Origin: Nibricoccus sp.
Lineage (GTDB): Bacteria > Verrucomicrobiota > Verrucomicrobiia > Opitutales > Opitutaceae
DNA length: 64,000 nucleotides
Assembly (NCBI GenBank): GCA_047602425.1
Contig: JASGHG010000001.1
Span: 2,624,001 to 2,688,000, forward strand
Direction of reading: 5' to 3'
Shown: positions 1 to 64,000 of the stretch, one piece after another
Layout of the letters: the number at the start of each line of letters is the position of its first letter
Position numbering within the stretch: the stretch's first letter is position 1
Notes under the pieces: model-generated
The model's input: the letters and a program-made list of their open reading frames with translations, nothing else
The model's database searches: none
Told to the model about the DNA's origin: nothing
Made by a program: the position numbers and the translations under genes

Positions 1-2055
1 CAAGGCAAGGGGCTCGATGCCCTCGCGATGCCATTAGGCATTCCCGAGGAATTTGTGGCCGCCAAACCGCCTGCGCCGGTCACGCCGGAAAAGTTCGTGG
101 TCGAGCATCGCGACGTGTTTGTTCGCGGCTACGCCATTGCCACCTTCAATTATCAGGATGCCGGGGAAGATTCCATCGTGCGCAACACCGACGGCAGCTG
201 GGCCTTTCGCAACAGCCGCTTTTTCCCCGCCTATCCCCAATATGACTGGGGGTTGCTCGGCTCCTGGGCGTGGGGTATTTCGCGTTGTATCGATTTTCTG
301 GAGACGCAGCCCGAAATCGACCGGACGCGTTTTATCGCTGCCGGGCATTCGCGCATCGGCAAAGCCGTCCTTGTGGCGGGAGCCTTCGACGAGCGCATCG
401 CGGTTTCAGCGCCGGTGGGATCGGCGGGCGGCGGCGTGGGCGCGTACCGTCACAGTGGCTTTGGCCGCAACGGAGGCGAAGGCATCGACGACATGATGCG
501 CAAATATCCCAACTGGTTTTCCCCGCATCTCCGCGAATTCGGCCCTGCGGCGGACAAATTGCCCTTCGATCAACACTGGTTTGTCGCACTGACCGCACCA
601 CGTGCGTTCATCGCCATTGACGGCAATGCGGACCGCATCTGTTCGCCCACCGCGGTGCGCGCTTCGCTTCGCGCAGCCGAACCAGTTTATGCGCTCTATG
701 GAGCCGCGGAGAAAATTGGCCTGCACTACGGCGAGCACGGGCACGCCTTCAATGCCGCGGACTGGGCCGCTTTGCTCGACTTCGCCGACTGGCATTTGCG
801 CGGGCAAAAGCCCACGCGGAGCTTTGGTGTCGGTTCCCCCGACGCGAAGCCGCTTGTGCTCGATGTGCGCAAGCTCGGCGCCGCGGGGGACGGCCGCACC
901 AAGGACACTGAGGTTTTTCAACGCGCTTTTGACCGCTGTTTTGCGGCGGGTGGGGGCGAAGTCATGGTACCGGCCGGCGAATACCTGATCGGCGCGGTTC
1001 AGCTTCGCGCACGCACCACGTTACGCCTGGAAGAAGGTTCGGTTCTGCGCGGCAGCCCGGATCTGGCCGATTACCCGATCGAACGCATCCGCTGGGAAGG
1101 GCAGTGGGAGGATGGGCATCGTGCTCTCATCAACGCCGCCGACGCCGACCAGATTGCCATTGTCGGTCTCGGCCACATCGCCGGGGCCGAGACGCTTGGC
1201 CGCCAGCGCAATCCACGGGCTCCAGCGCTTATTGAGACGATTCATTGCGATGGTGTGCGCTTCGAAGGTTTTTCCACGACCTACGCCAACATGTGGTGCA
1301 TCCACCCGACGCGCTGTCGCAATATCGTTGCCCGCAACCTCCGCGTCCGCAGCGGAGGCGGCAATGGCGACGGTCTCGACATCGACTCCTGCAAAAATGT
1401 GCTGATCGAACACTGCGACATCATGACCGGAGACGATCCGATCGCGCTGAAATCGGGGCGCGGGCTGGAAGGTTATCTGGCTGGCGAAGCCACCGAGGAC
1501 GTAACTATCCGGCATTGCACCCTTGGCGATTCCAACTGGGCCTGCATTGGAATCGGCAGCGAGATGTCCGGCGGCATCCGCAACGTCCGTATCGAACACT
1601 GCACCTTTGTCCATAGCCGAACCAGTGGCATCTACATAAAAGGCCGGCCAGGCCGCGGCGGTGTCATTGAGAACATCGTCGTCGATGACGTGAACGTCCT
1701 CAGCGCGGATGGCGCCGTGCTCCGCATCAATTTGCTCAACAGCGGCAAAGAAGGCTCCGACCCCGTTCCCGGCGACGAGGGCGTCCCGCTGGGACGAAAT
1801 TTCCGTTTTTCCAACATCCGTTTTGTCGGCGCCGGCCGCGTCACCGAAATGACGGTTCCTGCCACAAAGCCGGTTGAAGGTCTCGTCCTGGAGAATTGGG
1901 CTGGTTCGGCCAAGAACGGCCTCCAGTTGGAAAACGTCAAAGGCATCGAATTGCGCAATATCAGCGTCAAGGTGGCCGAAGGGCCGGTTTTAAAAGCGGA
2001 AGGTGTGACCGGCGCCGGGCTTGAAGACGAACTGGGTACAAGCGCCAAGCCATAG
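1..2055 (+). CDS. Fusion of a CE15 glucuronoyl-esterase-like domain and a GH28 polygalacturonase-like domain (5' end probably outside the window)
   Basis: Frame is open from base 1. CE15-type motifs WAWGISRCID, GHSRIGKA and LPFDQH, then a GH28 beta-helix region with GAAGDG, NGDGLDID, TGDD and GIGSEMSGG. Confidence 0.8.
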   Translation, partial: QGKGLDALAMPLGIPEEFVAAKPPAPVTPEKFVVEHRDVFVRGYAIATFNYQDAGEDSIVRNTDGSWAFRNSRFFPAYPQYDWGLLGSWAWGISRCIDFLETQPEIDRTRFIAAGHSRIGKAVLVAGAFDERIAVSAPVGSAGGGVGAYRHSGFGRNGGEGIDDMMRKYPNWFSPHLREFGPAADKLPFDQHWFVALTAPRAFIAIDGNADRICSPTAVRASLRAAEPVYALYGAAEKIGLHYGEHGHAFNAADWAALLDFADWHLRGQKPTRSFGVGSPDAKPLVLDVRKLGAAGDGRTKDTEVFQRAFDRCFAAGGGEVMVPAGEYLIGAVQLRARTTLRLEEGSVLRGSPDLADYPIERIRWEGQWEDGHRALINAADADQIAIVGLGHIAGAETLGRQRNPRAPALIETIHCDGVRFEGFSTTYANMWCIHPTRCRNIVARNLRVRSGGGNGDGLDIDSCKNVLIEHCDIMTGDDPIALKSGRGLEGYLAGEATEDVTIRHCTLGDSNWACIGIGSEMSGGIRNVRIEHCTFVHSRTSGIYIKGRPGRGGVIENIVVDDVNVLSADGAVLRINLLNSGKEGSDPVPGDEGVPLGRNFRFSNIRFVGAGRVTEMTVPATKPVEGLVLENWAGSAKNGLQLENVKGIELRNISVKVAEGPVLKAEGVTGAGLEDELGTSAKP

Positions 2056-2088
2056 GACGGCGTGCAGTTGCCCATCCGTTGAGTTCGC

Positions 2089-2122
2089 AAAAAAAAGCCG
2101 GCCGTCTGGAATGACGGCCGGC
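2089..2122 (-). terminator. Intrinsic terminator of cheW
   Basis: Stem GCCGGCCGTC/GACGGCCGGC (2097-2106/2113-2122) with an A8 run at 2089-2096, which is a U-tract on the minus strand. Confidence 0.8.
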
Positions 2123-2152
2123 GAAGCTGAAAGGGAAGGACCTGGCGGCAGC

Positions 2153-2662
2153 TCAAACGTTTCGTGCGATGTGTTCCACCGTTTCGGGTGAAACAACGCG
2201 GTCGATGTCGAGCAAGGTTTTTACGGCGCCTTTGATCTTGGCCATGCCAAGGATATAGGTGGTGTCGATGCGCGTGCCGAAATCCGGCGTGGGTTCGATT
2301 TCGTTGGCGGCGAGGTTCACGACCTCTTCAACGCTATCGACGATGAGACCCATTTGCACGGTCTGGCCTGAGGGAAGTTTGACTTGCACCACCACGATAC
2401 AGGTGCGCTCGGCGAATTCGGCCTTGAGGCCGAATTTCACGCGGAGATCGATAATCGGGATGACGCGTCCGCGGAGATTGATCACGCCTTTGACGAATTC
2501 CGGCATTTGCGGAACCGGGGTGATCTTTTGCATGCGGATGATTTCTCGTACCTTGAGAACGGCGACGCCATACGACTCATTGTCGAGGGCTACGGTGAGG
2601 TATTTGCCGGCATTTTGGGCGTCGATTGTCGAAGCTATGGAGGGTACGGCGGGAGAACTCAT
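2153..2662 (-). CDS. cheW: Chemotaxis coupling protein CheW
   Basis: KYLT..L..E.YG...KVREII, ITPVPQMPEFVKGVINLRGRVIPIIDLR, GLIVDSVEEV. Start taken at MSSPAV. Confidence 0.95.
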   Translation of the reverse strand: MSSPAVPSIASTIDAQNAGKYLTVALDNESYGVAVLKVREIIRMQKITPVPQMPEFVKGVINLRGRVIPIIDLRVKFGLKAEFAERTCIVVVQVKLPSGQTVQMGLIVDSVEEVVNLAANEIEPTPDFGTRIDTTYILGMAKIKGAVKTLLDIDRVVSPETVEHIARNV

Positions 2663-2708
2663 AAATACTTGGTCGCCTGCGCAGGAGTGCGCGGTGAGAC
2701 ACCTCACT

Positions 2709-2736
2709 ATTACGGCTCAACCCTTCCTTCGCTTTA
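2709..2736 (-). promoter_or_regulatory. sigma28-like promoter for cheW
   Basis: Minus strand TAAA-N16-GCCGTAAT; same GCTAAAG-N12-TGAGCCGT layout as the motA promoter. Confidence 0.6.
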
Positions 2737-2792
2737 GCGGAAAATATGGCCCGTGATGAGCGCGGGAAGTGCCTTTTGATTTACGAGATAGT

Positions 2793-2819
2793 TCAAGTTT
2801 CCGCGGGTTGAGCCGTACT
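2793..2819 (+). promoter_or_regulatory. sigma28-like promoter for cheA-HDOD
   Basis: TCAAGTTT-N11-GCCGTACT about 30 nt upstream of the cheA ATG. Confidence 0.6.
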
Positions 2820-2848
2820 ATTGGAAGTTAATCAACACCCCCAGCGGT

Positions 2849-5053
2849 ATGCCACTTTCTCCGGATTCCTTCGCCGCCCTCGACGACGTCATCAACCGTC
2901 TCGCGGGCGAATCAATACTTGCCCAATCGGGACGAGACGAGGGTCTCATACCCGCGTACAGCCTGTTGGGCGAACTCTGCGAGCTCAGCGCCGCCGAGCC
3001 CGCTCTGCAAGGCCCGGCCACCGGCATGCGTGCCGAGTTGGAAAAGCTCCTCGACAACGCCAAGCCCTTTGACGACGCAAATCTTTCCGCGCTCCGTTCG
3101 CTCGTCGAATGGCTGCCGAAGGCCCTTGCCGCAGCCAAGGCCGGACAGTCCATTGCCACACCATCTACTCCCGCTAAAGCCGCCCCAGGCGCTTCCTCCA
3201 GCGCCGAGATCACGCCAGCCGTCGACGACGGCCTCGCCGCCAGCGACGTGGTGCTCGATCTGAACCTTGAGGAAAATCGCGAACTGCTCACCGAATTTCA
3301 CGCCGAGGCACTCGATCACCTTCAGCAGATCGAGGCCGCCCTGCTGGCTCTCGACGAGCAACCCGATGACCCTGAGGCGCTCAACTCCATTTTCCGCTCG
3401 TTCCACACGATCAAGGGCGTCTCGGGCTTCCTGCATCTCACGCCGATGCACACGCTCACGCACGAGGTGGAATCGCTGCTCGATCTCGCGCGCAACCGGA
3501 AGCTCCGGCTCAACTCCACCATCATCACGGAAGTTCTCCGCAGCCGCGACGCCGTGCAGGCCATGGTTCAACAAATTACCGCGGCTCTCGAAAACGGCAC
3601 GCTGCCTTCGCAGGTCATCCCTGTGAGTCATCTGATGCGCGCGGTCAAACGTCTGGCGGTTCCGGATAGTTCGTCTACCGCTCCGGTGATTGTGCCGACG
3701 GTGGATTCCGTTCCGCCGGCTCCCGTCGCAATTGCCGACGACGAGGACGAAGACGATACGACCCCGCCCGTCGCGCCTGTCCTTCACTTTAACGAGACGT
3801 CCCCGGCCATTCCCGCTGCGCCGCATGCCGAAACGGCCCCCACGCCTAAATCCGCAGAGGCCAAACCCGCCGCGGCCACCCAGGGCAAATCCGGCAGCTC
3901 CAGCACGGTTCGCGTCAACACCGAGAAACTCGATTCGCTCATGGATGTCGTCGGCGAACTCGTCATCGTGCAAAGCCAGTTGAACGAATCGGCTCGTTGT
4001 CTCGACGGCGAAAATACCGCGCTCGCCCGCAACATCGCCCAATTTGGCCGTCTCACCAAAGAGCTTCAGCACACTTCGATGTCGCTGCGCATGATCCCGA
4101 TCAAGCCGACCTTCCAGAAAATGGAACGCCTGGCTCGCGATCTGGCGCGCGATTTTGGGAAAAAAGTGACTTTCAACGTCTCCGGCGAAGACACCGAACT
4201 CGACCGCACCGTGGTCGAGGACATCGGCGATCCACTTGTGCACATGGTGCGCAATTCCCTCGACCATGGCTTGGAAACCCGTGCCGAACGTGCCACCACC
4301 GGTAAACCCGAGGCGGGCATCGTTTCGCTCAAGGCCTACCATGAGGGTGGCAACATCGTCATCGAACTGGGCGACGACGGCCGTGGCATCAATCCCGACA
4401 AGGTGCTGGCCAAGGCCCGCAAGCAGGGCCTCGTCTCCGAGACAGCCCAGCTTTCGAAGGAGGAAATCCTTAACCTTATTTTCCTGCCTGGATTTTCCAC
4501 CGCCGAAAAGGTCACCGCTGTTTCCGGCCGTGGCGTCGGCATGGATGTCGTGCGCCGCAACATCGAAAAATTGCGCGGCAAGATCGAGATCGAGTCCGAA
4601 GTGGGCAAGGGTTCGACTTTCCGCATTCGTTTGCCCCTCACCATGGCCATCATCGACGGCTTGGTGGTGCGCGTGGGCGACGACCGCTTCATCCTTCCCA
4701 GCACTTCCGTGCAGATGGCATTGCGTCCGGCCAAGGAAGCGCTTTCCACCGTCCAAGGTCGCGGCGAAATCCTCGACCATCGCGGCAAGGTTTTGCCTCT
4801 TCATCGTCTGCATCGCCGATTCGGTATCGCCGGCGCCGTCGAAAATCCTTGGGAGGCGATCGTCGTCATCGTCGAGAGCAACGGGAAAGCGAACGCCCTC
4901 CTCGTCGACGACATGGTCAGCAAGCAGGAAGTCGTCATCAAGCCGCTTGGCGGTTTTCTCCAGAACCTCGCGGGCATCTCGGGCGGCGCCATCCTTGGCG
5001 ATGGCAATATCGCTTTGATTCTTGATCCTGGTTCGCTCTTCGCCGCCGCCTGA
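2849..5053 (+). CDS. cheA: Chemotaxis histidine kinase CheA
   Basis: Hpt FRSFHTIKG, dimerisation VRVNTEKLDSLMDVVGELVI, HATPase HMVRNSLDHG and GFSTAEKVTAVSGRGVGMDVV, C-terminal CheW domain. Confidence 0.97.
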   Translation: MPLSPDSFAALDDVINRLAGESILAQSGRDEGLIPAYSLLGELCELSAAEPALQGPATGMRAELEKLLDNAKPFDDANLSALRSLVEWLPKALAAAKAGQSIATPSTPAKAAPGASSSAEITPAVDDGLAASDVVLDLNLEENRELLTEFHAEALDHLQQIEAALLALDEQPDDPEALNSIFRSFHTIKGVSGFLHLTPMHTLTHEVESLLDLARNRKLRLNSTIITEVLRSRDAVQAMVQQITAALENGTLPSQVIPVSHLMRAVKRLAVPDSSSTAPVIVPTVDSVPPAPVAIADDEDEDDTTPPVAPVLHFNETSPAIPAAPHAETAPTPKSAEAKPAAATQGKSGSSSTVRVNTEKLDSLMDVVGELVIVQSQLNESARCLDGENTALARNIAQFGRLTKELQHTSMSLRMIPIKPTFQKMERLARDLARDFGKKVTFNVSGEDTELDRTVVEDIGDPLVHMVRNSLDHGLETRAERATTGKPEAGIVSLKAYHEGGNIVIELGDDGRGINPDKVLAKARKQGLVSETAQLSKEEILNLIFLPGFSTAEKVTAVSGRGVGMDVVRRNIEKLRGKIEIESEVGKGSTFRIRLPLTMAIIDGLVVRVGDDRFILPSTSVQMALRPAKEALSTVQGRGEILDHRGKVLPLHRLHRRFGIAGAVENPWEAIVVIVESNGKANALLVDDMVSKQEVVIKPLGGFLQNLAGISGGAILGDGNIALILDPGSLFAAA

Positions 5054-5074
5054 TAAAAAAAATTCCGACACCCC

Positions 5075-5953
5075 ATGTCCACTGTTCCCACGTTTGCCGA
5101 AGTCTGCGAAAAAGCCACGAAACTTCCCTGTTCGCCGGCGCTGCTCCCGCGCCTCATTTCCGTGCTGGAGAAGGAGGATTCCTCCATCGATGAGCTCGAG
5201 TCGGTGATTCGCGTCGACACGGTTCTGGCTGCTTCCACGCTGCGTCTTGCCAACTCCGCCTATTTTGCCGCCGGCACGAGTCAGGTGGAAAATTTGAGCG
5301 AGGCGATCATGCGTCTCGGTCAGCGGGAAGTTTACCGGCTTGCCGCGCTTTCGCTAACCAGTCGTTGGATGAATCAAAAAGTTGACGGTTACCGTTGGGA
5401 GCCGGGCGATTTCTGCCGTCTCTCGCTTATGACCGCGGTGGCTGGCGAATACCTCGCGGAAAAATCCGAGCGCGCCGATCCCAAGACGGCCTACACCGCC
5501 GGCCTCGTCCACGAAGTGGGCAAGCTTGCAGTCGCGTATTCATGCGGCGAATACTTCCCCGCCATCCGTGCGCTCCAGACCAGCACCAGTTGCACCTGGC
5601 TCAACGCGGAAAAGCAGATTCTCGGTTACAATAATTCCGAAGTGGGTGCCGAACTCCTCAAACGCTGGAAATTCCCGCCTTCTTTCGTGGCGCTTGGCGC
5701 CCATAATCCACCCACGGCCAGCGCTCCGGCCGAGGTTTTGCCCCTCCTGGTGCATGTTCACGCCGCCAAATACGTCGCGGTTACCATTGGTGTCGGCGTG
5801 GCCGAAGATGGCTTTTTGTACGAGCTCAATGCCCCATTACTCATGGAATGGGGTTTTTCCCCCAATGTGTTGGAGGCGGCCATACCCGAGGTTATCACAC
5901 GGGCTGGCAAGCTCTTGCAGGAAAAACTTTCGCACGGCTCGCTGAGCTTTTGA
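5075..5953 (+). CDS. HDOD domain protein
   Basis: LRLANSAYF, LSEAIMRLG and AYTAGLVHEVGKL signatures; 21 nt downstream of cheA. Confidence 0.9.
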   Translation: MSTVPTFAEVCEKATKLPCSPALLPRLISVLEKEDSSIDELESVIRVDTVLAASTLRLANSAYFAAGTSQVENLSEAIMRLGQREVYRLAALSLTSRWMNQKVDGYRWEPGDFCRLSLMTAVAGEYLAEKSERADPKTAYTAGLVHEVGKLAVAYSCGEYFPAIRALQTSTSCTWLNAEKQILGYNNSEVGAELLKRWKFPPSFVALGAHNPPTASAPAEVLPLLVHVHAAKYVAVTIGVGVAEDGFLYELNAPLLMEWGFSPNVLEAAIPEVITRAGKLLQEKLSHGSLSF

Positions 5954-6071
5954 AGCGATGAGCTGAGTGCCGTTGTGCGATTCCGGGGGTGGTGGTTCGG
6001 TCGGCTAACCCGGACCCCGCCCCCACCTGAAATGTTTTTTGGACATCCACAAAAATATTTTGAGAAGCCGC

Positions 6072-6098
6072 TAAAGTTTAAAAAAAGCGGACCGATAT
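6072..6098 (+). promoter_or_regulatory. Near-consensus sigma28 promoter
   Basis: TAAAGTTT-N11-ACCGATAT versus the consensus TAAAGTTT-N11-GCCGATAA. Confidence 0.75.
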
Positions 6099-6105
6099 CA
6101 TACCC

Positions 6106-6188
6106 ATCGCCAAGTGATGCTGGCGAGTATTTGCAGGTGTTGTGGTCAGCCCGGCCTGGTGCTTCAAGCGCAGGCCGGGCGCTTTTTT
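6106..6188 (+). ncRNA. Candidate sigma28-dependent small RNA (about 83 nt)
   Basis: Bounded by the sigma28 promoter and an intrinsic terminator; 5' hairpin TCGCCA/TGGCGA and an unpaired GU-rich middle. Confidence 0.55.
6149..6188 (+). terminator. Intrinsic terminator
   Basis: GCCCGGCCTG/CAGGCCGGGC stem (6149-6158/6171-6180) followed by GCTTTTTT. Confidence 0.75.
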
Positions 6189-6291
6189 GTCCCAATCCGG
6201 AACGGCTGAAACATTTTGCCCGGTGCCTTCGTCTAGCCTTGATATTGGAACAGCGTCTTTCGCCCATTTCCGCCGCCGCAAAACCCACCCC

Positions 6292-7857
6292 ATGAAACTG
6301 CTGCCCTTTGTCTGCCTCCTTGTAATGGGTTGGTGTCAGGCGCTTATCGCCGCGACCCCTTACGAAAGTCCGGGCGCACTCCAGCCGCGTGGCCGCATCG
6401 ATGAACTTGTTTTTGCGAAATTGAACCAGCTCAACATCGAGCCGGCGCAAAATTGTTCCGACGCGGTTTTCGTGCGGCGCGTTTACCTCGATGTAATTGG
6501 CACGCTGCCCACGGCGGCTGAAGCTCGCGCGTTTCTCGAAAACAAAGCCATCGACAAACGCCGCACACTTATCGACGAACTTCTGACGCGGGATGAATTT
6601 GCCGAGTATTGGGCGATGAAATGGAGCGATTTGCTCCGCGTGAAAGCCGAGTACCCGATCAATCTTTGGCCGAATGCCGCGCAAGCGTACCATCGCTGGC
6701 TGGTCGAAGCGCTTCATACCAACAAGCCTTTCGATCAATTCGCTCGCGAACTCCTCACCGCGAATGGCAGCAATTTCCGCGTCGGCCCGGTTAACTTCTA
6801 TCGCGCTCTGCAGAGCCGCGATCCGCGAACGATTGCCCGCACGGTCGCACTGACTTTCCTCGGCGCTCGTGCGGAAAAATGGCCCGTCGCCCGGCTTGAC
6901 GGTTTTGCCTCCTTCTTCACCCGTATCGGCTACAAAGCCACCGGCGAATGGAAAGAGGAAATCGTTTTCTTCGATCCGTCAAAAACTCCTCCCGCCGGCT
7001 TTTTCGCCGCCCCGACTTTTCCTGACGGCACGCCCGCCCGATTTACCGACGATCGCGATCCGCGTGAAGTGTTCGCCGACTGGCTGGTAGCCCCGGAAAA
7101 TCCGTATTTCGCCCGCGCCATTGCCAACCGCGTTTGGTTCTGGCTATTGGGTCGTGGCATCGTTCACGAGCCCGACGACTTTCGCGCCGACAATCCGCCT
7201 TCCAATCCCGCGCTCCTCGATCACCTCGCGCAACAACTTGTCGCCGCACGCTACGACTTGAAGGAGCTGTTTCGCTCCATCCTGAATTCCCAGACCTACC
7301 AGCTTTCCTGCGTGCCCCGCTCCGAAAATCCCGAAGCCGCCGCAAACTTCGCCAGTTATCCTCTGAGGCGCCTCGACGCGGAAGTCCTCATCGATGCGAT
7401 CAACCAGATCACGGGTTCTTCCGAGAAATACACCAGCGCCATTCCCGAACCGTTCACCTACGTGCCCGAGGATGTGCGTTCGATTTCGCTGCCCGACGGC
7501 AGCATCACCAGCGGTTTTCTTGAGATGTTCGGTCGTCCACCCCGTGACACCGGCCAGGAGCTCGAACGCAACAATCGTCCAACAGCTAACCAGCGACTGT
7601 ATCTACTTAATTCGACGCAGATCCGCCGCAAACTGGAGCAGGGACCCAAGCTCCAGGAGCTCTGGCGTTCCCATGCGAAACGTCCCGCCGCGTTGGTCGA
7701 TACCCTTTACCTAACCTTCCTCTCCCGCCATCCCACCGACGACGAGCGCAAGACCATTGCGGGTTATGCCAAGACTCCGGGGCTATCTTCGCAGCAGGCC
7801 GCGGTCGACGTCGCCTGGGCCCTGGCCAACAGCGCCGAGTTCCTCCACCGCCATTAA
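6292..7857 (+). CDS. DUF1549/DUF1553 (planctomycete PSD1-type) secreted protein
   Basis: Signal peptide MKLLPFVCLL; FVRRVYLDVIGTLPT, NPYFARAIANRVW..LLGRGIV.EPDD, RRLDAEVLIDAI, WALANSAEF. Confidence 0.88.
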   Translation: MKLLPFVCLLVMGWCQALIAATPYESPGALQPRGRIDELVFAKLNQLNIEPAQNCSDAVFVRRVYLDVIGTLPTAAEARAFLENKAIDKRRTLIDELLTRDEFAEYWAMKWSDLLRVKAEYPINLWPNAAQAYHRWLVEALHTNKPFDQFARELLTANGSNFRVGPVNFYRALQSRDPRTIARTVALTFLGARAEKWPVARLDGFASFFTRIGYKATGEWKEEIVFFDPSKTPPAGFFAAPTFPDGTPARFTDDRDPREVFADWLVAPENPYFARAIANRVWFWLLGRGIVHEPDDFRADNPPSNPALLDHLAQQLVAARYDLKELFRSILNSQTYQLSCVPRSENPEAAANFASYPLRRLDAEVLIDAINQITGSSEKYTSAIPEPFTYVPEDVRSISLPDGSITSGFLEMFGRPPRDTGQELERNNRPTANQRLYLLNSTQIRRKLEQGPKLQELWRSHAKRPAALVDTLYLTFLSRHPTDDERKTIAGYAKTPGLSSQQAAVDVAWALANSAEFLHRH

Positions 7858-7869
7858 AATCTCCCCGCC

Positions 7870-9288
7870 ATGCATCCCCCTTACGAATCCGACAACGTCT
7901 GGCAGGCCTGTGCGCACGATAATCCTCCCGCTGAGCCCCGCGTCGAATTGCCCGAGTTCACCCGTCGCCAGATGATTCGCTGCGGTTTTCTCTGCGCGGC
8001 CGGGGCGCTGTTGTCCAACAACCTGAGTTTGCGCGCCCTCGCTGCGATGCCGTCGGCCAAACCACTGAAAAACTCCAAAGCGCCGGCTAAATCCGTCATT
8101 CAGATCTGGCTCTGGGGCGGCGCCTGCCACCTCGACACCTTCGATCCCAAGCCCGACGCGGGCGACGCGTTTTCCGGCCCGCTGAAATCGCCCATAGAGA
8201 CCAATGTCTCTGGCATGCAGATCGGCGAACTGCTGCCGCTTCTTGGGAAGCAAGGTGACAAATACTCGCTCATCCGCTCGCTCACGCACGGCAGCAACGG
8301 TCATGAAACCGCCGCTTACATGGTGCAGACCGGTCGGCCGTCCGGCGACCGCTACGTTTTTCCCTCCGTCGGCGCCGTTGTGTCTCTGTTTAAAGGTTAT
8401 GATACCGGTTACTCGGGTCTCATTCCCCCATACATTGTGATGACGGAGCTTCAGGGCCGTTTTTCCGAGGCGGGTTTCCTCGGTCAGCGTTACCGTCCGT
8501 TTGCGACCGGTGGAGACCCGGCCAAAAATCCTTTTGCCGTCGAAGGCGTCGTCGCGCCAGGGCTGAGCGATGCCCGGCAACAGGGCCGTCGCGATTTTCT
8601 CGGTCAGCTCAACACGCTCGGTCGCACGCTGCCCAACGATCCTTTGCTCACTGCATCGGCCCAGGCCGAAACCCAGGCTTACGATTTGATTCTTGGCGAT
8701 GCCGGAAAGGTTTTTGATGCGTCAAAGGAGCCGGACGCGCTCAAAGACCGCTATGGTCGCAATAGTTTCGGTCAGTCCTGCCTGATTGCTCGCCGCCTTG
8801 TCGAACGCGGCGTGCCGTATGTAACAATCAACTACAAGGGCTGGGATACGCACAAGCGCCACTTCGAGATCATGCGCAATAAGTTACCCGAACTCGACAA
8901 AGGCTTGTCGTCGCTCCTGCAGGATCTTGGTGATCGCGGTTTGTTAGAGAGCACAATCGTTTGGTGTGGCGGCGAGTTTGGCCGCACGCCTCGCGTGCAG
9001 TGGGAAGCGCCATGGAACGGTGGACGCGGCCATCACGGCAAAGTTTTCTCCGCGCTTCTCGCCGGCGGCGGTTTCAAAGGCGGTCAAGTCGTTGGTTCAT
9101 CCGACGCGCAGGGCGAAGAGGTGCGGGACCGCCCCGTTTACCCAAGCGACTTGATCGGCAGCATGTACGAAAAGCTCGGCATCGATCCCAACGCTAAGCT
9201 TCCGCACCCGGAGGGTATCGACACCGCTGCATACCCGCCGCCGCTTGAAGGCACCAAGAGCGCCGGCTTCCTCCGAGAAATCATGTAA
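7870..9288 (+). CDS. DUF1501 domain protein
   Basis: Twin-Arg-like TRRQMI; AKSVIQIWLWGG..HLDTFDPKP, FGQSCLIARRLVERGV, WDTH, GEFGRTP. Confidence 0.9.
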   Translation: MHPPYESDNVWQACAHDNPPAEPRVELPEFTRRQMIRCGFLCAAGALLSNNLSLRALAAMPSAKPLKNSKAPAKSVIQIWLWGGACHLDTFDPKPDAGDAFSGPLKSPIETNVSGMQIGELLPLLGKQGDKYSLIRSLTHGSNGHETAAYMVQTGRPSGDRYVFPSVGAVVSLFKGYDTGYSGLIPPYIVMTELQGRFSEAGFLGQRYRPFATGGDPAKNPFAVEGVVAPGLSDARQQGRRDFLGQLNTLGRTLPNDPLLTASAQAETQAYDLILGDAGKVFDASKEPDALKDRYGRNSFGQSCLIARRLVERGVPYVTINYKGWDTHKRHFEIMRNKLPELDKGLSSLLQDLGDRGLLESTIVWCGGEFGRTPRVQWEAPWNGGRGHHGKVFSALLAGGGFKGGQVVGSSDAQGEEVRDRPVYPSDLIGSMYEKLGIDPNAKLPHPEGIDTAAYPPPLEGTKSAGFLREIM

Positions 9289-9309
9289 GGAAAGATCCCT
9301 CGATCAAAA

Positions 9310-9334
9310 GTAGGGACGGACCGCCGGGCCGTCC
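9310..9334 (+). repeat. GTAG-type REP-like palindrome
   Basis: GTAG followed by a GGACGG-N9-CCGTCC hairpin in an intergenic spacer. Confidence 0.5.
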
Positions 9335-9359
9335 GCGCCGAAAAAAATTCAAGCCTGCC

Positions 9360-11672
9360 ATGCGCCTCTGCCTCATTTACCTCTTGTCCGTAGTTTTAGT
9401 TTCTAGCGGGCTTCTCCATGCCCAGGCACCCGCTGCGCGTTCCGGCCCGCGTGTTGGCTACGTTTACCCGGCCGGAGGCAGGCAGGGTACGACCTTCACC
9501 GTCTACGTTGGCGGACAATTCCTTGAGGGCGTGTCCGAGGCGCAGTTTTTCGGCGACGGTATTTTCGCCAAGGTCGTCGACTATCTTCGCCCAACCAATC
9601 AAAAGGAGGACGAAGAGTACAAAGCCGAGGCGGAAAAACTCCGCGAGAAACGCCGTCTTTCGCGTCCCAATACTCCGCAACCGAGTCCTGAAACGCCACG
9701 CCCTGTCTGGACGACTGAAGACGATAAACGCGTCGAGCAATTGCGGAGTCTTCTCGCATATCGCATGAACCGCCAGACTGCCCCGGCCATCTGCGAGGCG
9801 GTGGTTTTGGAGGTCACGGTCGCCGCTGAGGCCGCCCCCGGCGATCGCGAGCTCCGCCTGCGCAACATCAACGGCCTTTCGAACCCTCTGCTCTTCGTCG
9901 TGGGTCAATTGCCCGAATCGACCGAACCACCTGCTCATCCTAATACCCAGGCGCCCGAGGGCCGCAACCCCGACAATCCTCGGCCACCGCCGCCCAATCC
10001 CGAGCGCATGGTCACATTGCCCGCCATCGTCAACGGCCAGGTTTTGCCGGGCGAGGTCGATCATATCCGTTTCAAGGCCACCCAGGGCCAAAAGCTCGTA
10101 GTCGCCGTTCGTGCGCGCGGTCTCATTCCTTATCTTGCCGACGCTGTGCCGGGCTGGTTTCAGGCTACACTCGCCTTGCAGGATTCAAAGGGCCGCGAAC
10201 TCGCCTACGACGACGACTTTCGGTTCAACCCCGACCCAGTTCTCTATTACGAGATCAAGACTGATGGTGAGTACGTCGTTGAAATCAAGGACTCCATTTT
10301 CCGCGGCCGCCAGGATTTCATCTATCGCGTCTCGATTGGCGAACTTCCTTTTATCACCAATCTTTTCCCGCTCGGAGGTCCTGTTGGCGCAAAAACCGCA
10401 GTCGAGGTTCACGGCTGGAATCTCTCCGCATCCAAGGCTCTGATGGACGCCACTGGTCGCGAACCGGGCGAACTCATGCTGGCCGTGCCGCGCGACGGCG
10501 TGCTGTCCAATCAGGTCGCCTTTGCCCTCGATGCCGATCCCGAATGCACCGAGGCCGAACCCAACAATGATCTCGCCCACGCACAAAAAATCACCCGTCC
10601 GATCATTGTGAATGGCCGCATCGAAAAGCCCGGTGACCGCGATGTATTTGGTTTTGATGGCCGCGCGGGTGAGGAAGTTGTGGTCGAAGTTTTTGCTCGT
10701 CGTCTCAATTCGCCACTCGACTCCATTTTGCAGCTCCTTGGTCCCGACGGTAAGCAACTTGCGGCCAACGACGACTCGGTGGACAAGGGTGACGGACTCA
10801 ATACGCACCACGCCGACTCGCGGATCAGCTTGAAATTGCCGGTGGACGGCGCGTACACGATCCATTTGGCAGATACACAACATCAGGGCGGGCCCGAATG
10901 TGCCTACCGACTGCACGTTCGCCCGCCTCATCCGGATTTCGAATTACGCGTCGCCCCTTCGAGCATCAATGTCCGCGGTGGCGCGCATGTGCCCGTGACC
11001 GTTTTCGCGCTGCGGAAGGATGGTTTTGCCGGCGGGATCGAGCTTGGCTTGCGTGACACCTTGCGCGGCTTCGGTCTGAGCGGCGCGCACATTCCGGCCG
11101 GGCAGGACAAGGTTCGCCTTACCCTAACCACACCAGCCACTCCACGGGATGAAGCTTATCCGGTGAATTTTGTCGGCCGCGCGACGATCGACAGCAAACA
11201 AGTCGTGCGCGAAGCCATTCCAGCCGAGGACATGATGCAGGCCTTCGCCTACCGCCACCTCGTGCCTGCGAAGGAAATGAAAGTACAAGTCGTCGGCCGC
11301 GGTGGCGTTCCAAAGTCTGCACTCCGCCTCGAAGACAAAACACCCTTGAGACTTCCCGTAGGCGGCACGGCAAAGTTCCGCGTTGCGGTGCAACTCGGGA
11401 AACAATTCGAAAATATCAAAGTCGAGCTGAGTGAACCACCCGAAGGCATTTCGATTCAAAAAGCCGATGAAGGGCCTGGCGTGATGGAAGTCGTTTTTGC
11501 CGCCGACGCCGCCAAAACAAAAATCGGCCAGCAGGGAAACCTTATCCTCATCGCCACTGGCGAACGCGTAAACGCTAACGAGAGGAAAGAGGAAAAAGGA
11601 AAAACGAAAAAAGCCCCCCGCGCGACCCTCAGCGCCTTGCCCGCAATCGCCTACGAAATCGTTGGTCCGTAG
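9360..11672 (+). CDS. Secreted PPC (pre-peptidase C-terminal) repeat protein
   Basis: Signal peptide; YVYPAGGRQG, EAEPNND, IVNGRIEKPGDRDVF, LAANDD. Usual partner of DUF1501/DUF1549 genes. Confidence 0.75.
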   Translation: MRLCLIYLLSVVLVSSGLLHAQAPAARSGPRVGYVYPAGGRQGTTFTVYVGGQFLEGVSEAQFFGDGIFAKVVDYLRPTNQKEDEEYKAEAEKLREKRRLSRPNTPQPSPETPRPVWTTEDDKRVEQLRSLLAYRMNRQTAPAICEAVVLEVTVAAEAAPGDRELRLRNINGLSNPLLFVVGQLPESTEPPAHPNTQAPEGRNPDNPRPPPPNPERMVTLPAIVNGQVLPGEVDHIRFKATQGQKLVVAVRARGLIPYLADAVPGWFQATLALQDSKGRELAYDDDFRFNPDPVLYYEIKTDGEYVVEIKDSIFRGRQDFIYRVSIGELPFITNLFPLGGPVGAKTAVEVHGWNLSASKALMDATGREPGELMLAVPRDGVLSNQVAFALDADPECTEAEPNNDLAHAQKITRPIIVNGRIEKPGDRDVFGFDGRAGEEVVVEVFARRLNSPLDSILQLLGPDGKQLAANDDSVDKGDGLNTHHADSRISLKLPVDGAYTIHLADTQHQGGPECAYRLHVRPPHPDFELRVAPSSINVRGGAHVPVTVFALRKDGFAGGIELGLRDTLRGFGLSGAHIPAGQDKVRLTLTTPATPRDEAYPVNFVGRATIDSKQVVREAIPAEDMMQAFAYRHLVPAKEMKVQVVGRGGVPKSALRLEDKTPLRLPVGGTAKFRVAVQLGKQFENIKVELSEPPEGISIQKADEGPGVMEVVFAADAAKTKIGQQGNLILIATGERVNANERKEEKGKTKKAPRATLSALPAIAYEIVGP

Positions 11673-11687
11673 GTGACTGGTTTTGTG

Positions 11688-13019
11688 TCAACCCGCCGCT
11701 GTCCGCTTGCGCACTGCCGAGGCGCCGCTGCGGGCATGGAGCAGTTCTCTCCGCAACCAGTCCAAAGCGGCATTCACGGCGCGGACCTGCACGGCCGCGC
11801 GCGGGCCGGGATAACAAAGCCGTTTCGACCAGACGCCCTGCGGCGAGTAGAGCGCGACAAAAACGGTGCCGAGCGGGTTTTCCGCCGTGCCGCCACAACA
11901 CCCCGTGAACCCTGTTACCGCCAGTGCGTAGTCCGAACCCATGCGTTCAGCGGCGCCGGTGGCCATCGCGACGGTATTTTCGGCGCTGACCGCGCCGTGT
12001 TGTTCGAGAATACACTCGGGAACGTCGAGCAGCAGAACCTTCGATTCGTTGCTGTAGCAGACGCAGCCGCCCGCGAAAAATTTGCTGGAGCCCGCAATGT
12101 CGGTGAACGCGTGAGCGAGCAGTCCGCCCGTCGCGGTCTCGGCTACGGAGAGCATTTTTTCTTCCGCGCGCAACAGGTCGCCGACGACTTTTGCCATCGA
12201 ATCGTGCCCGTAACAGATCAAGTCTTCGCCGAGCGCACGACCGCATTCGCGTGCGATGGCCTCAAGCTGTGTGTAGGAAAGTTTACCATCTGGCGAACTG
12301 AGCCGGCAGTCGACCTGCCCTTGGTGCGCGCAGAACGCGATGCTCAATGCATCGCCGTGGCGATTGAAGATCGGAAGCAGTTTGGTCTCCAGCGCCGATT
12401 CGCCGACGCCGGCGGTGCGAAATTGCACGTAGGCCTCGCGATCGAGCATCAGCCCGAGCTTGGCCAGTCGGGGCACCACTTGATCGAGAAACATCGGTTG
12501 CATTTCAGTGGGCGGACCGGGAAGCATGACCAGAACCTTACCATCTTGCTGTATCCAAAGTCCCGGCGCGGTGCCGTTGGCATTGGGCAACACCTCGGCC
12601 CGTTCCGGACGATAAGCTTGTTTTAAATTGTTCGGCGTCATTTTTCGGCCGAGGCGCGCAAACAGTTCCTCGATGGATTTTTCCACCGCGACGTCGTGCA
12701 CGAGTTTCTGGCCCAGGATTTCGGCGATGACTTCGCGCGTGCGGTCGTCGCAGGTTGGGCCAAGGCCGCCCGTGGTGATGACCACATCCGCGTTTCGCCA
12801 GCTTTCGGCAAACTGCTTGGCAATGGCATCGGCCTCGTCGGTCACCGTCACATTTCTTCGAAGCAGAACTCCCCGACGCCCGAGTTGCGTGCCGAGGAAA
12901 CTGAGATGAGTGTTGGTTGTCAGCCCAAGCAGCAACTCGTCGCCAAATGTTAGCAACTCGTAGCGTTTGTTAATGACAGGTGCGCGCCCATCGTTGGTAG
13001 TCGGTGTGGGTGAAACCAT
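11688..13019 (-). CDS. cinA: CinA-family protein (molybdopterin-binding-like domain plus NMN deamidase domain)
   Basis: GDELLLG, TTGGLGPTCDDRT, NANGTAPG, LPGPPTEM, AETATGG, HGAVS. Confidence 0.9.
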   Translation of the reverse strand: MVSPTPTTNDGRAPVINKRYELLTFGDELLLGLTTNTHLSFLGTQLGRRGVLLRRNVTVTDEADAIAKQFAESWRNADVVITTGGLGPTCDDRTREVIAEILGQKLVHDVAVEKSIEELFARLGRKMTPNNLKQAYRPERAEVLPNANGTAPGLWIQQDGKVLVMLPGPPTEMQPMFLDQVVPRLAKLGLMLDREAYVQFRTAGVGESALETKLLPIFNRHGDALSIAFCAHQGQVDCRLSSPDGKLSYTQLEAIARECGRALGEDLICYGHDSMAKVVGDLLRAEEKMLSVAETATGGLLAHAFTDIAGSSKFFAGGCVCYSNESKVLLLDVPECILEQHGAVSAENTVAMATGAAERMGSDYALAVTGFTGCCGGTAENPLGTVFVALYSPQGVWSKRLCYPGPRAAVQVRAVNAALDWLRRELLHARSGASAVRKRTAAG

Positions 13020-13056
13020 ACTTTGCCGGACAGAAAAATAGTTTAATATAGCGAAA

Positions 13057-14541
13057 ATGCCAGTCACCGAGCCAAATCGTGAGGAGCCATTGAGTCTCAA
13101 GGAGAAAGTCCGCCGTCTTCCGGACAAACCCGGCGTTTATTTAATGAAAGACCGGCTTGGCGGCATCATTTATGTCGGCAAGGCCAAGAGTCTTAAGAAA
13201 CGGGTTTCCAATTACTTCCAGCCAGCGCGCAGCTTGGCGCTGCACCCCAAGATACGCGCGCTTATCGAGATGATTGCGGATTTTGATACCATTGAAGTGA
13301 AGTCCGAACCCGAGGCTTTGCTCCTCGAAGGCCGCCTGATCAAGCAGTGGAAACCGAAATATAATACGGATTTTACCGATGACAAACGGTTCCTGCTCGT
13401 GCGCATCGATCTGCACGAGGAAATGCCGCGCTTTCGGCTGACCCGCGTCAAAAAAGACGACCGTTCCCGCTATTTCGGGCCGTTCCCGCACAGCAGCCTG
13501 CTGCGCAAGACCCTCGCGCAGATGCGCCGGCAATTTGGCATCATGCTGGCCGACGCCGCGCCGCAAAAACTTCCGGACGGACGCTGGAAGCTCTACGACG
13601 ATGTTCGCCAGGAAATTTACGACGCGCCCAACGAAGTCGCAACCGACGATTATCGCCAACGCGTGGAGCGCGCCTGCGATTTCCTCGACGGTCGGTCGCG
13701 CGAATGGCTGGAATTGTTGCGCGTCGAGATGCGCACGGCCGCCGAAAAGCAGGAATACGAAAAAGCCGCGGAATTGCGCGACGTCGTTTTCGCCCTCGAA
13801 AAAACGCTGGCGAAGACACGCCGCTTCGAGCGCGAGCGCCCGCTGCCCTCGATTGACGCCGCCGCCTTGAACGCGTTGCAGGAGGTGCTTGGCCTCAAGT
13901 CTCCGCCGGCCCACATGGAATGCTTCGATATTTCGCATATCTCGGGTACGTTTGTTGTGGCTTCGATGGTTCATTTTTCCGACGGCCGGCCCGACAAGGA
14001 CAACTACCGTCGTTTCCGGATCAAAAGCTTCATCGGCAACGACGATTTTCGCGCGATGGAGGAAGTGGTTGGGCGCCGCTACCGCCGCCTGCACGAGGAG
14101 CAACAACCGTTTCCCGATCTCGTCGTGATCGACGGCGGACGCGGGCAGATTGCCGCAGCCTTGAAGGCCTTTATCGCGCTGGGGGTCGAGCCACCTGCCA
14201 TGATCGGCCTCGCGAAGAAGATGGAAACAATCATTTTTCCGGACGAGCGCCCTCCGCTCAATCTCTCGCTGGCACACGGCGGCCTGCAATTGCTTCAACG
14301 CCTCCGTGACGAAGCCCACCGTTTTGCCAATACCTACAATGCCGATCTGCGCTCGAAAAAAATCCGCGAATCCGTTCTCGACGATTTTCCTGGAATGGGC
14401 GACGTGCGCCGCGCTGCGCTAATGAATCATTTTGGCGATATCGATAAGTTGCGCGCTGCGACGGAGGAGCAGATTGGCGAAGTCGAAGGATTCGGCCCGA
14501 AGCTGGCCGCGGAGCTTTTCGCATTTTTGCACCCGAAGTAG
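13057..14541 (+). CDS. uvrC: Excinuclease ABC subunit C
   Basis: GIY-YIG PGVYLMKD..IIYVGKAKSL, UVR domain, ECFDISH, DGGRGQ, RDEAHRFA, HhH. Confidence 0.95.
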   Translation: MPVTEPNREEPLSLKEKVRRLPDKPGVYLMKDRLGGIIYVGKAKSLKKRVSNYFQPARSLALHPKIRALIEMIADFDTIEVKSEPEALLLEGRLIKQWKPKYNTDFTDDKRFLLVRIDLHEEMPRFRLTRVKKDDRSRYFGPFPHSSLLRKTLAQMRRQFGIMLADAAPQKLPDGRWKLYDDVRQEIYDAPNEVATDDYRQRVERACDFLDGRSREWLELLRVEMRTAAEKQEYEKAAELRDVVFALEKTLAKTRRFERERPLPSIDAAALNALQEVLGLKSPPAHMECFDISHISGTFVVASMVHFSDGRPDKDNYRRFRIKSFIGNDDFRAMEEVVGRRYRRLHEEQQPFPDLVVIDGGRGQIAAALKAFIALGVEPPAMIGLAKKMETIIFPDERPPLNLSLAHGGLQLLQRLRDEAHRFANTYNADLRSKKIRESVLDDFPGMGDVRRAALMNHFGDIDKLRAATEEQIGEVEGFGPKLAAELFAFLHPK

Positions 14542-14557
14542 GACCTGAAATAAAACC

Positions 14558-14625
14558 GGCGACGACGGCGCGTCGCCCTCCATCCCAGCGATGGCATTTT
14601 TGGAGGGCGGATCGCCGTGTCCGCC
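14558..14625. repeat. Inverted doublet of GGAG-type REP-like palindromes between convergent genes
   Basis: Minus strand TGGAG-GGCGACG-CGCCGT-CGTCGCC (14558-14582) and plus strand TGGAG-GGCGGA-TCGCCGTG-TCCGCC (14601-14625). Confidence 0.55.
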
Positions 14626-14636
14626 GTTTCGGGCTT

Positions 14637-15479
14637 CTACCTTTTCAATCGCACGATCCAGTCGAAGACACGCATGGGCAGCAGCCACTTCAAAGCGAGA
14701 AAAACTTTTGCGTGGTTCGGCGCGGCATAGTGGGTCTTCGGACGTCGGGCTGTCAGCGCGCATTCCACGACTCTGGCGATGTCATCTGGTTTACCGGCGA
14801 TGCTTTTTAGTTTTCTGGCTCCGCCTTGAAAACTTTGTGCGAAAGGTGCGTAAGGCCCGGGGTTCTTCACGACATCAGCCGAAACTCGGTCGGCCGCATC
14901 GATGAACTCGGTCAAAATAAAACCGGGCCGCACGAGCACGACGTCGATGCCGAAAGGTTTCAGCTCTCCACGTAGTCCGTCGCTAAACGCTTCGAGGGCG
15001 TGTTTGGTCGAATCGTAAACCGAGGTGAGGGGCCGGGCGATCTTGCCGGCGACCGAACCGATGTTAATGATTCTTCCACCGCCTTGCGCGCGCATCACGG
15101 GAGCGACGAGTTGGATTAATCCGAGAACTCCGAAGACATTGGTTTCAAAATTTCGCCGGATCGCGTCGAGGGGCACTTGCTCGACCGGACCGCGTTGACC
15201 GAAACCAGCGTTGTTCACCAAAGCATCGATGCGGCCGAAACGGGTGAGCGTGGCTTCGACCCAGCGTTTGCGGTCGGTTTCGCTCGTCACATCGCCAGCG
15301 AGCGCGAGGGTCTGTTTTCCTGCGGGATCGATTTCGGCGCAGAGGGCCTTGAGCCTTTCCTCCCGTCGCGCGGTGAGCGCCACGCACGCGCCTGCCCGCA
15401 CAAGTCGGCGAACCATCGCTTCGCCCATGCCGGAGGAAGCGCCTGTGACGAGAACAATTTGTTGGCTGAGCGGTCGCAC
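14637..15479 (-). CDS. Short-chain dehydrogenase/reductase
   Basis: TGASSGMG, NNAG and YDSTK motifs. Confidence 0.9.
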   Translation of the reverse strand: MRPLSQQIVLVTGASSGMGEAMVRRLVRAGACVALTARREERLKALCAEIDPAGKQTLALAGDVTSETDRKRWVEATLTRFGRIDALVNNAGFGQRGPVEQVPLDAIRRNFETNVFGVLGLIQLVAPVMRAQGGGRIINIGSVAGKIARPLTSVYDSTKHALEAFSDGLRGELKPFGIDVVLVRPGFILTEFIDAADRVSADVVKNPGPYAPFAQSFQGGARKLKSIAGKPDDIARVVECALTARRPKTHYAAPNHAKVFLALKWLLPMRVFDWIVRLKR

Positions 15480-15635
15480 TCAACCACCAGATAGACACTT
15501 CCACCAAACGCAACGCCACAACGTCTTCCGCAATCCGCGCTCGATTCCGCCAACGCGCCGGTTAGTGTTTATGAGCAGTTTCCCTTTTCCGGCTAAGAAT
15601 TTATTCCTTTGTTCGTTAACCCTGCAGAATTCCCA

Positions 15636-17352
15636 ATGAAAAATCCGCTGCTCGCCTTGCTGGCTTTCGTTCCGGTCGTGCTCTTCGCCGAGCCCACGCC
15701 CGTTTCCTCGCAAATCAACTCCGCCACCGTTTACCGCGACCGTGCGGTCGTCACGCGTACCGCCAAAATCGAACTGGCTGCGGGGGAAACCCAGCTCTCA
15801 TTCGAAAAGTTGCCTGCCACGCTCGTGGAGCAATCGCTGCAAGTTTCCGGCCGCGGCACCGCAAGTGCCACGATTCTCGACGTGAGCACGCGCACCACTT
15901 TTGTCGAAGCCACGCCCGACGCGCGGATCAAGGCGCTCGAGGATGAAATCCAAGGTTTGGAGAAAAAAGAACGCGCGCTGACCGATCGAGCCGCCGTATT
16001 GCAGCAACAGCGCGCGCTGGTGGAACGCATTGAAACTTCCGTGACGACACCGCCGGGCAAGGAAAGCACGGGGACGACGCGCCCCGGTTTTGACGAATGG
16101 CAAAAACTGCTCTCTTTCGCCGACGAAAACCGCAGCAAGCTCGCTGCCGAGCAGCAAACACTCGACGCACAAAAGGAAGAGCTCGAAAACAAAAAAGTCG
16201 CCCTCATGGAGCAGCTTAACCAGCTCCGTGGTCAGACCGGCAGCGGCCGGAGTTTCAAAAATGTGATCGTACGGGTTGCCGCGGCGAAGGTCCGGCTCGC
16301 TCGATGTTGCGCTCTCCTACACGGTGCCCGGCGCATCTTGGATTCCGTCGTACGATGCGCGCCTGCGCGCCGACGAACGTGCGGTGGAACTGACGTATTT
16401 CGGTATCGTTCGTCAAAACACCGGTGAAGATTGGAAGAATATCGCGCTGACGTTGTCGACTGCGCGGCCAAGCCTTGGAGGCGGCGCGGCCGAATTGAAT
16501 GCTTGGTTTGTTGATGTTTTAAGGCCGCACCGTCCAACACCTGATCAGACTTCCTTTGCTGGTTACCTAAGTAAAGACGAACGTGCTAAACAAATGTTCA
16601 ACATGGCTGCGCCCGCGCCTGCTGGGGCTGGTTCCATGGAAGGAGCTAACTTGACCGATCCCGTACCTGTTGACGCCTCCCTTGCCACGGCCGAAGTCGA
16701 CAACTCCGCCACCAGTGCGTCTTTTAAAATCGCTGCGGCGGCCACGATTCTCAGCGACAACTCGCCGCAGAAAGTTGGCATCACGACGGCGAAATTTGCG
16801 GCGAAGCTTCAATATCAATCCACGCCGCGCGCGCAGGAAACGGCCTTCCTCTCAGCCTACGTGATCAACTCATCCGAATTTCCGCTGCTCGCCGGCGGCA
16901 TGAACACGTTTCTCGACGACACGTTCATCGCGGCGAGTGCGCTTAAGACCGTGATGCCGGGCGAAAAATTCGAGCTCGCGCTTGGCGCCGATGAAGGCGT
17001 GGCGATCAAACGCAAGCTCGTGAACCGTTTTGCCGAAGACACCGGCCTGACCAGCAAGGGCCGTCGCGTGACCTACGAATTTCTCACGACCGTCACGAAC
17101 AACAAAAAGACCGCCGAGCGCGTCGTCTTCAAAGACCTGCTGCCGATTTCGCGCAACGAGAAGATCGTGGTGAAGCTCATCGGACCGGATCCAAAGGACG
17201 TCGGCACGAAGGATAAACCCAAGGAGGTCACGCTCGAAGAGGACGGCAAAATGGTCTGGCGCCTTGACTTGAAGCCGGGCGAGAAGCGCGAAATTCAATT
17301 CAAGTTCAGCGTTGAGCATCCATCCGACGTGACGGTCACCGGGCTGGAATAA
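15636..17352 (+). pseudogene. DUF4140/DUF4139 (MuiA-like) gene split by a +1 frameshift near 16289-16290 (pseudogene or sequencing error)
   Basis: ORF1 has a signal peptide, ATVYRDRAVVTR and a coiled coil. ORF2 continues SGSLDVALSY..ASWIPSYDARL..QNTGEDW..LSTARP. Removing one G from GCG AAG G TCC joins the frames. Confidence 0.8.
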
Positions 17353-17364
17353 ATAGGTAATTTG

Positions 17365-17423
17365 ACAGGAGGAAACGGAGAGAACGGAGAGGATACTTCT
17401 CTGTTTCCTCTGTTCCCTCCTGT
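17365..17423. repeat. Long imperfect purine/pyrimidine inverted repeat (MITE-like or terminator)
   Basis: ACAGGAGGAAACGGAGAGAACGGAGAG-N7-CTCTGTTTCCTCTGTTCCCTCCTGT. Confidence 0.6.
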
Positions 17424-17480
17424 AAAAACTGAATTTTGGGATTGCTTGCGAAAATCGCGAAGCGGGCTAAAAGTGCGGAC

Positions 17481-17996
17481 ATGTCCGCCCAACGCATCAC
17501 CCCACTGTTAGTTCTTTTCCTCGCCATGTTCCCCTTCGCCAAAGCCGAACCACTTGCCGTAGGCTCTGCGGCTCCAAGCATCACCGCAACGACCGAAACC
17601 GGCGCCAGCCTCACATTGGGCGATGTTTACAAAAAAGGTTTTACCCTCGTTTATTTTTACCCGAAGGCCGACACGCCGGGCTGCACCGCGCAAGGCTGCT
17701 CACTGCGCGACGCCTACGAGGAGCTGACGAAACTCGGCGTGACCGTGATCGGCGTGAGCACCGACAGCGTGGAGGCGCAAAAAGCATTTAAAGAGAAATA
17801 TCATTTCCCGTTCACGCTTATTGCCGACACCGACAAAAAGGTCATGCATGCTTTCGGTCAGGACGGCCTCATGTTCGCGAGCCGGCAGGCATTCCTGATC
17901 GACAAGAACGGCAAGGTGGTCTGGCGCGACTTAAAGGCTTCGACCAAACAACAGGCGGCCGACGCGATTGATGCGCTGAAAAAGCTGGGTGGTTAA
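17481..17996 (+). CDS. bcp: BCP/PrxQ peroxiredoxin with a signal peptide
   Basis: LVYFYPKADTPGCTAQGC, GVSTD, FPFTLIAD; hydrophobic N-terminus ending AKA. Confidence 0.85.
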   Translation: MSAQRITPLLVLFLAMFPFAKAEPLAVGSAAPSITATTETGASLTLGDVYKKGFTLVYFYPKADTPGCTAQGCSLRDAYEELTKLGVTVIGVSTDSVEAQKAFKEKYHFPFTLIADTDKKVMHAFGQDGLMFASRQAFLIDKNGKVVWRDLKASTKQQAADAIDALKKLGG

Positions 17997-18035
17997 AAAC
18001 CGGACGCTCACGGCGTACGCCGAAGGATCGTCGCT

Positions 18036-20138
18036 TCATTCCGCCTCGAAATCGCTTCGCAGCAAAATTTGGTTGGAGGCTGATCCGACCAAAATTTGAA
18101 AAGTGCCGGGCTCGGTTCTCCAACCGTGCTGTTGCACGTCCCAAAAACCGAGCGCCTGGCTGGTGAGGGCGATTTTGATCGTGCGGGACTCGCCCGACCT
18201 CAACGAAACCCGAGCAAAGCCCTTGAGCTCTTTCTCGGGCCGCGGGACGGACGCCTGAACGTCGCGAACGTACAATTGCGCGATTTCCGCGCCTTCGACC
18301 GGGCTGGTATTGGTGATGACAAATTCCACGGTGAGAGTGCCGCCGGCCTTGAGCGATTTCGCGGACAGCTTCAGGTCGCTGTATTTAAAAGTAGAATACG
18401 AAAGACCGTGTCCAAAAGCGTAGAGCGGCTGGATTTTCTTTGCTTCATACCAACGGTAGCCGACAAAGACGCCCTCCTTGTAATCGATTTTATAGACCGG
18501 GTGGGTCATATCGTTGTCGGGATCCCATCCGGTATAAAGTTTTTCGCCCTTCGGCAGATAGTCCGCGCCCGGTGAGTCTTCGAAATTTTTTTCGATCGTG
18601 ATGGGAAGCTTGCCGGAAGGATTTACTTTTCCACAAAGAATTTCGGCGAGGGCTCGGTTGCCAATTTGGCCGGGATACCAGCCGTAGACGATGGCAGCGG
18701 CGCAATCGTTCCAGCCAGTCATTTTAAGGCCACCGCCGGCGTTGACGATCACGACCGTGCGCGGGTTGAGCGAGGTCACGCGTTGCACGAAGGTCTCGTC
18801 TGGTTCGGGCAAAGCGAAGGGGCGATCCCAACCTTCGTTGTCGAGCATCCCTGTGCTGAGCAGAACGACGTCCGCCTGTGAAATCTGCTCGTCGGTGGGC
18901 GAGGGCACGATTTGCAGCGCATCGCCGTAAACATCCTTCAAGGCCTGGCCAAGTAGGATGGTGTTGTACCCTTCGACATGCGAGGAGCCTCCGCCGCTCG
19001 GAAGTTTTTCAACGAAAGTACCGGTGAGCAGAATCTTTTTGGCGGTATCAGTTTTCAGCGGAAGAATCGCCTCGGAATTTTTCAAAAGGACGATGCCTTC
19101 GCGGGCGGTCTGCAGGGCGATTTTTTCGTGCTCGGGATAATTTTTCAGGAACGATTCGTCTTTGATCGGACGATCGCAGAGGCCCATGGCAATCTCCGTG
19201 CGGAGAATGCTGCGGGCCATGCGGTCGATCTGCGCTTCAGTGACTTTGCCTTGTTGCACGAGTTTAAGGCCGTCGGCCTTGATGAACTTGTCTCCGGGCA
19301 TTTCAAGGTCCTGTCCGGACTTGATGATTTTTTCCGCGTCCCAAACCGACCACCAATCGGTCATGACCAGCCAGCGAAAGCCGAGTTGTTTTTTAAGCAG
19401 TTCGCTGATCACGAATTCGCTCTGGCCAGCCCACTCGCCATTCACCTGGTTGTAAGACGTCATCACGGCCATGGCGCCGGCGGCGATGCCCGCCTTGAAG
19501 GCCGGTAAATAGATCTCGTGCATGGTTCGTTCGTCGAGCACGGAGTTCGAGGTGCGCCGATGGTAGTCGGTGTTGTTGGCCAGGAAATGTTTTAGTGTCG
19601 GGATCGTGCCAGTATCGAGAACGCCGCGAACGTAACGCTCGATCATGCGCGAAATCAGAAACGGATCCTCGCCGAAGTACTCGAAGTTTCGCCCGCATTG
19701 GGCGTGGCGATAGATGTTCATTCCGGGGCCCAGCAGAACGGCGATACCTCCGGCGCGACACTCTTCGCCGATGCTGTGAGCGTACGTGTAGGCGAGGTCG
19801 GGATTCCAAGTCGACGCGAGGCAGAGCGGAGCGGGAAATGCCACCGACTTTTCCAATTGCTGGCTTAACTTTCGGCGAATGTTAACCCCGCCAGTCGCGT
19901 CGGACAGATAGAGTTCAGGCAGCCCGAGCTCCGGATATCCTTTCACAAAAAACATGTTGTGGCCGCGGATCAGTTCGAGTTTTTGCTCGAGCGAGAGTTT
20001 GGCCAGAAGCGCGCCGGCTCGCAGATCGGCGGCTTCGTAGCTGACGGGTGTTTGAAAGGGAATTTCGGAGCTTGTGGTGGCGGCCATGGCAGCGATGAAG
20101 GGAAGAAGAAAAGCGAGCAGCGCAAATCGGGTTTTCAT
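18036..20138 (-). CDS. Secreted GH3 beta-glucosidase
   Basis: GRNFEYFGEDP, LKHF, VMTDW, GQDLEMP, FGHGLSY, Fn3-like RPEKELKGF. Confidence 0.93.
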   Translation of the reverse strand: MKTRFALLAFLLPFIAAMAATTSSEIPFQTPVSYEAADLRAGALLAKLSLEQKLELIRGHNMFFVKGYPELGLPELYLSDATGGVNIRRKLSQQLEKSVAFPAPLCLASTWNPDLAYTYAHSIGEECRAGGIAVLLGPGMNIYRHAQCGRNFEYFGEDPFLISRMIERYVRGVLDTGTIPTLKHFLANNTDYHRRTSNSVLDERTMHEIYLPAFKAGIAAGAMAVMTSYNQVNGEWAGQSEFVISELLKKQLGFRWLVMTDWWSVWDAEKIIKSGQDLEMPGDKFIKADGLKLVQQGKVTEAQIDRMARSILRTEIAMGLCDRPIKDESFLKNYPEHEKIALQTAREGIVLLKNSEAILPLKTDTAKKILLTGTFVEKLPSGGGSSHVEGYNTILLGQALKDVYGDALQIVPSPTDEQISQADVVLLSTGMLDNEGWDRPFALPEPDETFVQRVTSLNPRTVVIVNAGGGLKMTGWNDCAAAIVYGWYPGQIGNRALAEILCGKVNPSGKLPITIEKNFEDSPGADYLPKGEKLYTGWDPDNDMTHPVYKIDYKEGVFVGYRWYEAKKIQPLYAFGHGLSYSTFKYSDLKLSAKSLKAGGTLTVEFVITNTSPVEGAEIAQLYVRDVQASVPRPEKELKGFARVSLRSGESRTIKIALTSQALGFWDVQQHGWRTEPGTFQILVGSASNQILLRSDFEAE

Positions 20139-20265
20139 GGGATGCTCTTTGGGGGTTTACGACGTGCAAAGGTTTCCGGCGACTTCTGACGCGATGCGAG
20201 TCAAAATCCAGTCGCACAGTTTAATTGAAACTGTGGCCATTGCAGCGGGTTTTGCCTGCGAGCAT

Positions 20266-20296
20266 AAAAAAACGCCGCAGTCTGGGCTGCGGCGTT
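20266..20296 (-). terminator. Intrinsic terminator of uxaC
   Basis: AACGCCGCAG/CTGCGGCGTT stem with a preceding A run. Confidence 0.75.
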
Positions 20297-20320
20297 GAAA
20301 GCGAGAAAAATGCAGGCGAG

Positions 20321-21751
20321 TTATAATTTGCCCACTTCGAGGCCGAAGTGTTGGACGGCGTTTTTATAGCAGATATTTTCGATCATGCCGCCGACGAGTT
20401 CGCGGTCGGCCGGGATGAGGCCGTTTTCGACGTCGCTGCCAATCATCGAACAGAGCAGACGACGGAAGTATTCGTGGCGCACATACGAGAGGAAGCTGCG
20501 CGAGTCGGTGAGCATGCCGACGAAACGGCTGAGCAGGCCGAGTTGCGAGAGGGCGTTGATCTGCCACTCCATGCCTTCCTTCTGATCGAGGAACCACCAG
20601 CCTGAGCCAAACTGAATCTTGCCGGGCATCATCGTGCCGTCCTGCACGTTGCCGATCATGGTCGCGAAGACGTAATTGTCGGCGGGGTTCAGGTTGTAGA
20701 TGACGGTCTTCGGAAGCTTGCCCTCGGAATCGAGGCGGTCGAGGTAGCGAGCAAGGCCGCGAGCTTGCGGGAAGTCGCCGATCGAATCGACGCCGGCGTC
20801 GGCACCGAGGCGTTTTAGGAGTCGCGAGTTGTTGTTGCGAATCGCGCCGAGGTGGAGCTGCTTCGTCCAGCCGGCATTCGCGTCGAGGTGGCCGAAGAAA
20901 AGCATCATGAACCAGGTGAACTTGTTCAACTGCTCGGGCGTGGCGTTGGTGCCGGAGCGTGCGGCGGCGAAGATCGCCTTGGCCTCGGCCTCGGTGCAGT
21001 CGGCGTCGGGAATGTTTTCCATGCCGTGGTCGGAGACGCGGGCGCCGAGCGAGTGGAAGAAGTCGTGGCGATTCTTGAGCGCGGAGAGGAAAGACGATAG
21101 GTCGCGGATGTCGGTGTTGGCTCTGGCGGCCAGTTGGTCAACCCAGGCGTTGAAGCCAGTGGCGTTGTTGACGCCGAGGGCTTTGTCGGGACGGAAGGTC
21201 GGGTAGACTTTGGTTTCGAGCTTGGTCTTCTTGATCGCGATGTGGTGCGCGAGATCGTCGACGGGGTCGTCGGTCGTGCAGACGACGTTGACGCGGAAAT
21301 TGGTGAGAATGCCGTGCGTGGTGAGCGCGGGGGTCTTCAGCTTTTCGTTGGCGGCATCCCAGATTTTTTGCGCGGACTTTTCGTTAATGATTTCGTTGAT
21401 GCCGAAGTAGCGGCGCAGTTCGAGGTGCGACCAGTGGTAAAGCGGGTTGCGCAGCGTGTAGGGCACGGTTTTGGCCCACGCCATGAACTTGTCGAAGTCG
21501 CTCGTTTTGTTGCCGGTGACGAGATCTTCGGGAACGCCATTGGAACGCATCGCGCGCCATTTGTAGTGATCGCCGGCGAGCCAGATCTGGAAGAGATTTT
21601 CGAACTGGCGGTTGTTGGCGATTTGATCGGGCGGCAGGTGGCAGTGGTAGTCGAAAATCGGCTGTTTGACCGCGTGCTCGAAATAGAGCGTGCGGGCCCA
21701 TTCGGTGTTGAGGAGGAAATCTTCAGGAAGGAAGGCTTTGGCGGTAGACAT
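20321..21751 (-). CDS. uxaC: Glucuronate (uronate) isomerase
   Basis: PIFDYHCHL, GDHYKWRAMR, NPLYHW, GSGWWFLD, GMLTDSRSFLSY.RHEYFRR. Confidence 0.97.
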   Translation of the reverse strand: MSTAKAFLPEDFLLNTEWARTLYFEHAVKQPIFDYHCHLPPDQIANNRQFENLFQIWLAGDHYKWRAMRSNGVPEDLVTGNKTSDFDKFMAWAKTVPYTLRNPLYHWSHLELRRYFGINEIINEKSAQKIWDAANEKLKTPALTTHGILTNFRVNVVCTTDDPVDDLAHHIAIKKTKLETKVYPTFRPDKALGVNNATGFNAWVDQLAARANTDIRDLSSFLSALKNRHDFFHSLGARVSDHGMENIPDADCTEAEAKAIFAAARSGTNATPEQLNKFTWFMMLFFGHLDANAGWTKQLHLGAIRNNNSRLLKRLGADAGVDSIGDFPQARGLARYLDRLDSEGKLPKTVIYNLNPADNYVFATMIGNVQDGTMMPGKIQFGSGWWFLDQKEGMEWQINALSQLGLLSRFVGMLTDSRSFLSYVRHEYFRRLLCSMIGSDVENGLIPADRELVGGMIENICYKNAVQHFGLEVGKL

Positions 21752-21851
21752 GGCGCGCCCAAGTTGAATCACACCGCGCCGGGACACGAGTGCGTTTTTG
21801 GGCGCAGACAAAGATTTTCGGAGAGCTTCGGCTTGAGATGATCTGAGACGC

Positions 21852-23024
21852 ATGCAGGCTGTGCACGTGGGCTTACCCCTTGTTTGTAAAACATTTTGGT
21901 TTCGATGGTTTGTTGCTGCGGCGCTCTGTTTCGGTTGCACGGCCGTCCTTCCGCGTTGGTGGTGTGGCGCCGATGGAGAGCGTTGGTTTGTTGGTCAACG
22001 GGAGCAGGTGGCCACGCTTGCTCGCGAAGTCGCCGCGATGGTTGATCGAGGCGTTTCAGCCAAGGAGTTCACGAGCGACGTTTCACTTTTCCAACATGAG
22101 TGGATGTTTGGAAGTTATCAGATGGCAGCCCTCGCACTGCTCCAGATTTGCGATGAATATCCGGAGCTGAGGGATGAATTTTTACCAGTGGCTGAGCGCG
22201 CGATTGATCGTTTGCTTTCTGAGGAAGTGCGCGGCTTTGACCGAAAAAGTTGGGGTGAAGATCCGCTTGCCTCGCTTGATGGTCCGAACGGCCACGCTGC
22301 ATACCTTGGCTATACTAATCTGGTTCTGGCCTTTCACCGTCGCCTTGTTCCCCAATCGCGATTTGCTGGTCTTAACGACAAAATTTCCAGCGCTCTGGCT
22401 CGTAGGTTGCGTGCAAGTCCGGCCGGCATATTACAAACATATCCACACGAAAACTACCCAATCGACAACGCCAGTGTGCTTGCATCTCTGCTGATGCACC
22501 AAAAGGAATTCGGAGGCGGTCATGGCGACGTCACGGCACCGATGCTGCAACGATTTCAAAAAGAATGGCGCGATAAAAAAAGCGGCCTGCTTTTTCAGGC
22601 CTTCGATGGCCGCAGCGGTAGTGCTATTGATGCTCCGCGTGCCAGTGGTACTGCGTTAGCGGCCTACTTTATTTCTTTCGGCGAGCGCGAGTGTGCGGCG
22701 GAGTTGTTCCAGTCGCTAAAACAAAACTGTGCGGGCTCGCTCGCCGGTTTTGGATTTATCCGCGAATATCCGGAAGGCTTGCGTGGGCAGGGTGATATCG
22801 ATTCCGGTCCAATTATATGCGGAATCAGTCCATCGGGCACGGGTTTTGCGATCGCGGGTTGTCGAATATTTAGAGATCGCAACTTATTCGTTCAACTTTA
22901 TCGGACAGCGCATCTCACTGGCGCGCCGCTGTCCTCCGGCGGCCGGTTGCAGTTTGTGACCGGCGGTCCGCTCGGTAACGCCATTATGCTCGCGATGCTC
23001 ACTGCACATTCTGTGGAACCGTGA
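21852..23024 (+). CDS. Linalool dehydratase/isomerase-like (alpha/alpha) barrel protein
   Basis: N-terminal hydrophobic segment; EW.FG.YQM, HAAYLGY.NL, LQTYP.E.YP.DN, REYP...GDIDSGP. Family assignment from recalled motifs only; start uncertain. Confidence 0.55.
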   Translation: MQAVHVGLPLVCKTFWFRWFVAAALCFGCTAVLPRWWCGADGERWFVGQREQVATLAREVAAMVDRGVSAKEFTSDVSLFQHEWMFGSYQMAALALLQICDEYPELRDEFLPVAERAIDRLLSEEVRGFDRKSWGEDPLASLDGPNGHAAYLGYTNLVLAFHRRLVPQSRFAGLNDKISSALARRLRASPAGILQTYPHENYPIDNASVLASLLMHQKEFGGGHGDVTAPMLQRFQKEWRDKKSGLLFQAFDGRSGSAIDAPRASGTALAAYFISFGERECAAELFQSLKQNCAGSLAGFGFIREYPEGLRGQGDIDSGPIICGISPSGTGFAIAGCRIFRDRNLFVQLYRTAHLTGAPLSSGGRLQFVTGGPLGNAIMLAMLTAHSVEP

Positions 23025-23290
23025 AGAAATACTCCAGTTTGCGCCGCATTGTCTTCGAAGCGGCAGGATTGATCCTGCTGCACTATGTGCTCCTGCAAGT
23101 GCTGGCCAAAGCGCGGTGGCTCGAGCATCTGCTCGCGCCGGGTGGCGATTCCTTTTGGCCGATGGTTTTTACTGCGACATTTCTCTGCTTGCGCGTATTT
23201 TTGTATATATTTGTTCCCGGCTTTTTAGCGGCTAGGATTTGGTTGGGGCTTACTCGAGCGGAAATCGACAGCGGCAAATCACGACTTTGA
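23021..23290 (+). CDS. Small membrane protein, translationally coupled to the upstream gene
   Basis: GTGA start/stop overlap; two hydrophobic segments. Confidence 0.6.
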   Translation: MKKYSSLRRIVFEAAGLILLHYVLLQVLAKARWLEHLLAPGGDSFWPMVFTATFLCLRVFLYIFVPGFLAARIWLGLTRAEIDSGKSRL

Positions 23291-24388
23291 TTTTTTGGCT
23301 GCCTCGGCGATTTTTTGGCGGAGGGCGCGGGCGTAGGTTTTGCCGTTGAGCGGGAGACCGATGGGTTTGCCGATCCAGGCCGAGAGGACGATGGCGTTGG
23401 CGAGTTCGACGGAGTGGAGACCTTCGGCGGCGGGCGCGATGAGCGGTTTACCATCGAGGATCGCGTCGGCGAAGTTTTGCAGAATTTCGACATGTTGGCC
23501 GCCGTGGCCAGGGAGGGGAATGGCGATGTCCCAAGTAGTTGGTTTGGCAAAGCCTTCTTTCGACGTGCGGCTGAATTCGGTCACGGGAATTTCGTTTCGC
23601 GTGAGCGTCAGATTGTCGTTTTCGTAGACGAGACGGCCACGTTCGCTGGCGACTTCGAGGCGGTTGGTGCCCGGAGCTTCGCCGGTCGAAGTGATGAGCG
23701 TGGCATGTTTGCCGTCGGCGTATTCGAAGTGCGCCGTGACGTCGTCCTCGGCTTCGATCGGGTGGTAACGGCCGAAATTGCAGAACCCGGTCACGCGTTT
23801 GGGCATCCCGAAGAGCCACTGGAAAAGATCGAGGTTGTGCAGGCACTGGTTGAGGAGCACGCCGCCGCCTTCGCCGGCCCAGGTGGCGCGCCACGCGCTC
23901 GACGCGTAGTAGGCGTGGGTGCGGAACCAGTCGGTGATGGTCCATTGCACGCGGCGGACGGCGCCGAGTTCGCCATTTTGGACGAGTTGGCGAATCTTCT
24001 GGAAATATGGATCTGTGCGCTGGTTTAGGAAAACGGCGAAAACCTTCTTTTTGTTTTTGTGTGCGGCGACGAGTTTCTCGGCATCGGTTTTGTGCACGGA
24101 GATGGGTTTTTCAACGAGGACGTGGAGACCGGCTTTGAGCGCCTGAATGCCGATGGTGGTGTGCGCGTAGTGTGGCGTGGCAATGAGCACGGCGTCGATC
24201 AGGCCGGAGGCGAACATTTCTTCGGGCGTGACGAAGCCGCGAGCGTTGGGCCAGCGGGCGCGTTTTGCCGGATTTGAGGAAACGACGGCGGTGAGTTCGA
24301 GGCCTTTGATTTTGCCGGAGGCAATATTGTTGGCGTGGCCGACGCCCATCAGGCCAAGGCCAATAACGCCGATGCGTACGGTGCTCAT
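23279..24388 (-). CDS. Gfo/Idh/MocA oxidoreductase
   Basis: GVIGLGLMG, IATPHYAH, HVLVEKP, GGGVLLNQCLH. Confidence 0.92.
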   Translation of the reverse strand: MSTVRIGVIGLGLMGVGHANNIASGKIKGLELTAVVSSNPAKRARWPNARGFVTPEEMFASGLIDAVLIATPHYAHTTIGIQALKAGLHVLVEKPISVHKTDAEKLVAAHKNKKKVFAVFLNQRTDPYFQKIRQLVQNGELGAVRRVQWTITDWFRTHAYYASSAWRATWAGEGGGVLLNQCLHNLDLFQWLFGMPKRVTGFCNFGRYHPIEAEDDVTAHFEYADGKHATLITSTGEAPGTNRLEVASERGRLVYENDNLTLTRNEIPVTEFSRTSKEGFAKPTTWDIAIPLPGHGGQHVEILQNFADAILDGKPLIAPAAEGLHSVELANAIVLSAWIGKPIGLPLNGKTYARALRQKIAEAAKKSKS

Positions 24389-24442
24389 GGTGTCGTCAGT
24401 GTTGGCTGATCGGGGAAGGCTGACAATCTCTCGGGATGTAAA

Positions 24443-24469
24443 AAAGTGTCACGTAATTCGTGACACTTT
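24443..24469. repeat. Palindrome TGTCA-NN-TAATW-NN-TGACA (copy 1)
   Basis: AAAGTGTCACG-TAATT-CGTGACACTTT. Confidence 0.6.
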
Positions 24470-24509
24470 GACTGTTTCTAAAGCGAAGATGAATGGTTGG
24501 GCCCACCGA

Positions 24510-25928
24510 TCAGGATTTTCGGTCGGGCACGTCGAGTACGACTATATCCAGGCTTTTGCCATCGGTAAGAAATCCCGATTGAATGGCGATGCGGCGGCTG
24601 TCGGGACGGAAGATCGGATGCGTGTGGTCGGGCCGCATTTTGTGGCCGGTGGTGAGGAGGAGGCGCTCGCCGTTGGTTCGGTCGATGAGATAAACATTGC
24701 CGAGAAAGGTATCGCCCACCGACCAGCGTCCATCGGGCGAACCGTTGCAGTGCCAAAAGCCGCCGGTGCCCCGGCCAGGCATGGATTCCTCGACCTGGCC
24801 TAGGAGCTTCATTTGGTTAGTGCGCAGATTGATCACGGCAATTCCGGTCGGATGTTCGCGCAGGTAAGGCAGGTGACCCATGATGTTGAACATCACTTCG
24901 TCCTTGGTCGCGACGGTTTCGTGGGTGATCCACTCGTCGGGCGTTTCGGCGTAGAGCGGGCGATTGCCGGAGCCATCGCTGCGGACGACCCACATGCGTT
25001 GCGGTCCGTCGCCGGTGGTTTCGTGGCAATAAATAATTTCTCCGGGCTCCCAGGGATTGGTTTGCACGTGGCCCATGCGAAAATCGACGTCGATCACGGT
25101 TTTGATTTCGCCAGTGGCGAGGTCGATGCTGCGGATGCCGCCGGGGCCTTTGCCTTGTTCGGCGAAACGCTTGCGGGATGCCTCACGAGACTGGTTTGGG
25201 TCCATGTTTTGATCGTCGATCTGCCGGCGGGCGGGCGGTTCGCCGGAGACACGACTGGCATCGGTTTCGGCGTTTTCGGCAGCCTGGCGTGGAGGTCTGG
25301 GTGGACGGGGTGGTTGCGGTCCCCAAGAAACGCCCCAGTAGGCTTTGGTTTCGTCGGCATCGAGGGCGAAACCGCCGGCGTCACGCAAATCGGCGGGAAG
25401 GGTGCAGATGACGCGTTCGTAGGCCGAGGCGTCTTTCGGGGTGCCGGCGAGGGCATCGGCGATGAGCGGATCGAGATTTATCTCTACGAGCTGTTTCGGG
25501 GTCGTAGCAGGCTCAAGCTCCTGTTTTTCGGGATTCCACCACGGACCGCCGCGCATCAGGTAAAGTTTATTGGTCTTGCGCGAAAGATTGAGACTGCCCG
25601 TGCCGGAAGCGGAGCCGTCGGTCAGTTGAACGATGTCGCCGGTTTGTTCGCTGACGACGTAGGCCTGCGAAGTTCCGCTGCGGGTTGAGCGGAAAATGAT
25701 CCATTTGCCATCGGCGGTCCATGTGGTGTGCGTTTGATAGGGCTTGGAATCGTTGGCCGGATCGGTGGTGAGGAAAGTCAGGGTGAGACCGGTGACTTTG
25801 TCGATGACGACGCGTTTTTCGGAGGGAAGGCGGCGACCAACGTCGGAGGCTCGAAGTGGCAGCCAGAACAGAGCCGGCAGCGCGAAGAGAATGAGGAGAC
25901 GGGGAAAGGCAACGTGACGACAAACCAT
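24510..25928 (-). CDS. Oligogalacturonate lyase family (PL22-like) beta-propeller protein with a signal peptide
   Basis: D.VTG.TLTFLT, WTADGKWIIF, GHVQTNP, YCHET, QRMW, THE, WHCNG, HTHPIF.PD. Confidence 0.75.
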   Translation of the reverse strand: MVCRHVAFPRLLILFALPALFWLPLRASDVGRRLPSEKRVVIDKVTGLTLTFLTTDPANDSKPYQTHTTWTADGKWIIFRSTRSGTSQAYVVSEQTGDIVQLTDGSASGTGSLNLSRKTNKLYLMRGGPWWNPEKQELEPATTPKQLVEINLDPLIADALAGTPKDASAYERVICTLPADLRDAGGFALDADETKAYWGVSWGPQPPRPPRPPRQAAENAETDASRVSGEPPARRQIDDQNMDPNQSREASRKRFAEQGKGPGGIRSIDLATGEIKTVIDVDFRMGHVQTNPWEPGEIIYCHETTGDGPQRMWVVRSDGSGNRPLYAETPDEWITHETVATKDEVMFNIMGHLPYLREHPTGIAVINLRTNQMKLLGQVEESMPGRGTGGFWHCNGSPDGRWSVGDTFLGNVYLIDRTNGERLLLTTGHKMRPDHTHPIFRPDSRRIAIQSGFLTDGKSLDIVVLDVPDRKS

Positions 25929-26036
25929 GAGGGAAATATATTTCAGGTGAGGAAAGACGCCAAGCCTCGGCATGGGTTTCGCGTGGAACAGTCAGAGTGA
26001 CCCGCCCGACTGGCGTGCGCGCATCGATCGGTTTGT

Positions 26037-26078
26037 TTGATGCGAGTCAAAGACCTCCCGCTGAGGATCTGCTAACCT
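26037..26078 (+). promoter_or_regulatory. FNR/CRP-type class II promoter of the YecH-like gene
   Basis: TTGAT-GCGA-GTCAA centred at -41.5 relative to 26085; extended -10 TGcTAACCT. Confidence 0.55.
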
Positions 26079-26084
26079 GTCTCC

Positions 26085-26345
26085 ATGATGAACACCTCAA
26101 TCCACGGTCACGAAGTTATCCAGATGATGGTCGAAGCCGGCCATCCCTTCACCTTTGCCTCGCTGCGTGAGGCGATCGTGGCGCGCTTCGGAGCCGAGGC
26201 GCGGTTTCATACCTGCTCGGCGGATGGGTTAACGCCCGAAGGTTTGATCGAATTTCTCGGAGCGCGGGGCAAACTGGCTCCGGTCGAAGGCGGATTCGTT
26301 TTTGGTGCCGGTACGCCCTGTGGGCACGACGATCATTCGCACTGA
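26085..26345 (+). CDS. yecH: YecH-family metal-binding protein
   Basis: SIHGHEV, FG.EARFHTCSA, LIEFL..RGK and a C-terminal CGH. Confidence 0.85.
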   Translation: MMNTSIHGHEVIQMMVEAGHPFTFASLREAIVARFGAEARFHTCSADGLTPEGLIEFLGARGKLAPVEGGFVFGAGTPCGHDDHSH

Positions 26346-26715
26346 GCGAGATGCGGGAGTTTTTGAGGAGATTTTGTGCGTGCGATGGATTTGCACGTAC
26401 GAAAGTGTGCGTTTTCTAGATCCCATGTAGCGCGGAAAATGCGCGCTGCATGGCAACTGGTTATATAAATTTTTAACGCGGCGGGGGAAATCCCCTAGCG
26501 GACTATTTGCGGCAATTTTAGCACTGCGGAGCGTGAAATATCCGGTGTAGACCGTACTTTTATGTAGGGGAATCCCTGAAGATGGCCCTCTTGGGTGCAA
26601 TGGAATTGCGTGGCGGGACGCTTCGGATAACTTTTCTGAAACGTTCACCAATTTATTACGTAATTAGTATTGGTGTGAGCCTCATTGAGGTCAGCCCGAC
26701 TAAAACTACAACCGG

Positions 26716-28464
26716 ATGCCATCTACCCGCCATCTCCGCTTTCCCACTCAAGCCGCTTTTGCGGTATGTGCGGTTGCTGCGATGATTTGGGCCAACCGGA
26801 ACGAGGTTACCCCGACAACAAGTAGTGCACGCCATGCGGTGGCGCGCCCCGTCACATTGGCAGGGAAGCGCGGAAATGTGGCAGCCGCGGCGGCGGCCCA
26901 ACCGGCGCTTCATTCGCAAGCCTTCGCGCCCACGCAGGTCGCGCCGACAAAGGTTACAGCCTCGGTCAGCCAAATTTTGCCGGAGCTTGCGCAGGAAATT
27001 TCCGATTGGCGTGCTTACCGGCCGCAGAAACTCACCATCGCGCCGCACGCCGATTTGGCGATGGATTTTGAAATGACCGCGGTACGCCAGGAAAACGGTC
27101 GCACGATCTGGCAGGGCCGCAACGCATTGACGGGCGCCTTCCTCGTTACCGTTGCGACGGAAAATGACTGGCACGCGATCCTGGAGATTCCCGCGGCTAG
27201 CAGTTTTGAATTTCACATTACCGGTCAGACCGCGTCGGTGACGGAAAAATACGAAATTGGCGCTTGCGGCGCGCACCGACATTTGGGCAGTGCCGATCTT
27301 GCTCAACACACGGTGGTGCTCTCGCCAGATCCGAATTCCGTTTCCGCGGGCACTGATGGCCCTCCAAACGGTGCGGTGGCGAACGTCGACGTCCTCTTCT
27401 TTTTCGACGAGGCCACTTTTGCGGCAAATGGACGCAACTACGCAGCGATCGAAACAGCGATTGAGGCCCGTGTGGAATCAGCCAACTTGGTTTTGGAAAA
27501 CAGCCGCGTGAAGAATTTTCGCTGGCACTATGTTGCGGCGTATCAGGTGCCCGAATACACCGCGACCGGAAAGCTCAAGGACGATTTGAACGCCGTCACC
27601 TTCACGGATAACCCCGCGGGCCAGTTCGTGAACGACAAATGCGCCCTGCACGGAGTTGACCAAGCGGTGGTATTTGTGTCGGGCGCCCGCGATTACGCGG
27701 GTATTGCCTGGGTGCCAAGCGGTGACGATTCGCTTGCGCACAACGCAGCGGTGATTTGGGACAGCAACTACACAGTGCTCGCGCATGAACTCGCGCACAA
27801 TTTTGGCTGTCATCACGACCGCTCCACGGAAAATGCACCCTCGGACGACGGGAAACCTTCTTATGGCTTCCGTTTCGATCTGAACGGCGCCGACACGGGC
27901 ACCGTCATGTCTTATGCGCCGAACCGCGTGCCATATTTTAGCAATCCCGACGTGAGTTATCATGACATCAAGCTGGGTGTGGCCGAAGGCCAGCCTGGCG
28001 CGGCGGACAACGCCCACATTCTCGCTGAAAAAGCCGATATGATGACGGCGCACCGTGAGCTGAGCTCATTGCCCATCATCATCATGCAACCTCAGTCCAC
28101 GACGGTGGTGCGCGGCGCAAGCCTCAATCTCTCCGTTTCCGCTGCGGGCGAAGGCCTCGCTTATCAGTGGCGCAAGAACGGCCAGGCCATCGGTGGTGCG
28201 ACCAATGCCGTGTACTCGAAATCCAGCACGGGCGACGAGGATATTGGTTCTTACGATGTGATCGTTGCCAACGATGCCGGCAGCGCCGCCAGCCGGACTG
28301 CAGCCGTGGCAGTGACAACTCCTTCGACGCAAGTCTCAGTTTCGGCCCAAACCAACAGTCAGGGGCAATCTGGCGATGGTGGCGGCGGTGCCCCAAGCGA
28401 TTGGTTCCTCGCCGCGTTGGCGATACTGGGTGTTGTGCGCGTCCTTCGCCGCCTGACGGCGTAA
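26716..28464 (+). CDS. Reprolysin-like (M12) zinc metalloprotease with an Ig domain and a GlyGly-type C-terminal signal
   Basis: HELAHNFGCHH, Met-turn TVMSY, Ig QPQS..YQWRKNG..GSYDV, C-terminus GGGGAPSDWFLAALAILGVVRVLRR. Confidence 0.85.
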   Translation: MPSTRHLRFPTQAAFAVCAVAAMIWANRNEVTPTTSSARHAVARPVTLAGKRGNVAAAAAAQPALHSQAFAPTQVAPTKVTASVSQILPELAQEISDWRAYRPQKLTIAPHADLAMDFEMTAVRQENGRTIWQGRNALTGAFLVTVATENDWHAILEIPAASSFEFHITGQTASVTEKYEIGACGAHRHLGSADLAQHTVVLSPDPNSVSAGTDGPPNGAVANVDVLFFFDEATFAANGRNYAAIETAIEARVESANLVLENSRVKNFRWHYVAAYQVPEYTATGKLKDDLNAVTFTDNPAGQFVNDKCALHGVDQAVVFVSGARDYAGIAWVPSGDDSLAHNAAVIWDSNYTVLAHELAHNFGCHHDRSTENAPSDDGKPSYGFRFDLNGADTGTVMSYAPNRVPYFSNPDVSYHDIKLGVAEGQPGAADNAHILAEKADMMTAHRELSSLPIIIMQPQSTTVVRGASLNLSVSAAGEGLAYQWRKNGQAIGGATNAVYSKSSTGDEDIGSYDVIVANDAGSAASRTAAVAVTTPSTQVSVSAQTNSQGQSGDGGGGAPSDWFLAALAILGVVRVLRRLTA

Positions 28465-28489
28465 TTTGGAGCAACCTCGCGGTTGGCTT

Positions 28490-29182
28490 TTATTCACGTT
28501 GGCCAAATAAGGCCGTGCCCACGCGAACCTGCGTGCTGCCGGCAGCCACAGCAGCTGCTAGGTCGCCCGTCATGCCCATCGAAAGCTCGCGCAAAGGCGT
28601 GCCGAAGCGAGAGGCTAGTTGATCACGCAATTCGCGGAGCGTGGCGAAGGTGCGTTGCGCCACCGTTGGATCGCTCGAAAGTGGTGCAATGGTCATAAGT
28701 CCGTCTACGCGCAGGTTTTTACAGGCCAGAGCCGCCTCGAGAAGTGCCGGTGCATCCTCGATCTCCGCGCCGAATTTCGCTGGATCGCGGCCGGCGTTGA
28801 TCTGGAGCAGCACCGCCAAGGTCTTGCCGCATTCTTCGGCGGCACGATTTAATAAATTCACTAGCTTCTGGCTATCTACGCTTTGCACGCGATCAAAGTG
28901 TTCGGCGGCGAGCTTGGCCTTATTGGATTGCAGGTGGCCAATAAGTTCCCACCGGAGGTCAGCCGGGCTTAATGGTTTCTTATCAACGGCTTCCTGAACC
29001 CGATTTTCGCCCACCGCCTTTAGCCCAAAACGCGCGGCATATTCGGCGGCCTCCGCCGGATGTGTCTTAGTGACAGCAAGTAGCTCAACATCCGCCGCAG
29101 AACGGCCGGAACTTACGCAAGCTTCGGCGATCTGTTCGAGAACGCGTTCGGTGTTGGCTTTGAATTCATTAAATGAAATCAT
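28490..29182 (-). CDS. yggS: PLP homeostasis protein YggS
   Basis: LLAVTKTHP, GENRVQEA, IGHLQSNK, GLMTIAP, LSMGMT, VRVGTALFG. Confidence 0.95.
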   Translation of the reverse strand: MISFNEFKANTERVLEQIAEACVSSGRSAADVELLAVTKTHPAEAAEYAARFGLKAVGENRVQEAVDKKPLSPADLRWELIGHLQSNKAKLAAEHFDRVQSVDSQKLVNLLNRAAEECGKTLAVLLQINAGRDPAKFGAEIEDAPALLEAALACKNLRVDGLMTIAPLSSDPTVAQRTFATLRELRDQLASRFGTPLRELSMGMTGDLAAAVAAGSTQVRVGTALFGQRE

Positions 29183-29254
29183 GATTAAACAGTCTGTTTA
29201 ATAGATTGCACACGGATAAGTGATGTTTATACAGGGCTGCGAATTTACTGAATC

Positions 29255-30157
29255 ATGCAAATCGAAAACTTCAAAATCTTCGCAGATCTTGTCGAGACGA
29301 AGAGCTTCTCGAAGTCGGCAAAAATCAATGGCATCACGCAGTCGGCTGTAAGTCAGCAGGCCCGCGCGATGGAACGTCATTTCAAGACGCTCCTGATCGA
29401 CCGCAGCCAGAAGCAATTTCAGCTCACGCGCGAAGGGCAGCGCGTGTACGACGCTTCCAAGGAGATGCTGCATCAGTATGAAAAACTCCTGAGCGAATTG
29501 CAGGAGATGAAGAAGGTGATCAGTGGCACGATTCGCATTTCGACGATTTACTCGATCGGCCTTCACGAATTGCCGCCTTACATCAAACGCTTCCTCCAGG
29601 ATTTCCCCTCCGTCAACGTGCGGGTTGAGTACCGCCGGTCGAATCTTGTGTACGAGGACATTCTTCACAACTCCGTCGACTTCGGCTTGGTCGCTTTTCC
29701 GGTCAAAGTGCGCCAGATTGAGGCCGTGCCATTCCGCAACGACCGCCTCGTTCTCATCACGCATCCTTCGCATCCGCTCGGACAGAAAAAAGAAGCCGAC
29801 CTCAAGGATCTCACCGGCCAGCGTTTCATCGGCTTCGACCCCGACATCCCAACGCGCAAAGCCGTCGACCAGATTTTCCGCGACCATAAGATCGAAATCG
29901 AACCTGTGATGGAGTTCGACAACATCGAGACCGTCAAACGCGCCGTCGAAATCGATCATGGCGTCGCCATCGTGCCGCACGCAACCGTTCAACAGGAGGA
30001 AAAAGTAGGCTCCCTCGCGGTGATTCCTTTCCACGGCAAGGAATTCTCCCGCCCGCTCGCCATCCTTCACCGGAAGGGGCGCGTGCTGACGCCGGCGATG
30101 AAAAAGTTTATCGACGTGCTGAGCATGGATCTGGCGGCCAAGCCGCAAACAACCTAA
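29255..30157 (+). CDS. LysR-family transcriptional regulator
   Basis: HTH SFSKSAKINGITQSAVSQQ..LIDRS..LTREG; T-N11-A box ATAAgtgatgtTTAT at 29216-29230. Confidence 0.93.
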   Translation: MQIENFKIFADLVETKSFSKSAKINGITQSAVSQQARAMERHFKTLLIDRSQKQFQLTREGQRVYDASKEMLHQYEKLLSELQEMKKVISGTIRISTIYSIGLHELPPYIKRFLQDFPSVNVRVEYRRSNLVYEDILHNSVDFGLVAFPVKVRQIEAVPFRNDRLVLITHPSHPLGQKKEADLKDLTGQRFIGFDPDIPTRKAVDQIFRDHKIEIEPVMEFDNIETVKRAVEIDHGVAIVPHATVQQEEKVGSLAVIPFHGKEFSRPLAILHRKGRVLTPAMKKFIDVLSMDLAAKPQTT

Positions 30158-30247
30158 AGCATTGCGCACGCCCTCGCCGATCAAGGTACTACCCCTAAAC
30201 GGGGTGTTGCCATGACGGCCGGTTCCTCTTTGAAGTAGATTTCGTTC

Positions 30248-31738
30248 ATGGTTCACAATCTGGTACTTGTCCTTTATAGCATAACGCTGGTCGGTCTGGC
30301 CTGCTTCGCATTGCATCGTGTGAAAATGCTGGGCATGTACCTGTGGGCCGCGCGCAAAAGGCCGCCGCAGGCCACGCTGCCACCGGGGCCGGTTCCGCTG
30401 GTTTGTGTGCAATGCCCGCTTTTTAACGAGCCGCTGGTGGTCGAGGCTTTGCTTGAAAAAGTCACCGCGCTGCGCTGGCCCGCCGGACGTCTGGAAATCC
30501 AGATTCTCGACGACTCAAACGACGAGACGCCGGAGATCATCGAGCGCTGGCTGCAAACGCATGCGGATCGCGCAGCGAACGTGAAACACATTAGGCGAAC
30601 CAATCGCAAGGGCTACAAGGCCGGCGCGCTGGCCTACGGCAACACGCAGACGGCAGCGGAGTTTTTCGCGATCTTCGACGCCGATTTCCGTCCCGAGCCC
30701 GATTTCCTCGAAAAATTGCTGCCGCATTTCTCGAATCCCAAGGTCGGCGTCGTGCAGGCGCGCTGGGAGTTTGTGAACCGTCGTTCCAGTCTGCTGACGC
30801 GCTTTCAAGGCATCTTTCTCGACGCCCATTTCGTCGTCGAACAGGCCGCGCGTTATGGCAACAACCTGTTTTTGAATTTTAACGGTACCGCGGGCGTCTG
30901 GCGTCGTTCGGCCATGGAAGATGCTGGTGGTTGGTCGGCTGACACCGTGACCGAAGATCTCGATTTGAGTTACCGTGCCCAACGCCGTGGTTGGAAATTC
31001 GTTTACCTCGAACATTACACCGTTCCCTCCGAACTTCCGGAAAACCTCACGGCCTTTAAATCGCAGCAACACCGTTGGACGAAGGGTGGCGTGCAAGTCG
31101 CCCGGAAGCAGTTGCGCGATATTCTCCGCAGCGATCTGCCGGGTCCGGTAAAGCGCGAGTCGGTTGCTCATCTCGGCATCGGTTTTGTGCATCCGTTGCT
31201 CGTGACCTTCTCGATTCTTTTTGTGCCGTACCTCTACATCATCGGTGCACATCCGAGCGGCGTCTGGCATTTTCTCAATCCGCTCTCCGTGCTGCTCGCG
31301 GGCGGCACGACCGTGATGTTTTATATCGTCGGCCAATACTTTTTAAACCGCCAATGGCGCGAAGGATTGATCATGTTTGTGAGCAGTCCCTTGTTGCTGG
31401 CGTTTGGTTTGGCCATGAGCGTGACTTGTTGTGTGGCGACAATCGAAGGAATGGTTTCGCTGGGCGGCGAGTTCGTGCGCACCCCGAAAGGCGGACGCGC
31501 GGTCACGGTTGGCGGTTTGGTGGCGCGCTTGCGAAGCCGCACGATGTTCACTGCGATCATGGTGATCGAAGCCGCTATTGGCACGCTGATGCTGGTGGGC
31601 GCGCTTTATTTTCATCGCATCGAAATGACGCAAGTCACCACGGTGCTGGCGGTGAAAGCGGCGGGATTTCTCGGCATGGCGGCGCTGTCCGCTCCCGACC
31701 TTTTGCCGAAGTTTGGTGCCCGTACAGGGGCGGCCTGA
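30248..31738 (+). CDS. GT2 membrane glycosyltransferase (cellulose-synthase-like)
   Basis: DDS, GYKAGAL, FDAD, TED and QQHRW motifs with C-terminal TM helices. Confidence 0.9.
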   Translation: MVHNLVLVLYSITLVGLACFALHRVKMLGMYLWAARKRPPQATLPPGPVPLVCVQCPLFNEPLVVEALLEKVTALRWPAGRLEIQILDDSNDETPEIIERWLQTHADRAANVKHIRRTNRKGYKAGALAYGNTQTAAEFFAIFDADFRPEPDFLEKLLPHFSNPKVGVVQARWEFVNRRSSLLTRFQGIFLDAHFVVEQAARYGNNLFLNFNGTAGVWRRSAMEDAGGWSADTVTEDLDLSYRAQRRGWKFVYLEHYTVPSELPENLTAFKSQQHRWTKGGVQVARKQLRDILRSDLPGPVKRESVAHLGIGFVHPLLVTFSILFVPYLYIIGAHPSGVWHFLNPLSVLLAGGTTVMFYIVGQYFLNRQWREGLIMFVSSPLLLAFGLAMSVTCCVATIEGMVSLGGEFVRTPKGGRAVTVGGLVARLRSRTMFTAIMVIEAAIGTLMLVGALYFHRIEMTQVTTVLAVKAAGFLGMAALSAPDLLPKFGARTGAA

Positions 31739-31824
31739 GTTTTTCGGCGCTTTTGGCGGGAAATATCAGAAGGGCGATTCCCCCGAGCGGGCGCGCCAAG
31801 ATGTCAGATAGCGGGATAAAATTT

Positions 31825-31876
31825 AGAAAACAGAAGGGCCCGCCGATAACCCCTTAACGGCGGGCCCATTATTTTC
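31825..31876. terminator. Probably bidirectional intrinsic terminator
   Basis: GGGCCCGCCG/CGGCGGGCCC stem (31836-31845/31858-31867) with T-rich tails on both strands. Confidence 0.65.
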
Positions 31877-31934
31877 TAGTTGTCCGTTAAACGGACTTCC
31901 ATGTTACCCCAAGTCCCCTGATTGATCAGAGGAT
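31826..31934 (-). ncRNA. Candidate sigma54-dependent small RNA (about 109 nt)
   Basis: Predicted +1 starts a hairpin TCCTCTGA-TCAA-TCAGGGGA; the unit ends at the terminator above. Confidence 0.55.
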
Positions 31935-31944
31935 GGTTTAACTT

Positions 31945-31960
31945 AGCATTGCCCGTGCCA
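31945..31960 (-). promoter_or_regulatory. sigma54 (-24/-12) promoter
   Basis: TGGCACGGGCAATGCT with GG-N10-GC spacing and an exact TGGCACG box. Confidence 0.7.
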
Positions 31961-31974
31961 ACGGAGCAGGGTGG

Positions 31975-33552
31975 TCAAGAATGGCCAAGTTTGGCCAGGG
32001 CGTCGGCGATTTCGCGATCACTGCGGCAACGGGGCATCTTGCTTTGGCCGCCCCATTTTCCGTGGGCGCGCATCCACTGCTCAAAAGTGCCAGATGCAAC
32101 GAGGCGAATGACAGGCGGCTCAAGGCCGAGGCCTTTGCGCTTGGCCTCGTAGTCGTCGTTCAAGCGGATCAATTCGGCGTCCAGTTCGGCGGCGAAGATG
32201 GCGGTTATAGATGGTTCGGGTAGCGTCTTGAGCTCAATCCACCATTCGTGGCTGCCGCGATTTCTTCCCGTGGCGGCGTCGACGAAGAGCGGAGCAACAT
32301 GAAAATTGACAGGCGTCCAGCCATGGCGCTGGCAAACGATGGCGAGAGCATCAGTGAGCTCTTTTTCGATCACATGTTCGCCAAAGGCGCTGAGTTGCAG
32401 CTTTGTGCGGCCCGCGTAGACGAGCCTCGGAATGTCGGTGGAGACAAACCGTACGACATCGCCAATCACATAGCGCATCAGCCCGGCGGGTGTGGTGAGA
32501 ACGAGAGCGTAATCGATGCCGGCCTTCACGCCTTCGAGCGGTACTGCCTTGGGCCCGAGTTCGCCGAGTCGCGTTTCGTCGAATTCGTTGAGCGGCAGGA
32601 ATTCGAAAAAAAGGCCGACATCGGTCATGAGCCGAAGTCCGAGAGCGGCGTCGGCATCTTGCGTGGCAATAAAGCCTTCGGATGCGGGATACACTTCATG
32701 GAAATTGACGCCGGCGCCGAGGGTGGCGCGCAGTTCTTCGGCAAAAGGCGCGATGGGTACGCCGCCGTGGATGAGGCATTCGAGATTTGGCCAGACGGCA
32801 CGGAGATCGGCGGACAATGCCGAACCTTTTGCGGCGCGCTCTCGTACGGCGGCGGCAAGGATGAGCACCCAGCTTGGGATTCCGGCGACAAGTCGAAGGT
32901 CGCGGTTGTGCGTGCGTTCGGCGATGGCTTTGATTTTTTCGGGCCAATTGCCGATCTGTGCGACGTCCGCACCCGGTTCATAGAGGTAATGATTCACCCA
33001 ACCGGGCATGTGCGTGGCGGTGATTCCGCTGAGGTCGCCCGCCCAGGCCTCGAAGGGCTTCGACTCTTCGATGTATGCGAGGGCGGTGGAGCCGCCGAGG
33101 AACAATTGTTTACCGCTAAAGACCGAAGTGCTGCCGGTTCGTGCCGCGTAGTAAAGAAGCGAATCGAGTCCGGCCTGTCGGAAGTGTGCGAGCATTGCAT
33201 CGGTGATCGGCAGATATTTGGTGCGACCGGCGGTCGTGCCGGACGAAACGGCGTAGTATCGACAGCGACCGGGCCAAAGCACGTCAGCCTCGCCACGTTT
33301 CATGCGCTCGATGGGAGCGATGAAATTTTCATAAGTGCGCAGAGGAATTTTTGCCTGAAACTCCGTGTACGTAATGCCCGGATGAAGACCGTTTTCGCGT
33401 CCGAAACTACAGCGAGCCATCGCACTCGTGAGCCGCGCGAAAGTTTTGTGCTGGGCGGGCAGGATACGCTGCGGGTCCCGCAGGCGGCGGGTCGTTCGTA
33501 CGGTTAAGAAACGGGCGCCTATCGTAAGCAGGCTTCGAGGCAGGACCGGCAT
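31975..33552 (-). CDS. GH3 acyl-acid-amido synthetase family protein (auxin-responsive GH3, not glycoside hydrolase)
   Basis: SSGTTAGRTKYLP, Y.ASEGF, GL.RYVIGDVV, GGQSKMPR. Confidence 0.88.
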   Translation of the reverse strand: MPVLPRSLLTIGARFLTVRTTRRLRDPQRILPAQHKTFARLTSAMARCSFGRENGLHPGITYTEFQAKIPLRTYENFIAPIERMKRGEADVLWPGRCRYYAVSSGTTAGRTKYLPITDAMLAHFRQAGLDSLLYYAARTGSTSVFSGKQLFLGGSTALAYIEESKPFEAWAGDLSGITATHMPGWVNHYLYEPGADVAQIGNWPEKIKAIAERTHNRDLRLVAGIPSWVLILAAAVRERAAKGSALSADLRAVWPNLECLIHGGVPIAPFAEELRATLGAGVNFHEVYPASEGFIATQDADAALGLRLMTDVGLFFEFLPLNEFDETRLGELGPKAVPLEGVKAGIDYALVLTTPAGLMRYVIGDVVRFVSTDIPRLVYAGRTKLQLSAFGEHVIEKELTDALAIVCQRHGWTPVNFHVAPLFVDAATGRNRGSHEWWIELKTLPEPSITAIFAAELDAELIRLNDDYEAKRKGLGLEPPVIRLVASGTFEQWMRAHGKWGGQSKMPRCRSDREIADALAKLGHS

Positions 33553-33583
33553 GGAGGCGATTCAGGAGAATCGGGCTATCAGG

Positions 33584-34708
33584 TCAACGGCTCGCAAGGG
33601 CTGGCTGCGCCTTGGCGTTTTTTACTTTGCGATAGAAGTCGGCGATGACGGGCAGAAAATTGAAGTAATGGAAAATCAGCGAAGCATGCTGCACGGGACT
33701 GCCGCGATGATTGGTGATGATCCGGTACTGGCTCTCTGGAAAATAGGCCTGGCGTGCGGTTTCGAGTGCGAAGCGCGTGGGCGAATGATCGGCGATGACC
33801 GAGCTTTCTTTTTCCGCGTAGAGAATGAGCGTCGGCGCTTTGGTGAGCGGGAGAAGTATCTGCGAGAAATACGAAGAGGGCGGCTCAAGATGCCTCAGCG
33901 CCTGCACACGTTCGCACGCTCCATCGGCTGAGATGGTTTGAATGGTTGCGGTAACGGCTTCGTGCAATTGACGGAGTTCGCCGCGGGTCATCAGAACGCG
34001 GAGCGATTCTTTGTTTTGCGCGCCGGACTCGTACATCTTGGTGAAAATTGCACGGGATTTTGCCACCGTTTGTTCATCGGCGCGTTTATTGGGATCGACG
34101 TAAGGCTTGATGGCCCGCCCGAGCAGCGTAGTCGGCTTCGCTTCGCCGGGAGCGAGCAGGTCTTCCACGCAGGCGACGGGACTGACGAGGACGAGGCCGC
34201 GCAATTCGATCTGGCGGCCTTCGCGGCGGGCGCGTTTGAGCCATTCCATCACGAGGCCCACGCCAAAGCTCACGGAAAAAATCATCGGCAATTGGCCGTG
34301 CGTCTCGGCGAGTTCTTCGACCAGATCTTCGAGTTGGGCGAAGAGCATCTCGTTGGAAAAACCATGCCGGGGATAGTTGATATAATAGACGCTGCCATGC
34401 TTGAGCAAAAAGCCGCGCAGAAGGAAAACCTGTTCGGTGGCATCGGGAATGAAACCGCCAAGCACGATCGTGGGCGAAGCGCCCTTGCGTTTTTCGTAAA
34501 GAATATTGCTCGCTTGATGAACGCCCGCGATGCCGCTCAGCAGCACCGATTCCTGTCGCTTGCGAATGGTTGGAGTGAAGGGAACCGGGCGGGGCGGCCT
34601 GAGCTTGTAATCGGTGGCCCGGATGAAGGTCTGAAGGGGCTGGGCCGGCGACATCCGGGTGAATACATTTAAAAAGGAGAGGGCGGGGGCGAGGCTGATA
34701 GCTGGCAT
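33584..34708 (-). CDS. Alpha/beta-hydrolase-fold protein
   Basis: LGGF, nucleophile-elbow-like SVSFG, LVLVSP, PTLILY, late QH. Start uncertain. Confidence 0.6.
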   Translation of the reverse strand: MPAISLAPALSFLNVFTRMSPAQPLQTFIRATDYKLRPPRPVPFTPTIRKRQESVLLSGIAGVHQASNILYEKRKGASPTIVLGGFIPDATEQVFLLRGFLLKHGSVYYINYPRHGFSNEMLFAQLEDLVEELAETHGQLPMIFSVSFGVGLVMEWLKRARREGRQIELRGLVLVSPVACVEDLLAPGEAKPTTLLGRAIKPYVDPNKRADEQTVAKSRAIFTKMYESGAQNKESLRVLMTRGELRQLHEAVTATIQTISADGACERVQALRHLEPPSSYFSQILLPLTKAPTLILYAEKESSVIADHSPTRFALETARQAYFPESQYRIITNHRGSPVQHASLIFHYFNFLPVIADFYRKVKNAKAQPALASR

Positions 34709-34863
34709 GACTTTAGTGGTTTAAGTGAGACCCGGGTTAAAGGAGTGCAGCAAAGGGAATCGGGTGTCGTAACGCGGATTTAACCAGTCTGAGACATGGG
34801 TGTTACTTTAAGGTGCCGAGAAAACCGTTTGCTCCCGCCGGGAGATTTCCCGCAAAGTAGGTC

Positions 34864-35646
34864 ATGGGTTTGCCTGACATCGTTTTCGAGGATGAGACAA
34901 TGATCGCTTTTGACAAGCCTAGCGGTTTGTTGGTCGCACCCGACCGTTGGGACAAAAAACGCGTGAACCTCATGGGCCTTATCCATGAGAAAATGGGCCA
35001 TCACGTGGCCAACGTGCACCGCCTGGATGCCGATACCAGCGGCATCCTGCTTTGCGCCAAAACGAAGCCCGCGTTGGATTTTTTGAGCGGACAATTTCAG
35101 GGCAAAACAGTGGCGAAAACCTATCATGCGATTGTCGCTTTGCTGCCTCCAGAGCGTGCGATGAAATTGGCGACGCCGGTTGTAGCACGTGAATCCGACG
35201 GCAGCCTGCCTGCCAACTTCGTGGTCGACCTTGCGCTCGGAGAAGACGAACAACAGCTGGGCCGAATGCGCGTGTTTCGCAAGCGCGGGGGCAAAGCCAG
35301 CGTCACAGAGTTTCGTGTGCTGGAACGTTTTGGCGGTTTTGCCTTGTTTGAGTGCAAGCCGCTCACGGGCCGAACGCATCAAATCCGCGTTCACCTGGCC
35401 GCGGCAGGCGCGCCGGTCCTCAACGATCCGTTTTACGGCGATCCCGAGGTGAAGCTTCTGCTTTCGGGACTGAAGCGCCGCTACAAAGGCCGCGACGAGG
35501 AGAAACCGCTGATTGACCGCCTCGCGCTGCATGCAAGCGAACTCGTGCTCAAGCATCCAACGACGCGCGAGCTGTGCACGATTCGCGCTGGCCTGCCGAA
35601 CGAGTTCGAAGTCGCCCTCAAATACCTTCGAAAGTTTTCGCGGTAA
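34864..35646 (+). CDS. RluA-family pseudouridine synthase
   Basis: KPSGL, HRLDADTSG, TGRTHQIRVH, LALHA. Confidence 0.93.
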   Translation: MGLPDIVFEDETMIAFDKPSGLLVAPDRWDKKRVNLMGLIHEKMGHHVANVHRLDADTSGILLCAKTKPALDFLSGQFQGKTVAKTYHAIVALLPPERAMKLATPVVARESDGSLPANFVVDLALGEDEQQLGRMRVFRKRGGKASVTEFRVLERFGGFALFECKPLTGRTHQIRVHLAAAGAPVLNDPFYGDPEVKLLLSGLKRRYKGRDEEKPLIDRLALHASELVLKHPTTRELCTIRAGLPNEFEVALKYLRKFSR

Positions 35647-35667
35647 GAGAAGGGCACCGCGCCGGGC

Positions 35668-36234
35668 TCAATGTTTTGCAGCGCGAGCGTGGCGCAAGGC
35701 GGCGAACTTACGCAATGCGGACCGAACCGGATAATAGATACCAGCGACAAGGAACGGGACGCTTACCAGCCAGACCAGCACGCCGCCGAGGAAAACCAGG
35801 CCGAAATGTCCCCAGAATTCCGCGCTCAAAAGACTGTCGAGTCTTTCGCTCCACGTGGGGCCCGGCGTGAGGACGCGCATGATGCCCCTGAGGTTTTCGT
35901 GACGGTCGAAAATCTTTGCTCCAAGCCCAAGGTAGAACGGAATGGCCGGAATATGAATTGGCCATAGCAGCTGGTTGACGATTTGGATAATCGGATGGTT
36001 CAACTTGAACGCGAAGGCGGCCGCCAGGCAAAGAATCCAGGTGCCAAGGCAGGGGAAAAGGCCGCAAGCCACGCCAACGGCAAGAGTAAGCGCGATTTTG
36101 TCGGGGGTGACACCTTGCGTAAGCTGGGCAACGATCGGATCGCGGACTCGTCGTTGCCAGGCATTGCTGGATGACGGTGCGTCGGAAGTTGATTGGTTCG
36201 GCTTTGAGGTGTCGGCGGTCATTCTTTTTTCCAT
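35668..36234 (-). CDS. DUF2062-like membrane protein
   Basis: TPDKIALTLAVGV..GLFP pattern; several TM segments. Confidence 0.75.
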   Translation of the reverse strand: MEKRMTADTSKPNQSTSDAPSSSNAWQRRVRDPIVAQLTQGVTPDKIALTLAVGVACGLFPCLGTWILCLAAAFAFKLNHPIIQIVNQLLWPIHIPAIPFYLGLGAKIFDRHENLRGIMRVLTPGPTWSERLDSLLSAEFWGHFGLVFLGGVLVWLVSVPFLVAGIYYPVRSALRKFAALRHARAAKH

Positions 36235-36360
36235 CGGGCGGAAGCGCGAGGACGAGTGGTCAGCAAAACAAAAACCCCGGCTTTGCCCAGCAAAAGAATG
36301 GAGCTTGCGCGAAGAACCGCGATGGAAAGTCCGACGCGGCCGCCCCCTGGCGCTCTATTT

Positions 36361-36552
36361 TTAGAGCTTCGTCTTTGTAAAAGCCAATCCGAGCGCGACG
36401 CCGACACCGATGCCGAGCGCGATGCCAAGACCTACGTTGTGCAAAGAGACCCCCATTGCGGTGCCGACGCCCGTCCCGAGAGCCATACCCACGCCTAGCC
36501 CAAGTGCCTTGGATTGCTGTTTTGGTTCTTTATTGTTGTTTGGTATATTCAT
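36361..36552 (-). CDS. Small glycine-zipper membrane protein
   Basis: Repeated GxxxG motifs (GLGVGMALGTGVG...GIALGIGVG). Confidence 0.65.
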   Translation of the reverse strand: MNIPNNNKEPKQQSKALGLGVGMALGTGVGTAMGVSLHNVGLGIALGIGVGVALGLAFTKTKL

Positions 36553-36631
36553 AGTACTCTGATGTCACGCGAGATGTGGGGTGCAACGCGCGCAACGATA
36601 GCAGACATTGCCGTGATGACAAACGGAGCGC

Positions 36632-36667
36632 AAAAAAGCCCGGCGATGCGGGCCGGGCTCTTTTTTT
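36632..36667. terminator. Bidirectional intrinsic terminator
   Basis: A6-GCCCGGC/GCCGGGC-T-rich tail. Confidence 0.75.
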
Positions 36668-36687
36668 GGGAGTTTTCGTTCCAGAAT

Positions 36688-37683
36688 TTACGGCTGCTGC
36701 ACGGCGTCGTCGTAGAATTTGACGATATTGCGGAAGTCGTCGCCTTCCATGAACTGCATTGCCGCTTTCGGATGCTGGTTCAGGTAGCCGGTTAGCATGT
36801 ACGGAATGGCGAAACCCCAGCGAAGCGCTTCACGGTGTGGTTCCACGGTGTTCTGGATGGCTTCGAGGATCGGGCGCATCTTGAACTTTGGGTTGTGCAA
36901 GAAACTGAGGGCGAGTTCCAATGGGCAGTTGCCGGCGCCGCGGCCAAGGCCGGCGATGCTCGCATCAACGTAATTACAACCCAGCACGATCGCCTCGATG
37001 GTATTGGCGAAGGCGAGTTGGAGATTGTTGTGCGTGTGAATGCCGAGCTCCTTTTTTGCTGGCACAGTGAATTTTTGGAAGCGCTGGACGAGGCCGCGGA
37101 TCTGCTCACTGTAGAGCGTGCCAAAGCTGTCGACAACGTAGAGAATGTTGACGGGGCTCTGCACAATGATCTCGAGCGCGCTTTCGAGTTCGCTCTCGGG
37201 TACCGTGGACACGGCCATGATGTTGAGCGCAGTCTCGTAGCCTTTGTTGTGGGCGTCGTTGACGATCTCAAGGGCCGAGGGAATCTGATGGATGTAAGTG
37301 GCGACGCGGACCATGTCGACGACGCTCTTTTCGCGGGGGAGGATGTCGTTGAAATCGGTGCGCTCGGCATCGGCCATGACGGAGATTTTGGTGGCGCCCT
37401 TCTTTTCGCCGATGGCGCGGCGCATGTTTTCCTCGGTACAGAATTTCCAGAGACCGTATTGAGTCTTGGGATACATGCTGGCCATGCCCTTGTAACCAAT
37501 TTCCATGTAGTCGACACCCGCGGCACAATCGGCGGCGTAGATTTGCTGCACGAATTCGAGCGGGAAATTGTGATCGTTCATCAGGCCGCCATCGCGAACG
37601 GTGCAGTCGACGACCTTAATCTCGGGACGATAGCCGACCCAGCCTTTATTGCCGGTGGCGTGTGTAGTGGCTTCTTTGCTCAT
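36688..37683 (-). CDS. HMGL-like (DRE-TIM) aldolase, 4-hydroxy-2-oxovalerate aldolase-like
   Basis: DCTVRDGG, VDSFG, HTHNN, GRGAGNC. Confidence 0.85.
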   Translation of the reverse strand: MSKEATTHATGNKGWVGYRPEIKVVDCTVRDGGLMNDHNFPLEFVQQIYAADCAAGVDYMEIGYKGMASMYPKTQYGLWKFCTEENMRRAIGEKKGATKISVMADAERTDFNDILPREKSVVDMVRVATYIHQIPSALEIVNDAHNKGYETALNIMAVSTVPESELESALEIIVQSPVNILYVVDSFGTLYSEQIRGLVQRFQKFTVPAKKELGIHTHNNLQLAFANTIEAIVLGCNYVDASIAGLGRGAGNCPLELALSFLHNPKFKMRPILEAIQNTVEPHREALRWGFAIPYMLTGYLNQHPKAAMQFMEGDDFRNIVKFYDDAVQQP

Positions 37684-37809
37684 GGGGGTTGGTGGTGGGT
37701 GAAAGACCTTCATGCTGCCCCCTTGCGTGGCATGCGGGCAACGAGAATTACACCGCGTTTTTTGACATGCGTTAGTCTCTGACCTCGAGCGGCCATTGAA
37801 GCTTGCTGG

Positions 37810-38487
37810 TTACCGATGCGCGTTGGCCAACGGTTTGGTGTTGGTCAAATAGTTGGCGAGTTCGCTGATGGTGAGGAAGACGGCACCGTTGCGTTTGAGG
37901 TCGGCGAGGATGGCGGGCATTTGTTCGAGCGTTTCTTTGCGCCATTCGTGGAAGAGGATAACGGTGCCGTCCTTCACATTGGTCAGGGCATTTTTGCGGA
38001 GTTGGTCGGCGGAAACAGAAATGTCCCAGTCACTGGAGGAAACCAAATGCCCGGGGCGAAAAATTTTCATCGTGGTTTTAGCGACAGTTTTTTCGAGATC
38101 GGGCGTGATTTCGACGAAGGGCGGCCAGTACCAAGTCGGACGAACGCCAATTTTGGTTTCAAGGACGTCGAGAGCCGCGAGCACTTCGTGGTCGAGTGCT
38201 TTTTGGTCGAGGCCGGCCGGATGCAGATGCTCGTAAGAATGATTGGCAATTTCGTGTCCTGCGGCGATGGCGGTTTTGGCAGGTTGTGGATGAGCTTCGA
38301 CGTTTTTGGCAACGAAGCTGAAGGTGGCGTGGATTTTCTCGCGCTTGAAGAGTTCAAGGAATTTTTCCAACTGGTCGGGAGTCGGACCGTCGTCGATCAA
38401 CAGCGCGATGTGCATGGGCTTGGGTGTTTGGGCGGGAAGGAGCGAAACGCAGAGCAGGAAAAGAAAGGGTAGAAAGAATTTCTTCAT
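37810..38487 (-). CDS. Secreted CE4 polysaccharide deacetylase
   Basis: IDDGP, ATF, GHEIANHSYEH, SSDW, VILFHE. Confidence 0.85.
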   Translation of the reverse strand: MKKFFLPFLFLLCVSLLPAQTPKPMHIALLIDDGPTPDQLEKFLELFKREKIHATFSFVAKNVEAHPQPAKTAIAAGHEIANHSYEHLHPAGLDQKALDHEVLAALDVLETKIGVRPTWYWPPFVEITPDLEKTVAKTTMKIFRPGHLVSSSDWDISVSADQLRKNALTNVKDGTVILFHEWRKETLEQMPAILADLKRNGAVFLTISELANYLTNTKPLANAHR

Positions 38488-38554
38488 GGGGCGAAGGCTT
38501 AGTCGGTTCCTGGAGGGAAGCGGATAGGGCAGTTAACGGCAATGTTTCAAAGCA

Positions 38555-39106
38555 TCACCTTGATTTTGTGAACGCGAGTTTGGCGGAATGGGCGCGGATG
38601 CGGCGAATTTCGGCGGTAGGGATGCCGAGGGATTCGAGGAAATCCTGATGGGCGGGCGGAGATTGTTTTTCGAACGCAGCGTGCCACTGCATCATCTCGG
38701 TGTCGTTCAGGCCGATGGAGCGAAGGAGATGGACCCATTTTTCTTTGGTCATGGCGCGGGCGAGGCGGTCGTGGCCTTTTCGCGGAAGCAGCTTGAGCAC
38801 AATTTCCTGCTGGCGGCGAAGCGCGGCAATCTCGTGATTGAGTTCGGTCAGGCGTCGGTGAAGAGCGGCGGCGATGCGAGTGCGCGAGGGGCGGGCGTCT
38901 TCGAGGAGGCGCTTGATAGCCGCGAGAGGGAGGCCGGTTTGGCGATAGCGACAAATTCGGCGCAGGCGGGATTCGTCTTCGGTCGAGTAGAGACGATAGC
39001 CCGCGGCGGTGCGATAAGTCGGGCGGACCAGGTTCAGGCGGTCGTAATAAAGCAGGGTGCTGCGCGAAAGGCCGAATTTTTTCCCAATGGCGCTGATGGG
39101 TTGCAT
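38555..39106 (-). CDS. MerR-family transcriptional regulator
   Basis: GLSRSTLLYYDRLNLVRP..TAAGYRLYS, a coiled coil and a C-terminal WH..FE...P.AHQ.FL.SLGI domain. Confidence 0.9.
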   Translation of the reverse strand: MQPISAIGKKFGLSRSTLLYYDRLNLVRPTYRTAAGYRLYSTEDESRLRRICRYRQTGLPLAAIKRLLEDARPSRTRIAAALHRRLTELNHEIAALRRQQEIVLKLLPRKGHDRLARAMTKEKWVHLLRSIGLNDTEMMQWHAAFEKQSPPAHQDFLESLGIPTAEIRRIRAHSAKLAFTKSR

Positions 39107-39170
39107 GGCGAGGGCGGAGATGAAAACGCGCCAGCTGCGAGAGTTCAACCGGCGCGTGAGGAACGGGAAC

Positions 39171-39359
39171 TCAAGCCTTTCGCGAGTGAGTGCGGATTTC
39201 CTGAATCGCCGCGGCGGGCAGGCCGAGGAATTCGAGGAAGCTTTGGTGCGCGTCCGGGTGACGTTGTTCGAAGAGCGCGTGGAGGCGCTGTTTTTGCGAG
39301 TCGGAGACGCCAGCTTCATTGAGCAGGGCGACGAATTGATCTTTGGTGATTCTCTTCAT
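39171..39359 (-). CDS. 62-aa stand-alone paralogue of the neighbouring MerR C-terminal domain
   Basis: Aligns without gaps to the last ~60 aa of the MerR protein. Confidence 0.8.
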   Translation of the reverse strand: MKRITKDQFVALLNEAGVSDSQKQRLHALFEQRHPDAHQSFLEFLGLPAAAIQEIRTHSRKA

Positions 39360-39406
39360 GGCGATGTGCGTTGGTTGTGGCCGGTGGTTTTCACCGGCGA
39401 AAGCAC

Positions 39407-39437
39407 AGCATGCACTATGAAGCTGTAGACGACTCAA
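39407..39437 (-). promoter_or_regulatory. MerR-type promoter with a 19-bp spacer
   Basis: TTGAGT-N19-CATGCT with an imperfect CTA..TAG dyad in the spacer. Confidence 0.55.
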
Positions 39438-39513
39438 AACGGTTTTTGCGCGGCATCCTATTTTTGGGCGCGCGCGGGAGTGGAATTTTCGCCCGGTAGT
39501 CGGGACAAGGCTT

Positions 39514-40722
39514 TTACTTCCGCATTGCCTTGGTCACGACATCGACGGTGAAACCGCCTACGGGTTTGTCGGAGAGCAAATACATCCAGTCTTCGATTTC
39601 GGCTACGGGAATGCTGATTTTGTCATTCAACTTGTAATCGCCAAGGTTCACCGGATCGTTGCCGATACGGCCGCGGATGATATCGTCTTCGATTGCTTCC
39701 ACTGAGATCCAGATATGTTCAGTGTGTTCGCCCGACGTGAGGGGAGCTTTGACCGAGAACATGTGTTCTGGGTGACGTTTCGAAAAGGCGGCGACAAACT
39801 CCGGCCACCGCGCGCGTGCCTGGGCGATTGCGGCCTCCATATCTTCGTTATCCGGGCTGATCGGTACGACCGGCGCTAACAGATTTTCTTCGAGGGCGTT
39901 CAATCCATCGCCGGACTTAAAAGCTTGTTCCAATTCGGGCGACCACGCGAAAAAGCGCCCCGATTCCGGGTGAAAGAGGCCGATGGTGCCGGGTCCGGAG
40001 AGCTCTGCAATCAAACGGCCAATTTCCCGGTAGATGGTTTCACGGGTTGAAGAGGGGTCGAACGGATCGCTCAACAAATCCACGGAAAGCCACGCCTGGT
40101 GTTCTTCGATGGCTTTACGTATTCGCAGGTTCTTGGTCGACTCAGCAGCGGACTTTGTGTCTTCGAGATATGGCTGAGCCTGGTTGTGAATCATATACAT
40201 CCCGGAAGGCGACTTGACCATGAAGACGGGTGAACTGCCGACCACAAAGCAGGCGGCATCCTCGTCTTGCCGCGTGTATTCTCCCGGCCAGGCCGAACTA
40301 ATGATTTGAGCTAAAATGCGGTCGTCGAGCATGCGCGGCGCGCGTTCCCAGAGCACAAAGGAAAGCATGGGCTTGTCGGCTTCGCGTGAGGCTTTGCGAC
40401 GGGCGACGATCTCTTTGATTTGCAGCCAGCTGCCAATGGCGCAGGCGGCCAGTCCGCCCGCACATGTCCACCCGAAGCCCTTGAAATACCACATCAGGCC
40501 CAAAAAACCTGCACCAAAAATCGCGAGGCCAAAGGAGGCCCAACCCGACCAGGGGTAACCTCTCCACTGGCCGTAGTAAGTCACGGTGACCACGAGGCCC
40601 AATAAAACGAGAAAAACCGATTTTTCCCAGCCGCCATAGGCCGCCAGCACAGCGCCGCCGATGGCGAAGAGCAGGTCCGACAAATCGCCTTTTTCAGAAG
40701 TCTCACCGGGAGGGGAATCCAT
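39514..40722 (-). CDS. Membrane protein with a C-terminal DUF2314/YegJ-like domain
   Basis: Four N-terminal TM segments; M.AAI.QAR, EHIW, G.IGNDP, IEDWMY..GGFT. Confidence 0.75.
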   Translation of the reverse strand: MDSPPGETSEKGDLSDLLFAIGGAVLAAYGGWEKSVFLVLLGLVVTVTYYGQWRGYPWSGWASFGLAIFGAGFLGLMWYFKGFGWTCAGGLAACAIGSWLQIKEIVARRKASREADKPMLSFVLWERAPRMLDDRILAQIISSAWPGEYTRQDEDAACFVVGSSPVFMVKSPSGMYMIHNQAQPYLEDTKSAAESTKNLRIRKAIEEHQAWLSVDLLSDPFDPSSTRETIYREIGRLIAELSGPGTIGLFHPESGRFFAWSPELEQAFKSGDGLNALEENLLAPVVPISPDNEDMEAAIAQARARWPEFVAAFSKRHPEHMFSVKAPLTSGEHTEHIWISVEAIEDDIIRGRIGNDPVNLGDYKLNDKISIPVAEIEDWMYLLSDKPVGGFTVDVVTKAMRK

Positions 40723-40947
40723 TCGCTAGGACTAGCGAAACGGTTGCCTTCTGCAAGACCAGGGCACGCCGAAGATGCCGCCGTCTGTTTTGTGGTCGCC
40801 CCATTTTGCCTGCAATTTCGCGAGACCGGCAAATCTTGCCTTGGGGGGTTGGCCTTAGACGAAAATCGGGAGTCAGCTACGGCAGACGAGTGAAATTACT
40901 TTTTTAAGTAATTATAGAGTAGTTGCTAATGCGCTAATTGCAGGGGG

Positions 40948-40963
40948 TGGCATCCGCTTTGCA
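40948..40963 (+). promoter_or_regulatory. sigma54 promoter of flhB-flhA-flhF
   Basis: TGGCATCCGCTTTGCA (GG-N10-GC). Confidence 0.75.
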
Positions 40964-40983
40964 TCTGAGCATGCCACCCTTCC

Positions 40984-42120
40984 ATGTCCGATACCGACCA
41001 AGACTCAAAAACAGAGCAGGCGACCGACAAACATTTGTCGGAAGCGCGGTCAAAGGGTCAGTTCGCGAAGTCGCCGGAAATTTCGGTGGTGGCAATGCTG
41101 ACCGCGACGTTGGGCGCCTTGGCGTTAACGATGGGGACGGCGGCGAGCGAACTGGGTGGTCTGGCCGTAAGCATTTTTTCCAATTTGGGCTCGGCGCAAG
41201 TGACGACCGGAACGCTGGCTTCGCAACTAGGCGATATCATGCTGGTGATTGGGAAAGTTCTCGGTCCGATCATGGCGGCGGCGGTATTGGCCGCATTGAT
41301 TTCGGGTGGCATCCAAAGCGGTTTTCATTTCACGCCGGAGGTGCTGGGTTTTCACATTGAAAATTTGAATCCGGCGTCGGGCTTTCAAAAGCATTTTTCC
41401 AAAGCTGTATTCGTGCGCGCGGGCGTGGATTTGCTCAAATTGGTATGTATCGGAATGGTTCTATGGGTGGCGGCACGGAGCCTGTTTCGCGATCCGATTT
41501 TCACTGCGCCGGTCGAAGTGGTTTACGTCGGGCAATTCCTCGGCCGTGCGATGAAATCATTTATGTCTCGGCTCATTCTCATGCTGAGCGTGATCGCCGC
41601 GATCAGCTACTTCTACGAGTTCTACAAGACGAAAAAGGACATGATGATGACGCGTGAGGAAGTGAAGGAGGAGCACAAGCAGTCTGAAGGCGACGGCATG
41701 GTGAAAAGCGCGATGCGTCGCATGGCGCGTCGACTCGTGCAGAAGCAGATGCTGGCCAAGGTTCCAACCGCCGATGTCATCATCACCAATCCGACCCACT
41801 ACGCGGTGGCGTTGAAATACGAACGCGGCCTCGACAAGGCGCCAATCGTATTGGCGAAAGGGGAAAATCAATTCGCCCGCCGCATCAAGGCGCTCGCTGC
41901 GGAGCACGGTGTGCCAATGGTCGAGAACAAGCCTGTCGCCCGCATGCTTTATGCGCTGGGTCGCGTCGACGAAACAATTCCCTCCGAGCTATATCAGGCC
42001 GTGGCGGAGATCCTGGCCTTCGTTTATCGGACGCATCGTTACTATTTCTACCGCCTGAAATCCCGCCGGGCCGAAGCCGCCGCCGCGACACCCACGGTTG
42101 CCGAAACCGCCGGCAACTGA
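40984..42120 (+). CDS. flhB: Flagellar export protein FlhB
   Basis: KTEQAT, EVKEEHKQSEGD and the NPTH autocleavage motif. Confidence 0.96.
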   Translation: MSDTDQDSKTEQATDKHLSEARSKGQFAKSPEISVVAMLTATLGALALTMGTAASELGGLAVSIFSNLGSAQVTTGTLASQLGDIMLVIGKVLGPIMAAAVLAALISGGIQSGFHFTPEVLGFHIENLNPASGFQKHFSKAVFVRAGVDLLKLVCIGMVLWVAARSLFRDPIFTAPVEVVYVGQFLGRAMKSFMSRLILMLSVIAAISYFYEFYKTKKDMMMTREEVKEEHKQSEGDGMVKSAMRRMARRLVQKQMLAKVPTADVIITNPTHYAVALKYERGLDKAPIVLAKGENQFARRIKALAAEHGVPMVENKPVARMLYALGRVDETIPSELYQAVAEILAFVYRTHRYYFYRLKSRRAEAAAATPTVAETAGN

Positions 42121-42149
42121 CCCGAACCAGTTCAATTTCCTAAAAATCC

Positions 42150-44351
42150 ATGCCAGCCGCCGCCCCCACCGCCAACGCCGCCGTATCGAGCTCCGATTCC
42201 GCCCCCGTGCTGAACAATCTCCTGAAGCGCGCCGACCTGATCTTTACCGCCGCGCTGTTCGGCACGGTGATGCTGCTGATCGTCCCCGTGCCGCCACTCG
42301 TGCTCGACATGCTGCTCGCGCTCAGCATCGGCCTGTCGCTCATGGTGCTGCTGGTGATCGTCTACGTGAAGGATCCACCGGAGTTCTCGGGTTTTCCCAC
42401 GATTTTGCTCGGGCTGACGCTCTATCGTTTGGCGCTAAATATTTGTTCGACCCGGCTCATTTTGACCAAGGGCCACGCAGGCAATATCATTGAATCGTTC
42501 GGTCACTTTGTGATTCAGGGCAACTACATCGTCGGCTTCGTGGTGTTCCTGATTCTGATTGTGATCAACTTCGTGGTTATCACCAAGGGCGCCGGCCGCA
42601 TCGCCGAAGTAAGCGCGCGTTTCACCTTGGACGCGATGCCGGGCAAGCAGATGGCCATCGATGCCGAACTCAATGCCGGCATCATTGACGAGTCCACCGC
42701 AACGTCGCGTCGTCTGAAAATCCAGAAAGAGGCCGATTTCTATGGCGCCATGGACGGTGCTTCGAAATTCGTGCGCGGCGACGCCATCGCGGGCATCCTC
42801 ATCACGCTGGTCAACGTCATTGGCGGTTTTGCGATCGGCGTTTTCCAAATGGATCTTTCGCTCGCCGAAGCGCTTCAAAAATTCACCCTTCTCTCCATCG
42901 GTGACGGTCTCGTGGCGCAAGTCCCCGCATTGATCATCTCCGTCGCGGCCGGTATCCTCGTCACCCGCGCTTCCGACAACACGAATCTCGGCATGCAAAT
43001 TGGCCGGCAGTTCGTGAAATACCCACGGGCGCTCGGCATTGCCGCTGTGATGCTGGCTGTCTTCGGCGTGATGCCGGGCATGCCCATCCTTCCATTTTTC
43101 CTGCTGGCCAGCACGCTTGGTTATGTCGCCTGGTTGCTCAAAAAGCAAATGCCTGAAGAAGCGTCCGAGGCTACGCGCGGCGGTCCTGTCGCCGCCAAGG
43201 GCAAGGACGGCAAGCCTCTTCCCGCCGGGCAACAACCTGCGGCCACCGGCAAGACCGGCCATTCCGCCACCGACGACTTACGCAAGCTCATCGACCTCGA
43301 CGTTTTTGCCATCGAGATTGGCTACGGCCTGCTTCCTCTGGCGGATGCGGCCAAGGGCGGCGATTTGCTTTCCCGCGTGACCGGTGTCCGTCGTTCGCTC
43401 GCGAAGGATCGGGGCATCGTCATGCCGCCGGTTTCGGTGCGGGATAATCTCGAACTCGAGCCGAACGACTACCGTTTCCTCCTCCGGGGAAAGCCCATTG
43501 CTCGCGGCAATGTCCATCCGGGCCGCTGGATGGCCATGAACGTTTCCGGCAGCAACGTGCGCTTGCGCGGTGTGCCAACCCGTGAACCTGTTTTCAATCT
43601 CGAAGCCACTTGGATCGAGGAAAACGAGAAAAAGACCGCCGAACTCAACGGCTACACGGTCGTCGATCCGTCGTCGGTCATGATCACGCACCTTTCGGAA
43701 TCGCTAAAATCCGTCGCCCACTTGTTGCTAGGTCGTCAGGACGTGCAAACCCTCGTCGATCACGTGAAGGAAACGAATCCCGCACTCGTCGCCGAGTTGT
43801 TGCCCGACTTGGTCAATCTCGGCGTTATCCAGCGCGTTCTCCAGAATCTGCTGCGCGAAAATGTTTCGATCATCAACCTACCGCTCATCCTGGAATGCAT
43901 CGGCGACTTCGCCTCGCTGACGAAAAATCCCGACGACCTCAGCGAACTCGTTCGCCGCCGGCTCGGCATGTATTTTGTTCCTGAATACGAGTACCGTCCT
44001 GGCGCGATCAAGGCCCTCACGCTCGACCCGCGCCTCGAACAAATTCTTGCGGGCAAAATCCATCGCACCGCGAGCGAAGTCGGCCTCGCGCTCGAACCCG
44101 CCACCGGCCACCATTTGCTCAACGAACTCAATCAGCGCACGACCGAACTCGTGCAGCAGGGCCTGCCTGCGGCGCTCGTGGTTTCGGCGGAGATCCGTCT
44201 GCCGGTCAAACGCTTCTTCGAGCCGTCGCTCCCGCGTTTGGTTGTCCTCTCTTTCCAGGAATTGCCTAGCTCGGTCGAAGTGGAAAACGCCGGCTTCATC
44301 CCGCTGCCCGCCCACCTAAACCGAGTCGAACCCGCCAAAGTCGCCGCCTGA
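42150..44351 (+). CDS. flhA: Flagellar export gate protein FlhA
   Basis: RIAEVSARFTLDAMPGKQMAIDAEL, FYGAMDGASKFVRGDA. Confidence 0.97.
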   Translation: MPAAAPTANAAVSSSDSAPVLNNLLKRADLIFTAALFGTVMLLIVPVPPLVLDMLLALSIGLSLMVLLVIVYVKDPPEFSGFPTILLGLTLYRLALNICSTRLILTKGHAGNIIESFGHFVIQGNYIVGFVVFLILIVINFVVITKGAGRIAEVSARFTLDAMPGKQMAIDAELNAGIIDESTATSRRLKIQKEADFYGAMDGASKFVRGDAIAGILITLVNVIGGFAIGVFQMDLSLAEALQKFTLLSIGDGLVAQVPALIISVAAGILVTRASDNTNLGMQIGRQFVKYPRALGIAAVMLAVFGVMPGMPILPFFLLASTLGYVAWLLKKQMPEEASEATRGGPVAAKGKDGKPLPAGQQPAATGKTGHSATDDLRKLIDLDVFAIEIGYGLLPLADAAKGGDLLSRVTGVRRSLAKDRGIVMPPVSVRDNLELEPNDYRFLLRGKPIARGNVHPGRWMAMNVSGSNVRLRGVPTREPVFNLEATWIEENEKKTAELNGYTVVDPSSVMITHLSESLKSVAHLLLGRQDVQTLVDHVKETNPALVAELLPDLVNLGVIQRVLQNLLRENVSIINLPLILECIGDFASLTKNPDDLSELVRRRLGMYFVPEYEYRPGAIKALTLDPRLEQILAGKIHRTASEVGLALEPATGHHLLNELNQRTTELVQQGLPAALVVSAEIRLPVKRFFEPSLPRLVVLSFQELPSSVEVENAGFIPLPAHLNRVEPAKVAA

Positions 44352-44358
44352 GCCAGCC

Positions 44359-45477
44359 ATGAACACCCAAGATCAACCGTCCACGCTGCAACCCGGCGCC
44401 ACTTACCGTTTTGTCGTTCGCTCGGCCGAGGAGGCCGTGCAAACCATCCGCGAACGCCTCGGCGAAGACGCCCGCGTGCTCTCTGTCCGACAGTTGAAAG
44501 GCGAGGGGCTCGGCGGACTTTTTGGCCGGGCCAAGCTTGAAGTCGTCGCGCAAGTCGCGATTCCCGAACCGAACCTTTTGCCATATCCACCGGGAGGCGT
44601 TTCCGCCGGTACGGCTGGCGCCGCGGGCGAAGCCGCTTCGGAGGATTCGACGTTGTCGTCCCGTCTGACGGATTACGCCACGGCTCGAGCCGCCGCTGCT
44701 TCGGTGCAGCGCGATGTGCCTACGCGTCTGCCTGAACTTTTGCGTCGCGCCGGATTCTCAGAATCGGCTTTGGCTCGCTTGCAATCGCTGCCGGTTTTTG
44801 CCGCGCAGTCAGAACAACCTTTGCACCACGCCATCGCCGAGGTCGGCCGAGCGCTGCGCCAGATCGTGGAAAAGCGTCCGGCCCGGCCGCTGCCGATGCG
44901 CGTCGCCTTTTTGGGCACGCCCGGAGTGGGGCGCACGACGGCCCTCTGCAAGTGGCTTTCCCGTGAAGTTTTTTCGAAGAAGAAAATGGCGCGCGTGCTG
45001 AAGGCCGAGTTTGACCGGCCCAATCCTGCCGAGGGACTCGCGGTGTTTTGCGAGGCGCTGGGTGTGACGCTCGATTACCACGCGCCTGGCCAGGACGACG
45101 CCGGGTATGCGCCCACCGGCGAAACTCAAGGGTCTTTGTTTGCCGATTTGCCCGGTCTTTCGCTGCGCTCGCCTTCGGAAAACGCCGCCCTTGCGAAATT
45201 CCTGGATCGCGGACGCTTCACTGGCCGCGTGCTCGTGCTCAATGCCGCTTACGATGCTGCCATGCTGCGCCGTGCCTACGCCGCCGGTCGCGATCTTGGT
45301 GCGACCCACCTCGTTTTCACGCACCTCGACGAACTGGAACATTGGGGCAAGCTCTGGGACTTGCTGCTTGAGGGCGAAATGACCCCGCTGTTTCTCGCGA
45401 CCGGTCCGAGCCTCTCCGGCGATTGCGAGGAAAACCTCCTCGACGCCATCCTGCGCCGCACGCTGCCCGGAGCTTAA
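44359..45477 (+). CDS. flhF: Divergent FlhF SRP-type GTPase
   Basis: N-terminal EAVQTIRERLGEDARVLSVR; GTPGVGRTT, DLPG, FTHLDE; follows flhA. Confidence 0.8.
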   Translation: MNTQDQPSTLQPGATYRFVVRSAEEAVQTIRERLGEDARVLSVRQLKGEGLGGLFGRAKLEVVAQVAIPEPNLLPYPPGGVSAGTAGAAGEAASEDSTLSSRLTDYATARAAAASVQRDVPTRLPELLRRAGFSESALARLQSLPVFAAQSEQPLHHAIAEVGRALRQIVEKRPARPLPMRVAFLGTPGVGRTTALCKWLSREVFSKKKMARVLKAEFDRPNPAEGLAVFCEALGVTLDYHAPGQDDAGYAPTGETQGSLFADLPGLSLRSPSENAALAKFLDRGRFTGRVLVLNAAYDAAMLRRAYAAGRDLGATHLVFTHLDELEHWGKLWDLLLEGEMTPLFLATGPSLSGDCEENLLDAILRRTLPGA

Positions 45478-45512
45478 TTTTCCATCCAGACAACCGATTT
45501 TAAAAACCCGTC

Positions 45513-45782
45513 ATGCGCTTCATCTTTCTCATTGGTGGTTTCGTTTGTTTCGTGCTCGTCTCGCTCGGCGGCTGGCTGGCCGATCGTGCGATCGACAACA
45601 TCCTGCGCGATGCGGCGATCGCGGCGCTGATCGGCGGTTTTCTTTTCCGCTGGTTCTGGTCGATTTTCGTGAAACTCCTGAGTCAGGCCGTACGCGCAAA
45701 ACGCGCCGCCGAAAAGGCGCGCGAAGACGCTGCTCATGCCGCCGCGAAGGCCGCAGCCAACGCCGCCCTGAAGCGCACCTAA
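45513..45782 (+). CDS. Small two-TM protein at the end of the flh operon
   Basis: Two hydrophobic helices and an Ala/Lys-rich tail. Confidence 0.7.
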   Translation: MRFIFLIGGFVCFVLVSLGGWLADRAIDNILRDAAIAALIGGFLFRWFWSIFVKLLSQAVRAKRAAEKAREDAAHAAAKAAANAALKRT

Positions 45783-46138
45783 ATTTTTGCCCCGCTCATT
45801 CCTTTCTCGCGCCATTTGCTGAAGCAGGGATTGCCGGGGTGGATTTGCCTTGCTGGCGATGGGGTAAACCCGTTGCACCACCGCACAACTTTCACTGGAG
45901 CAACGGGATATGTCGCTACAGTTTTGAGATTTTGCGTCGTTATATATTTTGTCGAACGAGCTATTCGACGTGAGTTGCCCGGATCGCGGACCCGGGAAAT
46001 CTCGGTTGGACGGAGTGGGGAAAATTTTGCCGAGAGCCGTTTGGCTCTGGCGGCGACTTCGAGAAATTTGGCGGTTTTGCATGAAATAAATTTTTTAACC
46101 CTCTGGTATTAGCCGGGTAACGGCTCACTTAGGGTGCT

Positions 46139-46154
46139 TGGCATCACGCATGCG
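46139..46154 (+). promoter_or_regulatory. sigma54-like promoter of fliA
   Basis: TGGCATCACGCATGCG (GG-N10-GC). Confidence 0.6.
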
Positions 46155-46271
46155 ATAGGGAGATCCGTGAAGTTAGCCCACGTCCAAAACACCATAGCGA
46201 CCCTCCGGTTGCTTGCCTCCTGAAAAGTTAGCCTCCCTCGCATCTCAATCGCTCCCCAACCCTGCCGCCCT

Positions 46272-47069
46272 ATGAAAAATGCTTCCTCCGCCGCCCTCGC
46301 CACTGAACCCACACACGCCGCCAGCGCTTGGAGAATCTATCAGGGTGCCCAGTCTGAACACCTCGATGAGAAAGAGCTCATCGAGCGTTATCTCCCCCTC
46401 GTGCGCAACGTGGTTGACCGTATCAAGCTCAACCTGCCGCCGCACGTCGACGTGGAAGACCTTTACTCCGTGGGTGTTACTGGCTTGATCGCCGCCGTCC
46501 GCCGTTACGATCCCGAGCAGGGCCACACTTTTGCCGGCTACGCCACGACCCGCATTCGCGGCGCCATTCTCGACGAACTCCGCCGCCTCGACTGGTGCCC
46601 GCGCCGTGCCCGCGCCAAGGCCAAGAAGCTCAAGGAGTCGATCAACGAACTCGAACAGAAGCTCGGCCGCGCCGCCAGCGAAGAGGAAGTTCGCCAGCAC
46701 CTGAATCTCACGCCCAAGGAATACGCCAAATGGATGGAGGAAGCCCGTCCGGTTTGTTTCGTCGCGATCGACCAGACCGCCGAAAATGAAGATTCCGAAG
46801 GCGCTTCGCTTCACGAGCTGATCGCTGACGAGTCCGATGTTTCCGTTCGCGACCGCATGGAAAAGGAAGAGCTCATGCAGATGGTGGCCACCCGCATCGC
46901 CGAGCTCCCGGAAATTCCGAAGAAGATCCTCGCCATGTACTACTTCGAAAACATGCGCTTGGCCGAAATCGCCGCGGTTTTCGATCTGACGGAGTCCCGT
47001 ATTTGCCAGATTCACGCGCAGACCGTGATTGGTCTCCGCGCTTACATCCAGCGCATGCGCAGCCGCTAA
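46272..47069 (+). CDS. fliA: RNA polymerase sigma28 factor FliA
   Basis: YLPLV, RIRGAILDELRRLDW, LTESRICQIH. Confidence 0.95.
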   Translation: MKNASSAALATEPTHAASAWRIYQGAQSEHLDEKELIERYLPLVRNVVDRIKLNLPPHVDVEDLYSVGVTGLIAAVRRYDPEQGHTFAGYATTRIRGAILDELRRLDWCPRRARAKAKKLKESINELEQKLGRAASEEEVRQHLNLTPKEYAKWMEEARPVCFVAIDQTAENEDSEGASLHELIADESDVSVRDRMEKEELMQMVATRIAELPEIPKKILAMYYFENMRLAEIAAVFDLTESRICQIHAQTVIGLRAYIQRMRSR

Positions 47070-47097
47070 GCAGCAATTTTTTCCTGTTATGCATTCG

Positions 47098-47133
47098 AAG
47101 GACCCCCGTTTTAGCGACCGGGGGTCTTTTTTT
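47098..47133 (+). terminator. Intrinsic terminator after fliA
   Basis: GACCCCCG/CGGGGGTC stem followed by T7. Confidence 0.85.
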
Positions 47134-47192
47134 GCCGTCGGGATTTTTCCCACTGGGCGATGCATGTTTCTGTTACGTTGCGTGATGGAGGC

Positions 47193-47220
47193 TAAAGAGA
47201 CGGCACAGATGAGCCGTTAG
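47193..47220 (+). promoter_or_regulatory. sigma28-like promoter of motAB
   Basis: TAAA-N16-GCCGTTAG. Confidence 0.55.
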
Positions 47221-47243
47221 GGTAAAACACCCGGTTAACCAAT

Positions 47244-48119
47244 ATGTTGATCCTTGTCGGAGCGTTTATCGTTTTTGCAGCGACCCTAGGCGGCTTTATG
47301 TACGCCGGCGGGAAGCCCGTTTTGCTCCTGCATCTCTCGGAGTTCATGGTCATCGGCGGCATCGCGTTGGGCGTTCTCGTGATCGCGAGTCCGACCCACA
47401 TGCTCAAGGAAATCATCCACAAGGTGAAACACGCCGTGCTCGGCAAACCGACCAGCAAAGCCGAATATTTCGATCTCCTGAAAATGCTGTACGAGATTTT
47501 CATGGTCGGCCGCCGCAACGGTCTGATTGCGCTCGAAGAGCACGTGATGAATCCCGGCAGCAGTTCCATCTTTGCGAAGTACCCTTCGTTCACTGCCAAC
47601 CACGAACGCATGCAATTTCTCATCAACGGACTCAAGCCCGTGATCGACGGCAAAATCAAACCCGACCAGCTCGAAGACTTGATGTACACCGAACTCGAAG
47701 CCAAGGGCGAGGAAGGCGACCATCCCGTACATCTGCTTCAACTCGTGGGCGATTCCTTGCCTGGCATCGGCATCGTTGCCGCTGTGCTCGGTATCATCAA
47801 CACCATGGCTGCCATCGCCGATGGACCCGAGGCCGTGGGTGAACGTGTGGCGGCCGCGTTGACCGGCACATTTCTTGGCGTGTTTTTCGCCTACGGTTTC
47901 ATCAACCCGATGGCCAATCGCGTGAAATTCAACAACGCCGCCGAGATGACCTACATGAAGTGCATTCTCGCCGCGGTCGCCGGTTTCGCCAAGGGCCTCG
48001 CCCCGCTGACGGCCGTCGAAGTTGCCCGCCGCTCCCTCGATAGTGGCGTCCAGCCTGCCGCCGATGAACTCGAGCAAACCCTCAAGTCCATGCCCGCCCC
48101 CGGTAAATCCCAGGGCTGA
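47244..48119 (+). CDS. motA: Flagellar stator MotA
   Basis: GLIALEEH, LPGIGIVAAVLGII, AAALTGTFLG, AVEVARR. Confidence 0.95.
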   Translation: MLILVGAFIVFAATLGGFMYAGGKPVLLLHLSEFMVIGGIALGVLVIASPTHMLKEIIHKVKHAVLGKPTSKAEYFDLLKMLYEIFMVGRRNGLIALEEHVMNPGSSSIFAKYPSFTANHERMQFLINGLKPVIDGKIKPDQLEDLMYTELEAKGEEGDHPVHLLQLVGDSLPGIGIVAAVLGIINTMAAIADGPEAVGERVAAALTGTFLGVFFAYGFINPMANRVKFNNAAEMTYMKCILAAVAGFAKGLAPLTAVEVARRSLDSGVQPAADELEQTLKSMPAPGKSQG

Positions 48120-48145
48120 TCCCCATCGGCTGATCGGAGTCTCGC

Positions 48146-49048
48146 ATGTCCAAGAAACATCGCAAAAAAAAGGGCGACGGCCACCACGGCGGAGCGTGGA
48201 AGGTGGCCTTTGCCGACTTCATGACCGCGATGATGGCTTTGTTTCTGGTGCTTTGGATTTCCGCGCAGGAGAAAAAAATCCTCATCGCCACCGCGCGCTA
48301 TTTTCAAAATCCCTTTTCCTCGCCGATCGACCGCACCTCGGGCGTCATGCCCTACGATCAGAACAAACCGAGCAAGCCCCACGGCGACGATTCCGGTGCC
48401 GACGAACCCCAGACCAGCAAGCGCGACATCGATCTCAATTACCTCAACTCCCTCGCGAAGGACTTTTTCAAGCTCCTGAATCTCGATCAGGATCTCGCGG
48501 AAAAACCGATCGACATCCAAGTCACCAGTGACGGCCTGCGCATCATGCTCTACGACCGCGCGCGCAAACCACTCTTTGTCGACAAAACCGCTGAGTTTAC
48601 CGAGTGGGGCCAATTCGTCATGCAAAGCCTTGCCTGGATGATCGACCGCCAGAAATTCCGTGTCGTTATCGAAGGCCATACCCGCAAGGGCCTTGATCTG
48701 CCCAAGGCCGAGTACACGGCTTGGGAACTCTCCGCCGACCGCGCGAACGCCGCCCGCCGTTTGCTCACGCTTTACGCGGTGGATGAAGCCCGCATCGAAC
48801 GCGTGACCGGTTACGCCGACACGCGCCCCATGCCTTTCCAAACGCCCGATTCCGAGTCCAACCAACGCGTCACCCTCAGCCTCACCGTGAGCCAGCGTAC
48901 CAAAGAGCTTAGGGACAAAACCCACGACGCCAAAACACCTTCCGCCGCCCCCGCGGTGACTCCCGCTCCTGAACCCAAAAAACCTGCCGAAACCTCCGCC
49001 TTGCCGCCTAAGCCCGGCACGCGCGCCGGCCTCGCTGACTTCCGATGA
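48146..49048 (+). CDS. motB: Flagellar stator MotB
   Basis: HHGGAWKVAFADFMTAMMALF and OmpA-like WELSADRANAARR. Confidence 0.95.
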   Translation: MSKKHRKKKGDGHHGGAWKVAFADFMTAMMALFLVLWISAQEKKILIATARYFQNPFSSPIDRTSGVMPYDQNKPSKPHGDDSGADEPQTSKRDIDLNYLNSLAKDFFKLLNLDQDLAEKPIDIQVTSDGLRIMLYDRARKPLFVDKTAEFTEWGQFVMQSLAWMIDRQKFRVVIEGHTRKGLDLPKAEYTAWELSADRANAARRLLTLYAVDEARIERVTGYADTRPMPFQTPDSESNQRVTLSLTVSQRTKELRDKTHDAKTPSAAPAVTPAPEPKKPAETSALPPKPGTRAGLADFR

Positions 49049-49281
49049 AACCCTTCCTCACTGGCCGCACCCAGGTCAAATCCGCCACGCTCCAACCCAT
49101 TCCCGGCCTCGGTGCCGCCGAAGCCGTCGCCCGCGCCGTCGCCACGCATAAACATTCGAAAGAAGGAAGCGGCCCCACCGTCGAGACCATCAAGCAGGGC
49201 GACAAAGTCGTCCGCCTCGTCGTCACCTGCTCCTGTGGGGAACGCATCGAAATCGACTGCCTTTATCCCGCCGGAGGTTGA
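49045..49281 (+). CDS. 78-aa protein coupled to motB with a CxC...C motif
   Basis: ATGA overlap with the motB stop; VVTCSCGERIEIDCLY. Confidence 0.7.
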   Translation: MKPFLTGRTQVKSATLQPIPGLGAAEAVARAVATHKHSKEGSGPTVETIKQGDKVVRLVVTCSCGERIEIDCLYPAGG

Positions 49282-49466
49282 AGGGGCGGGGGGAGTGCCC
49301 GCGCTTTCCTTTGCCTCTGTTGACCGGTTTGGCTTGCGTGACGAACAGTTTTGCCTCTGAGTCACGGCATGCAGCGCGAAATAACCAACGCGGGATTTAG
49401 GTGGTTGCTCCTGGTTGCCGCCAGGTCTGATTCCGCGCCGATCATTGGCTGCACCAAAACCGACTC

Positions 49467-49814
49467 ATGAAAAACCTCGCCTTGTTCATTCTCGCATCGG
49501 CGCTCGTCTCCGGTGCTTTTGCCCAGTCCTCGACGCGGCCCCCGCAGTCGCAACCGACCGACAAGGAGGTTGCCGTTCAGTCCGAGGTCAAGGACCTTGC
49601 CCGCGGTTACGCGCTCGCGTTTTCGCAGCTTTCACGGCCGCCGCTCACCCTCGTTTTTCAACGGGAAGGGCAACAGCGCGTGCTCGAGGACGTCAAAGCC
49701 GTGCGCGCCGCTGAAGGCGTGTTGGTGGTCGAAGTCGGCCGCGGCCTGATCTACGTGATCAACGCCAAGGACGTGCTGTACCTGACTGACGGCGGAAAAC
49801 TCGTGAACAAGTAG
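49467..49814 (+). CDS. Secreted hypothetical protein
   Basis: Signal peptide ending AFA; typical codon usage. Confidence 0.7.
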   Translation: MKNLALFILASALVSGAFAQSSTRPPQSQPTDKEVAVQSEVKDLARGYALAFSQLSRPPLTLVFQREGQQRVLEDVKAVRAAEGVLVVEVGRGLIYVINAKDVLYLTDGGKLVNK

Positions 49815-49833
49815 TTCGCGACACCGCGGGACT

Positions 49834-49860
49834 TCAGAAACCCGCCGAGTGGGCCGATAA
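49834..49860 (+). promoter_or_regulatory. sigma28 promoter
   Basis: TCAG-N15-GCCGATAA. Confidence 0.7.
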
Positions 49861-49903
49861 ATTGATGGTCGGCAGCCGTTTTGTGCGACCGACCTTCAAC
49901 CCT

Positions 49904-50830
49904 ATGAAAAAGCTCCTGCTTGCCTTTTTGGGCCTGCCCCTCGTGGCGATGGCTCAATCCTACACCGTTGCCGTTATCCCGAAGGGAACGAGCAATTTCT
50001 GGAAAACCTACGAAGCCGGTGCCAAAAAAGCCGCAACCGAACTTGGCATCGAAATGGTGGTGCGCGGCACGAAATTCGAAAGCGATGTCGAGGCGCAGAT
50101 TCAGATCGTCGATTATTTCCGCGAGAAAAAAGTCAGCGCCATCGTCATCACTCCCTTGCACAAGGATCAGTTGATCGCACCCGTCGAGAAAGCCATCGCG
50201 GAGGGAGTTCCCGTGGTCGTTACCGACTCCGCGCTCAACAGCACCAAGACAGCAGCATTCATCGCCTCCAACAATGTTCAGGCCGGCCAGCTGGGCGGCG
50301 CCGCACTCGCCGAGGCCCTTGGCGCAAACGCGACGGGCGAAGTCGCGCTTTTGCGCTATCTCAAAGGCAGCGAATCCACCGAAAAGCGCGAAACCGGCGC
50401 GCTCCAGGAATTCAAGTCCAGCTTGGCCAAAGCCACCATCTTGGACACGTATTACAGCGGCACCGTCTTGGGCGATGCCAAGCGCAACTGTGACACTCTT
50501 TTCGACGAACATCCCGGTCTCATTGGCGTCATGGCGGTTTCCACCATCTCCACCAAAGGACTGCTTAAGTCCGTCCAACAACGTGACCTTGCCGCCAAAG
50601 TCGCCATCGTCGGGGCCGGTAGCGACGAAGATATTCTTCAGGCGCTGCGCAAAGGGGAAATCAAGGCGCTCGTGCTCCAGAACCCCTTCGAAATGGGCTA
50701 CCGCGGCGTCAAAACGGCCGTCGCCGTCCTCAAAGGCGAAAAGGTGGAAAAACAATCCTTCACCGATGTCATCCTCGTGACCGCCGCCAACATCGACAGC
50801 CCCGAAGTTCAACGCCTCGTCAGCCCTTAA
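49904..50830 (+). CDS. Orphan RbsB-like periplasmic sugar-binding protein
   Basis: Signal peptide; VIPKG..NFW, PVVVTDS, IASNN.QAG, QNPFEMGY. No adjacent ABC permease or ATPase. Confidence 0.88.
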   Translation: MKKLLLAFLGLPLVAMAQSYTVAVIPKGTSNFWKTYEAGAKKAATELGIEMVVRGTKFESDVEAQIQIVDYFREKKVSAIVITPLHKDQLIAPVEKAIAEGVPVVVTDSALNSTKTAAFIASNNVQAGQLGGAALAEALGANATGEVALLRYLKGSESTEKRETGALQEFKSSLAKATILDTYYSGTVLGDAKRNCDTLFDEHPGLIGVMAVSTISTKGLLKSVQQRDLAAKVAIVGAGSDEDILQALRKGEIKALVLQNPFEMGYRGVKTAVAVLKGEKVEKQSFTDVILVTAANIDSPEVQRLVSP

Positions 50831-51016
50831 AAAGCTCTATTTCCACCACGGACGCCGCTCAGGTGTCTTCAGAAACATGAAGACACCCGTGCAAACTCCA
50901 CCCGCTCACCGCCCCCGTCACCGTTACGCCGCCGGGGGTGCGCCTAAAAAAATTCTAAGATGTCTTCGGGAGAGAAAAATGATCGCGGACGATGAGAGGC
51001 GAATTTGTGTCTCAGA

Positions 51017-51045
51017 CCGTTTGTCATCTAATAGATGACAAACGG
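51017..51045. repeat. Palindrome TGTCA-NN-TAATW-NN-TGACA (copy 2)
   Basis: CCGTTTGTCATCTA-A-TAGATGACAAACGG, a perfect 14-bp inverted repeat. Confidence 0.65.
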
Positions 51046-51342
51046 CGCGTAGGGACGGCCTCGGCTGCATCTCTGTCGAATGTTGGTACTTGGTGGTTCT
51101 GGATAGACCGATCTTAGCTCTGGGGCGGTTAAAGCTTTTCCGCGATGATAGGAACCGGAACCGTCCTTTTGGCGGGAAGTACGTAACTTTCGAGGCGCGT
51201 GTAGCCGGTTGCGCACCTTACTCGCACCTCGTTACAGGCGCGCGGCAATTGCTGCCGCCGTGGGAGAAACTCCTAGATCGGCAAAATGTGCCGGGATAAG
51301 ATTTGGCGGTTTAACATCCTTGTAAAACAGCAGTTAGGTAAC

Positions 51343-51358
51343 TGGCATTGCCATTGCT
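51343..51358 (+). promoter_or_regulatory. sigma54 promoter of the flgF operon
   Basis: TGGCATTGCCATTGCT (GG-N10-GC). Confidence 0.75.
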
Positions 51359-51375
51359 TAGGGTACAGACCCCAG

Positions 51376-52119
51376 ATGAACATCGGTTTATACCAGAGCG
51401 CCGCTTCACTCTCCGCGTTGGAACGCTGGCAGGAAGCCGTCGCACAAAACATTACCTCCAGCCAGATCCCTGGTTTCCGTAAGCGCACGGTGGAATTCAC
51501 TTCGGTTGACCTTGGGCATCTTCAAATCGATCCCAAAGGCAAAGGCCAGGAAGGCGCGCCAGCCGCTTTTCCGAGCACCACGCTGGGCGTCAGTTTTTAT
51601 CCGGGTGAAACGACGCCGACGCGCCGCGAACTCGATGTTGCGATTTCCGGCGATGGATTTTTCGAAGTTCAGCAACCGGATGGCAGCCGCGCTTACACGC
51701 GGGCCGGGCAGTTTCATATCAATTCGGAACGCACCATCGTCACGCAGGACAACATGCCGGTGCTTTCCTCCGCAGGCACACCCATCGTTCTTCAGCCCAC
51801 GGGGGAACCACTTGCTATCGCTCCCGATGGTGCCCTCACCCAAGGCGACCGCCAGCTGGGTAAGCTCAGCGTCGTCCACTTTGCGGACAACCAGAAGCTT
51901 TTGCCTGCCGGCGCCAACATGTACGCCGCCCCGGAGGGCATGGACGCTGCGCCGGTTGAACGCCCTTCCGTCCTTCAGGGCTACATCGAAGCGAGCAATG
52001 TCACGCCGCTGCGCGAAATGATTTCCCTCGTGCAAATCGCGCGCGCCTACGAAGCAAACCAAAAGATCATCACCAGCCGCGACCAGAATCTCCAGAAGGC
52101 CATCGAGGCCCTGGGCTGA
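51376..52119 (+). CDS. flgF: Flagellar basal-body rod protein FlgF
   Basis: GLYQSAA, DVAISGDGFF, YTRAG, GYIEASNV; precedes flgG. Confidence 0.85.
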   Translation: MNIGLYQSAASLSALERWQEAVAQNITSSQIPGFRKRTVEFTSVDLGHLQIDPKGKGQEGAPAAFPSTTLGVSFYPGETTPTRRELDVAISGDGFFEVQQPDGSRAYTRAGQFHINSERTIVTQDNMPVLSSAGTPIVLQPTGEPLAIAPDGALTQGDRQLGKLSVVHFADNQKLLPAGANMYAAPEGMDAAPVERPSVLQGYIEASNVTPLREMISLVQIARAYEANQKIITSRDQNLQKAIEALG

Positions 52120-52156
52120 GCCGCCTGTATCCAAAATTTAAACACAACCCGCCGCC

Positions 52157-52939
52157 ATGAACCTCTCGCTCTACTCCGCCGCTTCAGGCATGGAAGCCCA
52201 GCAGCTCAACCTCAACACCATCGCCAACAACCTGGCGAACGTGAACACCCCGGGCTTCAAGCGCAGCCAGATTTCCTTCCAGGATCTGCTCTACCAGCGT
52301 CCGCGCGCCACCGGTTCGCAGGACAGCGGCGGCAACATCCTGCCCACCGGCATCGAGGTCGGCAACGGCACGCGCGTCGCCGCGACCGGAAAGATTTTCA
52401 CTCAAGGCGAACTCACCTCGACCGGCGAAAAGCTCGATGTCGCGATTCAGGGCGACGGTTTCTACGAAGTGCAGCGTGCCGACGGCACCTCCGCTTACAC
52501 GCGCGACGGTTCCCTCAAAATTTCTCCCACCGGCCAGGTCACGACCAATGACGGTTTGCCGGTACTTAGTGGTTTCCAAGCCGTGCCGACCGGTACGACC
52601 GGCATTACCATTTCGCAGGACGGCCAGGTGACTTACACCACCGCCACGGGCTCGCAAACTTTCCGCATCCAACTCACGCGTTTCGCGAATCCCGCCGGCC
52701 TCCAAAGTTTGGGTGGCAATCTTTATTCCGAAACAACCGCCAGCGGCACGCCGGAAACCGGCAGTCCCGGCGAGCAGGGCTTTGGCATGACGATGCAGGG
52801 CTATGTTGAAAGCTCCAACGTCAACATCGTGCAGGAAATGGTGAATCTCATCACCGCCCAGCGCGCCTACGAGATCAACAGCAAGTCCATCCAGACTTCC
52901 GACGAGATGCTCCAGAACATCAACCAGATGAAACGCTGA
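52157..52939 (+). CDS. flgG: Distal rod protein FlgG
   Basis: IANNLANVNTPGFK, FQDLLYQ, ESSNVNIVQEMVNLITAQRAYE. Confidence 0.96.
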   Translation: MNLSLYSAASGMEAQQLNLNTIANNLANVNTPGFKRSQISFQDLLYQRPRATGSQDSGGNILPTGIEVGNGTRVAATGKIFTQGELTSTGEKLDVAIQGDGFYEVQRADGTSAYTRDGSLKISPTGQVTTNDGLPVLSGFQAVPTGTTGITISQDGQVTYTTATGSQTFRIQLTRFANPAGLQSLGGNLYSETTASGTPETGSPGEQGFGMTMQGYVESSNVNIVQEMVNLITAQRAYEINSKSIQTSDEMLQNINQMKR

Positions 52940-53679
52940 TGAAACTGCGCGCGATCATTTCAATTTGCTCCTTGCTGCTGGTTTCGGCCATGTCCGCCGC
53001 CGCGCAGGTTCTTGCCTCGGCCAGTCCCGCGACCATCGCGGCCGCGCCTGCCACACTCACTCAGGAGGAACTTCTCGCTTCGGTTTCGCGCCAGTTGACG
53101 GAGCGCTTTCAATTGCGCGGCGAGCTGCAGCTCGAACTCCAACGCCAGTGGCTCGCTCCCACGCCTGTGGCGGGCGGCATCGAAGTCGTGGTTCTCGAAT
53201 ATCCTGCGCGCCTTGCCTCCACGCTTTTGCTTCGCGTGAAACTTCAAACCGCCTCGCGGTCGTTGGGGGAGCAGACGCTTCCGTTGCACGTCCAATTGCA
53301 CCGCGATGTCTATGTTGTGCGCACACCTTTGCTGCGCGAAGCCGCCTTCGATGCCTCTCAACTCGACATTCGCCGCGTGGACGTCTTGCGCGAACGCGAC
53401 GTAGTCGCCGTCGACGATTGCACGGGCGACTACACTTTTGCGACCAGCGCGTCCGCTGGACGCCTGCTCACTTGGCGCGATCTCACCCGCCGCACCCTCG
53501 TGCGCAAAGGCCAGGTTATCGAGGTCGCCGCCATCGACGGCACCATGACGATCACCACCAAGGCGCTTGCCATGGAAAACGGCGCCGCCGGCGACTCCAT
53601 TCGTGTCCGCAATCTTACCTCCAAACGGGACTTCACGGCCAGCGTCGTAGCCGAGGCGCGCGCCCAGGTCCAATTCTGA
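52939..53679 (+). CDS. flgA: P-ring chaperone FlgA
   Basis: Signal peptide; LVRKGQ..ALAMENG..GDSIRVRNLTS. Confidence 0.88.
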   Translation: MKLRAIISICSLLLVSAMSAAAQVLASASPATIAAAPATLTQEELLASVSRQLTERFQLRGELQLELQRQWLAPTPVAGGIEVVVLEYPARLASTLLLRVKLQTASRSLGEQTLPLHVQLHRDVYVVRTPLLREAAFDASQLDIRRVDVLRERDVVAVDDCTGDYTFATSASAGRLLTWRDLTRRTLVRKGQVIEVAAIDGTMTITTKALAMENGAAGDSIRVRNLTSKRDFTASVVAEARAQVQF

Positions 53680-53681
53680 CC

Positions 53682-54296
53682 ATGAAAAAATTCCAGGCCA
53701 TTGTCTCAGTCTTATTGTTCGGCGCGGCTCTTTCCGCCCAAGCCGATTCGCTCTGGACCTCGCCGACCAATGCCGAGCGTTCCATGTACGCTGACCGCAA
53801 AGCCGCTCGCAAGGGGGACATTCTTACCGTGGTCATCGCCGAGCAGGTGGCTCAGTCTTCTTCGCAAAGCAAGAAATCGGGTAAGTCCTCCACGGTCGAC
53901 GCCAGCGTTTCCAGCTTCCTTTTCCCCTCGAGCGGCATGGGCAAGCACAAGGGCGAACTTCCCGTCACCGGCCTTTCGGCCAGCAACGACTTTTCCGGAT
54001 CAGGAGAGGTTAGCAACACCCAGAGCATCACCGGCCGCGCCGCCGTGCTCGTTGCAGATGTGCTGCCAAACGGTAACCTCGTGATCGAGGGTGCACGCGT
54101 GATCACTTTTTCCGGCGAAACGCAGTACGTTGTCCTGCACGGCATCGTCCGCGCCGACGACGTCACCTCCGCCAATACCGTTACCTCAACCAACATCGCT
54201 GATGTGCGCGTCGAATTTATCAGCGAGGGCGAACTGACCGACGCACAGAAACGCGGCTGGCTCACCAAGCTCGTCGACCGCCTCCGTCCGTATTAA
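53682..54296 (+). CDS. flgH: L-ring protein FlgH
   Basis: DRKA..KGDILTVVI.E, VLPNGNLVIEG, GIVRADDV, GWL. Confidence 0.92.
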   Translation: MKKFQAIVSVLLFGAALSAQADSLWTSPTNAERSMYADRKAARKGDILTVVIAEQVAQSSSQSKKSGKSSTVDASVSSFLFPSSGMGKHKGELPVTGLSASNDFSGSGEVSNTQSITGRAAVLVADVLPNGNLVIEGARVITFSGETQYVVLHGIVRADDVTSANTVTSTNIADVRVEFISEGELTDAQKRGWLTKLVDRLRPY

Positions 54297-54312
54297 AATT
54301 TCAACTACTCCC

Positions 54313-55422
54313 ATGCTTCGCTTTGGAAAAATTATTTTTCTTCTGGCTTTCGCCACCAGCTTCCTCGGTGGAACTGCGCAAGCCGCCCGCATCAAGGACC
54401 TGATTCAGGTCGAGGGCAGTCGCGATAATCAATTGGTTGGTTATGGGCTCGTCGTCGGTCTCGCGGGCGACGGCGACAGCAATGCCATCACCACACTGCG
54501 CACTATCGGCAATGCTCTTCAGCGCTACGGTCTGACTCTTCCCGCCGACCAGATCAAATCGAAGAATGCCGCGGCCGTCATGATCACGGCCGACATCGCC
54601 GCATTTTTGAAACCGGGCAGTCGCATCGACGTGACCGTCGCTTCGCTCGGTGATGCAAAAAGTCTCCAAGGCGGCGTCCTCCTGCAGACTCCTCTCGTCG
54701 GTGCCGACGGGCGTGTCTACGCGGTCGCGCAGGGTGCGATCTCCGTAGGTGGATTCCTTGGCGGTTCCGGCGGCCCTGGCGGCGCCACGGTGCAAAAGAA
54801 TCATCCCACGGTCGGCCTGATCTCGAATGGCGCCATCGTCGAGCGCGAGATCCCGTCCTCCATCTCGGTCAATGGCGTATTCACGCTGCAATTACAGGCG
54901 CCCGATTTCACCTCGGCTGCCCGCATGGCCCGCGCGATCAACGCCTATTATCCCGATGCCGCGTCTGCGCGCGATGCAGCCACGGTCTCGGTCAAACTGC
55001 CGCCCACCTACACGGGTCGCGAGGTCGCCTTCATCTCGGATCTCGGCTCGATCGAAGTGAATCCCGACACGCCCGCGCGCATTGTCATCAACGAGCGCAC
55101 GGGCACGATCATCGCCACCACGACGGTGCGCATTTCGCAGGTGGCCATCAGCCATGGTTCTCTAACCATTACCGTCACCCAAAATCTCGCGGTTTCGCAG
55201 CCCAATTCTTTCAACAACTCCGGCCAGACCACCGTCACGCCTTCGACGCAGACCGGTGTCGTGGAAACGAAGGGACGTTTCGTTGTCTTTAACGAGGCTC
55301 CCACGGTCGATCGCCTTGCCGCCGCGCTTAACGCCCTCGGCGTTTCCACGCGCGAAATGATGTCGATCTTCCAGACCCTCAAGCGATCGGGCGCCCTCCA
55401 GGCCGAACTCATCATCAACTGA
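54313..55422 (+). CDS. flgI: P-ring protein FlgI
   Basis: RIKD..V.G.RDNQLVGYGLVVGL.G.GD, GDAKSLQGG, INERTGT. Confidence 0.96.
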   Translation: MLRFGKIIFLLAFATSFLGGTAQAARIKDLIQVEGSRDNQLVGYGLVVGLAGDGDSNAITTLRTIGNALQRYGLTLPADQIKSKNAAAVMITADIAAFLKPGSRIDVTVASLGDAKSLQGGVLLQTPLVGADGRVYAVAQGAISVGGFLGGSGGPGGATVQKNHPTVGLISNGAIVEREIPSSISVNGVFTLQLQAPDFTSAARMARAINAYYPDAASARDAATVSVKLPPTYTGREVAFISDLGSIEVNPDTPARIVINERTGTIIATTTVRISQVAISHGSLTITVTQNLAVSQPNSFNNSGQTTVTPSTQTGVVETKGRFVVFNEAPTVDRLAAALNALGVSTREMMSIFQTLKRSGALQAELIIN

Positions 55423-55423
55423 T

Positions 55424-55834
55424 ATGAACATCGCCGCCATCAGTTCTTCGAATTCCGCCGCCAATCTGGCCTCGCTTCAGCAACTGAGGACAGAACTTTT
55501 GGAAAAAGGGGTTAACTCCTCACCATCGGCAAATTCCAGCCGCGACCCCGCTGCGATCAAGAAGGCGGCCGGTCAGTTCGAGGCGATTATTCTCCGGCAG
55601 CTTCTCGCGCCGACTGTCGAACCCATTATGAATGGCGGACTTGGCGGTTCGGGCGACTCTGGCGGCAGCATCTACGGCTACATGCTCACCGACACCCTCG
55701 CCAGCAGCCTCTCCAAGGGCGGCGGCCTGGGCCTAGGCGCCATGCTCGAAAAGCAACTCTCTCCACGCGTTCCGCGCGTCGATAACAAGACTGGCGGCAA
55801 CACCGCCGCCCAATCCTCAACTTTCATCCGCTAA
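55424..55834 (+). CDS. flgJ: FlgJ-type rod-binding protein without a muramidase domain
   Basis: AAGQFEAIILRQLL..GGLGLG.ML; 136 aa. Confidence 0.75.
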   Translation: MNIAAISSSNSAANLASLQQLRTELLEKGVNSSPSANSSRDPAAIKKAAGQFEAIILRQLLAPTVEPIMNGGLGGSGDSGGSIYGYMLTDTLASSLSKGGGLGLGAMLEKQLSPRVPRVDNKTGGNTAAQSSTFIR

Positions 55835-55840
55835 ACCACC

Positions 55841-56335
55841 GTGAACATCTCTTGGGAATTTATCACCGAATGCCTGCGCAACGAGCTGCAGGAATACGGC
55901 GCCCTGCTCGCCCTCTTCGAAGAACAGCAGGCCAACCTCCTCCGCCGCGATGCCGATCAGGTCGCCGCGCTGGCCCTCTCCATCGAGGAGCAGGCCCGCA
56001 CCACGAACATCTGCCGCGAGCGCCGCGAAAAATGCGTCAGCGAATTCGCCCTCAAGCAGCGCTGCGCACCCGACACCAGCCTGCGCCAGCTCCTTCCTCA
56101 TTTCCCCGTGGAGGTCCAGCCATTGCTCGGCGCCCTGATTGCGGAAATCAATCATCTAATTCATCGCATCCGCCGAGACGCCCGCCAGAACCAAATGCTC
56201 CTCTCCCGCGCGGTCGAGGCCCATGACGAGGCCTTGCGCGCGCTGATGCCGGAAACGTTCAAGTCCCGCACTTATTCCGCGCGCGGTGCCGTCACCGCCG
56301 GCGCCACCATCTCCGGATGGCAGGCCGCAGGCTAA
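55841..56335 (+). CDS. flgN: Export chaperone FlgN
   Basis: Helical protein directly before flgK with a C-terminal TY..RG motif. Confidence 0.75.
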   Translation: MNISWEFITECLRNELQEYGALLALFEEQQANLLRRDADQVAALALSIEEQARTTNICRERREKCVSEFALKQRCAPDTSLRQLLPHFPVEVQPLLGALIAEINHLIHRIRRDARQNQMLLSRAVEAHDEALRALMPETFKSRTYSARGAVTAGATISGWQAAG

Positions 56336-56365
56336 ACCAGTTTCAACCTCTAACGCGATTCTACC

Positions 56366-57796
56366 ATGAGCGGACTATTCGGCGAACTGGCCAACGGAGT
56401 CAAAGCCCTCACCGCGGCCTCGCGCTCGATTGAGACCGCGGGACGCAATCTTGCCAACGTCAACAATCCGAACTTCGCCCGCCAGCGCGTGATTTATGGC
56501 GATCGCGGCTCCGTGCAGACCGAGCTCGGTGTTCAGTCCCTTGGCGTCGAGGCCCGGCAAATCCAGCAGTTGCGCGACAGTCTTCTCGACGGCCAGGTGG
56601 TTCGTGAAATCGCGCTTCTTGCCTCGTTCGAAACCGAGCAGGACGCTTATCAACGTGCCCAGGCCAGCCTCGGCCAGTCCGTCGATCGTTCGGGCGCCAC
56701 GAGCCAGACCGGTTCCGAAGGCAGCACGAACGGCATTGCCCAGGCGCTTTCCGATTTTTTCAACGCGTTCCAAAGTTTCTCCGCCAGCCCCACCGATTCG
56801 GGCGAACGTCTTGCTCTCGTTCAGAAAGCCGGCATCCTCACCGATGCCCTGAACGAAACCGATTCCCGCCTTGTTCAGCTCCAGGCCGATCTCACGACGC
56901 AGGCCACCAGCGATATCGGTGAAATCAATGGCATGCTTGCCACCATCGCCGACCTCAACGGTCAGATTGGTCGCCTCGAAATCAATCAGCCCGGTGCCGC
57001 CGTCGATCTCCGCGACCAGCGTCAGGCCGTCGTCGAAAAGCTCGCCGAAAAAATGTCCATCGAGACCCGCCCCGATCCGGCTTACGCTGGACAGATCCAG
57101 GTCTTCAGTCGCGACGCCGCCAATAATCCCGTTCAGCTCGTCAACCTCGCGGTCACAACCGGGCCCGTCACCCTTTCCGGCTCCACAGTTTCCGCCGGCA
57201 CGCCCGCGACCGCGTTGGCTCTTAAAGGTGGTTCTCTCAACGGGCATCTTACGGCACGCGACGGCGCCATCACCGATCTGCGCAACAATCTCGACGCGCT
57301 TTCCCGCCAATTGGTGACTTCCGTCAACGCCGCCTACAATCCAACCAATGCCGCTAGCGGCTACTTCTTTGCGCCTGTCCCTCCCGCTACCGCTACGGCT
57401 GGAACTATCGCCGTAGCTAGCACGGTCACTGCCGCCAACCTCAAAGCCTCCAACGGCGGTGCCGCCGGTGACAACACCATTGCCCTCGCCGTGGCGGCCC
57501 TCGCCAACGCCACTTTCACCACTCCTGCCGATGCCATCAACGGCAGTTTCAGCCAATTCTACACCCGCACCGTCACCGACCTGGGTCAGGCACTAACCAC
57601 CGCCAACACCCACGTCGCCAGCCAGACCTCCATTGAGACTCTCGTGCGGGGGCAGCGCGACGCCATCAGTGGCGTCTCGCTCGACGAGGAAATGGCCGAC
57701 CTTATCAAATATCAGCGCGCCTTCCAGGCTACCTCGAGAGTCATTCAGGTTATCGACGAACTGCTCGACGCCGTCGTCAACCGCCTCGGCTCCTGA
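56366..57796 (+). CDS. flgK: Hook-associated protein FlgK
   Basis: NLANVNNP.FARQRV, LRDQR, SGVSLDEEMADLIKYQRAFQA. Confidence 0.95.
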   Translation: MSGLFGELANGVKALTAASRSIETAGRNLANVNNPNFARQRVIYGDRGSVQTELGVQSLGVEARQIQQLRDSLLDGQVVREIALLASFETEQDAYQRAQASLGQSVDRSGATSQTGSEGSTNGIAQALSDFFNAFQSFSASPTDSGERLALVQKAGILTDALNETDSRLVQLQADLTTQATSDIGEINGMLATIADLNGQIGRLEINQPGAAVDLRDQRQAVVEKLAEKMSIETRPDPAYAGQIQVFSRDAANNPVQLVNLAVTTGPVTLSGSTVSAGTPATALALKGGSLNGHLTARDGAITDLRNNLDALSRQLVTSVNAAYNPTNAASGYFFAPVPPATATAGTIAVASTVTAANLKASNGGAAGDNTIALAVAALANATFTTPADAINGSFSQFYTRTVTDLGQALTTANTHVASQTSIETLVRGQRDAISGVSLDEEMADLIKYQRAFQATSRVIQVIDELLDAVVNRLGS

Positions 57797-57843
57797 GTCG
57801 TTCCAAAACTCTTTTCCATCGCCAACTTCGACCCTGTCCTCCC

Positions 57844-58740
57844 ATGCGCATCGCCACCAACACCGTCTCGGAGTCCGTGCTCGTTCAGATCCAAAAGCTC
57901 AGCACGCAACAATCGACCCTGCAAAACCAGCTCGCGACCGGGCAGAAGATTTTCCAGGCCGAAGACGACTCCGCCGCCTTCGGACGCATCCTGACTCTAG
58001 ACAACGAAAACCGGGAAATTCTCCAGTTCAAGACCAACACCAATCGCGCCCTCGAAGTTTCCCAAGCTACTTATGCCGGCCTCCAGGATATTAAGAAACT
58101 TTCCGATCGTGCGGGCGAAATCGCGACCCTCGGTGCAGGCGCCTCCAGTCCCGACGCCTATCGGGCGTACGCGAAGGAAGTAAACCAGCTCATCGAACAG
58201 GCTCTGCAATTGGGAAACACCCGTCTGCGCAACGACTATCTTTTCTCTGGGACTGCCCTCACCACGGCACCGCTCACCGCCACGCGCAATGCCGCCGGCG
58301 ATATCACCGCGGTCGCCTACGCTGGCGATGCTGCTCAGACCAGCATCCAGATTTCCGAACTTTCCAGTCTTTCCCCCGGCACGACCAATTCCACCAACAC
58401 CGGTCTCGCCTCTTTCCTCAACAACCTCGTAGCCCTTCGCGACGCCCTTAACACCACGACGAGCACCTCCGTCGCCGCTGTACAGCCCAGTCTCGAAGCC
58501 TCGGAAAATCTCCTTGTTAACGCCCTTTCCGAGCAAGGAGCCATTCAGCTCCGCATCGAAGTGGCTCAAAGCCAGCAGGACAATCGCGCCACGAATATTG
58601 AGGCCCTTGTTTCCAAAATGACCGACGCCGACATGGCTACCACCGCGGTCAAACTCAGTCAGACTTCCACCGCTTACGAAGCTGCGCTCTCTTCCGCCAC
58701 CAAGATTCTGCAAATGTCTCTGCTCGATTATTTGAAATAA
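57844..58740 (+). CDS. flgL: Hook-associated protein FlgL
   Basis: MRIAT, QLATGQKI..EDD, YLFSG, SLLDYLK. Confidence 0.92.
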   Translation: MRIATNTVSESVLVQIQKLSTQQSTLQNQLATGQKIFQAEDDSAAFGRILTLDNENREILQFKTNTNRALEVSQATYAGLQDIKKLSDRAGEIATLGAGASSPDAYRAYAKEVNQLIEQALQLGNTRLRNDYLFSGTALTTAPLTATRNAAGDITAVAYAGDAAQTSIQISELSSLSPGTTNSTNTGLASFLNNLVALRDALNTTTSTSVAAVQPSLEASENLLVNALSEQGAIQLRIEVAQSQQDNRATNIEALVSKMTDADMATTAVKLSQTSTAYEAALSSATKILQMSLLDYLK

Positions 58741-58774
58741 AAGACTTCTTTTAAACAGCTTCACGCCCCAACTC

Positions 58775-59236
58775 ATGAAAGTCAGTCCCGACACCACTCC
58801 GACCGAACCGGTGCCCGCCGGCAATGGGCAAACCCTGCGCCTTCCCGAAGGCCTCGTTGGTTTTCCCGAACACAAGAGCTTCGAGCTTCTCTACGTGCCT
58901 GACCAGCTCCCATTTATTTGGCTGCGCCTCCACGGCCCCGATGTTCTCCATTTTGTCGTCATCGAACCCGCCGGCATTATTCCTGACTACGAACTCGAAT
59001 TGTTCGACGAGGATGCTGCAATGGTCGGCATCACCGATCCAACCGACGCGATGGTCCTTAACATCGTCACCGTAAAGCCCGGCACTCAGGCCACCGCCAC
59101 CGTCAATCTCGCCGGCCCCATCATCGTCAATCGCCGCACGGGCATTGCCAAACAATGCGTGCTGGCCAATTACTCTCGCTACAGCGCGCATCACCCGCTG
59201 GTCGACCAAAACGCCAACGCCGGCCAAACGAAGTAA
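58775..59236 (+). CDS. fliW: Flagellar assembly factor FliW
   Basis: PEGLVGF, PFIWL, FVVIEP..PDY, TVNLAGPIIVN..AKQ. Confidence 0.9.
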   Translation: MKVSPDTTPTEPVPAGNGQTLRLPEGLVGFPEHKSFELLYVPDQLPFIWLRLHGPDVLHFVVIEPAGIIPDYELELFDEDAAMVGITDPTDAMVLNIVTVKPGTQATATVNLAGPIIVNRRTGIAKQCVLANYSRYSAHHPLVDQNANAGQTK

Positions 59237-59242
59237 ACCGCC

Positions 59243-59500
59243 ATGCTCGTACTCACCCGCAAAGTAAACGAATCGATCGTCATCGGCGGCAATATCGAGA
59301 TCAAAATCACCCGCATCGACGGTGACCTCGTCAAGATCGGCATCGATGCGCCGCGCGATATCCCTGTTTTCCGCAAGGAAGTCCTCGCCGAAATCGCGGC
59401 CAACAATCAGGCCGCAACGCTCAACCCCGGCGCCGCCCTGCCCAAGCTTCCCCGGCCTCCCAAGCCCGCTGCGCCGCCGCCTCCAAAACCAGCCCTTTGA
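59243..59500 (+). CDS. csrA: Carbon storage regulator CsrA
   Basis: [28 protein letters not shown]. Confidence 0.95.
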
Positions 59501-59509
59501 TCCAGAACC

Positions 59510-60388
59510 ATGAGCAATCTCAACGTCAGGTCCCAGACCCTTGCGGATGCCCGCGGACTCGGTAGCATCAACACCCTTCTCGGCCGCTCCCTCGGTCGAC
59601 TCAGCTCTGGCAACCGTCTTGCCGGACTGGTGACCGATCCTTCCGCTGTCGGCGCCGTCGGCCGGCTGGATGCCCAGCAAAAGCGCGCCCAGGCCGCCTC
59701 GGTCAATGTTCAGAACGCCGCTTCGTTCGTGCAAAGTTCGGTTGGCCTCATGGCCAGCGTTGGCAACCTCCTTTCGCGTATGTCCGAACTTTCCCAGTAC
59801 GCGACCGACGGCATGAAGAACGCTGGCGACATTGCCCTCTATCAAGACGAGTTCGAAAAACTCCAGGATCAGCTCCGCCAGACCATCGGGGGAACGATCG
59901 CCGAAATCGGTGGCCTCACTGACGTCAACAACCCAATGGGCACCTTTAATGATGTCCCGCTTTTCGGCGCCAACCCTACTGGCACCAGCATCGCGTCCAG
60001 CTCCAAGGCGGGCGACACGATCAATATTCCCGAGACCAATTTCCGCGACGGCGCCATGCTGGAACTTTTCCGCCAGGACGCCGCGGGGAACTATGTGCTG
60101 ACCGTCACCGATCCGACGTCCATCGCCAAAGTGACCGCCGCCATCAGCGATCTCTCGGACGAGCGCTCGGTGCTCGCCGGTGTGGGCAGCCGCCTTGAAT
60201 TTGCCTTCAACACGCTCACCGTCGAAAAACAGAACATTTCCGCGGCCGTTTCGCGCATTCAGGATGTCGACGTTGCCACCGAATCCACTCGTTTGAGCAA
60301 GCTCAACATCCTCTACGAAAGCGGCACTGCGATGCTCTCGCAGGCCAACCAAGCCCCTCGCGCCGTCCTCAAGCTCCTCGAAGCCTGA
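59510..60388 (+). CDS. fliC: Flagellin (short, divergent N-terminus)
   Basis: RLSSGNR, NVQNAASFVQ, SRIQDVDVA.E, MLSQANQ.P..VLKLL. Confidence 0.88.
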   Translation: MSNLNVRSQTLADARGLGSINTLLGRSLGRLSSGNRLAGLVTDPSAVGAVGRLDAQQKRAQAASVNVQNAASFVQSSVGLMASVGNLLSRMSELSQYATDGMKNAGDIALYQDEFEKLQDQLRQTIGGTIAEIGGLTDVNNPMGTFNDVPLFGANPTGTSIASSSKAGDTINIPETNFRDGAMLELFRQDAAGNYVLTVTDPTSIAKVTAAISDLSDERSVLAGVGSRLEFAFNTLTVEKQNISAAVSRIQDVDVATESTRLSKLNILYESGTAMLSQANQAPRAVLKLLEA

Positions 60389-60504
60389 GTCGTAGAAGCG
60401 CTGCAAGGGTAGGGGTTATCGTTTCGCTGAATTCCCTTTCCAAAACTCAATTGGCGATAAGCGATAGTTTAGTTGGTGTCGCCCGTCTATTGCCAAATTT
60501 AAAG

Positions 60505-60530
60505 GTAGGGGCAATGCTCCGTCATTGCCC
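60505..60530 (+). repeat. GTAG-type REP-like palindrome
   Basis: GTAG followed by GGGCAATG-CTCCGT-CATTGCCC. Confidence 0.55.
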
Positions 60531-60623
60531 AAAGACATTTGGCAGGATTCCCGCCCTTGCTTCCATCTCAAAATTCGAGTTGTGGCCCGACCCAACCAAG
60601 TAAGACGCAATAAAATCGTGTGA

Positions 60624-61643
60624 CTACGCGGCTGTCTCGACTTCTTCCGTTTCTCCCGCGGACTCGGAAACATTGTCCTTCGCCTGTGAGATGCGCATGG
60701 AAACTTCCTCTGTGTTTCTCGAAACCTCGGTGATCGTGTTGCTGATCTCGGTCGTGGCTTGAACCTGTTCCTTGATGGAAATGGCAATGTTGGAAGCGGT
60801 CTGGTGCACGCCGTCGACCGTTTTGCTGATCTGCGAAATCAAACGCGTCACTTCGGCGACGGTGGCCTGCACGTGTTTCACCTCTGCGCTGATTTCATCC
60901 GTGGCATGATGGGTTTCGGTCGCGAGCGCTTTTACTTCGGAGGCGACGACTGCGAAGCCCGCGCCTTGGTCCCCGGCGTGCGCGGCCTCGATCGAGGCGT
61001 TGAGCGCGAGAAGATTCGTCTGCATGGCGACGTTGTTGATCACGTCAACAACGCGGTCGATCTTGCCGACGGCTGCGGTGAGTTCCTCCAGCGTACGATT
61101 GATTTGCGCCATATCGCTGACCGCCTTGCGGGCGGTGTTGGCGGCATCGTTGGTCTGGCCGGAAATCTCCGTCGTGGTGGCGCTCATCTCTTCGCAGGCC
61201 GCAGCCACACGGCAGACGCTTTGCGCATTTTCGGCGGCTTGCCCGCGAACGAACGCGATGTTGTCGCTGCTCTCTTTCATTTTCAGTCCGGCGGTGTTGA
61301 TGATGCCGGCGCTTTGTTGGTACGCACCTTTGAGACCGCGTTGAAGAATGGGGCGGTGAAAACGGTCGCGACTGCAATTTTCCATCGCGGCGGCGGCTTC
61401 GCGCACAAACGAGTCGGCCATGTCGAGCGTCTCATTGATCGCCTGGCACATTTTTCCGAAGCGGGTGCGCGTGCCCATTCCGGTGATGCGTGCTTCAAGG
61501 TCGCCGGCGGCCGCGCGTTTGCAAATGGTGGTGACCTCGGCGGTGCGGCTGCGCAGGAAGGGGCGGATGGTTCGCCAGCAGCGTCGCAGAAAACTGGATA
61601 CTCCGCCGGTGGGGCGACCTGGCGTGCGGTGACCGTTTCTCAT
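60624..61643 (-). CDS. Soluble methyl-accepting chemotaxis protein (HAMP-like plus signalling domain)
   Basis: AAAGDLEARI, QTNLLALNASIEAAHAGDQGAGFAVVASEVK; ATG overlaps the PAS gene stop (ATGA). Confidence 0.9.
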   Translation of the reverse strand: MRNGHRTPGRPTGGVSSFLRRCWRTIRPFLRSRTAEVTTICKRAAAGDLEARITGMGTRTRFGKMCQAINETLDMADSFVREAAAAMENCSRDRFHRPILQRGLKGAYQQSAGIINTAGLKMKESSDNIAFVRGQAAENAQSVCRVAAACEEMSATTTEISGQTNDAANTARKAVSDMAQINRTLEELTAAVGKIDRVVDVINNVAMQTNLLALNASIEAAHAGDQGAGFAVVASEVKALATETHHATDEISAEVKHVQATVAEVTRLISQISKTVDGVHQTASNIAISIKEQVQATTEISNTITEVSRNTEEVSMRISQAKDNVSESAGETEEVETAA

Positions 61644-62194
61644 GCGGAAGCCTCCAGTCGGGTGTGGCGCGAAAGGCTGAAAACGAACTGGTCGTAATCG
61701 ACTTTCTGGCTCGCAAGCAGTTCGAGCATCAAGTTGAAGCCGGCCTCGGCCGCATCGCGGCGATTGGCATATTTGGCCTCCTCGGCGAGCAGGGTGGAGT
61801 AAAGTTCTTTCACACGGGGCAGCGCGTCGGAATAGGGCACACGGCGATTCGAATGATAGCCGACGAGCTGGCCTTGGAGATCGTAACTGGGTGTGACATG
61901 GGCGAAGACCCAATAACCCAAGCCATCCTTCGCCAGATTGAGCACGTACGCGAAAATTTCCTTCTCCGCATGCAGCGTGTCCCAGAGCAGTTTGAAGACA
62001 CAGCGCGGCATCGCAGGGTGGCGGATAATGTTGTGCGGCGCGCCCATGAGTTGCCGCTCCGAATAGCCGGAAACGCGCACAAAAACGTCATTTACGTACG
62101 TGATGACACCGCGCAAGTCAGTCTTGCTGACGATGATCTCATTTTCGCCAAAAGATTTTTCCCGACTGGAGAAGACGGTGTTGGAGCTTGGCAC
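61640..62194 (-). CDS. Stand-alone Aer/CetB-type PAS protein
   Basis: IVSKTDLRGVITYVN..F..SGY, PHNIIRHP.MP..F..LW, YWV.A.VTP, YHSNRR. Confidence 0.9.
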   Translation of the reverse strand: MPSSNTVFSSREKSFGENEIIVSKTDLRGVITYVNDVFVRVSGYSERQLMGAPHNIIRHPAMPRCVFKLLWDTLHAEKEIFAYVLNLAKDGLGYWVFAHVTPSYDLQGQLVGYHSNRRVPYSDALPRVKELYSTLLAEEAKYANRRDAAEAGFNLMLELLASQKVDYDQFVFSLSRHTRLEASA

Positions 62195-62224
62195 GGCGTT
62201 GGAAGTGAAAGAGGATTCCCCCTA

Positions 62225-62251
62225 TTATCGGCCCGGGATGGTTCTCATTTA
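62225..62251 (-). promoter_or_regulatory. Consensus sigma28 promoter of the PAS-MCP operon
   Basis: TAAA-N15-GCCGATAA. Confidence 0.85.
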
Positions 62252-62388
62252 ACGAAAAAGCGCTCGAAGCTCCTTATTACTGCTTTGCATGCAGCAGCAT
62301 GCGGAAATTATATCGCCGCCATTCGCCTGTTTCCAAAGTTTAGCGCCGCCGAGTACATACAGGCAAGCGTCGCAACTGCGAGTTGGCC

Positions 62389-63927
62389 TTAGGTTTTTGC
62401 GGCCAGCCGTGCCTTCACCGTGCGGCGGTCGAGATCGAGGCGGCGGGCGGTTTCCTCGACGGTGCCGGCTTGCGCGTGGACGAGCTGCGTGTAGCGGCGG
62501 AGCAATTGCTCGGCGGTCAACGCGCCTGTTTCGATGATCGTGTTCCAATCGTCTGAAGCGGCGCGGACGAGCGGTCCGGCCGGTCGGTAGTTACCGCGCA
62601 GAATCAGGCTGCGTAGGCATTGTTCGAGTTCGCGGAAATTGCCGGGCCACGCGTAAGCATCTCCGAGATTTTTGCCGATCCAGCCGAGCGCTTCGCGCGT
62701 AAATGGTTCGGCTTCGTCGGCACCGAGCATCTTTTGCGCGATGTGACGCGTCATCGTGAGCAAATCGCCGGGTGCATCGTCGAGTTGTTCCCGGAGTGAC
62801 GGGGTTTCAATCTGGTCGGAACAAAGCCGGTAATAGAAATCCTCGCGAAAACGCCCGGCGCGAATTTCCCCTGGCAGGTTGCGATTGGTTGCGGCGATGA
62901 TTTTGCCCTGAAATTGCAAGCTGTCAGTGCTGCCGAGCGGCTGAAACATCCGCGATTGAAGCACGCGCAGCAATTTCACCTGGATGCCGGTGTCGACTTC
63001 GCCAATTTCGTCGAGGAACACCGCGCCGGTGGGCGGGCAGACTTCCATCCAGCCCGCACGATCGCCGAGCGCGCCAGTGAATGCTCCGCGGCGATGACCG
63101 AAAAGTTCCGACTCGATCAAGGTGGGCGAGAGCGCTGCGAGATTGAGCGGATAAAAGCCGCGCGAAAAGTCGTCATGGAAACCGCCGCGCTTCGGTTCGT
63201 AGGGAATATAGCGCGACATCGCGAGCGCCCGGGCGACGAGTTCCTTGCCGGTGCCGGAGGGGCCGGTGATGAGCGTTGAAAAATCTCCCATGCGCGCGAA
63301 CAGCACGCGGCGGTAGCGACCGAGATTGTGCGTGCAAATCGACTGCCAGATCGCGGCCCGAAGCTGCGCCATCGGTTTCGAACCACCAACGAGCGACAAA
63401 AAGATGTTGTGAAAAGCGCGCCGGATTTGAAACGCGCAGGCAAACAAGTGCGGCGCCGAGTGGGTCTCCAGCACGCGCATGCCGGGCAGGCCGAAGCAAC
63501 GCTGCACGTCGTCGCGAAACGCCGCAAAGAATTCCACACGCCCGCCTTCGCCTTTTCCCGCGAGAGATGCGAGAATCACACGATCGAAGCGCGGCGCATA
63601 GCTTTGATAGAGCCAATAGCCGGCGATTTCTTCGTAGAGCGCGAGATCGGTGGCGGCCACGCGTCCATCTTTCGGCCAGCGTGTGTGAATTTGAGCGATG
63701 ATTTTTTCGCACCGCCGCATGATCGCGAGAAGGTTGGGATGCGTCGCTTCGATTTCCGGCGGCCGGGTGTTCCATTCAGCGCCGGCTATTTGAAACCCAT
63801 CGCCGAGAGCATCGCGTTCAGCATCGATGCGTTCGCGCAGAAACGGGTTCGACGCGTTAACTTTTGCGATGGCCTCGGCGAAAATGCGGTCTTGCGGTTC
63901 GCTGAAAATCGCGACCTTGGATGACAT
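62389..63927 (-). CDS. sigma54-dependent enhancer-binding protein with an unrecognised N-terminal domain
   Basis: GPSGTGKE, ESELFGH, GAFTGA, FLDEIGE, FREDFYYRL, WPGNFREL, C-terminal HTH. Confidence 0.92.
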   Translation of the reverse strand: MSSKVAIFSEPQDRIFAEAIAKVNASNPFLRERIDAERDALGDGFQIAGAEWNTRPPEIEATHPNLLAIMRRCEKIIAQIHTRWPKDGRVAATDLALYEEIAGYWLYQSYAPRFDRVILASLAGKGEGGRVEFFAAFRDDVQRCFGLPGMRVLETHSAPHLFACAFQIRRAFHNIFLSLVGGSKPMAQLRAAIWQSICTHNLGRYRRVLFARMGDFSTLITGPSGTGKELVARALAMSRYIPYEPKRGGFHDDFSRGFYPLNLAALSPTLIESELFGHRRGAFTGALGDRAGWMEVCPPTGAVFLDEIGEVDTGIQVKLLRVLQSRMFQPLGSTDSLQFQGKIIAATNRNLPGEIRAGRFREDFYYRLCSDQIETPSLREQLDDAPGDLLTMTRHIAQKMLGADEAEPFTREALGWIGKNLGDAYAWPGNFRELEQCLRSLILRGNYRPAGPLVRAASDDWNTIIETGALTAEQLLRRYTQLVHAQAGTVEETARRLDLDRRTVKARLAAKT

Positions 63928-63956
63928 AATTTGTCTATAGACCGACAAATTATGCC
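63923..63956. promoter_or_regulatory. Tandem palindromic operator/UAS pair overlapping the activator start codon
   Basis: GACATAATTTGTC (63923-63935) and GACAAATTATGCC (63944-63956), 21 bp apart centre to centre. Confidence 0.65.
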
Positions 63957-64000
63957 AGACAAGCACGGATCGATAGACCTAACGGAATATTTCAAACCAC

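Follow-up and report, generated by a model that had tools for sequence, protein, structure and literature searches.

A predicted sigma54-dependent small RNA of Nibricoccus sp. and its sibling family in the Opitutales

The interval between two convergent genes of Nibricoccus sp. raises the question of whether it holds an independent sigma54-driven small RNA (sRNA) gene, and of which mRNAs such an RNA might meet. Members of the Opitutales break down polysaccharides and are widespread in soils, waters and guts, and the answer bears on how sRNAs find targets in bacteria without Hfq or Shine-Dalgarno (SD)-led initiation. We analysed a 64,000-nt stretch of DNA (the window; G000:C1:2624001-2688000, where G000 is the source genome), and positions below are those of the window unless a contig is given. 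Comparative evidence argues for a genuine and conserved sigma54 sRNA gene at the locus, through which a family of siblings spanning the order came to light, and the fixed G-rich loop of the RNA probably pairs with C-rich sites before the starts of secreted sugar-degrading and nutrient-uptake genes.

The sRNA locus and its conservation

The RNA element is on the minus strand, with a GT2 gene (30248-31738, +) on one side of it and a GH3-family gene (31975-33552, -) on the other. The original prediction had described a sigma54 promoter with a +1 at 31934, a hairpin directly after it and a terminator that closes a unit of about 109 nt. All of these are present in the sequence, the sigma54-type site at 31960-31945 (-), the hairpin at 31933-31914 and the terminator at 31867-31836 followed by a U-tract, together forming a 109-nt unit; the predicted +1 follows from the usual spacing of sigma54 promoters. 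The features are:

31975..33552, minus strand: GH3-family upstream neighbour gene, OlsH-like, below the NCBIfam cut-off
31945..31960, minus strand: sigma54 (-24/-12) promoter, with strict TGGCAY-N6-TGC in 122 of 123 parsed homologous loci
31826..31934, minus strand: predicted 109-nt sRNA, sigma54 member of the sibling family, its 5' end placed by promoter spacing
31914..31933, minus strand: 5' hairpin; the equivalent helix of the short siblings is 98.6% paired, with two compensatory pairs
31903..31912, minus strand: single-stranded G-rich site 1 (UUGGGGUAAC), with GGGGU at 31910-31906
31898..31903, minus strand: CAUGGA, the anti-start segment of the original prediction, subtype-restricted
31882..31896, minus strand: middle hairpin, variable in sequence and specific to sigma54 members
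31868..31877, minus strand: A-rich linker; AGAAA is invariant in the short siblings, and sigma54 members are A-rich here
31836..31867, minus strand: terminator hairpin whose G-rich loop is conserved (site 2; loop 31857-31846, GGGGU 31853-31849)
31826..31835, minus strand: U-rich tract after the terminator
29255..30157, plus strand: LysR-family gene, the usual downstream convergent neighbour; here the GT2 gene intervenes

The 109-nt unit folds at -48.9 kcal/mol (z=-5.2; 0 of 200 shuffles equally good) in the order 5' hairpin, open G-rich segment, middle hairpin, A-rich linker and terminator. Site 1 is unpaired in the modelled ensemble of the G000 RNA, and 94 of 96 members have a middle stem of at least 5 bp, whereas shuffled sequences would give 32. 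The RNA shares its strand with the GH3-family gene and lies 15 nt beyond the GH3 stop, so its terminator probably also ends the GH3 mRNA.

DNA searches match the intergenic part in many genera, and a model restricted to the transcribed part (R1) matches, at E<=0.001, 142 of the 151 genomes of the family (77 at E<=5.3e-13). A pattern for the terminator alone gives 94 matches in 185,579 species genomes, and the titles among the matches listed (80) are all Opitutaceae, Opitutae, Opitutales or unspecified Verrucomicrobia; a strict sigma54 site stands upstream in 93 of these 94 loci, with a chance expectation of 0.0015 per scanned interval. The wider promoter count comes from 124 loci examined, 123 of them parsed and 122 with the strict motif. 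A sigma54-like site also precedes 18 of the 20 weaker R1 matches fetched, which have the same loop and often a wholly different 5' part. In 110 distinct sigma54 members, a set biased to one subtype by the terminator pattern, the mean unpaired probability of the terminator loop is 0.83 in the structure model, consistent with a conserved, seed-type unpaired element. The loop is unchanged while stems covary, and 3 of 10 terminator-stem pairs show compensatory changes. Promoter and RNA are conserved far beyond chance, in support of the proposed independent sRNA gene, and a conserved -24/-12 element stands at fixed spacing before a non-coding unit, the mark of sigma54-dependent sRNAs. No shared upstream activator site was found among 88 non-coding upstream stretches, and there are 12 bEBP-like matches.

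The neighbourhood is less constant. GH3 adjoins the RNA in 70 of the 110 loci, but 28 loci with 1 kb or more of upstream sequence lack it, and the GH3 neighbour is not required for the RNA. A LysR gene lies downstream in 59 of the 110; the LysR gene itself (29255-30157, +) is highly conserved, with GCTAATC kept before its start in many genomes.

The sibling family

The sRNA is one of three siblings in G000, and this family, like the conserved G-rich terminator loop, had been missed by the original prediction. The other two are short:

G000:C1:1887656-1887748, plus strand: short sibling (L289), upstream of a DAHP synthase gene
G000:C1:1091316-1091410, minus strand: short sibling (L290), upstream of a PhoH-like gene

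The promoter on the DAHP synthase side is presumably sigma70-like and that on the PhoH side ECF-like. GGGGUAA, AGAAA and the loop UAGGGGUA are invariant across 23 short siblings; pairing in their stems is kept at 99.3%, and 10 of 18 pairs show compensatory changes (8 of 12 in the terminator stem). What the family conserves at its core is GGGGU(A): the terminator loop carries it, and the single-stranded 5' segment usually has a second copy. Site 1, the 5' copy, is kept in 18 of the 29 top sigma54 members, and its GGGGUAA form, invariant in the short siblings, is kept in the order-level homologues; these copies keep both motifs, apart from one with a changed site 1.

A model built from the short siblings without any member of the sigma54 RNA type (R2) matches the sigma54 locus at E=3.2e-11. 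It finds the family in 151 of 151 Opitutaceae genomes (1-7 copies each) and in 14 of 14 other Opitutales genomes, and in 0 of 129 genomes from other Verrucomicrobiae orders; presence in all 151 suggests a regulator of global reach. The copies are homologous, several to a genome, with a common core under differing promoters, as expected of a sibling sRNA family. In the family f34 a sigma54 copy and a sigma70-like copy often stand in tandem, which makes the division of inputs look old.

Some further copies are of separate note. Another sibling class (L182, L184-L187, L190) is absent from G000, and in one of its members (L187) a sigma54 site replaces the usual promoter of the class; many genomes have a sibling no more than ~10 kb away from the sigma54 RNA. 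A weak R2 match (E=0.003) at G000:C1:1312746-1312826 (-) (L292) has a hairpin, UUUUGGGGUAA and then a terminator-like hairpin without the G-loop, and is possibly a degenerate fourth sibling. Four identical copies of at least ~110 nt, near G000:C1 4746096, 4545362, 3861892 and 327979 (-), are probably the end of a mobile element. Two patterns gave no matches in viral contigs.

At the gathering threshold Rfam 15 has no match in the window, nor in sets of 5 and of 8 sibling or homologue loci (best sub-threshold score 21.8 bits, threshold 90), so the Rfam check suggested at the outset returned no family. No description of an Opitutales regulatory sRNA was found in the literature searched, which took in few subscription papers, and the main texts of PMC11109978 and PMC8632094 contain no Opitut-, Coraliomargarita, Verrucomicrob- or Akkermansia word (their supplements may list the motif). 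The sibling family is apparently undescribed.

Candidate targets and the role of the G-rich loop

Our G000 gene set comprises 3873 genes from our own crude predictor, with starts and signal peptides assigned by crude scripts. Its starts are C-rich and G-poor, with C at 64% at -1 and no SD peak; some Verrucomicrobia are reported to be SD-scarce (PMC10783764). Hfq and KhpA/B were not found in G000, with controls positive in both searches, and csrA-fliW and RRM genes are present. We discarded the idea that the loop mimics an SD and binds an altered 16S tail, since G000 has a canonical 16S end. GGGGT before starts is rare (5 occurrences at -12..-6), which argues against mimicry.

The complement of the invariant motif marks a particular class of genes. 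TACCCC, the exact complement, lies at -14..-1 of 34 G000 genes, 24 of which are signal-peptide-like versus 977 of 3873 overall (p=3e-8), and it ranks first of 647 hexamers for such genes, with 17 of 27 remaining after paralogues are collapsed. ACCCC ranks first of 968 pentamers at -30..-1 for signal-peptide-like genes and survives a composition control (p=0.0015). Against a pairing model, TACCCC is not over-represented overall relative to a positional base model (34 versus 30.9). We scanned the proteins of 22 of the 34 genes, mostly chosen among the signal-peptide-like, and found three PL1 and two PL9 lyases, a pectin methylesterase, GH11 and GH43 enzymes, together with TonB, ExbD, MCP, hybrid kinase, MacB-like permease and TPR proteins; eight have no family. 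Small paralogous secreted pectate lyases and pectin methylesterases also lie in clusters (G000:C1:1710345-1717802, 1191660-1193595 and 3211364-3215217).

These sites recur in relatives, with the caveat that homologous leaders are not independent of each other. Among close pectinase homologues (lyases and esterase, >=45% identity, other genomes) ACCCC is present in 19 of 21 leaders versus 9.7 expected from dinucleotide shuffles, twice in 7 of them, and permuted A/C words are not enriched; in distant pectinase homologues it is present in only 2 of 13. TonB homologues have it in 13 of 22 usable leaders (29 loci; 6.4 expected), and comparison leaders rarely do (flhB 1/29, PP2C 1/29, GH3 0/23, LysR 1/47). 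PheA was dropped as a conserved target (5 of 57 metagenome leaders). TonB-family leaders (L455-L484) show a conserved AACCC(C), often followed by an SD-like or ANGGA word that is unusual for an SD-scarce family.

Complementary sites are conserved for pectinase and TonB leaders; order-wide, the pattern counts give no clear signal. In 30+30 pattern loci from five other genomes, 5 of 11 versus 2 of 7 are signal-peptide-like, too small a sample to be informative. The class-wide ratio of ACCCC to TCCCC before ATGAAA is only a little higher in Opitutales (374/511) than in the others (~1745/3202) and does not separate genomes with the RNA from those without (the family f36, without the RNA, 59/68). 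Single-domain pectinases are patchy, with any match in 26 of 201 genomes, and the RNA family is universal. Modelled pairing energies, including the opening of both RNAs, are ~-6 to -13 kcal/mol over 6-10 bp; the duplexes are short (6-8 bp), which counts against pairing, and the flanks of the ACCCC sites offer little extra complementarity to the RNA. The A/C-rich leaders could be enhancers or protein sites, and their complementarity to the RNA coincidental.

On the promoter, structure, family, invariant motif and conserved complementary leader sites obtained by comparison we build a mechanism in which transcription, actual pairing, repression, and an activator with its signal are postulated. 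We give somewhat better than even chances to Hfq-independent base-pairing that represses exported carbohydrate-uptake proteins, with the siblings feeding in different sigma-factor signals. A bEBP-activated sigma54 promoter would make the ~109-nt RNA, whose loop and open segment would each expose GGGGU(A); this would nucleate, without Hfq, on (U/A)ACCCC within ~30 nt upstream of start codons, chiefly of secreted polysaccharide-degrading enzymes and TonB-type uptake components. Because initiation here is on C-rich, SD-poor leaders that must stay unstructured, the short GC-rich duplex would most likely hinder or block it. A leader with two sites could accommodate both motifs, or two RNA molecules, and siblings under other sigma factors would give the same output in other conditions. 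The five-letter target prediction is directly testable.

More tentatively, and with the balance leaning against it, we suggest an order-wide, Hfq-independent post-transcriptional code that mirrors anti-SD regulation: in SD-scarce genomes, C-rich (U/A)ACCCC would mark mRNAs of exported polysaccharide-degrading and uptake proteins, the universal G-loop siblings, each under its own sigma factor, would read it, and this locus would be its sigma54 input.

CsrB/Rsm and CrcZ RNAs titrate RNA-binding proteins, and we consider it unlikely, though worth weighing, that the siblings are protein decoys of this kind, whose GGGGU(A) repeats and A-rich linker titrate an RNA-binding protein (e.g. an RRM protein) and sum inputs. 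A repeated short motif with one copy in a loop, the multi-copy and universal occurrence, the invariant AGAAA linker and the RRM genes all suit a decoy, and no long conserved complement of the loop was found; a decoy should however resemble mRNA sites, whereas GGGGU is scarce in leaders and its complement marks a coherent gene class, and neither KhpA/B nor Hfq turned up as a candidate protein.

It is improbable that the G-rich loop instead sponges a C-rich sRNA, as CrfA does with SisA-D. Sponging of C/U-rich sRNAs by a purine-rich loop has precedent (PMC12559287) and the promoter would be condition-specific, but no partner sRNA was seen in a non-systematic search, and an 18-nt stretch in a PP2C leader, the longest complement to the loop that the genome contains, is not conserved in 29 relatives; PP2C was set aside as a target for the same reason.

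The original prediction was of an anti-start-codon sRNA that uses CAUGGA to repress flhB and an HDOD gene within a flagellar cascade. Its general notion of pairing with C-rich start regions remains probable, but the seeds proposed for it, ACATGGAAG and GGACTTGGGGT, are each found in a single one of the 110 distinct sigma54 members. The 9-nt complementarity to flhB and the 10-of-11 match to the HDOD gene are present, and both genes fall in the top 1% of the 3873 G000 starts for the middle segment (ranks 38 and 25; 1677 and 437 for the loop); a subtype retains CAUGGA (17 of the 29 top model matches), even in some members that have lost site 1, and ACCCC is found in 10 of 64 G000 flagellar-region genes (p=0.0025). 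CATGGA is however in only 18 of the 110 members of the larger set, and the short siblings lack it. A single flhB locus of 30 has the flhB start 9-mer and one relative of 4 the HDOD ACCCC site, and with flgC (2/10), fliE (0/9) and fliF (1/8) these genes were rejected as conserved targets. It had been allowed that such short matches may be chance, and indeed CCATG stands at 995 of 3873 starts and the flhB 9-mer at 6; the matches are not beyond chance, since they reflect the start context of the genome, and CCATG is not coupled with a downstream CCCC. The flagellar link itself fails, as the RNA is independent of flhB: genomes with strong R1 matches number 51 with and 26 without flhB, and the rest 48 and 26 (p=0.87), the RNA-bearing genomes without flhB including the single-contig G097, G126 and G171. 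We regard this model as quite improbable. As a separate observation, conserved sigma54-type sites stand only ~20-25 nt before the start codons of flhB (stretch 40948-40986, +) and flgB (L486), so near that the leaders of the two genes would be ~10 nt or less.

A CsrA sponge, also raised at the outset, is very improbable. The three GGA motifs are present, fliW-csrA lies within the window, and some members read ACAUGGAUGU, which resembles the CsrA consensus; but no more than one GGA occurs in 87 of 110 members, two of the three here are paired, the short siblings have no exposed GGA, and CAUGGA occurs in 4 genomes without flhB (flhB was scored there, not csrA). The fliW-csrA genes are at 58775-59500 (+), between flgL and the flagellin gene, and there is no GGA within 70 nt upstream of the flagellin start.

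Finally, a mere terminator or 3' UTR of the GH3 gene, for which strand, the 15-nt distance and frequent adjacency speak, is most unlikely given the near-invariant promoter, the 28 loci without GH3 and a loop constant under stem covariation, as is a micro-peptide gene, the predicted 8-codon ORF being present here but not conserved (1 of 110 members). Base-pairing with ACCCC leaders remains our preferred reading.

Comparison with known sRNAs

By the tests made, the sRNA belongs to none of the systems with which we compared it. Pseudomonas CrcZ is a known sRNA that we set beside the sigma54 sRNAs, and neither it nor Vibrio Qrr1-5 has a sequence or Rfam match to our RNA; the multiple GGA motifs in loops of a CsrB/RsmZ-type sponge were likewise not found. 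Like our RNA, Qrr1-5 are sigma54-dependent, of similar size and multi-copy (PMC12559287, PMC10162802), but they are co-regulated and need Hfq, whereas only some siblings here have sigma54 sites, and neither the Qrr sequence family nor Hfq dependence was found. SisA-D (alphaR8) and CrfA of Caulobacter share dispersed siblings under unrelated promoters and the order weak hairpin, single-stranded core and terminator, but the alphaR8 core is UUUCCUCCCU, which our RNA lacks, and acts with Hfq (PMC12559287); the CrfA model matched the opposite strand only (16 bits, cut-off 38).

RepG of Helicobacter pylori likewise has its seed in the terminator loop and base-pairs to a homopolymer run within a leader, with the polarity reversed (a C/U loop and a G-repeat target), no sibling family and a phase-variable repeat as the target (PMC8295292). 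GcvB resembles our proposal in having many targets and in pairing with A/C-rich elements upstream of uptake-protein starts (PMC3879156), but is single-copy and Hfq-dependent and silences ACA enhancers beside the SD, whereas the site here is ACCCC in SD-scarce leaders.

For FopS/GibS of Bacteroides, the FopS R1 seed and structure were not detected, a result drawn from the lacking Rfam match; its paper reports the structure as deposited in Rfam (PMC11697453), and the model may not be in the Rfam copy used. FopS has a 5' single-stranded seed and a terminator, whereas here the G-rich motif is in the terminator loop and repeated (PMC11697453), and unlike FopS one member here is sigma54-driven and the phylum is different. 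The likeness is nonetheless broad, and takes in multi-copy paralogous sRNAs of an Hfq-less lineage with a shared seed, members under different promoters, the repression of polysaccharide-utilisation genes and the presence of RRM proteins (PMC11697453).
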